Part shown: positions 1 to 64,000 of the stretch, one piece after another
How positions within the stretch are numbered: the first letter of the stretch is position 1
Layout: every line of letters starts with the position of its first letter
Notes under the pieces: model-generated
The model's database searches: none
What the model was told of the DNA's origin: nothing
The model's input: only the letters and a program-made list of their open reading frames with translations
Source: an uncultured Actinomycetes bacterium
Lineage (GTDB): Bacteria; Actinomycetota; Acidimicrobiia; Spongiisociales; DATADW01
Assembly: GCA_963824995.1 (NCBI GenBank)
Contig: CAWGRK010000007.1
Coordinates: forward strand, 1-64,000
Length of the DNA: 64,000 bases
Direction: 5' to 3'
Program-made: the position numbers and the translations under genes

Positions 1-1125
1 TCGGCAGGAGCGTTCGCTGCCCAACTTGGCGCAGACCCGGTCGACGGTCACCTCTGCCATCTGGCGGTAGCTGGTCCATTTTCCTCCGGTGATCGTGATC
101 ATCCCGTCCACTCCATCCCTGGCGCTGTGGTCGAGCAGGGTGTAGGCGCGGGTGACATCGCGGGTGTCGGCAACCGCGGTCTCCTGGTAGAGCGGGCGAA
201 CACCCGCCCAGGCGCGGAGGATCCTCATGGCGGGAAGCTCGGGGACGAGCTTGGCGCCCTCCTCGATCATGAGGCGGATCTCCCAAGGCTCGATGGCGAA
301 GTGATCGGGGTCCGCCACCCGGTCATCGGTGGTGCCGACAACCGCCACCGTGTGGATTGGGACGATGATGTCTCCGTCGGCGGGCATCTTGCAGCGGTTC
401 ACCACCGTGTTCACCACCCGGTGGTTGATCGCCACCATGGTCCCCTTGCCGGCGAGCACGTGGACGTCGATTCCGACGGTTCCTGCGATCTTCCCCGCCC
501 AGGCACCGGACGCGTTGACCACGAGGTCGGCAGAGATCTCCACGTCCTCACCAGAGACCAGATCGTGACAACGCGCCCCGACCACGCGGTCACCCTCGCG
601 GACCAACTCGGTGACCTCGTGATAGGTGAGCACGGTGCTCCCGTGCTCCCGCGCCGAGGCCGCCGTGGCCTCGGTGGCCAAGAAAGAGTCGGCCGAGGCA
701 TCGGGGACCCGGAGACAGACGCTGATGTCCCTGTTGAGCAGCGGCTCCTCGCGCAGCATCTGGCCGATCGGCACCTCCTCGACCGGGATCCCGGCAGCGA
801 CGCACCCGTCAACGAATTTGGGTACGTAGTCGGCGTCGTCCCACGGGGTGACCACGAAATAGCCGCCGGTGTCCTCGAGACAGTGCGGCATGATCCGCCG
901 AAGTACCCGGTTCTCCTCGATGCACTCCCGAGCCGCCTCGGGGTCCTTGACCACGTAGCGCCCACCGCTGTGGAGCAGCCCGTGATAGCGCCCAGTGGTC
1001 CCGTGGCTCAGGTCGCGTCGCTCGACCAGGGCGGTGGCGAACCCCCGCATCGCCGCGTCCCGCACCACCCCGGCGCCGGTTGCTCCGCCTCCAATGACCA
1101 GCACCTCGGTCGCGATGCGCCGCAT
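1..1125 (-). CDS. FAD-dependent glycerol-3-phosphate dehydrogenase (GlpA/GlpD family), runs off the window start
   Basis: Manual translation from ATG at 1125: MRRIATEVLVIGGGATGAGVVRDAAMRG...DLSHGTTGRYHGLLHSGGRY...ECIEENRVLRRI; GxGxxG FAD motif and HGLLHSGGRY signature; not in the ORF track because it has no stop in the window. Confidence 0.9.
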   Translation of the reverse strand, partial: MRRIATEVLVIGGGATGAGVVRDAAMRGFATALVERRDLSHGTTGRYHGLLHSGGRYVVKDPEAARECIEENRVLRRIMPHCLEDTGGYFVVTPWDDADYVPKFVDGCVAAGIPVEEVPIGQMLREEPLLNRDISVCLRVPDASADSFLATEATAASAREHGSTVLTYHEVTELVREGDRVVGARCHDLVSGEDVEISADLVVNASGAWAGKIAGTVGIDVHVLAGKGTMVAINHRVVNTVVNRCKMPADGDIIVPIHTVAVVGTTDDRVADPDHFAIEPWEIRLMIEEGAKLVPELPAMRILRAWAGVRPLYQETAVADTRDVTRAYTLLDHSARDGVDGMITITGGKWTSYRQMAEVTVDRVCAKLGSERSCR

Positions 1126-1203
1126 CCCGCGAACTTAACCCAGCCCGCCTCCGAGGGTCGAGTCGCCAACGGTTGAGTGGGCCGTCACCTACGCTCGCCG
1201 ACC

Positions 1204-2307
1204 ATGGCGGACGCCATGATCCGGCTCGAAGACGTCAGCAAGAGGTATCAGGGGGCGGTCAACCCTGCGGTGGACTCGCTCTCGATGGAGATACCCCGTG
1301 GTGAGGTAGTGGTCCTGGTGGGGCCGTCTGGCTGCGGCAAGACCACCATCCTCAAGATGATCAACCGCTTGATCGAACCGACGTCGGGAGTGATCGAGGT
1401 CGACGGCCGGGACGTGAAATCGGTCGAGCCCTACGTGCTGCGTCGCGGGATCGGTTATGTGATCCAGCAGATCGGGCTCTTCCCACATCGCACGATCACC
1501 GACAACATCGCAGCCGTCCCCAAGCTCCTCGGGTGGGACAAGGAGCGCATCGAGGAGCGGGTTGATGAGCTGATCAAGCTCGTCGGGCTGGACCCGGAGA
1601 TGGCGGAGCGATATCCCGCAGCCCTCTCCGGCGGGCAGCAGCAACGTGTCGGGGTGGCGAGGGCGCTTGCCGCCGATCCGCCGGTGCTGTTGATGGACGA
1701 GCCATTCGGGGCGGTGGACCCGATCGTCCGGTCTCGGCTCCAGGAGGAGTTGCTCCGTCTCCAGGACCGATTGGACAAGACGATCGTCTTCGTCACCCAC
1801 GACATCGACGAGGCGATCAAGTTGGGGGACCGCGTCGCCATCCTCAACGTCGGTGGCAAGCTCGAGCAGTACGCCCAACCGGACGAGTTGCTCCGGGCGC
1901 CGGCCAACGACTTCGTCGCCGGTTTCCTCGGCGAGGACCGTGGGCTCAAGCGGCTCTCGCTCATACCGCTCACCTCGGTGGACCTGGTCAGGGGACCGAT
2001 GGCAGATGTCACCGACAGAGTCGAGGAGGCGGCGACGGTGATGCGCCGGGAGGGGACCGAATGGGTCGGGGTGCTCGACGGGGAGCTTCTTCTCGGCTGG
2101 CTATGGGCCACCGACCTAGATGGCAAGACAAATGTCGCCGACTGCGTGCCCCGCCAGTTCCGGACCACGATCCAAGCGGCCGCATCGCTGCGAGAGGCGC
2201 TCGACGCCGTGGTCAACACCCGCAACCAGGCGGCTGCGGTCCTCGACGGCGACCGCTATATCGGAATGCTGTTCCTCGACCAGATCTCCAAGGAGCTGCT
2301 GGCATGA
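1204..2307 (+). CDS. Osmoprotectant (glycine betaine/proline/choline) ABC transporter ATP-binding subunit with C-terminal CBS-like region
   Basis: Walker A GPSGCGKTT, LSGGQQQRV signature, LLMDEPFGAVDP; OpuA/ProV-like. Confidence 0.92.
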   Translation: MADAMIRLEDVSKRYQGAVNPAVDSLSMEIPRGEVVVLVGPSGCGKTTILKMINRLIEPTSGVIEVDGRDVKSVEPYVLRRGIGYVIQQIGLFPHRTITDNIAAVPKLLGWDKERIEERVDELIKLVGLDPEMAERYPAALSGGQQQRVGVARALAADPPVLLMDEPFGAVDPIVRSRLQEELLRLQDRLDKTIVFVTHDIDEAIKLGDRVAILNVGGKLEQYAQPDELLRAPANDFVAGFLGEDRGLKRLSLIPLTSVDLVRGPMADVTDRVEEAATVMRREGTEWVGVLDGELLLGWLWATDLDGKTNVADCVPRQFRTTIQAAASLREALDAVVNTRNQAAAVLDGDRYIGMLFLDQISKELLA

Positions 2308-2358
2308 GCACCCAGATCTCACCAACCCAGGGTTGGCAGCTACCGGCGAACCGTCCCC

Positions 2359-3006
2359 ATGATCGACTGGGAGTGGATCGCCGACCAGGGGGACGAGATC
2401 TGGGAGCGCACCCTCGAGCATGTGACCCTCACCGTTATCGCGGTGGTGGTCGGTCTGGTGATCTCTGCGCTGCTCGCTCTGGTGGCCCTCCGCAACAGAC
2501 GCACCTACGCCCCCATCACCTGGACAGCCGGTGTGCTCTACACGATCCCGAGCATCGCCCTCTTCGTCCTTTTGGTGCCCTTCACCGGGCTGAGCATGCT
2601 CACCGCCGAGATAGGACTGGTCAGCTACACGCTGCTGATCCTGGTGCGCAACATCGTCGCCGGCATCGACGGGGTGCACCCATCGGTGGTGGAGGCGGCG
2701 CGCGGTGTGGGATACACCGACCGGGGGATTCTCCGCCGCGTCCAGATCCCTCTGGCGCTCCCCGTGATCGTCGCCGGCATCCGGGTGGCGGCGGTTACGA
2801 CGGTGGGACTGGTGACGGTCACGTTCATCGTCGGGTACGGCGGGTTCGGGTTCTTCATCAGGCGCGGGCTGGCCAGGGACTTTCCCACCGAGATCCTGCT
2901 GGGAGTCGTGCTGTCGGCCCTGTTGGCGGTGCTGGTTGACCTGGCCCTGGTGGCGGCCGAGAGGTACTTGACCCCCTGGTCCAAAGCGAAAGCGGGCGTT
3001 CGATGA
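2359..3006 (+). CDS. Osmoprotectant ABC transporter permease
   Basis: Hydrophobic protein with YTIPSIALF and EAARGVG (EAA loop); true start may be the ATG at 2304 with an indel. Confidence 0.9.
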   Translation: MIDWEWIADQGDEIWERTLEHVTLTVIAVVVGLVISALLALVALRNRRTYAPITWTAGVLYTIPSIALFVLLVPFTGLSMLTAEIGLVSYTLLILVRNIVAGIDGVHPSVVEAARGVGYTDRGILRRVQIPLALPVIVAGIRVAAVTTVGLVTVTFIVGYGGFGFFIRRGLARDFPTEILLGVVLSALLAVLVDLALVAAERYLTPWSKAKAGVR

Positions 3007-3716
3007 GCTTCCTTCAGGAAGTTGCAGCCTGGCTCGGCGATCCAGCCAATTGGACCGGCGAGCGGGGCCTGATCACCCGGACCCTCGACCACATCTGGAT
3101 CTCGGTGGTCTCTGTGGCGATCGCAGTGGTGCTCACCGTACCGCTGGCGGTCGTCCTCGCTCACTACAGGAAAGGCGGATTGTTCACCGGGTCGCTGGTC
3201 AACCTGGGCCGGGCCATACCCTCCTTCGGGCTCGTTGCACTGGCCTACACGGTCAGCCTCTCCATCGGGCTGGGTATCGGGTTCTGGCCCACGTTGGTGG
3301 CGCTGGTGGCGCTGGCCATGCCTCCCATATTCACCAACGCCCACACGGGAGTTGGCCAGGTGGACCGGGCGACAGTCGAGGCGGGCCGCGGCACCGGCAT
3401 GTCAGAGCGCCAGGTGCTCCTCGGAGTAGAAGTGCCCCTGGCCATGCCGGTGATCTGGACCGCCATCCGCGTGTCGGCTGTGGCGGTGGTGGCCACGGCC
3501 ACCCTCGGTGCCATCGTCGGCTGGGGCGGGCTGGGGCGGTACGTGATCGACGGGTTTGCCCAAGGCGACGATGTCCAGATCTTCGTCGGCGGGGTCTCGG
3601 TCGCCCTCCTGGCCATCGCCACCGACCTCTTCTTCACGGTCGGTGAGAGATGGGCTCTGCCAGCGGGGACTCGGCCCAAGGACCGGACCGAAGTGGAGGC
3701 GGCACCGAAGATCTGA
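3003..3716 (+). CDS. Osmoprotectant ABC transporter permease
   Basis: GRAIPSFG, EAGRGTGMS, GWGGLGRY motifs; ATGA overlap with previous gene. Confidence 0.9.
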   Translation: MSFLQEVAAWLGDPANWTGERGLITRTLDHIWISVVSVAIAVVLTVPLAVVLAHYRKGGLFTGSLVNLGRAIPSFGLVALAYTVSLSIGLGIGFWPTLVALVALAMPPIFTNAHTGVGQVDRATVEAGRGTGMSERQVLLGVEVPLAMPVIWTAIRVSAVAVVATATLGAIVGWGGLGRYVIDGFAQGDDVQIFVGGVSVALLAIATDLFFTVGERWALPAGTRPKDRTEVEAAPKI

Positions 3717-3834
3717 TTCTCCGCGGCCCCTGGCCCGCTCGGATGATCGAGGGTCCCGGCGGGTAAGCCGGGGGGTCCAGTTATCGTGACGCCGCCACTG
3801 GCCGTCGGCTGGTGTCTGACCGAAAGGAGAACCC

Positions 3835-4764
3835 ATGCGGAGCAGCGTCCGCAATGGTGTCATTGGGGCGACCCTGGTGCTGGCCATTCTGGCCGCCGCC
3901 TGCGGGTCGGGTGATGGCACCGGTGAAGCGATTGAAGGACCAACCATCACGATCGGCGCCCAGGACTTCGGCGAGAGCGCCATCCTCGCCGAGATATACA
4001 GCCAGGCCCTCGCCGACGGCGGGTACACCACCGAGGTTCAGAGCCTCGCCGGATTCCGCGACCTGTCGATGGAGGCGTTCGACTCCGGCGAGATCAACTT
4101 CGCACCCGAATACGCCGCATCGATGCTCGAGTTCCTCAACGACTTCGCCGGCGAGGCCACCAGCGACGCTGCCGAGACCACCGAGCTTCTCCAGGCGCGC
4201 CTCGATGAGATCGGGCTGCAGGCTCTCGAGGTGTCCGATGCGGTCGACACGAACGCATTCGTCGTCACCCCCGAGACCTCCGAGGAGTTCGGCATCACCT
4301 CGCTCAGCGACTTGGCCGAGAACGGGGCCGACCTCACGCTGGGCGGGCCCCCCGACTGCGAGACCAACCCGTTCTGCATCCCCGGGCTCCAGGAGGTCTA
4401 CGGCGTGGACCTCAGCGGCAACTTCACGCCGCTCGACGCCGGTCAGGTGACCGTACAGGCGTTGGAGAGCGGCGAGATCGATATCGCCATCCTCTTCTCC
4501 ACCGACGGGATCATCGCCGACAAAGGCTGGGTGCTGCTCGAGGACGACCAGAGCATGCTGGCCGCCGACAACGTGGTGCCCGTGGTCTCCACCGAGGTGG
4601 CGGAGGCATACGGCCAAGAGGTCGCCGATCTGGTCAACGCGGTCAGCGCCGAGCTCACCACCGACGACCTCACCGAGATGAATCGCAAGTTCCTCATCGA
4701 GCAGCAAGATCCTGGAGACATCGCCACCGAGTGGCTCACCGGAAAGGGATTGATCGAGAGCTAG
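3835..4764 (+). CDS. Osmoprotectant ABC transporter substrate-binding lipoprotein (OpuAC family)
   Basis: Lipobox LAAAC; GAQDFGESAILAEIYSQAL, PEY, CIPGLQEVYG; RBS AAAGGAG upstream. Confidence 0.9.
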   Translation: MRSSVRNGVIGATLVLAILAAACGSGDGTGEAIEGPTITIGAQDFGESAILAEIYSQALADGGYTTEVQSLAGFRDLSMEAFDSGEINFAPEYAASMLEFLNDFAGEATSDAAETTELLQARLDEIGLQALEVSDAVDTNAFVVTPETSEEFGITSLSDLAENGADLTLGGPPDCETNPFCIPGLQEVYGVDLSGNFTPLDAGQVTVQALESGEIDIAILFSTDGIIADKGWVLLEDDQSMLAADNVVPVVSTEVAEAYGQEVADLVNAVSAELTTDDLTEMNRKFLIEQQDPGDIATEWLTGKGLIES

Positions 4765-4790
4765 CCCCTCTCGCTCCGACTGACACCGCC

Positions 4791-7700
4791 ATGACTGCCG
4801 GTTACTACCGCCACCCAACCATCAGCGGCGACACGATCGTCTTCGTCTCCGAGGACGACCTTTGGCGCGTTGACGTGGACGGCGGTCCAGCCCAGCGGCT
4901 GACGGCGAACCCGGGCACCGAGACTTTCCCGGTGCTGTCACCCGATGGAGCGTCGGTCGCCTTCACCAGCCGCGACGAGGGCCATCCCGAGGCCTATGTG
5001 ATGTCCGCCGAGGGCGGTCCGCCGCGGCGGCTCACCTTCCTCGGGGTGAACACCCAGGCGGTCGGCTGGTCAAACGACGGCGGACGGGTGCTGGTTGCCA
5101 GCGATTGGCGTCGCCCGTTCCCGATGGACCAGCACATCCACGCCATTTCCGTCGACGGTAGCGAACCGACGCTGCTCCCCTTCGGCCCGGCAAGGGCCAT
5201 CTCGTTCCAAGGCGGTGGTTCGGGTGTGGTCATCGGTCGCAACAGCCGCGACCCGGCTCGCTGGAAGCGGTATCGCGGCGGGACCACGGGGACGTTGTGG
5301 GTAGACCGTCAGGGCGACGGAGACTTCGAGCCACTGATCCGTCTGGAGGGAAATCTGGCCAATCCGATGTGGATCGGGCGACGCATCTACTTCCTGTCCG
5401 ACCACGAGGGGACCGGCAACCTCTACTCGGTGACCCCCACCGGCCGCGGGCTGGAGCGGCACACCGGCCACGAGGACTACTACGCCCGGTTCCCCAGCAG
5501 TGACGGACGCCGGGTCGTATATCACGCCGGCGCCGACCTGTGGCTTTTCGACCCGGTCGAGGAGACCAGCAGACAACTCGATGTGCGCACTCCCAGTGCC
5601 CGCCCCCAGCGGGCGCGTCGCTTCATGGCTCCTGGGCGGCACCTGGAGACGATCGACCTCCACCCCAAAGGCCACTCGGTGGCGCTGGTCGCCCGGGGAG
5701 CAGCCGTGACAATCCCTCTCTGGGAGGGCGCCCCGGTCCGTCACGGCCCGGCCTCCTCAGTGCGACAGCGCCTCGCCACCTGGCTCCCCGACGGTGAGCG
5801 CCTGGTGACCATGAGCGACGCCGAGGGTGAGGAGGCGATCGTGGTGTGGCGTGCCGACGGCACCGCGCCACGACGATTGATAAAGGGTGACGTCGGCCGG
5901 CCCACCGACATCGTGGCGGCCCCTGCGGGGCGTGACAGGGTGGCACTGAGCAACCAGCGCCAGGAGCTGATCGTCGTGGACCTGGCGCAGGGCCGGTCGA
6001 AAGGGATCGCACGGAGTGACTACGAGCGGATACAGGGCATTTCCTGGTCGGCGGACGGACGCTGGCTCGCATACGCCGCATACACCTCGCCGTGCGCGCT
6101 CGGCGATCTTCGTCCACGACACGGTGAACGGGCGGACCAGACAGGTGACACGGTCCGACTTCGTAGACGTCGGGCCCGTCTTTCGACCCGGAGGGCCGTT
6201 ACCTCTACTTCGTCTCGTGGCGGGTGTTCGACCCTGTCTACGACGGGCATTACCACGACTACGGGTTCCCCCGCGGGGGGAGACCCCATCTGGTCACGCT
6301 GCGCGCCACCGAGCCATCGCCGTTCTCCGCCACACAGAGACAGCCACGGGCGCCGGGTCAGCCGGCGGGCCCGGGGGAGGGTCCCGGAAAGCCCGGCCCT
6401 GACAAGACGGGCCCTGACAAGACGGGCCCCGAGAACGCCGCTTCCACCAAAGATCAGGCGCCCCCCGACGTCGAGATCGACTTCGACGGGATCGAGGACC
6501 GGGTCGTTGCTTTTCCCGTTGCCGAGGGTCGTTTTGGCCGTGTGCTCGGGGGGCGGGGCCGGGTCCTATTCACCTCCTATCCGGTGGAGGGGACGCTGGC
6601 ACAACCGGCCCCCGATGGTCCCCCCGAGCCCAAGGGCAAGATCGAGGCCTGGGACTTCGCCCAGGAGAAGGTCGAGCCCGTCATGGAAGGCGTGCTCGAC
6701 ATGACGGTGTCGTTGGACGGGAAGGTGCTCGGGGCGCTCGCCGGACCGAAGGTCCGGGTTGTGGCCGTCGGGTTCAAGGAGGGCGACAAGGCGAACGACA
6801 AGCCGAGCCGCGAGACCGGATGGCTCGACCTGAGCAGGGTCCGTCTCGAGGTCGTGCCCGGCGAGGAGTGGCGCCAGATGTTTCGCGAAGCCTGGCGGCT
6901 CCAGCGGGACCAGTACTGGACCCCCGACATGGCCGGGATCGATTGGATCGCCGTCCACGACCGCTACTTCCCTCTGGTCGACCGGGTTGGTTCGCGGTCC
7001 GAGTTCTCCGACCTCCTCTGGGAGATGCAGGGTGAGTTGGGCACCTCCCACGCCTACGAGCTTGGCGGCGACTACCGGCCGGAGCCCGGGTGGTTCCAGG
7101 GCTTTCTCGGCGCCGACCTGGAAAAGAGCGGCCAGTCGTGGAGAGTGGTCAACATCCCCCGTGGCGACTCCTGGGACGAGGCCGCTCGATCACCGCTGGC
7201 GACACCGGGCCTCGACTTGGCCGAGGGTGATCGGCTCATTGGTATCGACGGTGTCGCCCTCGACGGGACCATGCCGTACGAGCGGTTGGTGGACCGCGCC
7301 GGGAGGCCAGTGCTGCTGACGGTGCAACGAGGCCGGCGCAAGCCCAGATCGGTCGCGGTGGTGACGCTTCGCAACGAGTTCCCGTTGCGCTACCGCGACT
7401 GGGTCGAGGCGAACCGGGCAAAGGTCCACGAAAGGAGCGGCGACCGTCTGGGGTATGTCCACATCCCCGACATGGGGTCGCGGGGGTTCTCCGAGTTCCA
7501 CCGCTACTTCGGAGGCGAGGTGGACCGCGACGGGCTCGTGATCGACGTCCGCAACAACGGGGGAGGGAACGTCTCCGGACTCCTCCTCGAGAAGCTGGCG
7601 AGGCGTCGGGTGGCTTACACCGTCACCCGCTGGGGACAGCCCGATCCCTACCCCGATGACGCACCGTTGGGCCCCATGGTGGCGCTGACCAACGAGCATG

Positions 7701-8101
7701 CCGGGTCGGACGGCGACATCTTCTGTCACGCCTTCAAGATGTACCGTCTCGGCCCGCTGATCGGGGTTCGCACCTGGGGCGGGGTGGTCGGGATATTTCC
7801 GCGCCACGTTCTGGTGGACGGGACCGTGACCACTCAGCCCGAGTTCGCCTTCTGGTTCGAGGACGTGGGTTGGAGCGTCGAGAACTACGGGACAGACCCC
7901 GACATTGTGGTGGAGATGACACCGCAGGACTACGCGGCGGGACGGGACCCGCAGTTGGACAGGGCGATCGACGAAGCGCTCGGCATCGTGGAGCGTTGGG
8001 GCCCGTCGGCCCCCAGCTTCGATCCCCCTCCGTCTCGCCAGGCACCTCGTCTGCCGGTGATCGATCCGCCTCCGGCTCCGGCGAGCGACACCCCGGCCTG
8101 A
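4791..8101 (+). CDS. Tricorn protease (peptidase S41, beta-propellers + PDZ); two apparent indels near 6095 and 6183
   Basis: N-terminus GYYRHPTISGDTIVFVSEDDLW, WKRYRGGT; C-terminus GELGTSHAY, DVRNNGGG, catalytic NEHAGSDGD, RTWGGVVGI; joins ORFs 4731, 6016 and 6224. Confidence 0.9.
6395..6430 (+). repeat. 15-bp in-frame tandem duplication (GGCCCTGACAAGACG x2 plus partial) in the tricorn linker
   Basis: Encodes GPDKT-GPDKT-GP. Confidence 0.85.
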
Positions 8102-8184
8102 CTCGCGCCGAGGTGACGCGCTGAGGGTGCCTCGCCACGGCGAACGCTGGAGCCTGGCCTATCCCACCGCTCAGACTTCTGCGT

Positions 8185-9171
8185 TTGGTGAGGTTCGCGT
8201 GGAGGTCAGGGGCCCTCCTCGTGGTGCTACTCCAGACGCTGCTCATCGCGGCGCCTACGGCGTCTGCCAGCCACGGCTGGCTGTCGTCGCTCGCCCTGGC
8301 CGACTCTCCCGAGCAGCACCTGCTCGAGTTGACCAACGACTCGAGGGCCGCAGCCGGGCTTCCCGATCTGGTCTGGCACGGAGATCTGGCCGATGACGCC
8401 GAGGCTCAAGCACAGCGGATGGCCGACTCGGATCAGCTGTACCACACACCCGATCTGACATCGGTGACCAACGGTTGGGCCAGCCTCGGGGAGAACGTCG
8501 GGTTCGGCGGATCGGTCGATGCCGTCCACGACGCCTTCATGGCATCCACCGGGCACAAGGACAACGTCCTCGGTGGATGGGACTCGATCGGGGTGGGGGT
8601 CGTGGCCGACGGGGGCGTCGTCTGGATATCGGTCATCTTCATGAAGAGCCTCACGCCGAGCGGTGCCTTCACCGACGACGACGGCTCGACCCACGAGGAT
8701 GCGATCAACCGCCTGGCAGCCTCGGGTGTGACCAACGGCTGCGGCGCCGGTGTCTACTGCCCGGAAGACCCGGTGACGCGAGCGGAGATGGCGAGCTTCC
8801 TGGCCAGGGCACTCGGGCTCGCCGATCCCGGGCGGAACGCCTTCTCGGATGATGACGGTTCGGTCCACGAGTGGGCGATCGATGCTGTAGCCAATGCCGG
8901 CATCACATTGGGCTGCGCCACCGGCCGGTTCTGCCCCGAGGAGAGCGTGTCGAGAGCGGCAATGGCCAGCTTCCTCGCCCGTGCCCTCGACTTGGGCGAC
9001 CCCGGCACCGACGTCTTCACGGATGACGACGGCTCTGCTCACGAGGGCGCCATCGACGCCATCGCCGCGGCCGGTGTCACCAACGGCTGCGGCACCGGCA
9101 GGTACTGCCCCGATCAGCCGGTGACCCGCGCCGAGATGGCGAGCTTTCTGGTGAGGGCCTTCAACCTCTAG
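8185..9171 (+). CDS. Secreted CAP (SCP) domain protein with three C-terminal SLH-like repeats
   Basis: Signal peptide; TNDSRAAAGL...GENVG...FMASTGHKDNVL (CAP); three FTDDDGSxHExAIxxxAxxGVTNGC...YCP..PVTRAEMASFL repeats. Confidence 0.85.
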   Translation: MVRFAWRSGALLVVLLQTLLIAAPTASASHGWLSSLALADSPEQHLLELTNDSRAAAGLPDLVWHGDLADDAEAQAQRMADSDQLYHTPDLTSVTNGWASLGENVGFGGSVDAVHDAFMASTGHKDNVLGGWDSIGVGVVADGGVVWISVIFMKSLTPSGAFTDDDGSTHEDAINRLAASGVTNGCGAGVYCPEDPVTRAEMASFLARALGLADPGRNAFSDDDGSVHEWAIDAVANAGITLGCATGRFCPEESVSRAAMASFLARALDLGDPGTDVFTDDDGSAHEGAIDAIAAAGVTNGCGTGRYCPDQPVTRAEMASFLVRAFNL

Positions 9172-9177
9172 AACGAA

Positions 9178-9256
9178 GACGGCGGACGGCGGACGGCGGA
9201 CGGCGGCCCGAATAAGACGGAAGACGGAAGGAAAGAACCCAAGACGGCTGACGGCA
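9178..9256 (+). repeat. Family A heptamer tandem repeats (GACGGCG x4, GACGGAA x2, GACGGCT/A x2)
   Basis: Read directly; begins 7 nt after the TAG at 9171. Confidence 0.9.
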
Positions 9257-9302
9257 GCCAGAACTGAGGTCCATCCGCTTGGTCGAGGGTCAGCGGTTTC
9301 CG

Positions 9303-10367
9303 CTAAGGCCGAGTTTCTAGCTGGGCCACCATTCGCTCGCCGATCTCGGCTGTGCTGGCCCCCATCTCGGGGCCTCCCATGGCGTCGAGGGTGGGGAGGA
9401 CGGCGGCTACCGCCGACTCAATGGCCTGGGCGGCCTCCTTCTCACCGAGATGGTCGAGACACATCGCCGCCGAGAGGACCGCGGCCGCCGGGTTGGCCCA
9501 ACCCTTACCGGCGATGTCGGGCGCCGAGCCGTGGACCGGTTCGAACATCGATGGCCGCCGCCGTTCCGGATCGATGTTTCCCGAGGCGGCTACGCCCATT
9601 CCGCCCTGGATGGCAGCGCCGAGGTCGGTGATGATGTCTCCGAACAGGTTGTCGGTGACCATTACATCGAACCGCCCCGGATCTGTCACCAGATAGAGAC
9701 AAGCGGCATCGACGTGGACGTAGTCGAGTTCGACCGAGGGATGGCTGGCCGCAACCGATGAGGCGGTCCGCTGCCACAGATCACCGGCCCAGGTGAGCAC
9801 GTTTGTCTTGTGGCATAGGGTCAGCTTGTGGCGTCTCCGCTCGGCCAACTCGAACGAGTATCGGATGATCCGCTCTACCCCGTGGTATGTATTGAGCGAT
9901 TCCTGGGTGGCCACCTCTAGCGTGGTTCCCTGGCGGAGGACGCCCCCGGCGCCGGCGTACGGGCCCTCGGTGTTCTCGCGGACGACGACGAGATCGAGCC
10001 GTTCGGGCGTCAGTCCGGCCACCGGTGAGGGGACTCCTTGGTAGAGCTTGACCGGGCGGAGGTTCACGTAGAGGTCGAAGTCGAAGCGAAGCCTGAGCAG
10101 CAGTCCCCGCTCGAGGACACCAGGGGGGACCTCGGGAGTGCCCACCGCCCCGAGCAGGATGGCGTCGTGCTCGGCCAGTTCCGCCTCCACTCCGTCTGGG
10201 AGCACCTCACCGGTGCGCAGGTAGCGGTCGCCACCGAGGTCGTACGGACTCTCCTCGATGGTGAACCCGAACCGGTGCCCGACGGCGCGTGTCGCCTCGA
10301 GCGCCACGGCGGTGACCTCGGGGCCGACCCCGTCACCCCCGATCACGGCAATCCGGTAGTTGGCCAT
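9303..10367 (-). CDS. leuB: 3-isopropylmalate dehydrogenase
   Basis: [43 protein letters not shown]. Confidence 0.93.
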
Positions 10368-10429
10368 CGGCGGCACGCTACTGCCCACCACCCGGCGCAA
10401 CTCTTCAGAGCAGCGACGATGATGGTGTC

Positions 10430-11218
10430 GTGATCGACAATCGGATCCCGGACCCGTACCGGACCCTCGGAGTGGACCCGGCGACGCCACCTGAGGAGGT
10501 GCGGCGCGCCTACCTGAGGGCCATCCGGGCGGTCCACCCCGACCTGGCTCCCGGGCGGGAGGAGGAGGCCAGGGCGATCAACCAGGCCTACCGGGCGATC
10601 CTGGGCCGGCAGCGCGCCGCTTCGACGCCGGCGTCGGGTGCCACGGCACCGCCCCCGCCTTCGCCACCGCAGACTGCAACTCGGCCTGGATCACCGGCTC
10701 CGCGCCGGGTCCATCGCCCGAGCGTCGCCGAGAGGGTGTCGCTTTGGACCGGGGCCATCGTGGTGGTCGGTATCGCCCTGTGGGCGGGAACCGCCGTGCG
10801 GAGTGGCCCTACTGCGGTTACCCCATCCGAGCCAAACCCGGCCACGGTCATCGCCGAGTGCGAGATGGAGGTCTCGGCAGCGTTCGGACGGGCGCTCGAC
10901 GCTCACGACAGGGCCGACATCGCGGTGACAAGAGCGGCTGCAGCGGGGGGCCTCTCCGAGGAACCGGCCCGGCTCGACGGGTCGCTCGCCGCCGCTGAAA
11001 GCGGGGTGCGGAGGCTTGATCGGAGCCAGCTCAGCGACGCCGGGCAGCGGCTGGCATCGAGCGTCCTGGCGCTCATCGAAGACGACCGAGTGATCGTGGC
11101 CCACGCCTCGCAGCGGCGCTGGGATCTCGTCGGAATCGGTCAGCGCCAAGCCGACGCCCAACTCGACCAGACCCTCGATCTGATCCGGGCCACCGCCACC
11201 CTCCCACTCTGCGGGTGA
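10430..11218 (+). CDS. J-domain (DnaJ-like) membrane protein
   Basis: DPYRTLGV...VRRAY...HPD...INQAY, Pro-rich linker, one TM helix, helical C-terminus. Confidence 0.75.
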
Positions 11219-11249
11219 GCGAACTGGCGGCGACCGGAATTCCGCGGCC

Positions 11250-11305
11250 AAATAAACGGAGCCGGGTTCGCCTCCGACCATGCGGTCTGTGCGAACCCGG
11301 CTCCG
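11250..11305 (-). terminator. Intrinsic terminator for the minus-strand repeat-protein gene
   Basis: Perfect 15-bp stem CGGAGCCGGGTTCGC (11257-11271) / GCGAACCCGGCTCCG (11291-11305) followed by TTTATTT on the minus strand. Confidence 0.75.
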
Positions 11306-11330
11306 CGCCGGTGAGTGAATCAGCCTCGTT

Positions 11331-11913
11331 TCACGGTGCCTCGCGCACCTGCACGTCCGAGAATGTGATCTGGGCTGGTCTCCCGCCCAGTCCGGCCACC
11401 GCCTCGCGCGCTTGGACGTTGCTGTAGGTGATCCGTGCGGGTGAAGTACCCAGCCCGGCAACCGCTTCCCTCGCCTGGACGTTGGAGTAGGTGATCCGTG
11501 CGGGTGAAGTACCCAGTCCGGCCACCGCTTCCCGTCGCCTGGACGTTGGAGTAGGTGATCCGTGCGGGTGAAGCACCCAGCCCGGCCACCGCTTCCCTCG
11601 CCTGGACGTTGGAGTAGGTGATCCGTGCGGGTGAGGCACCCAGCCCGGCCACCGCTTCCCGTGCCTGGACGTTGGAGTAGGTGATCCTCCCCGGTTGCCC
11701 AGTCAGCGCCGGAGCCTCACGGATGAACGTCTGGGACTGCGTTATCTCCGCCGCCCGCTCCACCGGCTGCCATTGAGCCCACAGGGCGACGGCCAGACCG
11801 ATGAGCACCGCTGCCACCCCAATCACCCAAAAGGTGACCTGTCGTCCCTGGTTGGCGCTCTCCCGATGGAGAAGCTCCCGCTCGAGTGTCTCTGTCTTCG
11901 CTGTGACAGCCAT
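11331..11913 (-). CDS. Small single-TM protein with tandem 21-aa repeats (ITYSNVQAREAVAGLG[A/T]SPAR); about 193 aa after correcting one extra base near 11534
   Basis: ATG at 11913 with GAGGAGG RBS; TM FWVIGVAAVLIGLAVALWA; joins ORFs 11320..12285 and 11331..11639; terminator downstream. Confidence 0.8.
11334..11686 (-). repeat. 63-bp tandem repeat, five full copies plus one partial degenerate copy
   Basis: Unit approximately GCCTGGACGTTGGAGTAGGTGATCCGTGCGGGTGA(A/G)G(C/T)ACCCAG(C/T)CCGGCCACCGCTTCCC on the + strand. Confidence 0.92.
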
Positions 11914-12009
11914 CGCAACCTCCTCGTCGCTATTCGGCGTCGGGGTCACTTGTACGACAGGCGAATTGCGGATTCCTGGGGATCGGCTTGGCGAGCGGGC
12001 TCTCGGCTC

Positions 12010-12050
12010 ACAAAGCCGGCTCCAAGAGTCCTTAAAGCGCCTCAAGTGAG
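12010..12050. promoter_or_regulatory. Putative SARP/OmpR-type operator: (A/C)AAG direct repeats at 11-bp spacing in the divergent intergenic region
   Basis: ACAAAGCCGGC TCCAAGAGTCC TTAAAGCGCCT CAAG; AAG ends at 12015, 12026, 12037 (fourth at 12046). Confidence 0.4.
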
Positions 12051-12103
12051 ACTCCCGACCTGTGGACGACTGGTCGAGCGCCGAACCTGCGAGAATTGGC
12101 GGC

Positions 12104-15100
12104 GTGGAGTACCGGGTTCTGGGACCGCTCAGCGCGGTCCAATCCGGGGAGGCGAGAGCGCTCGGGGGCCCTCGGCAAAGGATGGTGCTGGCCGTTTTGC
12201 TCGCCAGCGCCAACAAAGTCGTCTCCCAAGACGCCCTGATCGAAGCGGTGTGGGCGGGGGAGCCACCGGAGGCGGCGAAGGCCACGCTGCATAGCTACGT
12301 CTCGCTGCTTCGCAAGGAGCTTGGGGGGGAGATCGCCCGGGAGGGTGACGGCTACCGGGTGGTGGTCGAAGACGATTCGCTCGACGCCCTTCATTTCGAG
12401 CGGCTGGTCATCGATGGCCGGAAAGAGCTCGGCTCCGATCCGGCTTCCGCCCTCGCCACGCTCCAGGAAGCACTCGAGCTGTGGCACGGCTTGCCCTACG
12501 GTGACTTGAGCGGGGCACCGGCGCTGATGGCCGAGGTCTCCCGTCTCGACGAGTTGCGTGTCACCGCGGTGGAGAGCAGGGTCGAAGCCGCCCTGGCGGT
12601 GGGGAACCATGCCTCTGTTGTCGGCGAGTTGGAGACCCTGGTCAGGGAGTATCCCTACAGGGAGCGACTTCGTGGCCTCCAGATGCTCGCCCTATACCGC
12701 TCGGGCCGCCAGGCTGAGGCGCTCCGCGCCTACCAACGGGCCCGCACCCTGCTCGGTGAGGAATTGGGCATCGAGCCTTCGCCGGAACTGCGCGACCTCG
12801 AACAGCGGATTCTCGAGCAGGACGCCGGACTCGACTTCGTCGCGGATACGACGAGTCTCCGTCTGCGGAGACAGATCCCACCGAACTCGAGACGGGTCGG
12901 ACGGTCCGCGGCTACGAACTGCGCGAACAGATCGGGGAGGGGGATTTCGGATACGTCTACCGGGCCTATCAGCCGTCGGTGGGCCGCGAGGTTGCGATCA
13001 AGGTGATCCGACCCGAATACGTCAACAGGTCGGACTTCCTCATGCGCTTCGAGGCCGAGGCCCAACTGATCGCCCAGTTGGAGCACCCCCATATCGTCGG
13101 GTTGCTCGACTACTGGCGGGATCCCGAGGGCGCCTACCTCGTCATGCCGCTGCTCCGGGGCGGGAGCCTGGCCGAAGCGCTGAGGCTCGGACCCTGGAAC
13201 CTGGGGGCGGCGCTCCAGCTACTGGACGAGGTTGGCGCCGCCCTGGGTTATGCCCACCGCCGCGGGCTGATCCACCGTGACATCAAGCCGGGCAACATCC
13301 TCCTCGACGAGGAGGGCAACGCCTACCTGGGGGACTTCGGGATCGCCCTCCGGCTCATCGACCCGGCCGGGACGCCGATCACATCGTCGCTCTCCTACCT
13401 CCCCCCTGAAGAGACCCGTGGCGAACAGCTCACCCAGGAAGCAGACATCTTCAGCCTCGGCGTGCTGGCCTTTCATCTCTTCACCGGTGTGTACCCGGCA
13501 GGCCGCCGCCCCCTGCCGTCGGTTGTGGACGCCCGTCCCGGTCTGCCGTCAGAACTCGATGCAGTGCTGCGCAGGGCTACCGACGATCAGCCGGGCAACC
13601 GGTACGAGAGGGTCGATGACTTCCTGCGTGCGGTGCGACGTGCCGTTGGTACCGACGTGGTGGCGATTGCGGAGACCGACGACGTGACGGCGGCGAGTGG
13701 CGGAGTTCGCAACCCATACAAAGGCCTGCGCTCCTTCGCCGAGACCGATGCCCTCGACTTCCATGGGCGCGACGTTCTGGTCGACGAGTTGCTCCGGGCA
13801 ATCGGCGCCCACCCCGTGGTTGCTGTGGTCGGACCTTCCGGAAGTGGCAAGTCCTCGGTGGTCCGTGCCGGTCTCATTCCCGCCCTGCGGGCAGGTGGGC
13901 TCGGCTCGAAGGACTGGCTGGTCACCGACATGTTTCCCGGTTCATATCCGTTCGAGGAGTTGGAAGCGGCCCTGCATGCGGGTGGCGGTGGAGAGACCAC
14001 CCGAGTGCATCGACGAGTTGATTTCGGATGAGCGCGGGCTGTTGCGGGTCACCAAGCAGATCCTCCCTGCCGACGAGAGCCGTCTGCTTCTGGTGATCGA
14101 TCAATTCGAGGAGTTGTTCTCCGCAGTTGGTGCTGAGGAGACACGCCGGCTCTTTCTCGACAGCCTGGTGACCATCGCCACAGACGAGCGGAGCCGGGTG
14201 CGCGTCGTTCTCACCATGCGCGCCGATTTCTTCGACCGCCCGCTCGAGTACCCCGAGTTCGGCGATCTGATGAGCGCCGGGCTGGTCACGGTGAGCCCGC
14301 CAACCGAGGAGGGGCTGGCGCAGGCGATCGCAGCACCGGCCCGCGCCGTCGGGGTCGATCTGGAGCCGGGGCTTGTGGGGGAGATCATCCGCGATGTGGC
14401 GGACCAGCCCGGCGCGCTTCCCCTCCTCCAATATGCATTGACCGAATTGTTCAACCGTCGCCAGGGGAATCTGCTCACCCTCGACGCCTACCGCTCCACC
14501 GGAGGGGTGGCGGGGGCGCTGGGGCGGAGAGCCGAGGAGTTGTACGAGGGGCTCTCATCCGAGGGGAAGCAAGTCGCCCGTCAGGTCTTTCTCCGGCTGG
14601 TGGCCGTGGACGAACTATCCGGTGACTCCCGTCGCCGGGTACGACAGGCCGAGCTGAAGAGCCTGGCGGTCGATCAAGCGGCGCTCGACACCGTGCTCCG
14701 CCAGTTCGGGTCCTTTCGTCTGCTCTCCTACGACCGGGACCCTGTCACCAGGGGACCGACAGTCGAGGTGGCACACGAGGCGCTGCTCCGGGAATGGGAT
14801 CGTCTGGCCGGTTGGATCGACGCCGAGCGGGAGAACCTCCTCGTCCAGCGGCGCATAGGCGCCACGGCCCGGGAGTGGGCGGACTCGGGCGGCGACCCGG
14901 GTTTTCTCCTCCGTGGCGGTCGGCTGGATCAGGCGGAGCGTTGGGCGCAGAGCACCGACATCGCGCCGTCGGAAGAGGAATCCGAGCTCTTGGAGGCGAG
15001 CCGCCATCTCAGAGATTCTGAGGCCAGGACGGCGAAACGTCGCCGCCGGGTACTGATCGGACTGCTGGCCGGCGGGTTGTCGGTGGCCATCGTGCTCGCC

Positions 15101-17334
15101 GCGCTGGCGTTGTGGCAGCGCGGGCTTGCCCAGGGTGAGGCTCGCCGCGGAGCGGTATACGGGCTTGCCGGGGCGTCGGAATCGGTTCTCGACGAAGACC
15201 CCGAGCTGGCCATTCTCCTGGCGCTCAAAGCGGCAGCCGTGTCGGAAGACGCCGGCGATCCGGTGACACCGGGCACGCTCACCGCTTTGCAGGGCGCGGT
15301 CCAGAACTCGAGGCTGGAGTCGGTAATCGAGGGCGGCTTGTGGGGCGTGGCGGTCAGTTCTGACGGCTCGCTTCTGGCCACGCCCTCCGCCGATAGTGAT
15401 GAGGTCATTATCTGGGACCCAGTCACCGGAGAGAAGCTGAAGACACTCGCCGGCCCGCCCACTCCTGACGCGGTCGAGTTCAGTCCTACCGGCACGCTGC
15501 TTGCGGTGGGGCACGGACCCGGTACAGACAGCGATGAGGGGTCGATAACGGTGTGGGACGCCGAAACCGGTGACGAGGTGGCACGGCTGGCTGCAGGTGA
15601 CGAATGGCCGGTGCCGCACTGGAGCCCCGACGGCACTCTCCTCATCGCCGTCGGCCATGAGGCAACCGAAGAGCGGCCGGTCAGGGTGTGGCAGTCCCCA
15701 TCGATGAATCAGGTCAATTCGTTCCTTCTACCCGGCACCAGTAAGTCGGAGCGCTTTCTCGACCCCATCACGCTGGCGGTGGGACGACCTGGCGACGACC
15801 GCGTCGGTTTCTACGACGTGACCACCGGCGACGAGGTCGAGGACCTGGACATCGACGACATCCCCTAGTGACGACTGCCGCAACCGCCATCGGCGTCGAC
15901 GCGGTAGGTGGCCGGTTGGTGCTGGTGGGCTCCGATACCCAGGTTTGGGACCTCGAGTCAAAGTCGCTCTTATGGAGGGCAAACACCACCGACTTTCCGG
16001 AAGTCGACCCGGCCCGTGGCTGGGTGGCGACATACGGCAACGGGGGAGTGATCAAGGTGCTCGACCTGCAAGACGGATCCGAGATCATGACCCTGGCAGG
16101 GCACCCCGCGGCGGTGAACGACGTCGCCTTCGACCCCACCCGTCAGCAGCTCTACAGCGCCCCTCAGGCCGGAGGAACCCGGATCTGGGACATCACACCT
16201 GCTGGACCGACGGGTTCGGGTGTGATACCCATCGACTCCGGACAGAACATGTCGACCTCCCCGGGACCCGTTCATATGGTTGTGTCTCCAGACGGGAGCG
16301 AGGTGGCCGATCACCACGGGCGGTGGCAAGATCACCCGGTACGCATCCGGCAGCGGTGCAATCCTGGGCTCGGTAGACGGGGCGATGAACTGGTTTCTCC
16401 CGGCACCGGTGAGCCCGGATTGGCGGTTGCTCGCCGTGGTCCCGCCGGACCTCGTCCCCGGCACGGGCGAACCGCTCCCCGTAGCGTCGATCGAACACCT
16501 GACAACCGGCGAACCGGTCGACCAACTCCCCCCATGCGTCTGGCCAAAGGGTTTCAGCAGCGATGGTGCGATGCTGGTGCTCGATGGCGGCGAGACTTCA
16601 TCCCTTCTGCCGCAGTGCTCACCCGAAGACGTCGCGGCCGATATCGACCTGCGATCGAGGGTGATCGACGTCCTCACCGGGGAAGTGCTGCTCGATTTGG
16701 GCGACCGGGAGCTGGTGGGCCATGCGCTGTTCAACCCGCCCGGGGTCTTCGAAGCCGACCGTTACCTGGCGGTCAACGTCAGCTTCTATCACGGTCGAGA
16801 TCCACGACATGGTCACCGGTGAAATGGTCGCCGAGATCTCTTTCGAAGGAGGAGACGAGATCCCGCTGTCCTTGGCATTCGACCCCACTGGTCAATACCT
16901 CGCCACCGGAGGGCAGAACGGCCACGCCTGGGTGGTGGATGTCAAAGCGTTGGTCGGGGGCGCATCGGTCGAGGAGGCGATGGTCTTGTTCGAGGAGGTG
17001 GGCAGCGGCGGGGTCGCGCAAGTCGCCCTTGGACCGGATGGTGTTCTCGCCACGGCGGCCCACGACCCGAACATACGGCTGTGGGACATCCACAGCGGCC
17101 AGATGCTCCACGAATTGGCCAAGACGCCCGACGTCCCTCGTCCGGTGGCATTCGGTCCGGATGGCGAACTGCTCTACATCGACGGCAACATGGAACGAGG
17201 GCCATGTGGTGCGGACCTTCCTCCTCGATGCAGATCGGATGATCGACCTGGCCGAGAGCAGGGTGACCAGGAATCTCACCGAGGAAGAGTGCGAGCGCTA
17301 CCTCCCCGACAGCAACCTGGTCAGTTGCCCGTAG
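12104..17334 (+). CDS. Large multidomain regulator: wHTH + BTAD (SARP) + Ser/Thr kinase + STAND (nSTAND1-like) NTPase + TM + WD40 propellers; about six apparent indels
   Basis: MEYRVLGPL...ALYRSGRQAEALRAY...ELGIEPSPEL (SARP); GEGDFGYVY, VAIK, HRDIKPGN, DFG (kinase); NPYKGL, GPSGSGKSS, LVIDQFEELF, GALPLLQYAL, EVAHEALLREW (STAND); TM VLIGLLAGGLSVAIVLAALALW; WD repeats; C-terminus RVTRNLTEEECERYL; frame changes near 12890, 13975, 15865, 16310, 16790, 17190. Confidence 0.85.
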
Positions 17335-17349
17335 CCGAGCAGCGACAGG

Positions 17350-17738
17350 GATCAGCCCGACGAGGGACGCCATCTCCAGACTCGGGATGTCCTCAAAGTC
17401 GGCGACGTTCAAGCTCCACAGCTTTGCTTCGCGGACAATGGCGTGAGCCGCAATCGCCAAGTCGAGCTCGCGTCCCCGTGGGCCGGTTCACTTGTCGATA
17501 GAGGCGGGACGCCTCCAGAGCCTCCTCGACCCCGAATGGTAGGGCGTGCTCATGCGGGAAGAGAGCCTCCTGCGCGGCCAGCTCCTCCTCGCGTCGTGGT
17601 CCACGCCACCACTCGTAGAGGACTACTGCCGGGAGGAGCAAGCCTCTCGCCGGCGGCGATGAGCTGCCTCAGCCGGCCGGATGAGCGCTTCGGACCGGTG
17701 AGGCTGTCGATCAGGGCCGATGTGTCGACGATGGTCAT
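17350..17738 (-). CDS. PIN-domain toxin (VapC family); apparent indels, 3' end approximate
   Basis: MTIVDTSALID...VLYEWWRG...DLAIAAHAIVREAKLWSLNVADFEDIPSL assembled from three frames. Confidence 0.75.
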
Positions 17739-18032
17739 GCTGGCGATGACCTTGAGCTCTGCCTGCCCCCCTGGCGGCGGCTGCGCCGTAATGCGGCCAA
17801 CTCCTCGTCTGCCTCGGATAGCCGGTCGAGCCGGGATCGCCGGCACGAACTCGTCGAAGGCCTGGAGCAATCGCCTACGTTCGGCTTCGCTCAGGCGCCC
17901 CAACCGCTCGGCATATTCCTGTATCGCATCACGCACCACCTCGCTCTTCGGCTTGCGTAGTGCATCGGCGGTTTGGCTGAGCCGAGTTGCGGTGGCCTCG
18001 TCGAGACTGAAGGTCATCTTGACCGAAGCCAT
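17735..18032 (-). CDS. Ribbon-helix-helix (CopG-like) antitoxin; one apparent indel near 17820
   Basis: MASVKMTFSLDEAT...KPKSEVVRDAIQEY; corrected frame ends in a TGA overlapping the PIN gene ATG (ATGA). Confidence 0.75.
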
Positions 18033-18056
18033 ACTCAGGCCATAATACCATACTGA

Positions 18057-19592
<1,536 letters not shown>

Positions 19593-19608
19593 TGCGTTCG
19601 CTCCTTGA

Positions 19609-19729
19609 GACGGAAGACGGAAGTGCTCGGCCGGGTCAGCCGGTGAGGCCGCCCGGCCCAGTAAGCGCCAGACCGTGTCGGGGTGGTGTCTTTGCTTCCG
19701 ACTTCCGCCTTCCGACTCCCGACCGCCGA
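19609..19729. repeat. Inverted pair of family A heptamer arrays (19609-19623 and 19695-19729) bracketing a GGCCGGG/CCCGGCC hairpin in the ilvC-leuA spacer
   Basis: GACGGAA x2 on +; CTTCCG(A/C)-type x5 on +; hairpin 19629-19658. Confidence 0.75.
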
Positions 19730-19736
19730 AGGCTGC

Positions 19737-20741
19737 TCATGGAGCGTCCTGAGGCGTCAAGAACGGCATCATCTGTCGCAGCTCGCGGCCGACCTGCTCG
19801 ATGGGTTGCTCGCGCTCGGCGGCGCGGTTCTCGAGGAGGAAGGGGGCGCCCTCGCGCGCCTGTGCCATCCATTCCCGGGCGAATGCGCCGGAGCGCACCT
19901 CTTCGAGGATGCGTCGCATCTCGGCCCGGGTCTCATCGGTGACGATCCGGTTGCCCCGGGTGTAGTCGCCGTATTCGGCGGTGTCGGACACCGAGTACCG
20001 CATCCAGGAGAGGCCGCCCTCGTAGAGGAGGTCCACGATCAGCTTCAACTCGTGGAGGGTCTCGAAGTAGGCGGACTCTGGCTGGTAACCCGCCTCGACC
20101 AGTGTGTCGTACGAGGCCTTGATCAGGGCGGAGATCCCACCGCACAGGATGACCTGCTCACCGAAGAGGTCGGTCTCGGTCTCTTCGGCGAATGTCGTCC
20201 CCAGCACCCCGGCCCTGGTCCCTCCGATGCCCCATGCATAGGAGAGCCCGAGGTCGTGTGCCTTCCCCGTTGCGTCCTGGTGGACGGCGAGCAGGCAGGG
20301 GACGCCGGATCCCTCGGTGTAGGTGCGACGCACCAGGTGTCCGGGTCCCTTGGGCGCCACCATCACCACGTCGACGTCCTCTGGCGGCTGGATCTCGCCG
20401 AAGTGGATGTTGAACCCGTGGGCGAAGAAGAGGGCGTCGCCTGCGTCGAGGTTGGGCATGACGTCGGCCCGGTAGATGTCACCCATATGCTGATCGGGAA
20501 CCAGGAGCATCACCAGATCACAAGACGCTGCGGCATCGGCGGGGGTGGTGACGCGCAGCCCTGCTTCTTCGGCGGCGGCTGCGCTGGCGGAGCCGGCCCG
20601 GAGGCCGACGTTCACCTCGACACCCGACTCGGTGAGGTTGAGCGCATGGGCATGCCCCTGGCTGCCGTACCCGATCACCGCTACCCGCCTGCCGCGGATG
20701 ATCGACGGGTCGGCGTCGCCGTCGTACCAGATGGTTGCCAT
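19737..20741 (-). CDS. ilvC: Ketol-acid reductoisomerase
   Basis: [37 protein letters not shown]. Confidence 0.97.
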
Positions 20742-20763
20742 TTCGCTCAGCCTCGCTTCTCGT

Positions 20764-21267
20764 TTATCCGACCGCTCGCAACTTGCCCCCCTTGACCTTT
20801 GGCTCGCGGGCCACTGCGATCCTCCCCGACTTGACCAGGTCGACGATCCCGTACGGCCGGACCAGGTCGAGGAAGTCGTTGACCTTTTCCGGGCTCCCCG
20901 CCACCTGGAAGGCTATAGAGGCCGGTCCGACGTCCACCGTCACCGCCTTGAAGATGGCGGCGACCTCGAGCGCCTCGCCCCTCTTGCCCGGCGGTGTGGA
21001 GACCCGGACCAGCATGATCTCCCGCTCGACCGACGACTCGGGGGCAAGCTCGGTTATCCGGACCACGTTGATCAGCTTGTGAAGCTGCTTCTTCACCTGC
21101 TCCAACTCGGGGGCGTCGACCACGATGGTCATCCGTGACATCCCCTCCTCGGCGGCGGGACCGACCGCCAGCGAGTGGATGTTGAACCCCCTCCTCGCCA
21201 GCAACGAAGCGATCCGAGCCAGCACCCCTGGCTTGTCCTCCACGAGCACCGAAAGGATGTGGTGCAT
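20764..21267 (-). CDS. ilvN: Acetolactate synthase small (regulatory) subunit
   Basis: [38 protein letters not shown]. Confidence 0.95.
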
Positions 21268-21288
21268 CAGGCGGACCTCCGGCTCGCC

Positions 21289-21378
21289 GTACTTAGTACT
21301 GAGTACTTAGTACCTAGAACGAGTGGCGAGCGCCGCTCGGGCATTCTGGCTGCCGTCCGCCGTCCGCCGTCCGCCGTC
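21289..21378. repeat. Family B (GTACT(T/G)A-type, 21289-21317) and family A (CGCCGTC x4, 21351-21378) heptamer arrays in the ilvB-ilvN spacer
   Basis: Read directly; small hairpin CGAGTGGC/GCCGCTCG between them. Confidence 0.88.
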
Positions 21379-21382
21379 CTTG

Positions 21383-23107
21383 TCATGGAAGATCGCTCGC
21401 TGATTCGACACCCAAGGCGGTTCCTTCGAGCCCGAGGATGACGTCGTCGTTGGACCCACCGGCGGGGACCATGGGGAAGACCATCTCATCGGGGTCCACC
21501 ACGAACTCGACCACCACCGGGCGGTCGTCCACCGCCAGCGACTTCTCGATGGCTGGGGCGACTTCATCGGGTGTCTCTGCCCGGAGCCCGACACAGCCCA
21601 TCGCCTCTGCCAGCTTGGGGTAGTCGAGCTTGTCTCCCAGCAGACTGGCGGAGAGCCGCCCACCGTAGAAGAGCTTCTGCCACTGCTTGACCATGCCGTG
21701 GGCGCCGTTGTTGATCACGGCGACCTTGATCGGGATCTCTTCGGTGGCGGCGGTGATCAACTCCTGGAGGGTCATCTGGAAACATCCGTCGCCGTCGATG
21801 GCGTAGACCAGCTCGTCGGGTCGGCCGGCTTTGGCGCCGATCGCCGCCGGGACGGCAAACCCCATGGTCCCTAGCCCTCCCGAGTTGATCCATCGCCGCG
21901 GCTCGGTGAAGCGCCAGAACTGCGATGCCCACATCTGGTGCTGACCGACACCGGCCACCAGGATGGCGTCGCCACCGGTGAGGCGGTGAAGTTCCTCGAC
22001 CACGAATTGGGGTTTGATCGGCCCGTCGGGCCGCTGGTCGTAGTGGAGCGGGTAGCGCCGTTGCCAGCCTGCCAGGGTGTCGAGCCACTCCGACCGGTCG
22101 GGGGTGGGTCGCGTCCCCCATGCCTCGATCAGTTGGACGAGGACTCGTCGGGCGTCGCCAACGATGGGGATGTCCGCCACCCGTACCTTCCCGATCTCCG
22201 CCGGGTCCACGTCGGCATGGATGACCTTGGCACCGGTGGCGAAGCTGGCAGGGTTGCCGGTCACCCGGTCGTCGAACCGGACCCCAATGGCGATCAGCAG
22301 GTCGGCCCGCTGCAGAGCGGTGATGGCGGTGTAGGTGCCGTGCATCCCTGGCATTCCCAGCGCCAACGGGTGATCATCGGGGATGGCACCGCGCCCCATG
22401 AGAGTGGTGGTTACCGGGACACCCGCCAGCTCGGCGAATCTCCTCAACTCGGCGTGGGCGTCCGCCTTGATCACTCCGCCGCCGACATAGAGGACCGGCC
22501 TCTCGGAGGAAGCGATCAACCCGACAGCCTCTTTGATCCGTAGGGGATGACCGTCGCTCGTCGGCTTGTAGCCGGGGAGGTTGAGCGGGGACGGATCGCG
22601 CCATGCCGTTTCGCGGTTGAGGACGTCCTTGGGCACGTCAACCAATACCGGCCCGGGTCGGCCGGTGGCGGCGATGTGGAACGCCTCGTGGACGACGTCT
22701 GGGATGTCCTCGACCTCGGTGACGAAGTAGTTGTGCTTGGTGGCGGGCATGGTGATGCCCGTGGTGTACGCCTCCTGGAAGGCGTCGTTCCCCACGGCGT
22801 GGGTCGGTACCTGCCCGGTGATCGCCACCAGTGGAACCGAGTCGATGAGGGCGTCCGCCAGTGGGGTGACCAGGTTGGTGGCGCCGGGTCCGGACGTGGC
22901 GATGCATACCCCGACCCGGCCGGTGGCCCAGGCGTAGCCCTCTGCCATGTGCCCGGCGCCCTGCTCGTGGCGGGCCAGGATGTGGCGGATAGGGCTGGCC
23001 AGGATGGGGTCGTAGGCGGGGAGGATGGCGCCGCCCGGTACGCCGAACATGACATCGACCCCCTCGTATTCGAGGGCTCTGATCAGGATGTCTGCGCCGG
23101 TGCTCAT
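21383..23107 (-). CDS. ilvB: Acetolactate synthase large subunit
   Basis: [34 protein letters not shown] motif. Confidence 0.96.
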
Positions 23108-23135
23108 CGTGGTTCCTCGGTTGGCATTGGGGATG

Positions 23136-23162
23136 AAAAAACCCTCCGGGGCTTCCGGAGGG
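23136..23162 (-). terminator. Attenuator terminator of the ilvB leader
   Basis: CCCTCCGG-AAGCC-CCGGAGGG followed by TTTTTT on the minus strand, just upstream of ilvB. Confidence 0.9.
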
Positions 23163-23196
23163 CATCAGGCGCACACGCCGTTCGTCGGCGTGCGCG

Positions 23197-23226
23197 CTAC
23201 GGGAGTACGAGGATGGTCTGCTTCAT
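23197..23226 (-). CDS. ilvB operon leader peptide MKQTILVLP
   Basis: ATG AAG CAG ACC ATC CTC GTA CTC CCG TAG with an Ile-Leu-Val-Leu run, followed by hairpin GCGCACGCCG/CGGCGTGTGCGC and the terminator. Confidence 0.85.
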   Translation of the reverse strand: MKQTILVLP

Positions 23227-23235
23227 CCGGCTCTC

Positions 23236-23264
23236 AGTATGCGGGATCAGGGGCGGTGTGTCAA
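23236..23264 (-). promoter_or_regulatory. Sigma70-type promoter of the ilv leader
   Basis: TTGACA (23264-23259) - 17 nt - CATACT (23241-23236) on the minus strand. Confidence 0.7.
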
Positions 23265-23266
23265 AG

Positions 23267-23295
23267 GACAAAGAGACAGAAGACGGAAGACGGCA
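23267..23295 (+). repeat. Family A heptamer array (GACAGAA, GACGGAA, GACGGCA)
   Basis: Directly upstream of the ilv -35 box. Confidence 0.7.
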
Positions 23296-23306
23296 GCAAC
23301 GATCAA

Positions 23307-23741
23307 TCACTGAAGGCAGAACTCGTTTCCCTCCGGGTCTTGCATGACGATCCAGTACTCGCCCCTTTCGTCCGCGGCTCGGAGTTGGGTGGCGCCGAGG
23401 GCAGCCAGCCGGTGAGCCTCTGAGTCGACTTTCTCCCGTCGTTCTTCGATGGGACGGCTCAGGCCGCCGCCCACGTTGAGATCGAGGTGGACCCGGTTCT
23501 TGGCCGTCTTCGGTTCGGGGACCCGCTGGATGAAGATGCGAGGGAGTTTCCCTTCGGGGTCGCTCAGTGCGTATGCGTCGTTCCAGTGATCCTCGGGGAT
23601 CCCTGACTTGCGGAGCCACTGTTCCCAGTCGGTAAACCCGTCGGGTGGCTTGTCCTCTTCATACCCGAGCGCCTCCGCCCAGAAGCCACCGAGCCCTCGT
23701 GGGTCGGCCGCATCAAATGTCACCTGGAAACCAACCGACAT
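23307..23741 (-). CDS. VOC/glyoxalase-like protein
   Basis: FQVTFDAADPRGLGGFWAEALGY, PEPKTAKNRVHLDL, MQDPEGNEFC. Confidence 0.88.
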   Translation of the reverse strand: MSVGFQVTFDAADPRGLGGFWAEALGYEEDKPPDGFTDWEQWLRKSGIPEDHWNDAYALSDPEGKLPRIFIQRVPEPKTAKNRVHLDLNVGGGLSRPIEERREKVDSEAHRLAALGATQLRAADERGEYWIVMQDPEGNEFCLQ

Positions 23742-23782
23742 CTCCGCCTCCCGTTGAAATTTGTTGGCGGCACGATCCTCGC

Positions 23783-24039
23783 ATGAGCCACGGCCCAGCG
23801 CCAAGGGGTTGGAGGCTGTTCTCCGTAGTAGTGGTCCTGGCGGTGTTGGCCGAGGCGTGCAATGTCCCTGACAGGACCCAACGGCGGTGGTCACGCCCGA
23901 GGGTGCCGACGCCATCCTTCTCGGACCCCAAGGAGTCTGCGATCCGATACCGCCTCAAGAGGGGGTGGAACCTGGTGATTTGGAGTGCGTCGGTGGTCGT
24001 TTAGCCGAATGGGAGCTTCAGGTTCGCGTCATCGAGTGA
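23783..24039 (+). CDS. Possible small secreted protein or lipoprotein (needs one indel)
   Basis: Signal-like RLFSVVVVLAVLAEAC; shifted frame reads TAVVTPEGADAILLGPQGVCDPIP...ECVGGRLAEWELQVRVIE*. Confidence 0.35.
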
Positions 24040-24078
24040 CCGCCCCCGTTCGTCGGTGGCGGGTGGCACCATGCCGGG

Positions 24079-25280
24079 GTGATCGATCCGCGCCTCGCCC
24101 TTGCTGGTTCCGGCGGTAGAGGCGGCGAGGCGCGCCTTGCGGGACATGGAACCCGAGGACGTTCCCGCTTCGGTCCACCGGGTGGCGCGGAGCACGGCCC
24201 GGAAGCTGCCGCCACCGCTGGCACGCTCGCTGGCGGAGGCGCTCGATGACGACCAATGGTTGCGCGATAAAGCGCTCGAGGCCTGGCCCGAGGCCGACCC
24301 CGATGCCACGTCGCCAAAGCTGGCGGTGAGCGCTTTGTTTCTCCTGCGCCCCGATGGGTGGGAGGAGCGGGTCGAGGAGATCGTCGCTGCCGAGGAGGAG
24401 TTGTCCCAGGCGGGAACCGTCGAGGCGCTGCGGGCCATGGTGGAGAGGCTCCAAACCGATCTGGGGTCAGCCCGCGAGAAGGCAAAGGCTGAAGGCGACC
24501 GCGCCGAGTCGGCAGAAGCCGAAGCAGCACGGGCAAAGAGCCGCGCCCGCAAGACCGTGGCACCTGCGCCGGCACCGAACGTCACTCGGCGCGCCGAGGA
24601 CGCTGAGCGGCGGTTGGCCGACTTGCAGCGGGAACTCGACGAGGCCGATGAGCGGATCAACCGCCTGCGTGATGATCTGCTCAAAGCGCGCCGGGCGGCC
24701 CGGGAAGCCTCGGTGGCGGCGCCCCCCTCCGCTTGGGCGCGCCGCCATCCTCGGGAGACCGCAAGGCTGCTCGACGGGCTCACCGCGGCGCTCCGTCCAG
24801 CCGCCAGCGGCGAGGGAGGCGAGTCTGAGCCGGCCGCCGTGGTGGTTGCAGTTCCCGAAGGCCATCGCACCCGATAAGGCCGACGCGGTGGACTGGCTGC
24901 TCAAACAGACCGAACCGCTGACCTTGCTCGTCGACGGCTACAACCTCAGCTTCCTGCTCGAGGAGCCAGCCAACTTCTCCACGGCGGACTCCAGGGAGAG
25001 GCTGGTGGCGCGTCTCGCCCGGATCCGGCGGATGGCCATGGCACCGCTGAGGGTGATCGTCGTTTTCGACACCAGGAGCGAGCCCTCCACGGGTCGAAAA
25101 CGAGGAGGGATCGAGGTCCGCTTCGCCGCATCGGGCGACGACGAGTTGGTCCGACTCGCCGAGAGCATCGATGGCACGGTGGTCGTGGTCAGCAACGACC
25201 GCGAAGTCCGTGAGCGCGCCGCCGCCATCGGGGCGATCACCCTCTGGTCGGCGGCCGTCGCCGACTGGCTCCACCGCTGA
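24079..25280 (+). CDS. Coiled-coil protein with C-terminal NYN (YacP-like PIN) ribonuclease domain; apparent indels near 24100 and 24860
   Basis: LLVDGYNL...IVVFD...VRFA..GDDELV...VVVSNDREV; N-terminal helical/coiled-coil ORF 24101..24877. Confidence 0.78.
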
Positions 25281-25283
25281 ATT

Positions 25284-25408
25284 CACGAACCCAGGGTTCG
25301 AACCGTCGCACAGCAGACGTTTCGAGCCCACGGAACGGGCTGCCCGGTCAAGACCACGAACCCAGGGTTCGAACCGTCGCACAGCAACGTTTCGGGCCCA
25401 CAGAACGG
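25284..25408 (+). repeat. Two tandem ~55-bp imperfect hairpin repeats, period 71 bp
   Basis: CACGAACCCAGGGTTCGAACCGTCGCACAGCA(G)ACGTTTCG(A/G)GCCCAC(G/A)GAACGG at 25284 and 25355. Confidence 0.88.
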
Positions 25409-25451
25409 CGTGCTGGAAGTGGGTCGCCTCGAGGCTGTCACAATCGAGGCG

Positions 25452-26687
25452 ATGGGGTCCTCGATCTTGGTCGTCGGTGGTGGATTCGCCGGGGTGAGCG
25501 TCGCCCGGGGCCTCGGGGCGCGGGCCGAGGTGACCGTCGTCTCGGACACCAACTTCCTGCTCTTCACCCCGATGCTCGCCGAGGTGGCGGCGGCGGACGT
25601 CGACCCGAGGCACATCATCAGCCCCGTCCGCCAGCTGTGCCCCCACGCCAGACTCGTCCAGGGCGAGGTCCTGGCCATCGATCCGGTGCGGCGCAGCGTG
25701 TCGGTCCGGCCCCCCTTCGGTGGCGAGCCGATCGAGCTCGAGGCGGACGCCATGGTCCTTGCGATGGGTGGGATCTCAGCCACGTTCGGGGTCCCCGGGG
25801 TTGCCGAGCTGGCGCTCCCGTTCAAGACCATCTCCGACGGTCTGCGGATCCGCAACCGGGTCCTCGCTCTGTTGGAGAGAGCGTCCGAGCAACCCGATCC
25901 CGATCTCACCCATGTCGCCGTGGTCGGTGCCGGGTATTCGGGGGCTGAATTGGCGGCGGCGCTGGCCGACTTTCTCAGCCGGGCATGGCCCCAGTTCTAT
26001 GCAACCGCCCCACCGCCCCGGGTCACGTTGATCGACGCTGTAGAGAGGGTGGTCCCGATGCTCCCTGCCCGGCTCGGGGCGAAGGCGGAGGAGGCGCTTC
26101 GCGAAAGAGGGGTGCGGATCATCCTGGGGACATCGGTGTCGCAGGTCACACCCACCGGTCTGGAACTTGCCGACGGACGGACTATCGAGGCTGCCACCGT
26201 GGTGTGGGCGGCGGGCGTCCGACCGCACCCGTTGGTGGGGACCCTGGGACTGCCCACCGATCGGGGACGTTTGGTCACAGACGAACACCTGCAGGCGGCG
26301 CCTGGTGTGTTCGCCCTCGGCGACCTGGCGGCGGTCCCAGATGGAAGGGGCGGCACCTCGCCCCCGACGGCGCAGTTCGCTTTGAGACAGGGCAAGTACC
26401 TCGGACGGCACCTCCCCGAGTTGATCGCAGGTTCCAAGGCACCGAAGTTCAGGTACAGCACGATTGGCCAGTTGGTCTCGCTCGGCCACCGCAACGCGGT
26501 TGGGTTGGTGATGGGGGTTCCCGTGACCGGTTTCATCGCCTGGTTCCTGTGGCGGTCCTATTACCTGCTCCGGCTTCCAACCTTGCTCCGCAAGGCACGT
26601 GTGGCCATGGACTGGAGCCTCGACCTCCTCTTCCCACCCGACATCGCCTGGCTGCCCACGACCGATCTCGGACCGCCCCCGGTATAG
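25452..26687 (+). CDS. NAD(P)/FAD-dependent oxidoreductase, type II NADH dehydrogenase family
   Basis: VVGGGFAG, FTPMLAEVA, VVGAGYSGAELA, ALGD, PPTAQFA. Confidence 0.88.
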   Translation: MGSSILVVGGGFAGVSVARGLGARAEVTVVSDTNFLLFTPMLAEVAAADVDPRHIISPVRQLCPHARLVQGEVLAIDPVRRSVSVRPPFGGEPIELEADAMVLAMGGISATFGVPGVAELALPFKTISDGLRIRNRVLALLERASEQPDPDLTHVAVVGAGYSGAELAAALADFLSRAWPQFYATAPPPRVTLIDAVERVVPMLPARLGAKAEEALRERGVRIILGTSVSQVTPTGLELADGRTIEAATVVWAAGVRPHPLVGTLGLPTDRGRLVTDEHLQAAPGVFALGDLAAVPDGRGGTSPPTAQFALRQGKYLGRHLPELIAGSKAPKFRYSTIGQLVSLGHRNAVGLVMGVPVTGFIAWFLWRSYYLLRLPTLLRKARVAMDWSLDLLFPPDIAWLPTTDLGPPPV

Positions 26688-26733
26688 AGAGCTTTGCTCA
26701 TAAACGTCACACTTATGTCGTAGTGTTGACGGG

Positions 26734-27378
26734 ATGGTCTATGCCGTCATCGGAGATGTGGTCGAGTCTCGCCAGGCGTCCGACCAGCGTCACATGCTGG
26801 AAGGCCTCGCCGCCGATCTCGATTGGGTCAACTCCCAGGTGGAGGCGGTCCAAGCCCTGGCACCGACGGTCGGCGACGAGTTCCAGGCGGTCTACCTCTC
26901 GCTGGGGGCAGCGCTCGACGCGACGCTGCTTCTGCGACTCCGGCGCACCATCGCCGACCAGGACCTGCCGGCGGGCCTCCGGTTCGGAATCGGTGAGGGC
27001 GAGATCGTCCAGGCCCAGGTGGCAGATCCGCCGTACGGCCAGAGCGGGACCGCATGGTGGAACGCGCGAGAGGCCATTGACGGCATCGAAGTGAATGCGG
27101 CTCGGAACAGATGGCCCCGCAGCGCGCAGACCGCCTTCGCCGGAAGCGATGAGGCCCTCGAAGCCGCGGTGAATGCCTTTCTGCTGACGCGAGATGCCCT
27201 GTTTGCCCGGGCCGACCGCAGCGACGCCCGCATCTGTCTCGGTCTCTTCCTCGGAGAGTCGCAGCGCGTGGTCGCCGAGGACCTCGGCGTCACCCAGCCT
27301 GCAGTGGCGCAGCGCTCGGCCGACAAGGGGTGGCATGCGGTCTGGCAGGCCCATGCACTCTTTGGGGGACAGTCGTGA
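26734..27378 (+). CDS. SatD family protein (cyclase-like N-terminal domain + C-terminal HTH)
   Basis: IGDVVESR, TVGDEFQ, LRFGIGEG, GTAWWNAREAI, HTH SQRVVAEDLGVTQPAVAQR. Confidence 0.8.
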   Translation: MVYAVIGDVVESRQASDQRHMLEGLAADLDWVNSQVEAVQALAPTVGDEFQAVYLSLGAALDATLLLRLRRTIADQDLPAGLRFGIGEGEIVQAQVADPPYGQSGTAWWNAREAIDGIEVNAARNRWPRSAQTAFAGSDEALEAAVNAFLLTRDALFARADRSDARICLGLFLGESQRVVAEDLGVTQPAVAQRSADKGWHAVWQAHALFGGQS

Positions 27379-28115
27379 CCTGGCTGGCAGTGGTCCTGCT
27401 CGGGATAGGGGTAGGCGACGCTATCGCTGCCGGTCTCGGCGGCGAACCGCGCTCGACGGTCCGGGTCGCCATTGGTGCGTTGGCCGGGGCCGTGGCCAGT
27501 CTCCTCGCCGCCCTGCTTGTCGGGCTCGAACTGCTGCCCGCCCTTGTGGCGGGCGGCTTGGTGGCAGTGGGCTGTGCGGGGTGGAACCTCCTCCGACTCC
27601 CTCCCACGCCCTCCGCGGCGCTTCCATCATCCAGGGCGTGGTGGGCTCTCGCCGTCCTGGGTGCGACCATCGCACTGACCCTGGTCGTTGGCGCGGTGTG
27701 GGGGGCGACGTTTGCAGATTCCCCCCAGCTGGTGGTGATCGGCTCGGTGGCGGTGCTGGGGGTCCCGGCCAACGGGGTCGTCCGGACGGTGCTCGCCGCC
27801 TCGGGGACCGAGTTCCGCCGCTCCGAGCAGACCCTTCGGGGTGGGAGGGTCATCGGAGTGGTGGAGCGGCTTCTCATCTTCACCTTGGCACTGGCAGGTC
27901 AGCTCACTGCGGCGGTGGTGGTAGCCACGGCCAAGGGGATTCTCCGATTCCCGGAACTGCAGGCCGCCAGGGAACGCGCCATCGAAGTGGTCGGCGAGGG
28001 CCGCCACGCGGTTGAAGCCCCATCGCAGGTGGATGTCATCACCGAGTACTTCCTGGTGGGCTCGCTCACGAGTTGGCTACTAGCAGTCGTCCTCGGTCTG
28101 GCGGCCTCCTCCTAG
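27375..28115 (+). CDS. Multi-TM membrane protein, DUF3307-like partner of SatD
   Basis: GTGA overlap; C-terminal GGRVIGVVERLLIF...AKGILRFPEL...TEYFLVGSLTSW. Confidence 0.7.
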   Translation: MTWLAVVLLGIGVGDAIAAGLGGEPRSTVRVAIGALAGAVASLLAALLVGLELLPALVAGGLVAVGCAGWNLLRLPPTPSAALPSSRAWWALAVLGATIALTLVVGAVWGATFADSPQLVVIGSVAVLGVPANGVVRTVLAASGTEFRRSEQTLRGGRVIGVVERLLIFTLALAGQLTAAVVVATAKGILRFPELQAARERAIEVVGEGRHAVEAPSQVDVITEYFLVGSLTSWLLAVVLGLAASS

Positions 28116-28156
28116 GCGGCAGACGGCGGACGAACCGGAGCGACGATCTCTTGCCT

Positions 28157-28348
28157 TCAGCCGGTGGCGCGTCTCGGGACTAGGCGCAGGCCGGGGATCA
28201 AACCGACGTCGGCGAGGTGTTCCAGAGCTTCCATTTCGCCTTCGTCCATTTCGAGCGGCCCGCGCTGTGGTTCCAGCAGGAACGTGACGACACAGTCGTC
28301 GCAGGCAGAAGTGTGCTGCATGGCGCATTCGTCACAATCGATGAGCAT
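28157..28348 (-). CDS. Small Cys-rich conserved hypothetical protein (CxxC-x7-CxxC)
   Basis: MLIDCDECAMQHTSACDDCVVTFLL...ALEHLADVGLIPGLRL; GGGAG RBS. Confidence 0.75.
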   Translation of the reverse strand: MLIDCDECAMQHTSACDDCVVTFLLEPQRGPLEMDEGEMEALEHLADVGLIPGLRLVPRRATG

Positions 28349-28403
28349 TGATGCCGCTCCCGCTTGGCTCTTCTCAACCTATCGGGAGGGTGTGACAGGG
28401 AAA

Positions 28404-28559
28404 GAGGGAAGTCGGAAGACGGAAGGCGGAAGTAGGAACCGGCTTGAGCCCATCGCAGGGGTCTCGGCTCGTTGAGTCCTGCGCCAAGAATGTCCAGACC
28501 TTGCTTTGGGCTTCGGTTTGCGTCTGCCGTCTGCCGTCTGCCGTCCGCCGTCCGCCGTC
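28404..28559. repeat. Inverted pair of family A heptamer arrays in the divergent spacer before ilvD
   Basis: GnnGGAA x5 at 28404-28438; (T/C)GCCGTC x5 at 28525-28559. Confidence 0.88.
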
Positions 28560-28581
28560 TCTAGGGACGTACCATCGGACC

Positions 28582-30250
28582 ATGCCTCCCAAGATCCACT
28601 CCCAGGACGTCACCGAGGGTTTCGCCAAGGCGGGGGCCCGCGCCATGTTGCGGGCCGTCGGGTTGCAGGAGGAGGACTTTGCCCGCCCGCAGGTCGGGCT
28701 GGTCTCGGCCGGCAACGAGGTGACCCCATGCAACCTGACCGGTCCGATGCTGGCGGCCGAGGCGAAGCGGGGGGTTCGCGCCAATGGCGGGGTTGGTCTC
28801 ACCTTCGCCACCATCGCCGTCTCCGACGGGATCTCGATGGGGCACGAGGGGATGCGTGCTTCCTTGGTGTCCCGCGAAGTCATCGCCGACTCGGTCGAAC
28901 TCGTCATGCACGCCGAGCGGTTCGATGCCCTGGTGGCCATCGCCGGGTGTGACAAGTCGCTGCCCGGGATGCTGATGGCGGCCGCCCGGCTCAATCTGCC
29001 TGCGGTGTTCCTCTACGGCGGCTCGAGCCTCCCCGGTCGCATCGGGGGCAGGGACATCTCGCTCGTGGACGTGTTCGAAGGAATCGGGGCGTTATCCGAG
29101 GGCCGGATCGACGAAGCGGACCTTTTGGAGTTGGAGCGTCACGCCTGTCCGGGTGCCGGGTCGTGCGCGGGGATGTTCACCGCCAACACCATGGCTTCGG
29201 TTGGTGAGGCGTTGGGGATGTCCCTTCCGGGTAGCGCCAGCGTTCCCGCCACCGATCCGAGACTGATCGAATATGCCGAGGCGTCCGGCGCCGCCGTGAT
29301 GGCATTGCTCGAGAGCGGGCTTCGGCCCCGCTCGATCCTCACCAGGGAGGCCTTCGAGAATGCGGTTACCACTGTCATGGCCCTCGGTGGCTCGACCAAC
29401 GCCGTTCTCCACCTGATGGCTATCGCCCGCGAGGCCGAGGTCGAATTGGAATTGGAGGATTTCGACCGGATAAGCAGGCGAACCCCCCACCTCGGCGACC
29501 TCAAGCCATTCGGGCGGTTCCACATGGTCGATCTCGACCGGGTGGGCGGCGTCCCCTCGGTGCTCAGGGCACTGCTCGACGCCGGCCTGCTCCACGGAGA
29601 CGCCACAACCGTCACCGGCCGCACGATGGCCGAGAACCTGGAGGGAGTGGGGCCGCCGGCCGACACATCGGTGATTCGCCGCGTGGAGGAACCTCTCGCC
29701 GTCGAGGGGGGGATCGCCGTGCTGCGAGGCACGCTCTGCCCGGAGGGTGCTGTGGTCAAGGTGGCAGGCATCCATGTGGAGCGTTTCGCCGGCCCCGCCC
29801 GGGTCTTCGACGGCGAGCAGGAATCGCTCGACGCCCTCTTCAATCACGACATCCACCCCGGTGAGGTGGTGGTGATCCGCTACGAAGGGCCGGCCGGGGG
29901 GCCCGGCATGCGCGAGATGCTCCAGATCACCGCGGCGATCAAAGGTGCCGGGTTGGGCCGAGAAGTGCTCCTCATCACCGACGGGCGCTTCTCGGGTGCC
30001 ACCACGGGTCTCTGCATCGGGCACGTCGCCCCCGAGGCGGTGTCGGGGGGGCCGCTCGCCCTGGTGGCGGAGGGCGACACGATCGTCCTCGACGTGCCGG
30101 CCCGACGGCTCGACCTGATGGTGGACGACGCCGAGTTGGAGCGGCGGCGCGGCAGGCTGGAAGCCACCCGAGCCGAGATACCCGACCGGCGCACTGGCCA
30201 AGTACGCACGTCTGGTGGGATCGGCCGAGCACGGGGCGGTCACCGGCTGA
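28582..30250 (+). CDS. ilvD: Dihydroxy-acid dehydratase; apparent indel near 30155
   Basis: [53 protein letters not shown]; shifted tail [20 protein letters not shown]. Confidence 0.95.
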
Positions 30251-30253
30251 GAG

Positions 30254-31039
30254 ATGCTCCTGGTGTCAGACATCCATGGCGCCTTCGGCGCCCTAGCTCG
30301 GGTGGCCGCGGCCGGTGAGACCCTCCTCGTTCTCGGTGACCTGATCAACTTCGTCGACTACCGGACCACCGACGGGATCATGGCCGAGATCTTCGGGTCG
30401 GAGTTCGTCGCCCAGGTGGCGGACGCTCGGGGGAGGGGCGATCTCGACACGAACCGCCGGCTATGGGTGCGGCACGCCGCCGGGCGCGAGGACGAGGTGC
30501 GGGCCAGGGTGGCCGAGTTGGTAGCTGAGCAGTACGAGAGGTGTCGTGAGGCGCTGGCGCCGGCCCGTGGCTACGTGACGTACGGGAACGTCGACTGGCC
30601 AGACCTGCTCCGCTCCATCCTTCCCCCTGGATGCCGCTTCGTCGATGGCGAGGCGGTGGAGATCGACGGTGTCACCGTGGGGTTCGTCGGCGGAGGCGCC
30701 CCGACCGTCATCCAGGCGAGAGGAGAGGTAACCGACGACCTCATGGAGTCCAAGCTGGCCGGAATCGGCGACGTCGAGGTGCTCTGTTCGCATCTGCCCC
30801 CGGCGCTGCCTCCGCTCCACACCGACGTGATCACCGGGCTCCCCGAGCGGGCCTCGCGCCCGCTGCTCGACTATGTCCGCCGGGTGCAGCCCCGCTACCA
30901 CTACTTCGGCGACGTCCACCAGCCGCAGGCCAACACCTGGCGCGTCGGGGTCACCAGGTGCGTCAATGTCGGGTATTTCCGCGCGACGGGGAGACCGGTA
31001 CGGCACCGTGCGAACGAGGTTCAACCGTGCGGTGAGTAG
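30254..31039 (+). CDS. Calcineurin-like metallophosphoesterase
   Basis: SDIHG, LGDL, YGNVD, CSHLPP, FGDVHQP. Confidence 0.85.
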
Positions 31040-31077
31040 CCTCACCACTCCGCCCATCCCAGAGGAGCGTCGCACCG

Positions 31078-31524
31078 ATGGCTGAGAGCACCGTCCAGAG
31101 CATGGAGATCTCGGCACCGGCCGAACTCCTGTTCGAGGTGGCGGCGGATGTCGAGCGCTACCCGGAATGGGCCACGGGTGTCCGCAGGGTCGAGGTCCTC
31201 GAGCGCACGCCCGATGGCATGGCGCACAAGGCGCACTTCGTGGTCGAAGGGATGGTCAAGGAGATCGAGTACGACCTCGTCTACGAATACGACGCCCCGC
31301 GGCGCATGGCCTGGGTGGCCGAGCCGGGCGAGGACATAACATTGATGGAGGGGTCGTACGACTTCAAACCGCTCGAGGACGGGGCTACCGAGGTGGTGTA
31401 CGGGTTGCGCGCCGAGATCGCGTTCAAGATCCCGGGGTTTCTCCGCCGCCAGGTGGAGAAGCAGATCGTGGGGACGGCGCTGCGCGGCCTCCGGTCGAGA
31501 GCGGAGGAGCTTGCGGACGACTGA
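31078..31524 (+). CDS. SRPBCC/START (polyketide cyclase-like) protein
   Basis: ADVERYPEW, MEGSY, TEVVYGL, IPGFLRR. Confidence 0.85.
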   Translation: MAESTVQSMEISAPAELLFEVAADVERYPEWATGVRRVEVLERTPDGMAHKAHFVVEGMVKEIEYDLVYEYDAPRRMAWVAEPGEDITLMEGSYDFKPLEDGATEVVYGLRAEIAFKIPGFLRRQVEKQIVGTALRGLRSRAEELADD

Positions 31525-32702
31525 TGCGGATCGTCCTCGTCACCGGGAAGGGGGGAGTCGGGAAGACGACGGTCGCTGCCGCCACGGCCATCGCCGCGGC
31601 TGACAACGGCTACCGCACCCTCGTCGCTTCTACTGATCCCGCCCACAGCCTGGCAGATGCCCTCGATGTTCCGCTGGGTGATCGGCCGAGCGAAATAGTG
31701 CCCGGTCTCCTCGGCCAGCAGGTGGACGCCCAGGAGCAGTTGGAGAGACAGTGGGGGACCATCAGGAAGCAGCTCATGGCGGTCTTCGACTGGGGCGGTG
31801 TCACCGGGATCGAGGCCGAGGAGTTTCTCGTCTTTCCCGGGATGGACGAACTGTTCGCTCTGCTCGAAGTCAAGGAGCACGCCCGTTCCGGGCACTACGA
31901 CGCGGTAGTTGTCGATTGCGCCCCGACCGCGGAGACGCTTCGTTTGCTGTCACTACCAGAAGTGCTCTCTTGGTACGTCGATCGGATCCTCCCCACCGAG
32001 CGCCGCATCCTCAAAGCGGCCCGACCCGTGCTCAACCGCATGACCAACATCCCGCTCCCCGGGGACGAGGTCTTCAGCGCGGCCAACTCGATCTTCGAGG
32101 GGGTGGAGGATGTCAAGCGGCTCCTCTCCGACCCGGAGGTGACATCGGCGCGCCTGGTGGTCAACCCGGAGAAGATGGTGGTGGACGAGGCGCGCCGGAC
32201 ATACACCTACCTCGGCCTCTTCGGCTACGGCGTAGACGGCGTGGTGGTCAACCGGGTACTCCCCGAGGCGGTGGACGATCCCTATTTCGCCGGGTGGCGC
32301 GCCATCCAGGCAAAGCACATGGAGACGATCATCTCCTCCTTCCCTGACATACCCGTGCTTCCGCTGCGGCTCTTCGACGAGGAGATGGTGGGGGTCGAAC
32401 GTCTGCGGCTGCTCGCCGGTGAGCTTTACGGCGAGCGCGATCCGGTGCGTGGATTCACCGCCACTTCACCGTTCACGGTCGAGGAGCATGACAACGAGGT
32501 GACGCTGAACATGGCAGCGCCTTTCGTCGACAAGGCCGACCTCGAGGTGCTCCGACACGGCGATGAGCTTTACGTCACGGTCGGTCCCTACCGGCGCAGC
32601 TTCGTCCTCCCCGACTCGCTACGACGCCGTGAAGTCTCCAGGGCGCGCCTCGAGGAGGGATCGCTGCTGGTCACCTTCACCGAGACGGGCCGATCAAGGT
32701 GA
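31524..32702 (+). CDS. ArsA/Get3-family ATPase with C-terminal HSP20-like domain
   Basis: GKGGVGKTT, STDPAHSL, DCAPTAET, C-terminal GDELYVTVGPYRRSFVLP. Confidence 0.9.
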   Translation: MRIVLVTGKGGVGKTTVAAATAIAAADNGYRTLVASTDPAHSLADALDVPLGDRPSEIVPGLLGQQVDAQEQLERQWGTIRKQLMAVFDWGGVTGIEAEEFLVFPGMDELFALLEVKEHARSGHYDAVVVDCAPTAETLRLLSLPEVLSWYVDRILPTERRILKAARPVLNRMTNIPLPGDEVFSAANSIFEGVEDVKRLLSDPEVTSARLVVNPEKMVVDEARRTYTYLGLFGYGVDGVVVNRVLPEAVDDPYFAGWRAIQAKHMETIISSFPDIPVLPLRLFDEEMVGVERLRLLAGELYGERDPVRGFTATSPFTVEEHDNEVTLNMAAPFVDKADLEVLRHGDELYVTVGPYRRSFVLPDSLRRREVSRARLEEGSLLVTFTETGRSR

Positions 32703-32887
32703 CGGAGGAGCAGGGCCGTTCGATGGTCTCTGCCCTGCTCCGTGGTGGGCGCCGCGCCGCGATCCACCTCTTGATCGCGGGTATCGAGACCCTGCGCGCC
32801 GCCCAGGCAATGATCGACGAGATCAGCCACAGGCGCACCGATGACAGGGAGAACCCCGAGCCGCCGCTGCGGATACCGGTCGAGTAG
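32699..32887 (+). CDS. Small hypothetical protein between arsA-like gene and ROK kinase
   Basis: GTGA coupling; AIHLLIAGIETLRAAQAMID...RIPVE. Confidence 0.65.
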   Translation: MTEEQGRSMVSALLRGGRRAAIHLLIAGIETLRAAQAMIDEISHRRTDDRENPEPPLRIPVE

Positions 32888-32889
32888 CG

Positions 32890-33864
32890 GTAGATCGGGG
32901 TCCCGACACGTCGAATCACGCCGCCGGTCTCGATCTGGGGGGTACAAAACTCGCCGCCGCTCGAGTCGGCCCGGAGGGCGATGCCCACTACAGGCAGTTG
33001 GTACCCGCGCCTGCAGACGCCGATGCCGCGGTGAACGAGATGGTCAGACAGGTCGAAAGGCTTTCGGGTCCCGAGACGGAGGGTTCTGGGATGCCCGTGG
33101 TCGCGGTGGGAGTGGGCGTCGCCGGACTGGTGAGATACCCCAGCACACTGGTGTGGGGGCCGCACACTCCGGGGATCGAACTCGATCTGGGCACGTCGCT
33201 GAGCGAGCGGCTGTCGATGCCGGTCGTGGTTGACAACGACGCCAATTTCGCCGCCCACGCCGAGGCGCTGGTCGGAGCGGCGCGTGGATACTCGAAGGTC
33301 CTCATGGTCACGATGGGCACCGGGATCGGCGGCGGAATCTGGATCGACGGCAACGTCTACCGGGGCCGGGGTTTTGCCGGTGAGATCGGCCATATCAGGC
33401 TTGTACCCGACGGGTCGCCGTGCGCCTGCGGCCAACGGGGCTGCTGGGAGACGGTTTGCTCCGGTAGAAGGCTCGACGAGCTTGCGGCCGGTCTCGCCGC
33501 CGCCGAGCCCTCGGGGAAAGTGGCGGCGCTGGCCGGTGACGGACGGGCGTCCGGCAGGCACCTGACCGAGGCGGCACAGCAGGGGGATCCGGATGCGCTC
33601 AGCGCCGTCGAGGGAGTTGCCCGATGGCTGGCATTGGGGATTGCCAACCTCGTGGCCGTCCTCGATCCAGAAGTGGTCGTCGTCGGTGGCGGCATCGTCG
33701 GGGGGTTGGAGGTTCTCCTTTCGCTCTGCCGGCCGGCAATGGCGGAGTTGCTCGAGGGATCGAATCACCGACCGCCTACCCCGATCGTCGCCGCCGCCCT
33801 CGGACAGGACGCCGGTCTGATCGGTGCAGGGTTGGCGGCGTTGGATGCATTTGCTGTCCGCTGA
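32890..33864 (+). CDS. ROK family sugar kinase (glucokinase-like); start codon uncertain
   Basis: GLDLGGTK lies in frame upstream of the tracked ORF; DNDAN, GTGIGGG, GEIGH, CACGQRGCWE. Confidence 0.88.
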   Translation, partial: VDRGPDTSNHAAGLDLGGTKLAAARVGPEGDAHYRQLVPAPADADAAVNEMVRQVERLSGPETEGSGMPVVAVGVGVAGLVRYPSTLVWGPHTPGIELDLGTSLSERLSMPVVVDNDANFAAHAEALVGAARGYSKVLMVTMGTGIGGGIWIDGNVYRGRGFAGEIGHIRLVPDGSPCACGQRGCWETVCSGRRLDELAAGLAAAEPSGKVAALAGDGRASGRHLTEAAQQGDPDALSAVEGVARWLALGIANLVAVLDPEVVVVGGGIVGGLEVLLSLCRPAMAELLEGSNHRPPTPIVAAALGQDAGLIGAGLAALDAFAVR

Positions 33865-33899
33865 ACACGTTGGCCGCCGATCGGCGATATGGTGATCCT

Positions 33900-34316
33900 G
33901 TGACAGAGGCGATCCAGCCAGACAAGGTCATCAGCCCTAGCGACCAGCGCGCTTTCGTCGACGCCCTCGCCGAGGGCGCCATGCTCGTCCCGCGTATCGG
34001 TTTGCTTCTGGCGCGGTTGTTGAGAGATCCCCGGGTGCCTCCGTCCCGCAAGTTGCTCCTTGGCGGCACCGTGATCTATCTGGTGTCGCCCGTGGACCTG
34101 TTCCCCGAGATGCTCCCGATTCTGGGCTGGGCCGATGATGCCCTCCTCATCGCGTTCGCGATGGGCCGGATGCTCACCTCGGTACCGGATGATGTGATTG
34201 CGGAGCACTGGTCCGGCCCTCCCGAGTCGCTCGAATCGGTGCGCAAGGTCCTCGACTTCGCAACCGACCTCATCCCGACACCGGTACGCAACCTGTTGGA
34301 CAAGTTCGCCAGGTGA
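33900..34316 (+). CDS. YkvA/DUF1232 family membrane protein
   Basis: DPRVP..RK...YLVSPVDLFPEMLPILGWADD. Confidence 0.85.
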   Translation: MTEAIQPDKVISPSDQRAFVDALAEGAMLVPRIGLLLARLLRDPRVPPSRKLLLGGTVIYLVSPVDLFPEMLPILGWADDALLIAFAMGRMLTSVPDDVIAEHWSGPPESLESVRKVLDFATDLIPTPVRNLLDKFAR

Positions 34317-35137
34317 CCCCGGCCGTCTCGGTCACCCTCCCGCAGTTCCACCAGGAGGGGATCCCCATCATCGACGCCGCCAGGCGCGCCGAGTCGATCG
34401 GGTTCACCGGTGTGTTCCTCTTCGACCACCTCTTCCCGCTCGACGGCCCGAAACGGCCGGTGGTAGAGCTCTTCTCCGCAATGGGGGCGGTGGCGGCGGC
34501 GACCTCGAAACTCCGGGTCGGCTCGCTGGTGGCGCGGGCGACCACCCGTTCACCCGAAGCAACCGCCTCGGGGGTTGGCGCGGTGCAGGCAGTTTCCGGC
34601 GACAGAGTGGTGGCCGGACTGGGGGCAGGAGACAAGCAGTCCCAAGACGAGATGGAGGCCTACGGGCTTCCTTATCCTCCCCTCTCCGAGCGGCTCAAGA
34701 CGTTGCGGGCAACGATCGGGGCCATAAAGCGCCTCGATGAGGGAGGGTTGACCCCACCGCCGGTGTGGGTTGGTGGCCGTCACGAGAAAGTTCGCGAGGT
34801 GGCGGCCGAACTGGCCGACGGCTGGAATGCCTGGGGCGGCGACCCCTCTCGTTTCTCCGAGGAGGCCGCCGAAGTGCGCCACGCCGCGGATCGGCCGATC
34901 ACCATCAGTTGGGGTGGCGCGGTCTTCATCGCCTCCGATGACGCCGAATTGAGCGCTTTCGTGGAGAACCGCGGGGGAAGCCACGGGATCATTGCCGGGA
35001 TGCCCGAAGAGGTTGCGAGCGCTCTCGGCGGGTTCCTCGAAGGCGGTGCCGACGAACTGGTGCTCTCGCTCCTCCCAAGCAGCGAGCCATATCCCACCTG
35101 GGAGCTGTTCGTGGAAGAGGTCTGGCCGCTCCTCTAA
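34313..35137 (+). CDS. LLM-class flavin-dependent oxidoreductase
   Basis: AESIGFTGVFLFDH, GSLV, PVWVGG, ADGWN. Confidence 0.82.
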   Translation: MTPAVSVTLPQFHQEGIPIIDAARRAESIGFTGVFLFDHLFPLDGPKRPVVELFSAMGAVAAATSKLRVGSLVARATTRSPEATASGVGAVQAVSGDRVVAGLGAGDKQSQDEMEAYGLPYPPLSERLKTLRATIGAIKRLDEGGLTPPPVWVGGRHEKVREVAAELADGWNAWGGDPSRFSEEAAEVRHAADRPITISWGGAVFIASDDAELSAFVENRGGSHGIIAGMPEEVASALGGFLEGGADELVLSLLPSSEPYPTWELFVEEVWPLL

Positions 35138-35185
35138 GACGGCGGACGGCGGACGGCGGACGGCAGTTAGAAGAGGCGGACGGGG
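35138..35185 (+). repeat. Family A heptamer array
   Basis: GACGGCG x3 + GACGGCA directly after the TAA at 35137. Confidence 0.9.
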
Positions 35186-35278
35186 TGGGTCGGGGGACAG
35201 CTTGCGGATTGGGCATTTGCCGGACCCTGGGTGAGGTACCGTCAAGCGACCTTCCACGACCACCTACCACTTACCACC

Positions 35279-36475
35279 ATGGAATTTCGACGGATCGACG
35301 GGTTGCCGCCTTATGTGTTCGCTGCGGTGAACCAGCGCAAGTTGGAGGCGCGCCGCGCTGGTGACGACGTCATCGACCTCGGCTTTGGGAACCCCGACAT
35401 CCCAAGCGCCCCCTTCGTGGTGGACAAGCTGGTCGAGGCGGCCCGCAACCCACGCAACCATCGGTACTCCACCTCGCGCGGTCTCCCCAACCTGCGACGG
35501 GCGGTTGCCGAGCGCTACCGGCGCCGTTTCGGGGTTGACCTCGACCCCGACACCCAGGTGATCAGCACCATCGGTGCCAAGGAAGGCCTGGCTCACCTGA
35601 TGTGGACGCTGGTCCAGCCGGGGGACCTCGCCCTGGTTCCCGACCCGAGCTACCCGATCCACATCTATGCCCCGGTCCTGGCTGGGGCAGAGGTGCGCCG
35701 GGTTCCCCACTCGATCGACGCCGACTTCTTCTCCCGGATGGAGGAGGCATTCCTCGGCTCGTGGCCGCGGCCCCGGGTGATCCTCACCTCGTTCCCCCAC
35801 AATCCCACGACCGCCTGTGTTGAGCTCGAGTTCTTCGAGCGTCTCGTCGCTTTCGCCAAGGAGCACGAGGTGTTCCTCATCCACGATTTCGCCTATGCCG
35901 ACCTCGGGTTCGACGGTTACTCGCCACCGAGCCTCCTCCAGGCGGGTGGCGCAGACGTGGGCGTGGAGTTGTACACGCTCACCAAGGGCCATTCGATGCC
36001 TGGGTGGCGGGTCGGGTTCGTGGTGGGCAACGCCCGCATGGTCGAGGCGCTTGCCAAGCTGAAGTCCTATCTCGACTACGGCACCTTTCAACCCATACAG
36101 ATCGCATCGATCATCGCCCTCAACGAGGGGGACGGGTATGTGGATCAGGTGAATGAGGTCTATCGCAGCAGGCGAGATGCCCTGGTCGATGGGTTGGTGC
36201 GTGCCGGATGGCCCATCGAACGTCCCCGCGGGACCATGTTCGTTTGGGCGGAGATCCCCGAGCAGTACCGAGCGATGGGATCGCTCGACTTCACCTTCAA
36301 GCTGCTCGACGAGGCCAAGGTGGCGGTCAGCCCAGGAATCGGATTCGGCCCCGCCGGTGACGGGCATGTGCGGTTCGCCCTGGTCGAGAACGAGCACCGC
36401 ATCGGCCAAGCGGTCCGTGGGATCAAACGGGCCCTCGACGCTCTTCCCGCTGGAAATCGAGGGGTGGCGGTTTGA
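35279..36475 (+). CDS. PLP-dependent class I/II aminotransferase (AlaC-like)
   Basis: [41 protein letters not shown]. Confidence 0.9.
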
Positions 36476-36503
36476 CCGGTCTCGCCACAGGAGCGGCGTG
36501 ACG

Positions 36504-37483
36504 ATGGAGGCCATCCAGATCGCGGAACTTGGCGGACCTGAGGTACTTCATGCCGCCGAGTTGCCCGACCCAACCCCGCGGCCTGGTGAGGTTCTGGTCC
36601 GCTGTCGCCGCCGCCGGGCTCAACTACGTGGACACGTACCACCGGACGGGGCTGTATCCGCACCCGCTGCCGTTCATCCCGGGGCAGGAGGGGAGTGGCG
36701 TTGTCGAAAGCGTCGGTGCCGACGTCGCCGGCCTCGCTGTGGGTGACCGGGTGGCCTGGACGGATTGCCACGGCTCGTACGCCGAGCTCGTGTCGATCCC
36801 CGCAGACCGTGCCGTGCGGGTGCCTGACGAGGTCGGCCTGGAGACGGCGGCAGCGGCGATGCTCCAGGGAATTACGGCTCACTATCTGGTCAACGACACA
36901 TACCCGGTCCAGCCCGGCGATCGTTGTGCCCTCTATGCCGCGGCCGGGGGCGTGGGCTCCCTGCTGACCCAGTTGCTGCGCCTCAAGGAGGGCGAGAGCT
37001 TCGCAGTCGTCGGGACCGCGGAGAAAGCCGAGATGGCGAGGGCAGCCGGGGCCGACCACGTGATCGTCGGCGATGGCGACATCCTGGAACAGATCGAGTC
37101 CATCGCCGGCAAGCGTCAGATGGCGGTGGTGTACGACGGCGTGGGTGCAGCCACCTTCGAGACCAGCCTCCGTCTGTTGCGGAAGCGGGGGATGCTGGTC
37201 GCCTTCGGGAACGCCAGCGGCCCGGTTCCACCCATCGATATTCTCACCCTGTCCCGCAATGGCTCGCTGTTCCTGACCCGTCCCTCGCTCAACGACTACA
37301 TCGCCGAGCGTGCCGACCTGGAAAGGCGCGCCGCGGAGCTATTCGATTGGATCGGCTCGGGGCAGGTCGAGGTGACGATCGGCACCCGGTTCTCGTTGGC
37401 CGAGGCCGCAGAAGCGCAAAGGGCGCTGGAAGGTACGCCAGACGACTGGAAAGGTGCTGCTGATTCCGGAGTCGAGTACTTAG
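36504..37483 (+). CDS. NADPH:quinone oxidoreductase (zeta-crystallin/Qor family); apparent indels near 36600 and 37435
   Basis: MEAIQIAELGGPEVL, GLNYVDTYHRTG, AAAGGVG, YDGVG, GNASG; shifted tail TTGKVLLIP. Confidence 0.88.
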
Positions 37484-37728
37484 TACTTAGTACTTGGTAC
37501 TTAGACCGGACTCTCTACCTCCCGAAGCTCTCGACACGCCAGGTCGGCTCGTTCCTCGAAGTGCACGGGGTGGATAGGTGGCGAGGATGGACCATCGAGC
37601 TCTTCCTCAGTTTCCACCGCTGCTTGGCCCGTCCTGCTCGCTCTGGAGGAAGCCGTGAGTTCATCGGCTGGCCTGCGGCTGCCGTGTATTGATTTGCTAT
37701 GTACTAAGTACCAAGTACTAAGTACTTA
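37475..37728. repeat. Inverted pair of family B heptamer arrays (37475-37502 and 37701-37728) around a ~200-bp spacer
   Basis: (A/G)GTACTT x4 and GTAC(T/C)(A/T)A x4. Confidence 0.9.
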
Positions 37729-37752
37729 GACCCCATTCCCAATACGCTGCTC

Positions 37753-39880
37753 CTAGCTCCCCAACTTCAAGTAGGCCATTTCCGGCGTATTCCTTCACCA
37801 TGCGCTGGGTGGAGAAGGCTGCGAGGGTGGACTTCATCGAGCGCTTCATCAGTTCCACCCACTCCTGGGGAACCCCCTGCTCATCCCTTTGGTAGAAGAG
37901 CGGGACGATCTCGTCCTGGAGCAGACGGTAGAAGGCGATGGCGTCGGCGTTGTCCTGGGTGCCGTGGTCGTGGTTCTCTGACTCCGAGCCGAACGCCCAC
38001 CCGTTGTCGCCGTCGTACGCCTCGGCCCACCATCCGTCGAGCACCGAAGCGTTGATGGCGCCGTTGACGGCGGCCTTCATTCCCGACGTCCCGCTTGCCT
38101 CCTCGGGCGGGCGGGGGTTGTTGACCCAGACGTCCACCCCCTGGACCAGGAACCGGGCCATTCTGTGGTCGTAGTTCTCCATTATGTAGATGTGGCCGCG
38201 TAGCTCTGGGCTGCGTGACAGCTCGACGATGTGGCGGATGAAGTCCTGCCCGGGACGGTCGGCGGGATGAGCCTTACCGGCGTACACCACCTGCACCGGC
38301 CGGTCGGGGTTGGTGAGGATGGCCTGCAGCCAGGGCACGTTGTGGAACATCAACGTGGCTCGCTTGTAGGTGGCGAAGCGTCGGGCGAACCCGAGCGTGA
38401 GTCTCTCGGGGGGGAGCATCCGCTCCACCGAGCGAAGCTCGTCCGGGGAGCCGCCGTGCCGGGCCAGCTGGCGGCGGAACCGGCCCCTGGCGAAACGGGT
38501 GAATAGCTGTTTGCGGGCGAGATGCGATGCCCACAACTCGTCGTTTGGCATCTCGTCGATCGCCTCGACCTTCTCGGGGTGCTCGACGAGCAACGTCGGC
38601 CAGTCGGGCGCTATGTGGCTGGACAGCTCACGGTAGAGATCACGTCCTACCCAGGTTGGGCTATGAACCCCGTTGGTGACGGCGAGTGCGGGGCTGCTGA
38701 GGAGGTGGGACCAGTCCCGGGAGACTATCTCTGCATGGCGCTTCGATACGCCGTTGACCAGCGCAGCCAGCCTGATGGCCATTGCCCCCAAGTCGAAACG
38801 ACTGTGGTGGTCGTCACCGGTGGCACCGATCCGGGCGAGGTAGGACATGTCCGACTTGACCGAAGTTGCCCAGGGGGCGAGGTACTTCTCGGCGAGAGTG
38901 AACTCGAACACCTCGTTCCCCGCCGGGACCGGCGTGTGGAGGGTGAAGACGGTTCGCGACCTCACGTCCTTCTCGGCAACCTCGAGCGAGGCCCCGCCTT
39001 TGACGCCTACGGAGATCCTCTCCAGCAGGCTCATGGCGGCGTGGCCCTCGTTGACGTGCCACACCGCCGGCTCGATGCCCTGAGCGGCGAGGATGCGGAC
39101 CCCGCCTACACCGAGCACCAATTCCTGGCAGAAGCGCATTTCCCTGCCCCGGATGTAGAGGGTGTGGGTGATGGGGCGATCTGCGGGTTCGTTGTCCGGT
39201 ATGTCGGTGTCGAGGAGGATCACGGGGGCCCTTCCGACCTGGAGGCACCATGCCGCGGCCTGCACCGTCCGACCGGGGAACTCGATGGGGATCTTGCACT
39301 GCCCGCCGGTGCTGCTCGCCACGGGACGGATCGGCAGCCTGGTCATGTCGAGCTCGGGGTAGGTGTGCTGCTGCTCACCCTCGGAGTCCACCTCCTGCCG
39401 GAAATAGCCCCGTCTGTAGAGCAGTCCGACGGCGACGAAGGGCAACCCCAGGTCGGATGCAGCTTTGACGTGGTCGCCGGCGAGCACCCCCAGACCCCCC
39501 GAGTAGAAGGGGACCGAGGAGTGGACCCCGTACTCGGTGCACAGGTAGGCGATGGGGCCGGTCAGGTCCGACTCGTGGTGACGCTTCCACCAGGTGTCTG
39601 CACCCGCCATGTAGTTGTCGAACCGGCGGACGACCTCGTTGTAACGGTCGTTGAAGCTGTCGCTGCCTTCCAGCGCCTGCCAGGCACCGGGTTCGACGGC
39701 GCCGAGCAGTTCGATCGGGTTGTGGTACCTCTCCCAGGCAACCGAGTGGATGGCGGGCCACATGTTCCGGGCGGTCGGGTCCCACGCCCACCACAAGTTG
39801 TAGGCGAGTTCGTACAGCCTGCCGAAGGTGGGCGGGATGCGGATCTCGATCGGATTGAGGACTGGGACGGAGACGCTCAT
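37753..39880 (-). CDS. glgP: Alpha-glucan (glycogen/maltodextrin) phosphorylase; probable extra base near the 3' end
   Basis: LAYNLWWAW, YSGGLGVLAGDH, NEGH, FARRFATYKRA, EASGTSGMKA; corrected end EMAYLKLGS* (track ORF ends at 37718). Confidence 0.93.
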
Positions 39881-39944
39881 TGGATGGTTAGACCTTCTGA
39901 GGCGGGCATCAAAGGGTAATGCGACCCCTGTACCGTTCTCTCCA

Positions 39945-40982
39945 ATGGCATTCCCCGACGGCACGGCCGACTTCCGCTCCGACACGGTCACCCGCCCCAC
40001 CGAGGCAATGCGCCGCGCCATGGCGGCCGCCGACGTAGGCGATGACGTCTACTCCGAAGACCCCACCGTGGCCGCGCTGGAGGAGGAGGCGGCCCGCCTC
40101 GTGGGAAAGGAGGCGGCCGTCTACACCCCATCGGGAACCATGGGCAATCAGCTGGCCATCAACCTGCTCACTGCGCCGGGAACCGAGTTGGTGGCCGTGG
40201 ACGACGCCCATGTGCGCGACTACGAGCGGGCGGCGGCGTCGATGATCTCGGGGGTGGCCTTCCGCACTGTGGCCGCCAGAGGTGGCGTGATCAGCGTCGA
40301 TGCCCTCAGCGAGCTGCTGGTGGCGGCGGGGACCATCCGGCCGAGGATCTCGGCACTGGTGTGGGAAAACACCCACAACGCGTCGGGCGGTCGCGTGGTG
40401 CCGCTCGAGGCCATGGCGGCCACCACCGCTGTTGCCCGCAGCCACGGACTGGCGGTCCACCTCGACGGCGCCCGGTTGTTCAACGCGGTGGCGGCGTCCG
40501 GCATCCCTGCCGATCGTTATGCCGCCCTGGCCGACACCGTCCAGTTCTGCTTCTCCAAAGGGCTCGGCGCCCCGGTGGGCTCGATCCTCTGCGGGGAGGC
40601 GGCGGTCATCGCCGAGGCCCGATACCGGCGGCGCCAGCTGGGAGGTGGGATGCGACAGGCCGGGGTCATCGCAGCGGCGGCATTGGTGGCGCTTGGCGAC
40701 CGTCATCGACTGCACGAAGACCACGACCTCGCCCGCCGCCTGGTCGCCGGGCTCTCCCAGCGATTTCCAAAGGCGGTGGACGCCGAAGACGTGGAGACCA
40801 ACATGGTGATGGTGGACGATGCCGGGCTGCCCTGGGCGGCGGCCGAGGTGATCGACCTGTTGACCGACGCCAGGATCAGGGTCGGTCTGATCCGTCCGGG
40901 TGTGCTCCGATTTGTGACCCACCGCGATGTGGATGCGACAGACGTAGAGCGGGTGTTCGGGGTGCTGGACAAGGCCTCTTAG
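39945..40982 (+). CDS. ltaE: Low-specificity L-threonine aldolase
   Basis: DFRSDTVTRPT, SGTMGNQ, ENTHN, HLDGARLFNA, SKGLGAPVGS. Confidence 0.9.
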   Translation: MAFPDGTADFRSDTVTRPTEAMRRAMAAADVGDDVYSEDPTVAALEEEAARLVGKEAAVYTPSGTMGNQLAINLLTAPGTELVAVDDAHVRDYERAAASMISGVAFRTVAARGGVISVDALSELLVAAGTIRPRISALVWENTHNASGGRVVPLEAMAATTAVARSHGLAVHLDGARLFNAVAASGIPADRYAALADTVQFCFSKGLGAPVGSILCGEAAVIAEARYRRRQLGGGMRQAGVIAAAALVALGDRHRLHEDHDLARRLVAGLSQRFPKAVDAEDVETNMVMVDDAGLPWAAAEVIDLLTDARIRVGLIRPGVLRFVTHRDVDATDVERVFGVLDKAS

Positions 40983-40989
40983 GAGAGAG

Positions 40990-41065
40990 AGCGGAAGACG
41001 GAAGACAGAAGCAAGGGCCAGAGAGGCCAGGACGGCGGACGGCGGACGGCAGACGGCGGCCAGAA
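40990..41065 (+). repeat. Family A heptamer arrays
   Basis: GAC(G/A)GAA units then GACGGC(G/A) x4 right after the ltaE stop. Confidence 0.88.
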
Positions 41066-41154
41066 GAAGCCAGCGCTCCGTTGAGGAGCGGACCTACTCC
41101 GGCTCATCTCATGACCTACAGATAGCACCCGCACAAGCAAACGGAGCGAACGAG

Positions 41155-42225
41155 TTGCAGCCCAACAATGATCAATTCCGTGGGTGTTTGCTGTGGGGAG
41201 CCGTGGGTGACGCACTTGGTGCTCCGATCGAGTTCTGGTCGCTGTCCGAGATCCGATCGCGGTTTGGCCCGGATGGGGTCACCGGCTACGTCGGCGGCAC
41301 CGGCGCGGTCACCGACGACACACAGATGGCGCTGTTCACCGCCGAGGGGTTGATCCGGGCTTCGGTGCAACAACGCCTGGGCGGCGCCGCCGATCGCAAC
41401 GCGGTGGTCCACCATGCATATCTGCGTTGGCTCCACACCCAGGGCTACGACTGGTCGAGCATCGCCGCCCCCTCTGGGGAGAGCGGACCCGACGGGTGGC
41501 TGGTGGCAGAGAAGAGACTCCACCACAGGCGCGCCCCCGGCAACACCTGCCTATCGGCATTGAGATCCGGTACGGCGGGTTCGATCGACAGCCCTATCAA
41601 TGGTTCGAAGGGTTGCGGCGGGGTTATGCGCGCTGCGCCCGCAGCGTTGATGTACGCCGATCCGGCGGAGGCCTTTCAGGTGGGGAGCGACATCGCAGCC
41701 ATCACGCACGGCCATCCGAGCGGGTGGCTGTCGGCAGGGTTCCTGGCGGCCGTCATCGCGCATCTGCTCGACGGATCAGCGATCGACGAGGCGGTGGTGT
41801 TTACCAGGCCGTACCTGACCCCGCACAGGGGTCACGAGGAGACGCTTCGAGCCGTGGACCGGGCGGTGGCACTGGCGGAGCGGGGGACGCCTGACCCCGA
41901 GGAAATCGAGGGTCTGGGCGGAGCCTGGGTGGGGGAGGAGGCTCTGGCCATCGGGTTGTGCTGCGCTCTCGCCTTCCAGGATGCGCCGGCAGCCATCCTC
42001 GCATCGATCAATCATTCGGGCGACAGCGATTCGACCGGCATCGTTTGCGGGTCGCTCGTCGGCGTGATTGCCGGTGCCGATTCCCTCCCCGGTGCCTGGA
42101 CAGACCCACTCGATGTCGGCGATCTGGTGACCCAGATAGCCGACGACATGTGGCGTGAGCGGTTCGACCCACCTCCGGTGGTCGGCGGCTCACTGGAATG
42201 GTTGACCCGCTATCCCGGCCGCTGA
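41155..42225 (+). CDS. ADP-ribosylglycohydrolase family protein
   Basis: GAVGDALG, TDDTQM, GCGGVMR, THGHP, GDSDSTG. Confidence 0.9.
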   Translation: MQPNNDQFRGCLLWGAVGDALGAPIEFWSLSEIRSRFGPDGVTGYVGGTGAVTDDTQMALFTAEGLIRASVQQRLGGAADRNAVVHHAYLRWLHTQGYDWSSIAAPSGESGPDGWLVAEKRLHHRRAPGNTCLSALRSGTAGSIDSPINGSKGCGGVMRAAPAALMYADPAEAFQVGSDIAAITHGHPSGWLSAGFLAAVIAHLLDGSAIDEAVVFTRPYLTPHRGHEETLRAVDRAVALAERGTPDPEEIEGLGGAWVGEEALAIGLCCALAFQDAPAAILASINHSGDSDSTGIVCGSLVGVIAGADSLPGAWTDPLDVGDLVTQIADDMWRERFDPPPVVGGSLEWLTRYPGR

Positions 42226-42265
42226 CGGCGTAACCCGGGTCGCCGCGTCCCCGTCCAAACCCTCG

Positions 42266-43207
42266 ATGTCCTTCGGTGTCCTGTTCCCTGGTCAAGGGAG
42301 CCAGCACGTCGGGATGGGCGCAGACCTGTTCGAGGCGAGGCCGGACCTCCTCGGTGAGACCGCCGACGAGGCCCTCGGGTGGTCGCTGCGCAACGTCTGC
42401 CTGGAAGGGCCCGAGGAGTTGCTGACGAGCACCGACCGGGCGCAACCGGCGCTTTTCGCGCTCTCCTATGCCCTGTGGGACGAGGTTTCGGTCAGATTGG
42501 AGGGCACGCTCCCGCTCGGTGGCGCCGGTCACTCGCTCGGCGAGTACACCGCCCTCACCGCTGCCGGGGTGCTCGACTACCTGGATGCCCTGTCGCTGGT
42601 GGCGGCGCGGGGGCGCGCCATGGACGAAGCTGCGGGTGCGGAACCGTCGGCGATGGCGGCGCTTCTCGGGGTAGACGCCGAGGCCGCCGGACTGATCGCC
42701 GAGTCGGTTCGGTCCGACGGCGGGCGTTTGTGGGTGGCCAACATCAACGCGCCCGGTCAAGTAGTGCTGGCCGGTGGCGCCGACGACATCGCGATGCTCG
42801 TCGAGCGCGGCCGGGAGTTCGGTGCGCGGCGGGTCGTTCCGCTCAAGGTGGCAGGGGCGTTCCACTCACCCCTCATGGTGCCGGCGGTTGGTTCTCTGCA
42901 GGAGGCGCTGATGAGGGTGGACTTCGGACCTGGACGGTTCCCGGTGTGGTCGAACGTCACTGCCCGCCCGTTTCCAGCAGGGGAGGTGGCGGACCTGCTC
43001 GCTCAACAGGTCACGGCCCCGGTCAGGTTCTCGGCAATCCTCGAGGGGATGGCGGGGGCGGGGACGACACACTTCGTCCACGTCGGCCCGGGCGACGTCA
43101 CCGCTGCAATGGCAAAGAGGACGGTGCCGGGCGCAGAGGTGATGACGGTGAACTCGATGGCTGCAATCGACGAGACAGTGGAGCGGTTGAAGGCTTCGGT
43201 ACGATGA
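42266..43207 (+). CDS. fabD: Malonyl-CoA:ACP transacylase
   Basis: FPGQGSQ, GHSLGEY, GAFHS. Confidence 0.95.
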   Translation: MSFGVLFPGQGSQHVGMGADLFEARPDLLGETADEALGWSLRNVCLEGPEELLTSTDRAQPALFALSYALWDEVSVRLEGTLPLGGAGHSLGEYTALTAAGVLDYLDALSLVAARGRAMDEAAGAEPSAMAALLGVDAEAAGLIAESVRSDGGRLWVANINAPGQVVLAGGADDIAMLVERGREFGARRVVPLKVAGAFHSPLMVPAVGSLQEALMRVDFGPGRFPVWSNVTARPFPAGEVADLLAQQVTAPVRFSAILEGMAGAGTTHFVHVGPGDVTAAMAKRTVPGAEVMTVNSMAAIDETVERLKASVR

Positions 43208-44307
43208 CCCGTCCTCCGAGGAGCCCAATGCGATACGCCGCGATCACCGGCTGGGGAAAGTGCATCCCGCCGGCAACTCTCACCAACGCCGATCTGGAGA
43301 AGATCGTCGAGACGTCCGACGACTGGATCACCACCCGGACCGGGATCAAGGAACGCCACATCGCCGAGGTGGACACCTCGGACCTGGCCACCGTCGCCTC
43401 GGTGAAGGCCATGGCGTCGGCGGGCGTGACCGCCGATCAGATCGACATGATCCTGCTGGCGACCTGCACCCCCGACCACCTGATCCCAAGCGCCGCCTCC
43501 CGGCTCCAGGCCAAGTTGGGGGCCTATCGAGCGGGTGCGCAGGATCTGAACGCCGCCTGTGCCGGGTTCATCTACGCCCTGGTGACCGGGACCGCCATGA
43601 TCCGCTCCGGGGCCTTCGACCGCATCCTCGTCGTCGGCGCCGAGAAGCTGAGCCATCTGATCGATTGGACCGATCGCACCACCTGCGTCCTCTTTGGAGA
43701 TGCCGCCGGCGCAGTGGTGCTGGAGCCGTCGGATGAACCGGCGGGGGTGCTCTCCTCTGAACTCGGGCTGGACGGGACCTGCACCGAACTGCTCATCGTG
43801 CCCGACATGGGGACTGTCGGCGCGCCACGCACCCGCGACCCTCGCCGGATGGGGATCAGGATGAACGGTCCTGAGATTTTCCGTCGAGCCGTGGTCGCCA
43901 TGGGTGATGCCTCAACCCGCGTCGTCGAGGAGGCCGGTCTCCGGCTCGAGGACGTGGACCTGCTGATCCCCCACCAGGCCAATCTGAGGATCATCGACGC
44001 TACGGCGAGGCGGTTGAAGCTGGACAGCTCGCAGGTCTACGTGAACATCCAGAGCTACGGCAACACCTCGGCAGCGACCATCCCGGTGGCACTGGCCGAA
44101 GCCGTCGAGGAGGGAAGAGTCGAGCCCGGCTGCAACATCGTGTTCGCCGCCTTCGGCGCCGGGCTCACCTGGGCAGCGGCCGCGGTCCGCTGGGGTGATC
44201 GGGTGACCCCGCTGGGCACGTCCGACATCGAGCTTCCTGCCTCCGGTCGCAGCGCCATGGAGGTTCTCGAGCCGGCCCTCGCCTATTACGGCGCCAAGCT
44301 CGGGTGA
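43204..44307 (+). CDS. fabH: Beta-ketoacyl-ACP synthase III
   Basis: AACAGF, HQAN, GNTSAAT, FGAGLTW; ATGA overlap. Confidence 0.95.
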   Translation: MTRPPRSPMRYAAITGWGKCIPPATLTNADLEKIVETSDDWITTRTGIKERHIAEVDTSDLATVASVKAMASAGVTADQIDMILLATCTPDHLIPSAASRLQAKLGAYRAGAQDLNAACAGFIYALVTGTAMIRSGAFDRILVVGAEKLSHLIDWTDRTTCVLFGDAAGAVVLEPSDEPAGVLSSELGLDGTCTELLIVPDMGTVGAPRTRDPRRMGIRMNGPEIFRRAVVAMGDASTRVVEEAGLRLEDVDLLIPHQANLRIIDATARRLKLDSSQVYVNIQSYGNTSAATIPVALAEAVEEGRVEPGCNIVFAAFGAGLTWAAAAVRWGDRVTPLGTSDIELPASGRSAMEVLEPALAYYGAKLG

Positions 44308-45044
44308 CACCTCGTCGGGTGGCCCTGGTCACCGGTGGCTCCCGGGGAATCGGGCGCGCCGTGAGCCTTCGATTGGGGGCTGCCGGCGCCAGGGTGGTGG
44401 TCAACTTCGCCAAACGGGCCGACGCAGCCGACGAGGTGGTCGCCGCCATTGCGGATGCCGGTGGGGAAGCGGTCGCCATCGCTGCCGATGTCGCCGTCCC
44501 CGACGCCGTCCAGGCGTTGTTTTCGGAGGTGGGGGAGCGCTTCGGGCCGGTCGAGATCCTGGTGAACAACGCCGGTATCACCCGGGACGAGCTTCTGCTG
44601 CGGATGGCTCCCGAGGTCTGGGACGAGGTGATCGCCGTCAATCTGCGTTCCGTTTACCTGTGCACCAGGGCGGCGATGCGGGGCATGCTCCGAAAGAAGT
44701 TCGGAAGGGTCGTCTCGATCGGGTCGGTCGCCGGGTTGGCCGGGAACCCCGGACAGGCCAATTACGCCGCCTCCAAGGCCGCAATCGTGGGATTCACCCG
44801 GTCGGTGGCAAAGGAAGTCGGTTCCAGGGGGATCACCGTCAACGTGGTGGCTCCCGGGTTCATCGACACCGAGATGACGGCGGACATCCCCTACGACGCA
44901 CGGCAGCGGGCGGTGGGCTCGGTTGCCGCCGCCCGGTTTGGTACCGCCGACGAGGTGGCCTCGGCCGTGGCCTACCTGTGCGGCGAGGAAGCCACCTACA
45001 TAAACGGCCACGTCCTGGTCGTGGACGGAGGGTTGGCGCTGTAG
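44304..45044 (+). CDS. fabG: 3-oxoacyl-ACP reductase
   Basis: TGGSRGIG, NNAGITRD, YAASK. Confidence 0.93.
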   Translation: MTPRRVALVTGGSRGIGRAVSLRLGAAGARVVVNFAKRADAADEVVAAIADAGGEAVAIAADVAVPDAVQALFSEVGERFGPVEILVNNAGITRDELLLRMAPEVWDEVIAVNLRSVYLCTRAAMRGMLRKKFGRVVSIGSVAGLAGNPGQANYAASKAAIVGFTRSVAKEVGSRGITVNVVAPGFIDTEMTADIPYDARQRAVGSVAAARFGTADEVASAVAYLCGEEATYINGHVLVVDGGLAL

Positions 45045-45079
45045 TCTGCGCGCCGGCGAGATAGGACAGGAGAACTGGG

Positions 45080-45325
45080 ATGGATCGTTCCGAGATCGAG
45101 AGTCGGCTAACCAAGGTCTTGGTCGAGGAGCTCGACCTCGACGCGAGCCAGATCACCATGGATGCCGACCTCGAGGACGATCTCGAGATCGATTCGCTCG
45201 GGGTGGTCGAATTGCTCATGGCCCTCGAAGACGCTTTCGGGGTGAAGATCCCCGACGAGGAGGCTGAGGACATCCGGACCGTCGGCGAGACTGTCGACCT
45301 CCTCGAGGCCAAGTTGGCGGGCTGA
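45080..45325 (+). CDS. acpP: Acyl carrier protein
   Basis: IDSLGVVELLMALED; AGGAG RBS. Confidence 0.95.
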   Translation: MDRSEIESRLTKVLVEELDLDASQITMDADLEDDLEIDSLGVVELLMALEDAFGVKIPDEEAEDIRTVGETVDLLEAKLAG

Positions 45326-45333
45326 GGCCGGAG

Positions 45334-46626
45334 ATGTCGCCACCGGACCGGGGCGGACGGAGCGACGCCGGAGCACAGCGGCGACGCGTCGTCGTCACAG
45401 GCATCGGGACGGTCAACCCCCTCGGGCTCGATGCAGACACTTTCTGGAAGGCAGCGCTCGAGGGCCACAGCGGCGTCGGGATGATCACGACGTTCGATAC
45501 CTCGGAGCTGGATACCAAGATCGCCGCCGAGGTCAAGGGATTCGATCCCGAGGCTCATATCGACAAGCGTGAGCTGAGGCGGATCGACCGTACCAACCAA
45601 CTGTTCCTCGTCGCCTGTGACCAGGCGATGGCCGACGCCGGGCTGGGGTCGTTCATCGACGATCCCGAAGCGGGTGAGCGGGTGGCGGTGGTTAGCGGCG
45701 TCGGGTTTGGAGGGATGCAGAGCTTCATCGACGAGATCGACATGCTGCGCAGCAGGGGACCCCACCGGATCAGCCCCTACGGCACACCGAAAACCATCCC
45801 GAACATGGGTGCCGGTTTGGCGGCGATCCGTTTCGGGATACTGGGACCGAGCAACTGCACGGTGACCGCATGCGCCGCCTCCGCCAATGCCATCGGGGAG
45901 GCGACCGAGGTGATCCGACGGGGCGCCGCCGACGTGGCAGTGGCCGGGGGCTCCGAAGCGTGCATATGTGACTTCGGCATCGCCACCTTCAACCAGGCTC
46001 GCGCTCTCAGCACCCGCAACGACGATCCCGAGGCAGCTTCCCGGCCTTTCGAAGCCAACCGCGACGGGTTCGTGATGGGAGAGGGTGCAGGCGCGCTGGT
46101 GCTCGAGGAACGGGAGCGAGCGATCGCGCGGGGCGCCAGGATCCACGCCGAGGTGATCGGATACGGCATGTCCACCGACGGCTTCCATCTCACCCTCCCT
46201 CGTCCCGGGGGGAGCGGCGCCGCCCTGGCGATGAAGGAGGCGATGAGGGACGCCTCGGTCGGCCCGGGTGACGTCGATTACATCAACGCCCACGGGACTT
46301 CCACCGAGGCCAACGACGCCACCGAGACCGCGGCGATCAAGCTTGCACTAGGTGAGGTTGCCGCATCCACCCCGGTGTCATCCACCAAGTCGATGACAGG
46401 CCACCTCCTAGGTGGAGCGGGAGCCGTAGAGGCGATCGTGTGCATCCTGGCCATCCGCGATGGCATGCTCCCGCCCACGATCAACTACCAGGATCCGGAC
46501 CCGGAGTGCGACCTCGACTACGTCCCCAATACGGCGCGCCGCGCCAACGTGGATGTCGCAATGAGCAACTCATTCGGGTTCGGGGGCCACAATGTCGCCC
46601 TTGTTCTGGCGCGGCACGAGGGCTGA
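45334..46626 (+). CDS. fabF: Beta-ketoacyl-ACP synthase II
   Basis: TACAAS, NAHGTST, KSMTGH, NSFGFGG. Confidence 0.95.
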   Translation: MSPPDRGGRSDAGAQRRRVVVTGIGTVNPLGLDADTFWKAALEGHSGVGMITTFDTSELDTKIAAEVKGFDPEAHIDKRELRRIDRTNQLFLVACDQAMADAGLGSFIDDPEAGERVAVVSGVGFGGMQSFIDEIDMLRSRGPHRISPYGTPKTIPNMGAGLAAIRFGILGPSNCTVTACAASANAIGEATEVIRRGAADVAVAGGSEACICDFGIATFNQARALSTRNDDPEAASRPFEANRDGFVMGEGAGALVLEERERAIARGARIHAEVIGYGMSTDGFHLTLPRPGGSGAALAMKEAMRDASVGPGDVDYINAHGTSTEANDATETAAIKLALGEVAASTPVSSTKSMTGHLLGGAGAVEAIVCILAIRDGMLPPTINYQDPDPECDLDYVPNTARRANVDVAMSNSFGFGGHNVALVLARHEG

Positions 46627-46652
46627 CGCGACGGCCGAGTCCGGGGGACATC

Positions 46653-47027
46653 ATGGCCATGCATCCCGCAGCCGAATTGACACGGCGCCTTCAAGATGCC
46701 GTTGCCGCCAACGACCTAGAGATGATGGACGCACTGCTCGACGACCGTTTTGTGCTGGTCACCGGGCGAGAGGGCGCCGAGCAGCGAGGCCGCCAGGAGT
46801 ACCTCGACATCACCGCCAACCGATACCAAGTGGAGAGCTATCGGATCGAGCGACTCGAGGTGGACGATCACGGGACCGTGGCCGTGGTGAGGACCCGCCT
46901 CTGGCAGCGGGCCTCGATGGACAGTCGGAGCCGGACCGGTGTGTTCGTCATGACCGATATCTGGATGAGGGGCGGTGACGGGTGGCGCTTGGTGACCCGT
47001 CATGCCAGCCCGCTCGTCTCTCCCTGA
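46653..47027 (+). CDS. NTF2-like (DUF4440) protein
   Basis: LLDDRFVL, HGTVAVV, TDIW...GWRLVTRHAS. Confidence 0.75.
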   Translation: MAMHPAAELTRRLQDAVAANDLEMMDALLDDRFVLVTGREGAEQRGRQEYLDITANRYQVESYRIERLEVDDHGTVAVVRTRLWQRASMDSRSRTGVFVMTDIWMRGGDGWRLVTRHASPLVSP

Positions 47028-47031
47028 GAGA

Positions 47032-47052
47032 GACGGCGAACGGCGGACGGCG
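47032..47052 (+). repeat. Family A heptamer array
   Basis: GACGGCG AACGGCG GACGGCG just after the TGA at 47027. Confidence 0.75.
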
Positions 47053-47096
47053 GCCAGGGCGGTCGAGACTGCACCTCCCGATACCACAATGACCTG

Positions 47097-47831
47097 ATGG
47101 CGCCTCTGGTCGTGGCAGGGTCTCTCGGGGTTTCGACGTTGCTCTGGGCGCTCCGGCTCGCCCTCCCGGGGAACCTGATCTCCCCACAGTCGGCGGTTCT
47201 CTTTGCCCTGGACCTGTTGGTGGTGGCCACCGTGGCCATCACGGGGCTGTTGGTGGCGCATGGCCGCTGGGCGAAGCGGCTCGGCTGGGTGACCCTGGCG
47301 ATGCACGGAGTGGCAGCAGCCATCTCCGATCCCGACACGCTGTGGTGGGTTGCGTTGATCGCGTCCGCGGTCACCGCCGCTGCCTGGGCCGGGCCTTGGC
47401 TACGAGGATGGGTCCGCTTGCTCCCCGCCGCCGCCGGACCTCCCTCTCGTGCGGTGCTTCTCGTACTTGGGCTGGTCCTTGTCCCCGCCGTCGTCGCCCT
47501 GACCAATCCGTCGGGCCCCGGATGGCAGGGTTGGCTGCTCGCTATCGGGGCACTCGGACTCGCCTTTTTCTACGCCAGAGCCGTGGTCCCGGCTCTCTGG
47601 CTGCTCCGGGTGGGCCTGATCCCACTTTCCCTTCCCGCCGTGATCGCGGCCCCGCCATGGGGAGCGGTCGCACTAGGGGCAATGGTGATCGCGTTGACAG
47701 GGCTCTCCTGGACCGCCGACGCCCGACTGGCGGTGGCGCCCCTCGTTCCTCAAGTGCAGAGGTCCCCCGAGGTCAGCGGGCCGGTTGTTCTCCCCAGACC
47801 GCGGCTCCGCCGCCGGAATGGCACATCGTGA
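47097..47831 (+). CDS. Hypothetical multi-pass membrane protein
   Basis: About eight hydrophobic segments, apparent internal duplication. Confidence 0.7.
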   Translation: MAPLVVAGSLGVSTLLWALRLALPGNLISPQSAVLFALDLLVVATVAITGLLVAHGRWAKRLGWVTLAMHGVAAAISDPDTLWWVALIASAVTAAAWAGPWLRGWVRLLPAAAGPPSRAVLLVLGLVLVPAVVALTNPSGPGWQGWLLAIGALGLAFFYARAVVPALWLLRVGLIPLSLPAVIAAPPWGAVALGAMVIALTGLSWTADARLAVAPLVPQVQRSPEVSGPVVLPRPRLRRRNGTS

Positions 47832-48058
47832 CCGGTCGGCGGAGAGCACCCAACCCATGGGTGGCGGTGCCCACTCTGCTCGCCGCCGTTCTCGGGGGCG
47901 TCCTCGGTTGGATGGTCACACGCGTCAACTGCCTACCGGAGCGCTGCACCGGCACCGCCGTCGTGGTGGCGATCATCGCTGCGCTGATCGCAGGGATCGG
48001 AGTTCTGGTGGTGGTGGTGCTCGCCTACCGCTCGATCGCCGAATGGAGACAGCGTTAG
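47828..48058 (+). CDS. Small two-TM hypothetical protein
   Basis: GTGA coupling; PWVAVPTLLAAVLGGVLGW...NCLPERC...VLAYRSIAEW. Confidence 0.65.
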   Translation: MTGRRRAPNPWVAVPTLLAAVLGGVLGWMVTRVNCLPERCTGTAVVVAIIAALIAGIGVLVVVVLAYRSIAEWRQR

Positions 48059-48061
48059 TCC

Positions 48062-48092
48062 GTGGGGGGGGACGACCCCCCCACACCCCCCC
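48062..48092. repeat. G8/C7 hairpin with extra C7 tract (REP-like or terminator-like)
   Basis: GTGGGGGGGG-ACGA-CCCCCCCAC-ACCCCCCC between convergent genes. Confidence 0.55.
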
Positions 48093-48185
48093 GCCAGCCC
48101 GCACGGTTCTGGGCAACACGAGGATGGCGCCTGATCTCATCGTCCCATGCCGGCCGGATTGCTCGATCGCCGGATGGAGGTAGGG

Positions 48186-48812
48186 CTAGCCCGGTGGATC
48201 CCACCTATTAACTTCGACCCAAGGGTCCCCCGGGCGAAGCGTGACGATGCTGGCGTGTTCCGGCTTTTCCTCGTGCAGTTCGGTGAGCGGACGTCCGGTG
48301 AGCCAGAGCCGTGCTGCCTGGGTGGGGTCCTGGTGGCCGACCACCACCAGTTCATCTTCAGGGTTGAGCTCCTCCAGCTGGGCAACGGTGTGGCCGACCC
48401 GTTCGGCGAGCTGCTCGAGGCTCTCCGAGGAGAACCCGAGGTCGCTCGGCGTGGTCAGATAGGCCTCGAGCTCGCCCGGCCGGGCCGACGGGAGCTCGCC
48501 CCAGGCAATTCCCTCCCATGCGTCAGCCAGCAGCCACTCGGTGAGCCCGGTTTCGACTCGCACCGGGAGCTTGTGCCCGCGGGCGATGTGCGCCGCCGTC
48601 TCCAGGGCGCGCTGCATGGGGGACGACCACACAGCCGAGATGCGCCGATCCCGCAGGCGGCGAGCACAGGCAGCAGCCTGAGCCCGACCCTCCTCGCTCA
48701 GCCCGAACCCGGCGCGCCGGCCGTAGACGATCGAGCCGGGGTTCAACACCTCCGCATGACGAACCAGGTGGACCAGATGGGCGATGGCGGCACGATACCG
48801 ATCGTCCGGCAT
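48186..48812 (-). CDS. Histidine phosphatase (phosphoglycerate mutase-like) family protein
   Basis: HLVRHAEV.NP..IVYGR, SSPMQRALETA, VVVGHQDP. Confidence 0.82.
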   Translation of the reverse strand: MPDDRYRAAIAHLVHLVRHAEVLNPGSIVYGRRAGFGLSEEGRAQAAACARRLRDRRISAVWSSPMQRALETAAHIARGHKLPVRVETGLTEWLLADAWEGIAWGELPSARPGELEAYLTTPSDLGFSSESLEQLAERVGHTVAQLEELNPEDELVVVGHQDPTQAARLWLTGRPLTELHEEKPEHASIVTLRPGDPWVEVNRWDPPG

Positions 48813-48901
48813 GCGATTCCCACAATGGCCCGCCCGGTTCCTCATGAGGGCTTCCGTTGTACAATGCGGCGTCGAAGGACTGGATCGTTTCGGAGCGCCC
48901 A

Positions 48902-49252
48902 ATGCCGCTGGACGAGAGAGAGCAGCGCATCCTCGCTGAGATCGAGCGTCAGTTTTATGAGGAAGATCCTCAGCTGGCCAAGGCCGTCCGCGACATCACC
49001 CGCAGCCGGCCACGACTCGGACCGAAGATGGCGGCGATTGGGCTGGTTGCAGGTGCCACTCTGATGCTCCTCACGTTCACCCAGGCGTCGTGGGTGGCCG
49101 CCATCGGCTTCGTCGTCATGGTGATCTCGGCGACCGCGATGGTTCAGGCGATACGACTTCGCAGGCAGAGCGCCGATCGCGCTCCGCAGGAGGCGCCATC
49201 CGAAGATTGGTTTTCCCGCTTCCGCAGGAAGTGGCCCTTTCGGCGATCCTGA
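48902..49252 (+). CDS. DUF3040-like membrane protein
   Basis: MPLDEREQRILAEIERQFYEEDPQLA plus two TM helices. Confidence 0.8.
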   Translation: MPLDEREQRILAEIERQFYEEDPQLAKAVRDITRSRPRLGPKMAAIGLVAGATLMLLTFTQASWVAAIGFVVMVISATAMVQAIRLRRQSADRAPQEAPSEDWFSRFRRKWPFRRS

Positions 49253-49381
49253 GGCGGTCGGCTGGGGTTAGAGTGACCGCCCCCCCTTGATGTTGGGTGA
49301 GGATCCTGAGGTGATTCCGCCCCTGGGGAAGAGGCAGGAGGGGCGGCCCCTGCGCCGTGTGACATTTTTTTGGGGAGAGCG

Positions 49382-49888
49382 GTGGAGCAAGGTTTCACGG
49401 CGCAGCAGGCGTCAGCATTGACTGGCTGCACTCATCATCAACTGCGTTACTGGGACCGGGTCGATCTGCTCCGCCCCAGCGTGCAGAGCACACGTGGACG
49501 TCCGGGCGTCCGTCGTCTCTACAGCTTCCGCGATCTGGTGGCGCTCCGAGTGGTCCGCAGTCTCCTCGATCAGGGAATGTCGGTGCAGCGGGTGCGCCGC
49601 GCCTGGGGCTATCTGCGGCGCGAAGCCGACATGGAGAGCCACCTCTCCGAGGTGAAGCTCATCACCGACGGTCAGACGATCTTCCGCGTCGCAGCCAACG
49701 ACGACCAATTGCTCGACGCCTTGCGCGAGGGCCAGCTTGCGTTCTTCGTCGCAATCGACGAGATCACACGGTCGGTCGAGGAAGACGTGACCCGGTTCGA
49801 GCTTGACAGGGAGCGCTTCCTCGAGATCCTGCGCCGCAGCGAGGACGAGGTCGCCACCGAGTTGGGCGGCCAAGCCGCCAGCGGCTGA
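49382..49888 (+). CDS. MerR-family transcriptional regulator
   Basis: QLRYWDRVDLLRPS, RRLYSFRDL, LLDQGMSVQ. Confidence 0.88.
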   Translation: MEQGFTAQQASALTGCTHHQLRYWDRVDLLRPSVQSTRGRPGVRRLYSFRDLVALRVVRSLLDQGMSVQRVRRAWGYLRREADMESHLSEVKLITDGQTIFRVAANDDQLLDALREGQLAFFVAIDEITRSVEEDVTRFELDRERFLEILRRSEDEVATELGGQAASG

Positions 49889-49889
49889 C

Positions 49890-52205
49890 CTACGGCCTGA
49901 GCCAACTCAGAAGGCGCTGCCATCGGGTGTGCGTGCGCTTCAGAAGTAGCTCCGTGTTGCGCATCGATGCGACAGCCCGACTGACGTCGGCGCTCCTCAC
50001 GTCGCCCGGACCGTAGGTGACCGTGGTGTAGACCTCGGCCAGCGGCCGAAGCGGAGACCCGACGTCGGCGGCAACCTCGAGCGGCGTGAGGTGCTCGGGC
50101 ACAGGGTTGCCCAGGTCGCCCAGATGATCAACGATCTGTTCCCAGGCAGCCGAGATGTCACCTCTCTCCACCCGCGCCATCCTGCGCCTTCTTCTGACGA
50201 GCTTGATCGCGGGGATGGTCGCCAGGATCAGAGCGAGCCCTCCAAGGAGCCAGGACCAGATCGGCAGGTCGAGACTTCTGGCGACCGCCACCCTGCTCCC
50301 ATCCGAGACATCTGGGATCTCGAGTTGGCCGGCGCGGTCGAGCAGTTCGGCGAGGTTGCGGATCGACGGGTCTCCGGCTGCCGTCCCCGGTTCGCTCTCC
50401 TCGGCCTCGGGCACGAATTCGAGGGGGTCGAATCCGACGTTGGTGGCCGGGTTGGCCCCATCGCTGCGCGGGGTGGGGTCGAACCGGACCCATCCCTGGC
50501 CGTCCACCCAGAGCTCCACCCAGGCATGGGCGTTCCGCTGCCGCACGGTGACCACACCGTCCGGCCCCGTCTCGCCGGGGGTGAATCCAAGGACGACCCG
50601 GCTGGGAACGTCCACCGCCCGGGCCATCACTGCCATGGCAGTGGCGAACTGCTCGCAGTAACCCTTGCGAAAGTTGGCGCTGTCCGGGGTGAACAGCCAG
50701 TCGGCCAGGTCTTCGGCCGAATGACCAGGCTCGATGTCCACGGTGTAGGTGAATAGATCCCTATCGCGGAAGAACCGCTCGAGCAGGACGCCCTTCTCGA
50801 ATTCGGTCGTTGCCCCGGCGGTCAGGTCGGTGGCGAACCGGCCGATGCGGGGGTCCATTTCGGGAAGCTCGAGAAACGAGGCCACGGCTCCCGGGCGATC
50901 GTCCGGGCCGCTCAGCACCGGCGCGTCGTCATATACCCCGGCTTCGGCGGCTTCGGCGAATATCGGGGAAAGCTCGCCGTCCACCGTTGCCAGGTCCGCG
51001 AGCGTCGGCGTGGGCAACAGCGAAGCCGCCTCGTAGGTGAGACCCGGCCGGCTCAACAGGTCGTAGCGGATCGAACCATCAGGCCTCACCGAGAAACTGC
51101 GCCTCAGCAACTCCTCTTCGCTACCAAACGCAACCGGGGAGTAGAGGATTGGAAGGTACGACTGGCGCAAATTGTCCACCACCACGACCTGGCGGACCTC
51201 GGTGGTACGTCCTCGGAAGGCGAGTCGGGCGTCCTCGAACTGATCACCCGCCTCAGGATGATGGGCCGGCTGTTCGCTCGGGCGCCACTGCGAGCCGTCG
51301 AAGCTGTCGAGCGTGATCAGCCGCCAGTAAAGCTGATTGGGTAGCACGTCACCGGACACCGCGGCGCGGAAGAGAGGGACCTCGGACTGCCCGACCAGCG
51401 TCTGTTGGATCCCGGCGAAGAGGTTGTATGAGATACCGCCGAAGACGCCCGACCCGAGCGGTCCCCTGGTCCGCCAGTCGAGGCTCCCCTCGGCGGGGAT
51501 CGCCGGAGCAAGAGTGACGGCGCCGATCAGCGCCAGCGCCGCGGTGAGACCGGTGAAGGCGGTGAGGATCCCCGGGTTCTCGGCGGGCGCCGATTGCCCA
51601 TCCGGCCGGCGCAGCCGGCCTGAGCCCGCCATGCGCTCGTCGTGCGCAATGGCCGCAAGCGCAGCCGCGATGAGGACGACCCCGGCCACGATCCAGATCG
51701 GACTGGCTGGGAACCGGTCGACCGTGGCCAGCTGGAGCCCGACCAACAGCGGAGGGACCAGCCCGAGTAGCGGCCGGCGGACAGCCGTCGCCCACACGAG
51801 CAGTGCTCCCATCGTCCAGAAGAGCAGCACCAGCAGCGCCACCAGCCCTGCCACGGGAACCAACGGCGGGCCGGCGAACCGCGCCAGTTCGATCGCCACG
51901 GTTAGCTCGGGGAGGAGTGCTGCGGGAGTCTCCGCCCCGGGGAAGACCCCGAGAACGGCCGTGTCCGGCGCCGCCACTCTGGTGATCATCATCGCCAGAG
52001 CGGCGACGTTGGCGAGCAGCACTACCCATCCAGGAGCCCGATAGGCCATGGCCGCCCACGTAACGCCTGCGGCGAGAAGGGCGGCGGTGCCGACCACGAG
52101 CTGCCAGGGGGCACCGGTCTCGGTGGGGCTCACCACGGCCATGAGTCGGAGAAGCGCCAATGCGATGGCGACGGCGCCGATCAGACGGCTGGTGCGGTAG
52201 ACCAT
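49890..52205 (-). CDS. Transglutaminase-like membrane protein (TgpA/DUF3488)
   Basis: N-terminal TM bundle; GYCEQFATAMAVMAR, AHAWVE, GWVRFDPTP catalytic triad motifs. Confidence 0.9.
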   Translation of the reverse strand: MVYRTSRLIGAVAIALALLRLMAVVSPTETGAPWQLVVGTAALLAAGVTWAAMAYRAPGWVVLLANVAALAMMITRVAAPDTAVLGVFPGAETPAALLPELTVAIELARFAGPPLVPVAGLVALLVLLFWTMGALLVWATAVRRPLLGLVPPLLVGLQLATVDRFPASPIWIVAGVVLIAAALAAIAHDERMAGSGRLRRPDGQSAPAENPGILTAFTGLTAALALIGAVTLAPAIPAEGSLDWRTRGPLGSGVFGGISYNLFAGIQQTLVGQSEVPLFRAAVSGDVLPNQLYWRLITLDSFDGSQWRPSEQPAHHPEAGDQFEDARLAFRGRTTEVRQVVVVDNLRQSYLPILYSPVAFGSEEELLRRSFSVRPDGSIRYDLLSRPGLTYEAASLLPTPTLADLATVDGELSPIFAEAAEAGVYDDAPVLSGPDDRPGAVASFLELPEMDPRIGRFATDLTAGATTEFEKGVLLERFFRDRDLFTYTVDIEPGHSAEDLADWLFTPDSANFRKGYCEQFATAMAVMARAVDVPSRVVLGFTPGETGPDGVVTVRQRNAHAWVELWVDGQGWVRFDPTPRSDGANPATNVGFDPLEFVPEAEESEPGTAAGDPSIRNLAELLDRAGQLEIPDVSDGSRVAVARSLDLPIWSWLLGGLALILATIPAIKLVRRRRRMARVERGDISAAWEQIVDHLGDLGNPVPEHLTPLEVAADVGSPLRPLAEVYTTVTYGPGDVRSADVSRAVASMRNTELLLKRTHTRWQRLLSWLRP

Positions 52206-53365
52206 GTCGCCTCGATCGCCATTCTCCAAGCGCTGGACCATGAGCCATCAGGTGGAACCACCACGGTCACCGCCCCAGCCCGCTGGAACTGCACCGTCTC
52301 CGGGGCCTGGGCGGAGGTGACCGAGAGGAGCACCGTGGCACCGAAGTCGGGGGAGAGAAGCTGACGAACCGCGGCCAGGTCGTCGTCGGCTACCCCTGTC
52401 ACCAGGACGAGCGCACCGCCAGCCCCGTCGGTGCGGATGCGGAGAGCGAGCGTCCTCAGGTCGATGTCATCCACCCAGTCGACCACTGCCAGCAGTTCCA
52501 TCGATCGGGGATGGGCGTCGAACTCGGCGCCCGCCACGTCCGTAGGGCCGGCCCATAGATCGCAGTCGAACCCGTGCCTGCGCAAGTGGAGGAGTGTCGA
52601 AGCCGCCCCGGAGACGGCGCGCTCGAAGGCGGCCCGGTTCTCATAGCTGGAGCGCCGAACGTCGAGCAGGACCAGGGCGCGCGACTGCCATGGTGTCTCC
52701 AGTTGGCGGATCATGAGCTCGTCGCGCTTCGCCGAACTCGGCCAGTGGACCCGGCGAAGATCGTCGCCTATGCGGTACTCACGCAGCGTGTAGAAGTCCT
52801 CACCGCCCCGATGGCTGAATTCGGGCCGAGTGGCATGGAGCGCCGGGTTGAGCCCGCGGACGAGCGGGAAGCCCTCGAGTGGTTCGACCGCCGGGTACAC
52901 GACCAACCGGTCGGCATTGCCTGCCAATCCGACAGACGAGGCGAGGTGGAGGGGGTCGGCCACGGTAACCCTGACTGGTCCAACCCGGTAGACCCCACGG
53001 GGTCGGGCGAGTATCCGGTAACCGGCGGTGAAGGTCTCGCCCGCCGGCAACGATCCGGCGACGAACCGGGCCGTTCCCAACCCGGCGACCTCGTCCTCGA
53101 AGCCGACGTTCCGAAGCGGTCGCCTCCCCTGGCCGCCGATCGAGAGGGTCACCGACACGACATCTCCTTCGTGGGTGATGGTTGGTGTCAGCCTCCGGGC
53201 GATCACAACCGGTCGGCGGGAGACGCGGACCAGCCCCCATGAGAGGAGGAATGCTCCGACCAGGAACACTGCGGCGGCCAGCAACTCGGCCTCACCGAAT
53301 CCCCACCACAAGACAAAGAACGCCAACCCGGCGCCGAGTGCTGCCCAGCCCCGTTCAGTGGGCAT
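52181..53365 (-). CDS. DUF58 domain protein
   Basis: LREYRIGDDLRRVHWPSSAKR. Confidence 0.9.
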   Translation of the reverse strand: MPTERGWAALGAGLAFFVLWWGFGEAELLAAAVFLVGAFLLSWGLVRVSRRPVVIARRLTPTITHEGDVVSVTLSIGGQGRRPLRNVGFEDEVAGLGTARFVAGSLPAGETFTAGYRILARPRGVYRVGPVRVTVADPLHLASSVGLAGNADRLVVYPAVEPLEGFPLVRGLNPALHATRPEFSHRGGEDFYTLREYRIGDDLRRVHWPSSAKRDELMIRQLETPWQSRALVLLDVRRSSYENRAAFERAVSGAASTLLHLRRHGFDCDLWAGPTDVAGAEFDAHPRSMELLAVVDWVDDIDLRTLALRIRTDGAGGALVLVTGVADDDLAAVRQLLSPDFGATVLLSVTSAQAPETVQFQRAGAVTVVVPPDGSWSSAWRMAIEATWSTAPAV

Positions 53366-54351
53366 CAGGCGCCGGTTCTGGTGCCCGGCACCCGCAACCG
53401 GCTCAGTACCCCGTCAACCACGGCACCGACGGTCGCTCCCCGCATCAGCGCCTCTGGACGGAGCGCCATGCGGTGCTGGAGGACCGGTTGGACGATGGAC
53501 TTGACGTCGTCGGGTGTCACGTATTCCCGTCCGGCGATGGCGGCACGCACCCGCGCCACCCGCTGCAGGAAGAGCGCCGAGCGGGGGGATGCCCCCAAGA
53601 GCAGATCACCGTGGGACCTGGTCGTCTCGACGATGTCGACTATGTAGGCCTTAACCGAGGGCGCCACGTGGATGGCGGAAGCCACCTGCTGCATCGCCAG
53701 CACCTCCTCGGCGGTCACCACCGGCTCGAGCCCCTCAAACGTGGAGCGCACCCCATGGGTGTCGAGCATCTCCAGTTCCTTTTCCCGGTTCGGGTAGCCG
53801 ATGCTGATCCGCATCATGAACCGGTCGAGTTGCGCCTCGGGGAGGGGGTAGGTCCCCTCGTGCTCCAGTGGGTTCTGGGTAGCGATGACCATGAACGGCG
53901 GATCGAGGGCTCTCGTGACTCCGTCGACGGTCACCTGGCGCTCCTCCATGGCCTCGAGCAGTGCCGCCTGGGTCTTGGGGCTGGCACGGTTGATCTCGTC
54001 ACCAACCACGATGTTGGCGAAGATCGCACCCGGTTTGAAGACGAAATCGCTCCCCTGGCGGTCCCACACCGAGACGCCTGTTATGTCCGAGGGGAGGAGA
54101 TCGGGGGTGAATTGGATGCGGCGGAAGGAGCAGTCGATCGAGCGGGCGAGCGACTTGGCCAGCAGCGTCTTGCCCACCCCAGGGACGTCCTCCACCAGCA
54201 CATGACCCCCGGCGATCAGACCGGTGATAACGAGACCGACAGCCTCGGGCTTGCCCTGTATGACCAGTTCGATGTTGGAGACCACGGTCGAGAGCCGGTC
54301 GGCGAACCAGTCGACGTGCTCGGCGGTGGGCGTATTGGTCTGGGGCTGCAA
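53365..54351 (-). CDS. MoxR-family AAA+ ATPase
   Basis: EDVPGVGKT, RIQFTPDLLPSD, DEINRA, LPEAQLDRF. Confidence 0.93.
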   Translation of the reverse strand: MQPQTNTPTAEHVDWFADRLSTVVSNIELVIQGKPEAVGLVITGLIAGGHVLVEDVPGVGKTLLAKSLARSIDCSFRRIQFTPDLLPSDITGVSVWDRQGSDFVFKPGAIFANIVVGDEINRASPKTQAALLEAMEERQVTVDGVTRALDPPFMVIATQNPLEHEGTYPLPEAQLDRFMMRISIGYPNREKELEMLDTHGVRSTFEGLEPVVTAEEVLAMQQVASAIHVAPSVKAYIVDIVETTRSHGDLLLGASPRSALFLQRVARVRAAIAGREYVTPDDVKSIVQPVLQHRMALRPEALMRGATVGAVVDGVLSRLRVPGTRTGA

Positions 54352-54393
54352 GGGTCCTCCGGTCGAAGGTGAGATGTTATCGGCACCCGGTTC

Positions 54394-54696
54394 ATGTTCT
54401 CCGACGTCGTGAGCGACCAGAATGTTCTTGTGTCCGGGTGGTTCAATGCGGCCCTGGCCGTCGCCATCAGGCCCGGTCTGTGGATCGAAGGTCTGCGCTT
54501 TCTGGGGGCGATGGCGGAGCCGGGTTGGTGGCGCCGCCCGCCCTTCTTCCCCGTCCCCGAGCCGGGGTATCTGCGTTGGCGGATCGCTACGGCATACGGA
54601 TCAGAAGACCATCCGGTTCGCCCTCATGACCTGGTGGCGGTGCTCCGCTGGAGGGCAGCGCTGCGGCGCGCCCGGAGGGCAATCCCTTCTGGCTAG
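54394..54696 (+). CDS. Conserved hypothetical protein
   Basis: RPGLW...GWWRRPPFFPVPEPGYLRWRIATAYG; start uncertain. Confidence 0.6.
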   Translation: MFSDVVSDQNVLVSGWFNAALAVAIRPGLWIEGLRFLGAMAEPGWWRRPPFFPVPEPGYLRWRIATAYGSEDHPVRPHDLVAVLRWRAALRRARRAIPSG

Positions 54697-54741
54697 CTGC
54701 AGGCGCACTGGTAGCCTCGTGCTGCTCCAACGGGAGGTCAG

Positions 54742-55251
54742 GTGACCAGAGCCCTGGTGCTCAACGCCTCCAACGAACCGCTGTCGGTGGTCCCGGCACG
54801 GCGTGCCGTGGTCCTGGTCCTGCGCGAGCGTGCTTCCATGGTCGAGGTGGGTGACGGGGTGTGGCACGCCGAGACGGTGGTGGTCCAGGTCCCGTCGGTG
54901 GTGCGCCTCCTCTCGTATGTGCACGTCCCCTTCAACCGCCGCGCCGCTTTGACCCGCAACGCCGTTTTCGCCCGTGACGACCACCGTTGCCAGTACTGCT
55001 CGGGCCCGGCGGACTCGGTGGACCATGTCGTCCCTCGGTCGTGTGGCGGCGGCCACAGCTGGGACAACGTCGTGGCGTGTTGCCGCCGCTGCAACCTCCG
55101 CAAGGGCGACCGGTCGCCGGCCGAGGCTGGCCTCGCCCTCCACCGCCCACCGGCGTCGCCACGTCGTTATGGCTGGATCTACGCCTCGGCAGGTCACCGT
55201 GTTGACCCTCGGTGGCATCCATATTTGGCTGAAACGGCCTTGTCGGCCTAG
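54742..55251 (+). CDS. HNH endonuclease
   Basis: LVLNASNEPL, RDDHRCQYC, DHVVPRS.GG..SWDNVVACCRRCNLRKG; GGAGG RBS. Confidence 0.92.
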   Translation: MTRALVLNASNEPLSVVPARRAVVLVLRERASMVEVGDGVWHAETVVVQVPSVVRLLSYVHVPFNRRAALTRNAVFARDDHRCQYCSGPADSVDHVVPRSCGGGHSWDNVVACCRRCNLRKGDRSPAEAGLALHRPPASPRRYGWIYASAGHRVDPRWHPYLAETALSA

Positions 55252-55268
55252 TTGGCCTAGTCGGCCTC

Positions 55269-55532
55269 GTACTGAGTACTTAGTACCTAGTACTTAGTAC
55301 AAGAACCGACTAAGCGACGCCTCTTGGATGACTGAGCACGGAGACACGACCGCGATAAATCGTTCTTGCGTGGCTGGAGGACCCGTTCGGTACTCCAGTC
55401 ACGCCGGAAAGGGTGCACCCCAAAGCTGATCGATTCTTGCGTGGCTGGACAACCTGTTCGGTACTCCAGTCACGCCGGAACGGCACATGCCCACCGTCCG
55501 GTCTAAGTACTAAGTACCAAGTACCAAGTACT
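55269..55532. repeat. Inverted family B heptamer arrays (55269-55300, 55505-55532) enclosing a hairpin doublet
   Basis: GTAC(T/C)(T/G)A x4 and AAGTAC(T/C) x4. Confidence 0.9.
55363..55480 (+). repeat. Two 47-bp imperfect palindromic repeats separated by 24 bp (period 71)
   Basis: TTCTTGCGTGGCTGGA(GGACCC/CAACCT)GTTCGGTACTCCAGTCACGCCGGAA at 55363 and 55434. Confidence 0.9.
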
Positions 55533-56821
55533 CACCGATACACGAACCGCCCCGCCTCCTGATCCCAGTCCTCGATCATCGGCAGGATCGTCTCGCCTGG
55601 AAGCGGGCACTCTCCGATGAGGTGGGCCTCTACTTCGTCCCAGAACCGCTCCAGGAGCCCGGCGGTGAGTACCCGCTCGCCGAGGCCGAGGCCGCAGCGG
55701 TTGGCGTCGGTGACCTGACCGACCCAGGCGGCGATCTCTTCTACGGTCTCGGTGCTGCCCCGCCCCTGTTCGAGGAGCCACAGCTTCTCGGCGATTGCGG
55801 TCGTACCCAGCTTGCACGGAGGGCACTGCCCGCATGACGACCTGGCGAGAAAGGTGGAGAGGACGGCGCCAACCCTGACCATGCAGTCGGTGTCGTCGTA
55901 GACGATCAGGCCGCCGGCGCCCAGACCCGACCCTGCCGATGCCATCCCCTCGTAGGAGAGCGGTGTGTCGAGTTGGGCGGCGCCGAGTGGCGCATTCGAG
56001 GCGCCCGAGATCACCGCCTTGGCTCGCCGCCCGGCCTCCAACCCGGCGCCGGGACCGTAGATGAGATAGGACAGGGGGGCGCCGAGGGGCAACTCGGCCA
56101 CCGCCTCTCGGCGCACCGCCCCTGAGATGGTGAACACCATCGTCCCCGGGCTCTGGGGTGTCCCCACGCTGCGGAAGGCGCTGGCGCCATCTCGCAGGAT
56201 CAGTGGGATGTTGCTGAGTGTCTCGACGTTGTTGACCACCGCCGGAGCGGAGGAGTGCCTATCGGCGAACAAACCCTCGACGTACGGAGGCACCAGGCGG
56301 GGTAACGGGTCGTTTCCCTCGATCACCTCGAGGAGGCCCTTCTCCTCACCGAACAGGTAGTCGTCCGGCCCCTCGACGATCCGGAGCGGAACCTCACCAA
56401 GAAGACCGGCGGCGCCCATCTCGGTTGCTGCCATCTCCAGCCGCTCGATCTCGTGCCGGAAACGGGCCTTGATCCCGACATATGCCTCGGTGGCACCGAT
56501 GGTCTCGGCGGCCACCGCCAGCCCCTCGAGCAACTGGTAGGGGTTCGTCCGAATCAGGGCCCTGTCCTTGAAGGTCCCCGGCTCGCCCTCGGCGGCATTG
56601 CACACTACGTAACAGCGCGATGGCCCCTCCTCGAGGATCCCATCCCACTTCAGCGCCGTGGGGTAGCCGGCACCACCCCTTCCCCGGAGCCCCGAGGCGC
56701 GGATCTCAGCGACGACGGCCCGCGCCCCCGATCGTCGGGCCTCGGCGAGGGCGATCCCGCCCCCTTGCTCCTGCCACGCAGAGAAGTGGGGGAGTGGCGC
56801 GTCGGGGAGAAGCGGGGCCAC
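55532..56821 (-). CDS. Stand-alone NuoF-like FMN/[4Fe-4S] protein
   Basis: SGLRGRGGAGYPT, CNAAEGEPGTFKD, FGEE, NNVETL, CGQCPPC...CGLG. Confidence 0.85.
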   Translation of the reverse strand: MAPLLPDAPLPHFSAWQEQGGGIALAEARRSGARAVVAEIRASGLRGRGGAGYPTALKWDGILEEGPSRCYVVCNAAEGEPGTFKDRALIRTNPYQLLEGLAVAAETIGATEAYVGIKARFRHEIERLEMAATEMGAAGLLGEVPLRIVEGPDDYLFGEEKGLLEVIEGNDPLPRLVPPYVEGLFADRHSSAPAVVNNVETLSNIPLILRDGASAFRSVGTPQSPGTMVFTISGAVRREAVAELPLGAPLSYLIYGPGAGLEAGRRAKAVISGASNAPLGAAQLDTPLSYEGMASAGSGLGAGGLIVYDDTDCMVRVGAVLSTFLARSSCGQCPPCKLGTTAIAEKLWLLEQGRGSTETVEEIAAWVGQVTDANRCGLGLGERVLTAGLLERFWDEVEAHLIGECPLPGETILPMIEDWDQEAGRFVYR

Positions 56822-56865
56822 GCGGCAACCCTACCGGGGGAGGGGAGTGGTCGCCGGAGACACCT

Positions 56866-56928
56866 GTGGGTCGTTATGGGAGAAAAAGGCGAGAAAGTAT
56901 TGACAGATGGGTCGATGTGGGGCAGATT
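56866..56928 (+). promoter_or_regulatory. dcw promoter with putative MraZ-binding (G/A)TGGG repeats
   Basis: (G/A)TGGG at 56866, 56876, 56907, 56917 (10-bp pairs); TTGACA at 56900-56905, 17 nt, CAGATT. Confidence 0.7.
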
Positions 56929-56975
56929 AGCCCACGACGGAGGTTCAGCCTTATGCAGGACGGAGCAGACACGAC

Positions 56976-57398
56976 GTGTTACTCGGCACGTACAGCCACG
57001 CCCTCGACGAGAAGGGTCGAGTCGTGCTGCCCGCCAAGTTCCGCCGGGATTTGGAGGAGGGCTCGGTCCTCACCAAAGGCGAGGACGGTTGCCTCGAACT
57101 CTTCCCAAACGAGACCTGGGGTCAAGAGGTGAGAGGAATCCTGGAGGACGATCGGCGGAGGATCGAGGTAAGACGGCGGCGGCGTCTCCGCTTCGGCGAG
57201 GCCCATCCAATCACCCCCGATAAGCAGGGAAGAATCGCCATCCCCCAGGAATTGAGGGACTTTGCCGGGATGGCGGCGGTGGTCACACTCGTCGGGGTGG
57301 GCGACCGGGTCGAGATCTGGGAGCCCGAAGCCTGGACGAGGGAAGAAGCCTCGACGAGGGAAGCCGCCCACGCCGAGCAGGACGCGATCGAGAGTTGA
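56976..57398 (+). CDS. mraZ: Division/cell-wall cluster transcriptional repressor
   Basis: LDEKGRVVLPAKFR and DKQGRIAIP DxxGR repeats, GVGDRVEIW. Confidence 0.95.
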   Translation: MLLGTYSHALDEKGRVVLPAKFRRDLEEGSVLTKGEDGCLELFPNETWGQEVRGILEDDRRRIEVRRRRRLRFGEAHPITPDKQGRIAIPQELRDFAGMAAVVTLVGVGDRVEIWEPEAWTREEASTREAAHAEQDAIES

Positions 57399-57448
57399 GG
57401 GAGGTGGAGCCGACACCGAGCGACCGGCGGCGGTGAGCCTGGTTCATC

Positions 57449-57528
57449 GCCAGCCCCCCGGAGTACCGAATTGGAAGGCCCCTTACTCCGCCCGCTTCCA
57501 ACTTGGTCCCAGCGCCCGGGGGGCTGGC
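57449..57528 (+). ncRNA. Long hairpin in the rsmH (mraW) leader, candidate mraW RNA motif
   Basis: Outer stem GCCAGCCCCCCGG/CCGGGGGGCTGGC, inner TTGGAAG/CTTCCAA, pyrimidine-rich loop CCCCTTACTCC; position matches the actinobacterial mraW motif. Confidence 0.55.
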
Positions 57529-57529
57529 C

Positions 57530-58468
57530 ATGAGCCAGGACCCGCAGCTAGCCCCGTTCCACAAGCCGGTGATGGCAGAGGAGGTCGCCGAGGTGTTCCA
57601 ACCGATCGAGCGCGGGGTGGTGGTGGACGCCACCTTCGGCGGTGGGGGCCACACGGCTCTACTCCTCGACAGACACCCCGGAATCACCGTCATCGGTCTG
57701 GATCGGGACCCGGCAGCCAACGTCAACGCAGCGCCGCTCGGACCCCGGCTGAACATGATGCAGAGCGACTTCAGACATCTCGACGAGGCGCTCGATCGGG
57801 CGGGGGTTGACCGGATCGAGGGAGCCCTCTTCGACCTCGGCGTATCGAGCCGTCAACTCGACGACCCAGGCCGCGGCTTCTCCTACCGCCAGAGCGGCCC
57901 ACTCGACATGCGGATGGGTCCCGACGCGCCGATCACCGCAAATGACGTGGTCAACGGCTGGGATGCCACAGCCCTTGCAGGGGTTATTCGCCGTTACGGC
58001 GAGGAGCCGCACGCCTCGCGGATCGCCGCTGCGATCGTCGCCGCCCGCCCGTTGACCGACACCAGCCACCTTGCCGAGGTCGTGGCCGCCGCCGTGCCGG
58101 CAAGAGCGCGAGCCCGGCGACACCCAGCGCGACGCACATTCCAGGCAATCCGCATGGTGGTCAATGAGGAACTCGACGCATTGGAGGAGGGTCTCGAGTC
58201 GGCGCTGGGGCGATTGAGGGTCGGGGGCCGGGCTGTCGTCATCGCCTACCACTCGCTGGAGGACCGGTTGGTCAAGCGCCGCTTCGTCGCCGGATCCCGG
58301 GGGTGCACCTGCCCGCCCGATTTCCCGGTATGCGTCTGCGGCGGCACCGCCGAGCTCCGCCTGCTCACCCGCAAGCCGGTTCGCCCGTCACCTTCCGAGG
58401 TGGAGGAAAACCCCCGGTCGCGTAGCGCCCGGCTCCGTGCCGTCGAGCGGGTCGAGGAGGCGGCGTGA
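57530..58468 (+). CDS. rsmH: 16S rRNA (C1402) methyltransferase
   Basis: HKPVM, DATFGGGGH, DLGVSS, PLDMRM, RTFQAIR, YHSLEDR. Confidence 0.96.
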   Translation: MSQDPQLAPFHKPVMAEEVAEVFQPIERGVVVDATFGGGGHTALLLDRHPGITVIGLDRDPAANVNAAPLGPRLNMMQSDFRHLDEALDRAGVDRIEGALFDLGVSSRQLDDPGRGFSYRQSGPLDMRMGPDAPITANDVVNGWDATALAGVIRRYGEEPHASRIAAAIVAARPLTDTSHLAEVVAAAVPARARARRHPARRTFQAIRMVVNEELDALEEGLESALGRLRVGGRAVVIAYHSLEDRLVKRRFVAGSRGCTCPPDFPVCVCGGTAELRLLTRKPVRPSPSEVEENPRSRSARLRAVERVEEAA

Positions 58469-58878
58469 CCGCGCCGACCGCACGTCCCCTCTCCAGGCTG
58501 GCAAGGCGACCCCAGCTCAGGGTCCTTCCAGGCCGCGATACGCGGCGACCGGCCATGGGACCCTGGCTTCTCTTCTCGACCGTCGCGGTCCTCGCCTTCT
58601 TCGCAATCATCTGGTCCAGAACCACCCTGGACCGCACCGCGTTCGAGCTCCAGGAGCTCGAGGGCCGGATCGCCGCCGAGCGGGCACGCTACGACGAGCT
58701 TCGCCTCGAGGTCGCCAGGTTGGAGTCGCCATCGCGCATCGCACCGTTGGCCGAGGAGCTGGGCATGGTGTTCCCGAGCCACACCCTGACGGTGGCCGCC
58801 AACGGCGTCGAGCGGACTGCCGGGTCGCCACGCCGTCTTGCCGAGTTGAGGTCGATCTTGAGCGCGTCGAGCCCATGA
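58465..58878 (+). CDS. ftsL: Cell division protein FtsL-like
   Basis: TM + coiled coil, LESPSRI..LAEELGMV; position between rsmH and ftsI. Confidence 0.8.
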   Translation: MTAPTARPLSRLARRPQLRVLPGRDTRRPAMGPWLLFSTVAVLAFFAIIWSRTTLDRTAFELQELEGRIAAERARYDELRLEVARLESPSRIAPLAEELGMVFPSHTLTVAANGVERTAGSPRRLAELRSILSASSP

Positions 58879-59002
58879 CGGGTCACATCGGAGCTGCTGG
58901 TGCCGATGGGGCCGGAGGCAGGAGTTCTCCACTCGGGGCAGCCGCCCCGTGGGCGGAGCGACACTTCCGACCACCCGGCGGTCGCCAGCTGGAGGAGTGA
59001 CC

Positions 59003-60742
59003 GTGGCCGGCCGCAGCAAGGGCCGGCGACTCGGGCTGTCCGACGCTCGTCTGTTCGCTGTCGGCGGCCTGCTGCTCTTCGCCTGGCTCGGTGCCGGCGT
59101 CCGGCTCTTCTACGTCCAGGTCATCGAGTCCGACCGCTGGGCTGCAGAGTCCCTGGAGCAACGGCTCACCCGAAAGGAGCTGGCGGCGCGGCGAGGGACC
59201 ATCTTCGACACCCGGGGCCGGGAGATGGCGGTGACCATCGATGGGACCACGATCTACGCCAACCCCAAGCAGATCGAAAGCCCCGAGGTAGCGGCCCGGC
59301 TGCTGGGGGCGGTGCTCGACCGACCGACATCGGTCGTCCTGAACCATCTGCGCGAGGACTCCACGTTCGTCTACCTGGCGCGCCAGCTCGAGTTCGATCA
59401 GGCGGAAGAGGTCCTAGCGCTCGATCTCGCGGGCATCTACTCGCTCCCCGAGCCGAAGCGGGTATACCCCGCAGGCGCCCTGGCCAGCCACATCCTGGGA
59501 TGGGTCGACATCGACAACCAGGGCAAGGAGGGCCTGGAGTACCGCTTTGACGAGGTCCTCAGAGGGAAGCCCGGTGCAGCGATCGTCGAGACCGATCCTT
59601 CCGGCCGCATCATCCCTCAGGGCCGCTACCAGGTGGAGCCGGCCGACCCGGGTGACGACCTGGTCACCACGATCGACCTCGACGTCCAGTTCGCCGCGGA
59701 GCGTGCCTGCTCGGACATCCTGACCGACGCCGAAGCGCAGAGGTGCACCGTCGTGGTGCTCGATCCGGACGACGGCGCGGTGGTGGCCCTGGCGACCCTG
59801 CCCGACTTCGATCCCAACGACCGCCAGGGTGTGGACGACGAGGTCCTGTTCGGAAACTTCGCCATCCGGGGCACCTTCGAGCCTGGATCGACGCTGAAGA
59901 CAATGACCATTGCCGCTGCCCTAGAGGATCGACTCGTGAAGCCGACCACCGTGATACCCGACGTCCCGGCTCGCTACGAGGTGGTCGAAGGCGCCTGTGA
60001 GAGCCGCACCGACGATCTCTTCGGGTGCTACGGCGACCCTGACTACCACGTGCCCGAGGACATGACCGTCGAGGACATCTTCACCCGCTCCTCGAACGTC
60101 GGCACAATCCTCGTCGGTGAACGGGTGGGCACGGCGCGACTGCGACGGTTCCTCGAACGTTTCGGCCTGGGGGAAACGACCGGGATCGAGTACGCCGGCG
60201 AAGCCGCTGGATCGGTCAACGTAGACCCCACCTGCGGCTCGTGTACCGCATCCGCCTCGATCGGATACTCGGTCGCGGTGTCGCCGCTCCAGATGGCCGC
60301 CGCCTACGGCGCCATCGCCAACGACGGGGTATGGGTTGCCCCGCACCTCGTCGATCGGGTCATGACGGGTGACAGCGAGCCAACCACTGTCCGACCTCAT
60401 CGTCACCGCGTCGTCTCGCCCGTAACCGCCAGGACCATGCGCCGCATGCTCGAGCAGGTGGTCGAGCATGGCACCGGGCTCAGGGCCGCCATCCCCGGAT
60501 ACGCGGTGGCGGGAAAGACGGGTACATCCGAGAAACTCGAGGACACGGGCTACAACCGACAGGTGAACGTCGCCAGCTTCGTCGGAATGGCTCCGGCCGA
60601 CGACCCCGAACTGGTCGTCGCCGTGGTGGTCGAGGCACCCTCCTACGCCTTCCGTTCGGGAGGGCTGTCGGCGGCTCCGGTCTTCGCCGAAGTGATGGAG
60701 AAGGCTCTGCACCATCTGGGAGTCCCCAGCAATGGGAGTTGA
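59003..60742 (+). CDS. ftsI: Class B penicillin-binding protein (PBP3)
   Basis: RGTIFD, EPGSTLK, SSNVG, KTGT motifs. Confidence 0.93.
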   Translation: MAGRSKGRRLGLSDARLFAVGGLLLFAWLGAGVRLFYVQVIESDRWAAESLEQRLTRKELAARRGTIFDTRGREMAVTIDGTTIYANPKQIESPEVAARLLGAVLDRPTSVVLNHLREDSTFVYLARQLEFDQAEEVLALDLAGIYSLPEPKRVYPAGALASHILGWVDIDNQGKEGLEYRFDEVLRGKPGAAIVETDPSGRIIPQGRYQVEPADPGDDLVTTIDLDVQFAAERACSDILTDAEAQRCTVVVLDPDDGAVVALATLPDFDPNDRQGVDDEVLFGNFAIRGTFEPGSTLKTMTIAAALEDRLVKPTTVIPDVPARYEVVEGACESRTDDLFGCYGDPDYHVPEDMTVEDIFTRSSNVGTILVGERVGTARLRRFLERFGLGETTGIEYAGEAAGSVNVDPTCGSCTASASIGYSVAVSPLQMAAAYGAIANDGVWVAPHLVDRVMTGDSEPTTVRPHRHRVVSPVTARTMRRMLEQVVEHGTGLRAAIPGYAVAGKTGTSEKLEDTGYNRQVNVASFVGMAPADDPELVVAVVVEAPSYAFRSGGLSAAPVFAEVMEKALHHLGVPSNGS

Positions 60743-62246
60743 GCCCTTGCGGCTCTCGGCGCTCGCCGCGCTGGTGGGCGGGACGGTGGTCCCAGCCGGC
60801 GAGGGACGCGAGGACGACCCGCTGGTCACCTCGGTGGTCCACGACAGCCGGTCGGCGACAGCCGGTTCGGTTTTCGTCGCCATTCCGGGGTTCAGCAATG
60901 ACGGCCATGCTTTCGCTGAAGCAGCCGTTGCCGGCGGTGCAGTGGCAGTGGCGGTGGAACGTCCCCTCCCGGCACCCGTGCCCCAACTGATGGTGCCTTC
61001 GGGGCGCGCCGTGCTGGGGCCGATGGCGGCGGCGGTCGCCGGCAACCCCTCGGAGCGGCTGCGCGTGGTAGGGGTGACCGGGACCAACGGCAAGACGACA
61101 GTGACCTATCTGCTCGATGCGATCGCAAGCGCCGCGGGAAGAAGGAGCGGGATCATCGGCACCACCGGCGCCTGGATCATGGGTCGCCCGGCCAAACTGG
61201 AGAGGACGACCCCGGAGGCCGATGACCTGCAACGTCTCCTCAGCGACATGGTCGATGCCGGTGTGGAGATCTCGTCGCTCGAAGTCTCCTCCCATGCCCT
61301 CGAGCTTGGAAGGGTGGCGGGCACCCGGTTCGAGGTGGTGGCGTTCACCAACCTCAGCCAGGACCACCTCGACTTCCACGGCGACATGGAGAGCTACTTC
61401 GAGGCAAAAGCGCGTCTGTTCGAGCCCGGCCGGGCCCGTTGTGCGGTCATCTGGGTGGACGACCCGGCAGGGGCCCGGCTTGCGGCCTCGACGACGCTTC
61501 CCGTGATCGAAGTCGGTGTCGGGACCGGTGAGGTCCGTGCTCGGGGGGTCGCCTCCTCGTGGGAAGGGATCGGTTTTACCCTGGTCACTCCGGCAGGGAC
61601 CATCGAGGTGGCGCTCCCGCTGCGCGGCCGCTTCAACTTGGCCAATGCCCTGGTGGCGGCCGCAATCGCCATCCAACTCGACCTCGGGCTCGATGCCGTT
61701 GCCGCCGGGCTCGGCGACGCCCCGGTGATCCCCGGCCGTTTCGAGCGGGTGCTCTACGGCCAGCCCTTCGAGGTCGTGGTCGATTACGCCCACACCCCGG
61801 CGAGCATCGCCGAGGCAGTGGCGGCGGCACGGGGGCTCACCGATGGCGCCGTGGTGGTGGTGTTCGGGGCCGGAGGAGATCGCGACCGGGCGAAGCGCCC
61901 GCTGATGGGTCAGGCAGCTTCGTCCGCCGACCGTGTCGTCCTCACCTCGGACAATCCCCGCTCCGAGGACCCCGGGACGATCATCACCGATGTCCTGGGT
62001 GGCGTTGACGACCCGGCCGGCTGGGTGGTGGAGCCGGATCGACGGCTGGCCATACGCCACGCCCTCGCCGTAGCCGAACCGGGCGACGCCATCCTCGTCC
62101 TGGGCAAGGGGCACGAGCGGGGACAGGACCTGGCCGGCGTGGTCCATCCGTTCGACGATCTGCAGGTGGCGGCTGAGGAACTCGGCGCGCTCGGGTATCC
62201 GCAACGCGAGGGGTCACCCCGCAGACCGGCTGGGGTCGGCGGATGA
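60732..62246 (+). CDS. murE: UDP-MurNAc-dipeptide:diaminopimelate ligase
   Basis: GTNGKTT, DYAHTP, SDNPR (DAP-type), GKGHE. Confidence 0.95.
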   Translation: MGVEPLRLSALAALVGGTVVPAGEGREDDPLVTSVVHDSRSATAGSVFVAIPGFSNDGHAFAEAAVAGGAVAVAVERPLPAPVPQLMVPSGRAVLGPMAAAVAGNPSERLRVVGVTGTNGKTTVTYLLDAIASAAGRRSGIIGTTGAWIMGRPAKLERTTPEADDLQRLLSDMVDAGVEISSLEVSSHALELGRVAGTRFEVVAFTNLSQDHLDFHGDMESYFEAKARLFEPGRARCAVIWVDDPAGARLAASTTLPVIEVGVGTGEVRARGVASSWEGIGFTLVTPAGTIEVALPLRGRFNLANALVAAAIAIQLDLGLDAVAAGLGDAPVIPGRFERVLYGQPFEVVVDYAHTPASIAEAVAAARGLTDGAVVVVFGAGGDRDRAKRPLMGQAASSADRVVLTSDNPRSEDPGTIITDVLGGVDDPAGWVVEPDRRLAIRHALAVAEPGDAILVLGKGHERGQDLAGVVHPFDDLQVAAEELGALGYPQREGSPRRPAGVGG

Positions 62247-63320
62247 TCCGGTCTTCTCGTCGCCGGCGGCGTTTCGATGTTCCTGGTGTTGTTCACCATG
62301 CCCTTCGCCATCCGTGTCCTTCGCAGGGCCCGGATCGGCCAGTTCATCCAGGAGGAGATCGAGGGCCACGCCCACAAGCAGGGCACTCCGACCATGGGCG
62401 GGGTGGTGATGGTGATCGCAGTAGTGGTCGGCTATCTCGCCGCCCACCTCCGATTGTGGAACCCGGCGAGCGGGTTCGACCTCGAGTTCCTCCCGTTGCA
62501 GCCCGTCGGCCTGCTCGCCATCGGCGTCTTCCTCGGCATGGGGCTCCTCGGATTCCTCGACGATGTCATCAAGCACACCAGACAGCGCAGCCTCGGGCTC
62601 AACAAGCGTGCCAAGTTCGCCGGCCAGGCAGCAGTTGCCGCACTCTTCGCCTGGGGCGCCCAATCGGCCGGGGTCAACACCGAATTGAGCTTCGTCCGTC
62701 CGCTCGGGATCGCCCTGGGTGGCTTCTTCTTCATCTGGGTGCTGGTGATGCTCTCAGGAGCGGCCAACGGGGTGAACCTGGCCGATGGTATGGACGGGCT
62801 TGCTGCGGGCTCGGCGGCGCTTGTGTTCGGCGCATTCACCATCATCGCCTTCTGGCAGTTCCGCCACCCGGTCTTCTACAACTTCTTCCCCACCGCAACG
62901 ACGCCGCTCGAGCTGGGGGAGATCGCCACGGCCATGGTCGGAGCGCTGCTCGGGTTCCTCTGGTGGAACGCCGCCCCGGCCAAGATCTTCATGGGCGACG
63001 TCGGCTCGCAGGCGATCGGCGGGCTGCTCGGCGCACTGGCGCTGCTCACCAGCACCCAGTTGCTCCTGCTGGTGGTGGGGGGCCTCTACGTGGCCGAGAC
63101 CCTCTCCGTGATGCTCCAGGTGGCCAGCTTCCGGCTGTTCGGGCGGCGCATCTTCCGGATGGCGCCGATCCACTTCCACTACGACCTCAAGGGGTGGCCG
63201 GAGACGACGATCGTGGTCCGCTTCTGGATTCTCGCCGGGGTCGGGGTCGCCCTCGGATTGGGTCTCTTCTACACCGACTTCCTGGTCAACTCGACCATCG
63301 CATCGGGGTCCGAGCTGTGA
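62243..63320 (+). CDS. mraY: Phospho-N-acetylmuramoyl-pentapeptide transferase; apparent indel in the first codons
   Basis: KQGTPTMGG, FLDD, DGMDGL, FMGDVGS, MAPIHFH; ATGA overlap at 62243, track ORF from 62277. Confidence 0.95.
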
Positions 63321-63354
63321 CCGGCGCCCGGAGTGTCTCGGGCGGCGGCGGCCG

Positions 63355-64000
63355 ATGAGGGCCCTGGTGCTCGGCGCAGCGGTGTCGGGGCGGGCGGCGG
63401 CTCGTCTCGCCATCCGCTCGGGCCGACGGGTGACGGTGTGGGATGCCGACCCCGCTGCTGCGGCGAGCCTCACCTCGGAGGGGATCCCCGCAGTGGGAGG
63501 ATCGTGGAGCGCCGATCTGCTCGAAGGCGTCGACCTGGTGGTGGTCAGCCCGGGAATCCCGGAGAACGCACTGCCCATCGTTGAAACACTCGAGGCGCGG
63601 GTGCCGCTGTGGAGCGAGGTCGAGTTCGCATGGCGTCAACTGACGGCGCCGGTGGTCGCGGTGACCGGGACCAACGGCAAGACGACGGTGACCTCGCTGA
63701 TAGCCGACATGCTGGGTCGAAGCGGACTGGCGACCGTGGCGGCGGGGAACATCGGGACGGCGCTGTCCGACGTGGTCGGGGGCGCCTGGGAATTCGTGGT
63801 CGTCGAGGTTTCGAGCTTCCAATTGCGATTCACCGACAGGTTCCGGCCCGAGGTTGCGGTGCTGCTCAACGTCGCCCCCGACCACCTCGACTGGCACGGC
63901 TCGCTCCACGCCTACACGGCGGCGAAGGCGCGCCTATTCGCCAACCAAGGCCCCGAGCAGGTGCTCGTCTACGACGCCGACGACCCGGGAGCGGCAGCGC
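63355..64000 (+). CDS. murD: UDP-MurNAc-L-Ala:D-glutamate ligase (partial, runs off the window end)
   Basis: Manual translation MRALVLGAAVSG...SPGIP...TGTNGKTTVT...GNIG...EVSSFQL...DHLDWH. Confidence 0.93.
   Translation, partial: MRALVLGAAVSGRAAARLAIRSGRRVTVWDADPAAAASLTSEGIPAVGGSWSADLLEGVDLVVVSPGIPENALPIVETLEARVPLWSEVEFAWRQLTAPVVAVTGTNGKTTVTSLIADMLGRSGLATVAAGNIGTALSDVVGGAWEFVVVEVSSFQLRFTDRFRPEVAVLLNVAPDHLDWHGSLHAYTAAKARLFANQGPEQVLVYDADDPGAAA

Follow-up and report, generated by a model that had tools for sequence, protein, structure and literature searches.

A divergent receptor and tandem-repeat gene pair that recurs within one genus of uncultured soil bacteria suggests a lineage-specific signalling module

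The window (the whole 64,000-nucleotide stretch of DNA that was analysed) carries a gene for a large SARP-kinase-STAND-WD40 receptor and, divergent from it, a small gene encoding a tandem-repeat membrane protein. The same arrangement turns up repeatedly in a single genus of uncultured soil bacteria, which makes it probable that the two genes function jointly. We lean towards the view that they form a lineage-specific two-gene signalling module with a logic like that of AfsK-AfsR-afsS, in which the small gene would be the dedicated partner of the receptor; operator binding and membrane topology are the predicted parts of this proposal. The receptor is a very large membrane-spanning sensor, probably able to switch genes on directly.

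The receptor gene (12104-17334, forward strand) had been read as a wHTH-BTAD-kinase-NTPase-TM-WD40 series, and Pfam matches together with a TM helix confirmed this order. The SARP module (12170-12814) consists of an N-terminal OmpR-type wHTH (Trans_reg_C) followed by BTAD, the arrangement of the SARP family; the open reading frame (ORF) at 12062-13006 matched Trans_reg_C at 4.6e-9 (36.7 bits, cut-off 26.2) and BTAD at 4.4e-46. A Hanks-type Ser/Thr kinase follows at 12934-13500, with GEGDFG, VAIK, HRDIKPGN (HRD) and DFG all read from the sequence and a Pkinase match of 2.5e-35 in the ORF at 12979-14031. The nSTAND1 NTPase (PF20703, 13714-14899) was covered on both sides of a frame break, with profile positions 1-90 in the same ORF (1.4e-27) and positions 95-378 in the ORF at 13697-15868 (1.2e-86), and contains both Walker A (GPSGSGKSS, 13831-13857) and Walker B (LLLVIDQFEE, 14084-14113). 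One TM helix, a hydrophobic stretch directly 3' of an RRRR sequence (15050-15115), separates the NTPase from the C-terminal WD40 beta-propeller region (15300-17334), giving the layout nSTAND1+TM+BetaPropeller. Propeller matches fell in four ORF pieces, including WD40-type propellers in the ORF at 13697-15868 and further matches in those at 15868-17334 and 16722-17501; the propellers are predicted to be extracytoplasmic. The length of about 1,740 aa given in the sequence-only reading holds after read-through, as that reading had said, and not for a single ORF, because the receptor is interrupted in the assembly by six frame breaks (near 12852, 13975, 15868-15874, 16307, 16792 and 17197).

An Arg-rich stretch and then a TM helix were found behind nSTAND1 across the 80 receptor homologues, and the helix is kept in nearly all of those whose open frame reaches that far. 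When 14 intact homologues were scanned, 10 showed BTAD-Pkinase-nSTAND1-WD40 and 4 began at the kinase. Proteins with this SARP-kinase-nSTAND1-TM-WD40 series abound among the Actinomycetota and Chloroflexota of soil. Their layout is already known: "wHTH-4stranded+TPRs+Pkinase+nSTAND1+TM+BetaPropeller", with the same domain order and the TM helix between NTPase and propeller, was catalogued by Kaur, Iyer, Burroughs and Aravind in 2021 (eLife; PMC8195603, fig2-data1 supplement), where "nSTAND1+TM" is listed 461 times. The accessible part of that supplement gives architectures and neighbourhoods, and it describes neither a function nor a test of topology nor a small partner with TM and repeats. 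The earlier claim that no such system had been described thus survives for the small partner, which is new, and fails for the receptor layout. Full-text searches turned up no functional study of these proteins, and the part of a 2024 SARP review available to us makes no mention of WD40 or transmembrane forms.

The small gene (11331-11913, reverse strand) starts with an ATG at 11913, so that it stands head-to-head with the receptor gene at a distance of 190 bp, as had been proposed. Its description as a gene with its own ribosome-binding site and terminator, encoding one TM helix and 21-aa repeats, was also borne out. A Shine-Dalgarno sequence, AGGAGG (11919-11924), lies 5 nt ahead of the start codon, and the only site found on the minus strand by the terminator scan was a Rho-independent terminator at 11250-11310, a G+C-rich hairpin (16-bp stem, -49 kcal/mol, z -5.5, equalled in stability by 0 of 200 shuffles) followed by GUUUAUUU, the U tract of the transcribed strand. 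The product has a Thr-rich N-terminal tail of about 25 residues, one TM helix by hydropathy (residues 26-48; 11770-11838, reverse strand) and tandem repeats of the unit ITYSNVQAREAVAGLGxxPAx, which are encoded by 4.8 copies of a 63-bp unit at 11386-11687 on the reverse strand (TRF, 92% matches, score 497). One extra base near 11536, private to the window, breaks its frame; an intact orthologue encodes 182 aa (L002:5360-5905).

Neither the small protein of the window nor this orthologue matched any Pfam family above cut-off, including LEM and SAP, and a weak TAL-effector repeat match (21.8 bits, cut-off 28) was rejected. In an AF2 model, the orthologue forms a helix at residues 28-48, where pLDDT is only about 43-51, and one long strand per repeat, giving an exposed beta stack. 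Foldseek of this model against the PDB returned nothing at E <= 0.001, and the weak matches to beta-solenoid look-alikes (ice-binding proteins, the CAP C-terminal domain and curli) were not taken as assignments. The best look-alike in the ESM Atlas scored 0.77 and is a lead only.

The pairing was then followed in the six genomes of the genus, where 9 of 21 SARP-bearing receptor paralogues faced a divergently transcribed small gene belonging to this family (MAVT-like N-terminus, TM helix and repeats) across spacers of 135-190 bp; the other 12 had no such neighbour. The nine paired receptors fall into two separate, fully supported receptor clades. At three related loci (L001-L003), the small gene occupies the same divergent position as in the window, and the window's own genome carries a second receptor paralogue on another contig (C15), again with a divergent small gene of this family (L081). 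In all six frames of that genome, the peptide motif [FYW][STA][NDS]VQ[AVI]R occurred only in these two small genes. The two genomes of the genus without a match to the 21-aa small gene were also without a close (>90%) receptor orthologue. Altogether, 12 copies of the small-gene family are known, of which 9 adjoin a receptor and two adjoin a stand-alone REC gene with no propeller nearby.

Beyond the genus, 0 of 77 receptor loci had this small partner. The expectation that homologous receptors would have a similar small TM/repeat neighbour held for 9 of 21 receptors within the genus and for none of these more distant loci, and the pairing is not a rule of the receptor family. As an alternative neighbour, a small HExxH protein was encoded at 10 of 70 receptor loci elsewhere, mostly divergently. 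A search of 201 genomes of the order gave strong small-protein matches only from this genus (0 in the 195 others); matches in three other families of the order (E ~5e-4) covered little beyond the TM stretch and were not counted. Among 1.84 billion representative proteins, the small protein had about seven true relatives, and the longer profile-search matches P0009-P0028 were set aside as unrelated repeat proteins such as LRR, coiled-coil and decapeptide repeats. Partner repeats are of two types, 21-aa beta repeats or LEM/SAP-like helical repeats, and the type differs between the receptor clades; a hybrid protein (P0015) also exists. Two second-clade partners did match in Pfam, L136 with LEM at 2.5e-13 (49.8 bits) and SAP at 1.2e-8 and L140 with similar values; the C15 partner in the window genome stayed below the LEM/SAP cut-off. 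Since the partner is restricted to the genus, its direct reach is small. Different clades place different small exported proteins at the same position (TM with beta repeats, TM with HeH repeats, or HExxH proteins), which hints at a common principle whereby a single membrane-spanning switch governs, or acts jointly with, a single surface protein.

The divergent spacer (11914-12103) was examined for a candidate operator. It contains four YNNAAG units on the forward strand (12010-12046), namely ACAAAG at 12010, TCCAAG at 12021, TTAAAG at 12032 and CTCAAG at 12041. The 11-bp-periodic AAG repeats that had been reported are thus present for the first two spacings (11 and 11 bp), but the last gap is 9 bp, and by a rough estimate three AAG at 11-bp spacing within 190 bp are not unlikely by chance. 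The units therefore weigh as evidence through comparison with relatives and not through spacing alone. Spacer identity of the window to L001/L002 is as low as 61-63%, while the receptor reaches 87-96%, and in the spacer alignment the first three AAG cores are kept in 4 of 4 genomes, as is an identical block, GTCACTTGTACG (11945-11956). A comparison of the two spacer haplotypes gave only about 70% conservation for the AAG block, versus 62% for the whole spacer.

The last two units form a CTTAAG-like pair, defined as two hexamers, each with at most one mismatch from CTTAAG, 10-12 bp apart. The whole 2.9-Mb genome holds 8 such pairs, of which two, including the one at 12031, lie in its two module spacers. 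Pairs were found in 5 of 8 module spacers tested, versus 0 of 12 upstream regions of unpaired paralogues, and the ninth module (G039_C3c) also has one, giving 6 of 9; these statistics are partly circular because the motif was defined after module spacers had been inspected. The spacers of L001-L003 hold only degenerate forms, and the small-gene copy adjoining a response regulator is without the pair. An exact CTTAAG pair at L053 is alone not significant, with about 0.7 pairs expected by chance near 70 gene starts, and is of interest only because this locus also has the CTAGGAT box in common.

According to published work (PMC10936776, PMC10972967), SARPs recognise direct repeats separated by 11 or 22 bp. 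Typically, the 3' repeat sits some 8 bp away from the -10 element. No -10 element was seen at this distance from the spacer repeats, a sigma-70 promoter scan of 11150-12200 returned 0 sites, and a generic repeat finder run on the two spacers gave just short two-copy families. In three modules the CTTAAG-like site is also perfectly palindromic, and such a site would fit a non-SARP regulator that acts as a dimer. In addition, SARP domains only 40-47% identical have the motif in common, which is unexpected for private operators.

In the proposed module, the receptor would be a single-pass membrane protein with its SARP module, Hanks kinase and NLR-like ATP switch in the cytoplasm and its WD40 region outside, and the small gene product would be an N-in/C-out membrane protein with an outer part of tandem repeats. 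A cue met by the propellers may lead to nucleotide-dependent oligomerisation of the STAND domain, which would activate the kinase and gather SARP domains on the approximately 11-bp direct repeats of the common spacer. This binding would change transcription from the divergent promoter region, with the small gene, the gene of the receptor itself or the two together as targets; activation of the small gene by the receptor is putative, as is contact between propeller and repeats. The overall logic would be that of AfsK-AfsR-afsS compressed into one membrane protein and an adjacent small repeat protein. With its own partner gene and a candidate operator, the receptor family would gain what it has been missing, namely a measurable output and a short DNA site open to mutation.

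In Streptomyces coelicolor, AfsK phosphorylates AfsR, which then switches on the neighbouring small gene afsS by way of two 11-bp direct repeats (PMC10936776, PMC10972967). What the two systems have in common is a Ser/Thr kinase, a SARP joined to a STAND ATPase with a repeat sensor, and a small gene next door. AfsS itself contains short repeats. Unlike AfsK and AfsR, the kinase and the SARP-STAND part are here a single polypeptide, and unlike the afsS product, the small partner is a membrane protein, encoded divergently. Membership of the AfsR-type large SARPs was ruled out, as the receptor has nSTAND1 and WD40 in place of NB-ARC and TPR, an inserted kinase and a TM helix; by analogy, it may nevertheless function like one. 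Other relatives in design are more distant. ToxR-ToxS and VtrA-VtrC are membrane-tethered wHTH regulators with a small membrane partner, and they share with the present pair the OmpR-type wHTH, one TM tether, an outer sensor and a small single-pass partner next door. They differ in having no kinase or STAND switch, small non-propeller outer domains and co-transcribed genes; assignment to this two-protein class was rejected, as the genes in the window are divergent and form no operon. In Mycobacterium tuberculosis, the transmembrane Hanks kinase PknH signals to the SARP-type regulator EmbR, and the kinase PknD has an extracellular beta-propeller, but these are separate proteins without a STAND module or a small repeat partner. 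The receptor-HExxH pairs of other Actinomycetota have a receptor of the present family and, immediately upstream of it, the gene of a small exported protein, although that partner is unrelated in sequence and has a metallopeptidase-like motif instead of TM and repeats.

A different role for the small protein, which we consider unlikely but the strongest of the alternatives, is that of an extracellular co-sensor or bait rather than mainly an output, much as ToxS serves ToxR or VtrC serves VtrA, with the propellers binding or monitoring its repeats and repeat exchange retuning the sensing. Topology prediction gave N-in/C-out for both proteins, so that a common outer face, as had been suggested, is plausible. 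The outer parts also evolve fastest: dN/dS of the receptor is 0.15-0.33 in the WD40 region and 0.04-0.16 in the cytoplasmic domains, the copy number of the 63-bp repeat varies over four genomes via 63-bp and 60-bp indels, and the N-terminal part of the small gene is only 62% identical in nucleotides between haplotypes. The change of repeat type between clades, the hybrid protein and the modelled beta stack fit this role as well. Against it stand the co-transcription of known ToxRS-type pairs and the small-gene copies that adjoin a REC gene with no propeller nearby. A more specific version, a guard-type receptor across the membrane, is rather improbable; here the propellers would watch the partner repeats, a foreign agent acting on this bait would flip the STAND domain and fire kinase and SARP, and the swap between beta and helix-extension-helix repeats would retune detection.

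Similarly improbable is a conflict or defence system, in which the nSTAND1 receptor would sense threats in the manner of an NLR and induce the small membrane protein as its effector, for example one that alters the envelope or damages the membrane. nSTAND1 was defined in predicted counter-invader systems (PMC8195603), a surface WD40 propeller is described as starting a kinase-dependent defence response in oral Actinobacteria (PMC13622651), and the partner evolves fast, occurs in a single lineage only and gives way to an HExxH protein at some loci elsewhere. However, the locus sits among housekeeping genes (leuB, leuA and one resembling ilvB), its surroundings showed neither mobile nor defence genes, no toxin-like domain is present, and the N-terminal "effector" consists of a transcription activator and a kinase, which is signalling equipment.

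The integrity of the receptor gene was assessed against related genomes. Each of four related genomes has breaks of its own, 1-bp indels at positions not shared with the others, and dN/dS against three orthologues was 0.04-0.33 overall, showing purifying selection; for these reasons, the breaks are most likely assembly errors, and the cell most likely carries an intact gene. All of the paired receptors available have frame breaks or run into a contig end ahead of the propeller or inside it. Contigs from four short-read soil runs gave pieces of 115-409 nt, mostly 90-95% alike, of which 0 bridged a break site. The density of breaks, seven in 5.8 kb of module versus one in about 7.9 kb of flanking genes (about ten times), leaves some chance that the locus is truly decaying. 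A chance neighbourhood, in which an orphan surface protein with no link to the receptor is encoded beside a pseudogene, could be suggested by this density and by the small gene's lack of a known family and near lack of relatives. It is very unlikely given the recurrence of the pairing in two receptor clades and six genomes, the private nature of the breaks and the dN/dS values. Indel errors are moreover general in these assemblies, because the tricorn protease gene of the window is likewise frame-broken, and 14 private indels were counted in leuA and its neighbour in L002.

The divergent pair is flanked on the left by leuB and a DnaJ-domain gene and on the right by leuA and an ilvB-like gene, on contig C7 of a 2.9-Mb, 17-contig genome with 66% G+C. 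The closest public relatives of this genome are labelled uncultured Actinomycetes or Acidimicrobiia MAGs. The receptor gene (12104-17334, plus strand) showed the Pfam order Trans_reg_C, BTAD, Pkinase, nSTAND1 (in two reading frames) and WD40-type propellers. The kinase retained GEGDFG, VAIK, HRD and DFG, the NTPase retained Walker A and Walker B, and a hydrophobic helix (15050-15115, plus strand) stands directly after RRRR. In the small gene (11913-11331, minus strand), AGGAGG stands five bases 5' of the ATG, residues 26-48 make up a TM helix, and a 63-bp unit encoding ITYSNVQAREAVAGLGxxPAx is present in 4.8 copies. At its end, on the same strand, is a strong hairpin with a U tract (-49 kcal/mol, z -5.5). 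The Pfam, repeat and hairpin analyses thus bore out the layout described in the sequence-only reading, namely the receptor domains, RBS, TM helix, 21-aa repeats, terminator and 190-bp spacer. A gene nearby (8185-9171) encodes a CAP (cysteine-rich secretory protein) domain and S-layer homology domains in one protein.

The same genome carries two further receptor paralogues, on contigs C3 and C15, and the C15 receptor also has a divergent small gene. Of 21 SARP-bearing receptor paralogues in six genomes of the genus, nine face a divergent small gene across 135-190 bp; in four cases this gene is of the 21-aa type, and in five it carries LEM/SAP-like helical repeats (HeH type). The ORF screen and protein searches found no small gene beside the other 12. 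A close receptor orthologue (above 90%) is likewise missing from the two genomes in which the 21-aa gene had no match. Twelve copies of the small-gene family were located: nine beside a receptor, two divergent from a stand-alone REC gene and one on a 1.8-kb contig. In a SARP-domain tree (IQ-TREE, 30 rows, 248 columns), the two paired groups formed separate clades with support of 100/99 and 100/100, and the closest outgroups of both, from other genera, have no small gene of this family. The two-gene interpretation was partly supported, as a recurrent pairing within the genus, but it does not extend to most paralogues there or to the outgroups. The distribution reflects either an old pair with frequent losses or two separate recruitments of the small gene, and both histories argue against chance pairing. 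The C3 receptor (starting near C3:15440, minus strand) has no small divergent gene; the gene upstream of it runs in the same direction, is frame-broken and encodes a ~450-aa secreted protein.

Searches with the small protein returned few relatives. Among 80 receptor loci, tblastn matched the three closest relatives of the window (L001-L003) and no others. Four matches came from a word-based search across 5.8 billion proteins. With a profile, 1.84 billion representatives yielded 26 matches at E <= 0.001, and only seven of these (P0001-P0004, P0007, P0008 and P0015) were true relatives. All nine inspected among the 19 longer matches (P0009-P0028) were unrelated repeat proteins, and the remainder are presumed to be alike. 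Across the 201 genomes searched from the order, the window's genus alone gave strong matches, although these genomes are 72-93% complete and a missing match does not imply absence. The 21-aa type was present in four of six genus genomes and the second type likewise in four of six. No Pfam family fits the window's small protein. An AF2 model of an intact orthologue (5-row alignment, mean pLDDT 65.9) gave a low-confidence helix for the TM stretch (pLDDT about 43-51), with each repeat forming a single strand of 13-14 residues (pLDDT 70-86); Foldseek found nothing significant with this model, the weak matches being beta-solenoids.

The partner of the C15 receptor is a 160-aa protein with a MAVTT start, one TM helix, one GITFSNVQAREA unit and three different ~30-aa repeats. 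The corresponding repeats in two relatives' partners scored above the Pfam cut-off for LEM (2.5e-13, 49.8 bits) and SAP (1.2e-8); the C15 partner itself scored below it for both. In the metagenome protein P0015 (184 aa), GITFSDVQAREA and LEM/SAP-like helical units alternate, so the two partner types belong to one family. A six-frame search of the whole genome found the 21-aa-unit peptide motif in the window's small gene and the C15 partner and nowhere else. The partner family is new, very narrow and confined to one genus. A third kind of MAVT-TM-repeat gene, with ~20-aa GITxxDVQVREA units, was seen divergent from a stand-alone receiver-domain gene at two loci (L093:980-1896 and L092:1486-2413).

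The pairing had been proposed as undescribed; this holds for the partner, but the receptor layout is already catalogued. One supplementary file of Kaur et al. 2021 (PMC8195603) lists 'wHTH-4stranded+TPRs+Pkinase+nSTAND1+TM+BetaPropeller' and contains 461 occurrences of 'nSTAND1+TM'. The available portion of a 2024 SARP review mentions neither WD40 nor transmembrane SARP forms, and the full-text literature searched yielded no functional study of the SARP-kinase-nSTAND1-TM-WD40 family. The receptor belongs to a family that is catalogued but unstudied. Querying with the kinase/STAND junction returned 140 relatives, and 80 loci from these were retained. Ten of 14 intact relatives scanned showed BTAD-Pkinase-nSTAND1-WD40 and four, from Chloroflexota, were kinase-first; an Arg-rich stretch and TM helix follow nSTAND1 at nearly all loci whose frame extends that far. 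Upstream neighbours were screened at 70 loci with GC3-scored ORFs, a crude method that is unreliable at low G+C. Ten loci (L007, L016, L021, L022, L025, L026, L034, L046, L049 and L053) have in common a ~190-aa secreted protein that contains an HEMGHxW motif and matches no Pfam family; its gene lies immediately upstream of the receptor gene, in most cases in divergent orientation. Singletons made up 47 of the neighbours. L007, with this HExxH gene, is one of the closest outgroups to the window's receptor clade.

The 190-bp spacer (11914-12103) occurs as two haplotypes only 61-63% alike, compared with 87-96% for the receptor. The ~11-bp AAG repeats noted there were conserved in part: the first three cores (11 bp apart) and the block GTCACTTGTACG are kept in all four genomes, but the fourth unit varies. 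Because the whole block is only about 70% conserved and just two lineages are represented, this is weak evidence. HeH-type spacers contain CTTAAG-N5/6-CTTAAG, which is palindromic too in three. A pair was defined, after inspection, as two CTTAAG-like hexamers (at most one mismatch in each) at a spacing of 10-12 bp. Eight such pairs occur genome-wide, two of them in the genome's own module spacers (12031 and C15:18972). Pairs were found in 5/8 module spacers tested and 0/12 upstream regions of unpaired paralogues, and the ninth module also has one. For this post-hoc motif the fairest independent test is the C7 site, where roughly 0.0005-0.003 would be expected by chance. Since the pair is missing from the spacer of the REC-linked small-gene copy, the element tracks the receptor, not the small gene. 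SARP binding sites are direct repeats 11 or 22 bp apart in the excerpted text of PMC10936776, and the spacing of the candidate element fits this. The distant locus L053 carries an exact CTTAAG pair and also shares a CTAGGAT box. It is odd that two diverged SARP clades have one motif in common. The promoter search around the spacer placed none. The candidate operator is new and confined to one genus. Over 11691-12103 (5' part of the small gene plus spacer), the window and L003 differ from L001 and L002 as two haplotypes ~62% alike, embedded in DNA 87-96% alike, which suggests replacement or fast divergence of that segment alone. In the whole genome, TTAA-containing palindromes are strongly avoided (CTTAAG 7 and GTTAAC 12 versus GAATTC 303 and CAATTG 240).

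The evidence best supports reading the pair as a two-gene module that would resemble AfsK-AfsR-afsS in its logic, a system with a kinase, a SARP-STAND switch and an adjacent small gene as target. Unlike in that system, the kinase and the SARP-STAND switch would be built as one membrane-spanning protein. From the charge distribution around their helices, both proteins are predicted to be N-in/C-out, so it is reasonable that the propellers and repeats may lie on a common outer face, as the sequence-only reading had proposed. In oral Actinobacteria, the Esr pathway has a surface WD40 sensor (PMC13622651), which shows that members of this phylum can use propellers outside the cell. A role of the small protein as co-sensor or bait was kept as an alternative, and so was a defence role of the module.

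Simple decay of the locus was also kept as an alternative, given six frame breaks in the receptor and one in the small gene. A four-way alignment with L001-L003 (87-88% nucleotide identity) showed 1-bp indels private to each genome and at differing positions, and dN/dS among the four was 0.04-0.16 in the SARP, kinase and STAND domains, compared with 0.15-0.33 in the propellers. Genes beyond the module are also affected: a tricorn protease gene is split in the window, and in L002 leuA and the gene next to it carry 14 private indels. Because of these private, differing indels, the low dN/dS and the other broken genes, we read the breaks as assembly errors in two genes that are probably intact. 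No short-read soil contig spans any frame-break site. The tricorn-type gene (4731-8101; PD40 propeller, Tricorn_C1, PDZ, Peptidase_S41) lies in two overlapping frames, presumably through an assembly indel. The density of private 1-2-bp indels in the window, L001 and L003 is ~10 times higher in the module (11331-17334) than in the flanking housekeeping genes compared (6100-11100 and 17700-21700). The indel-dense module is nonetheless under purifying selection by dN/dS, and the dense indels possibly arose from paralogue or strain mixing during consensus building.
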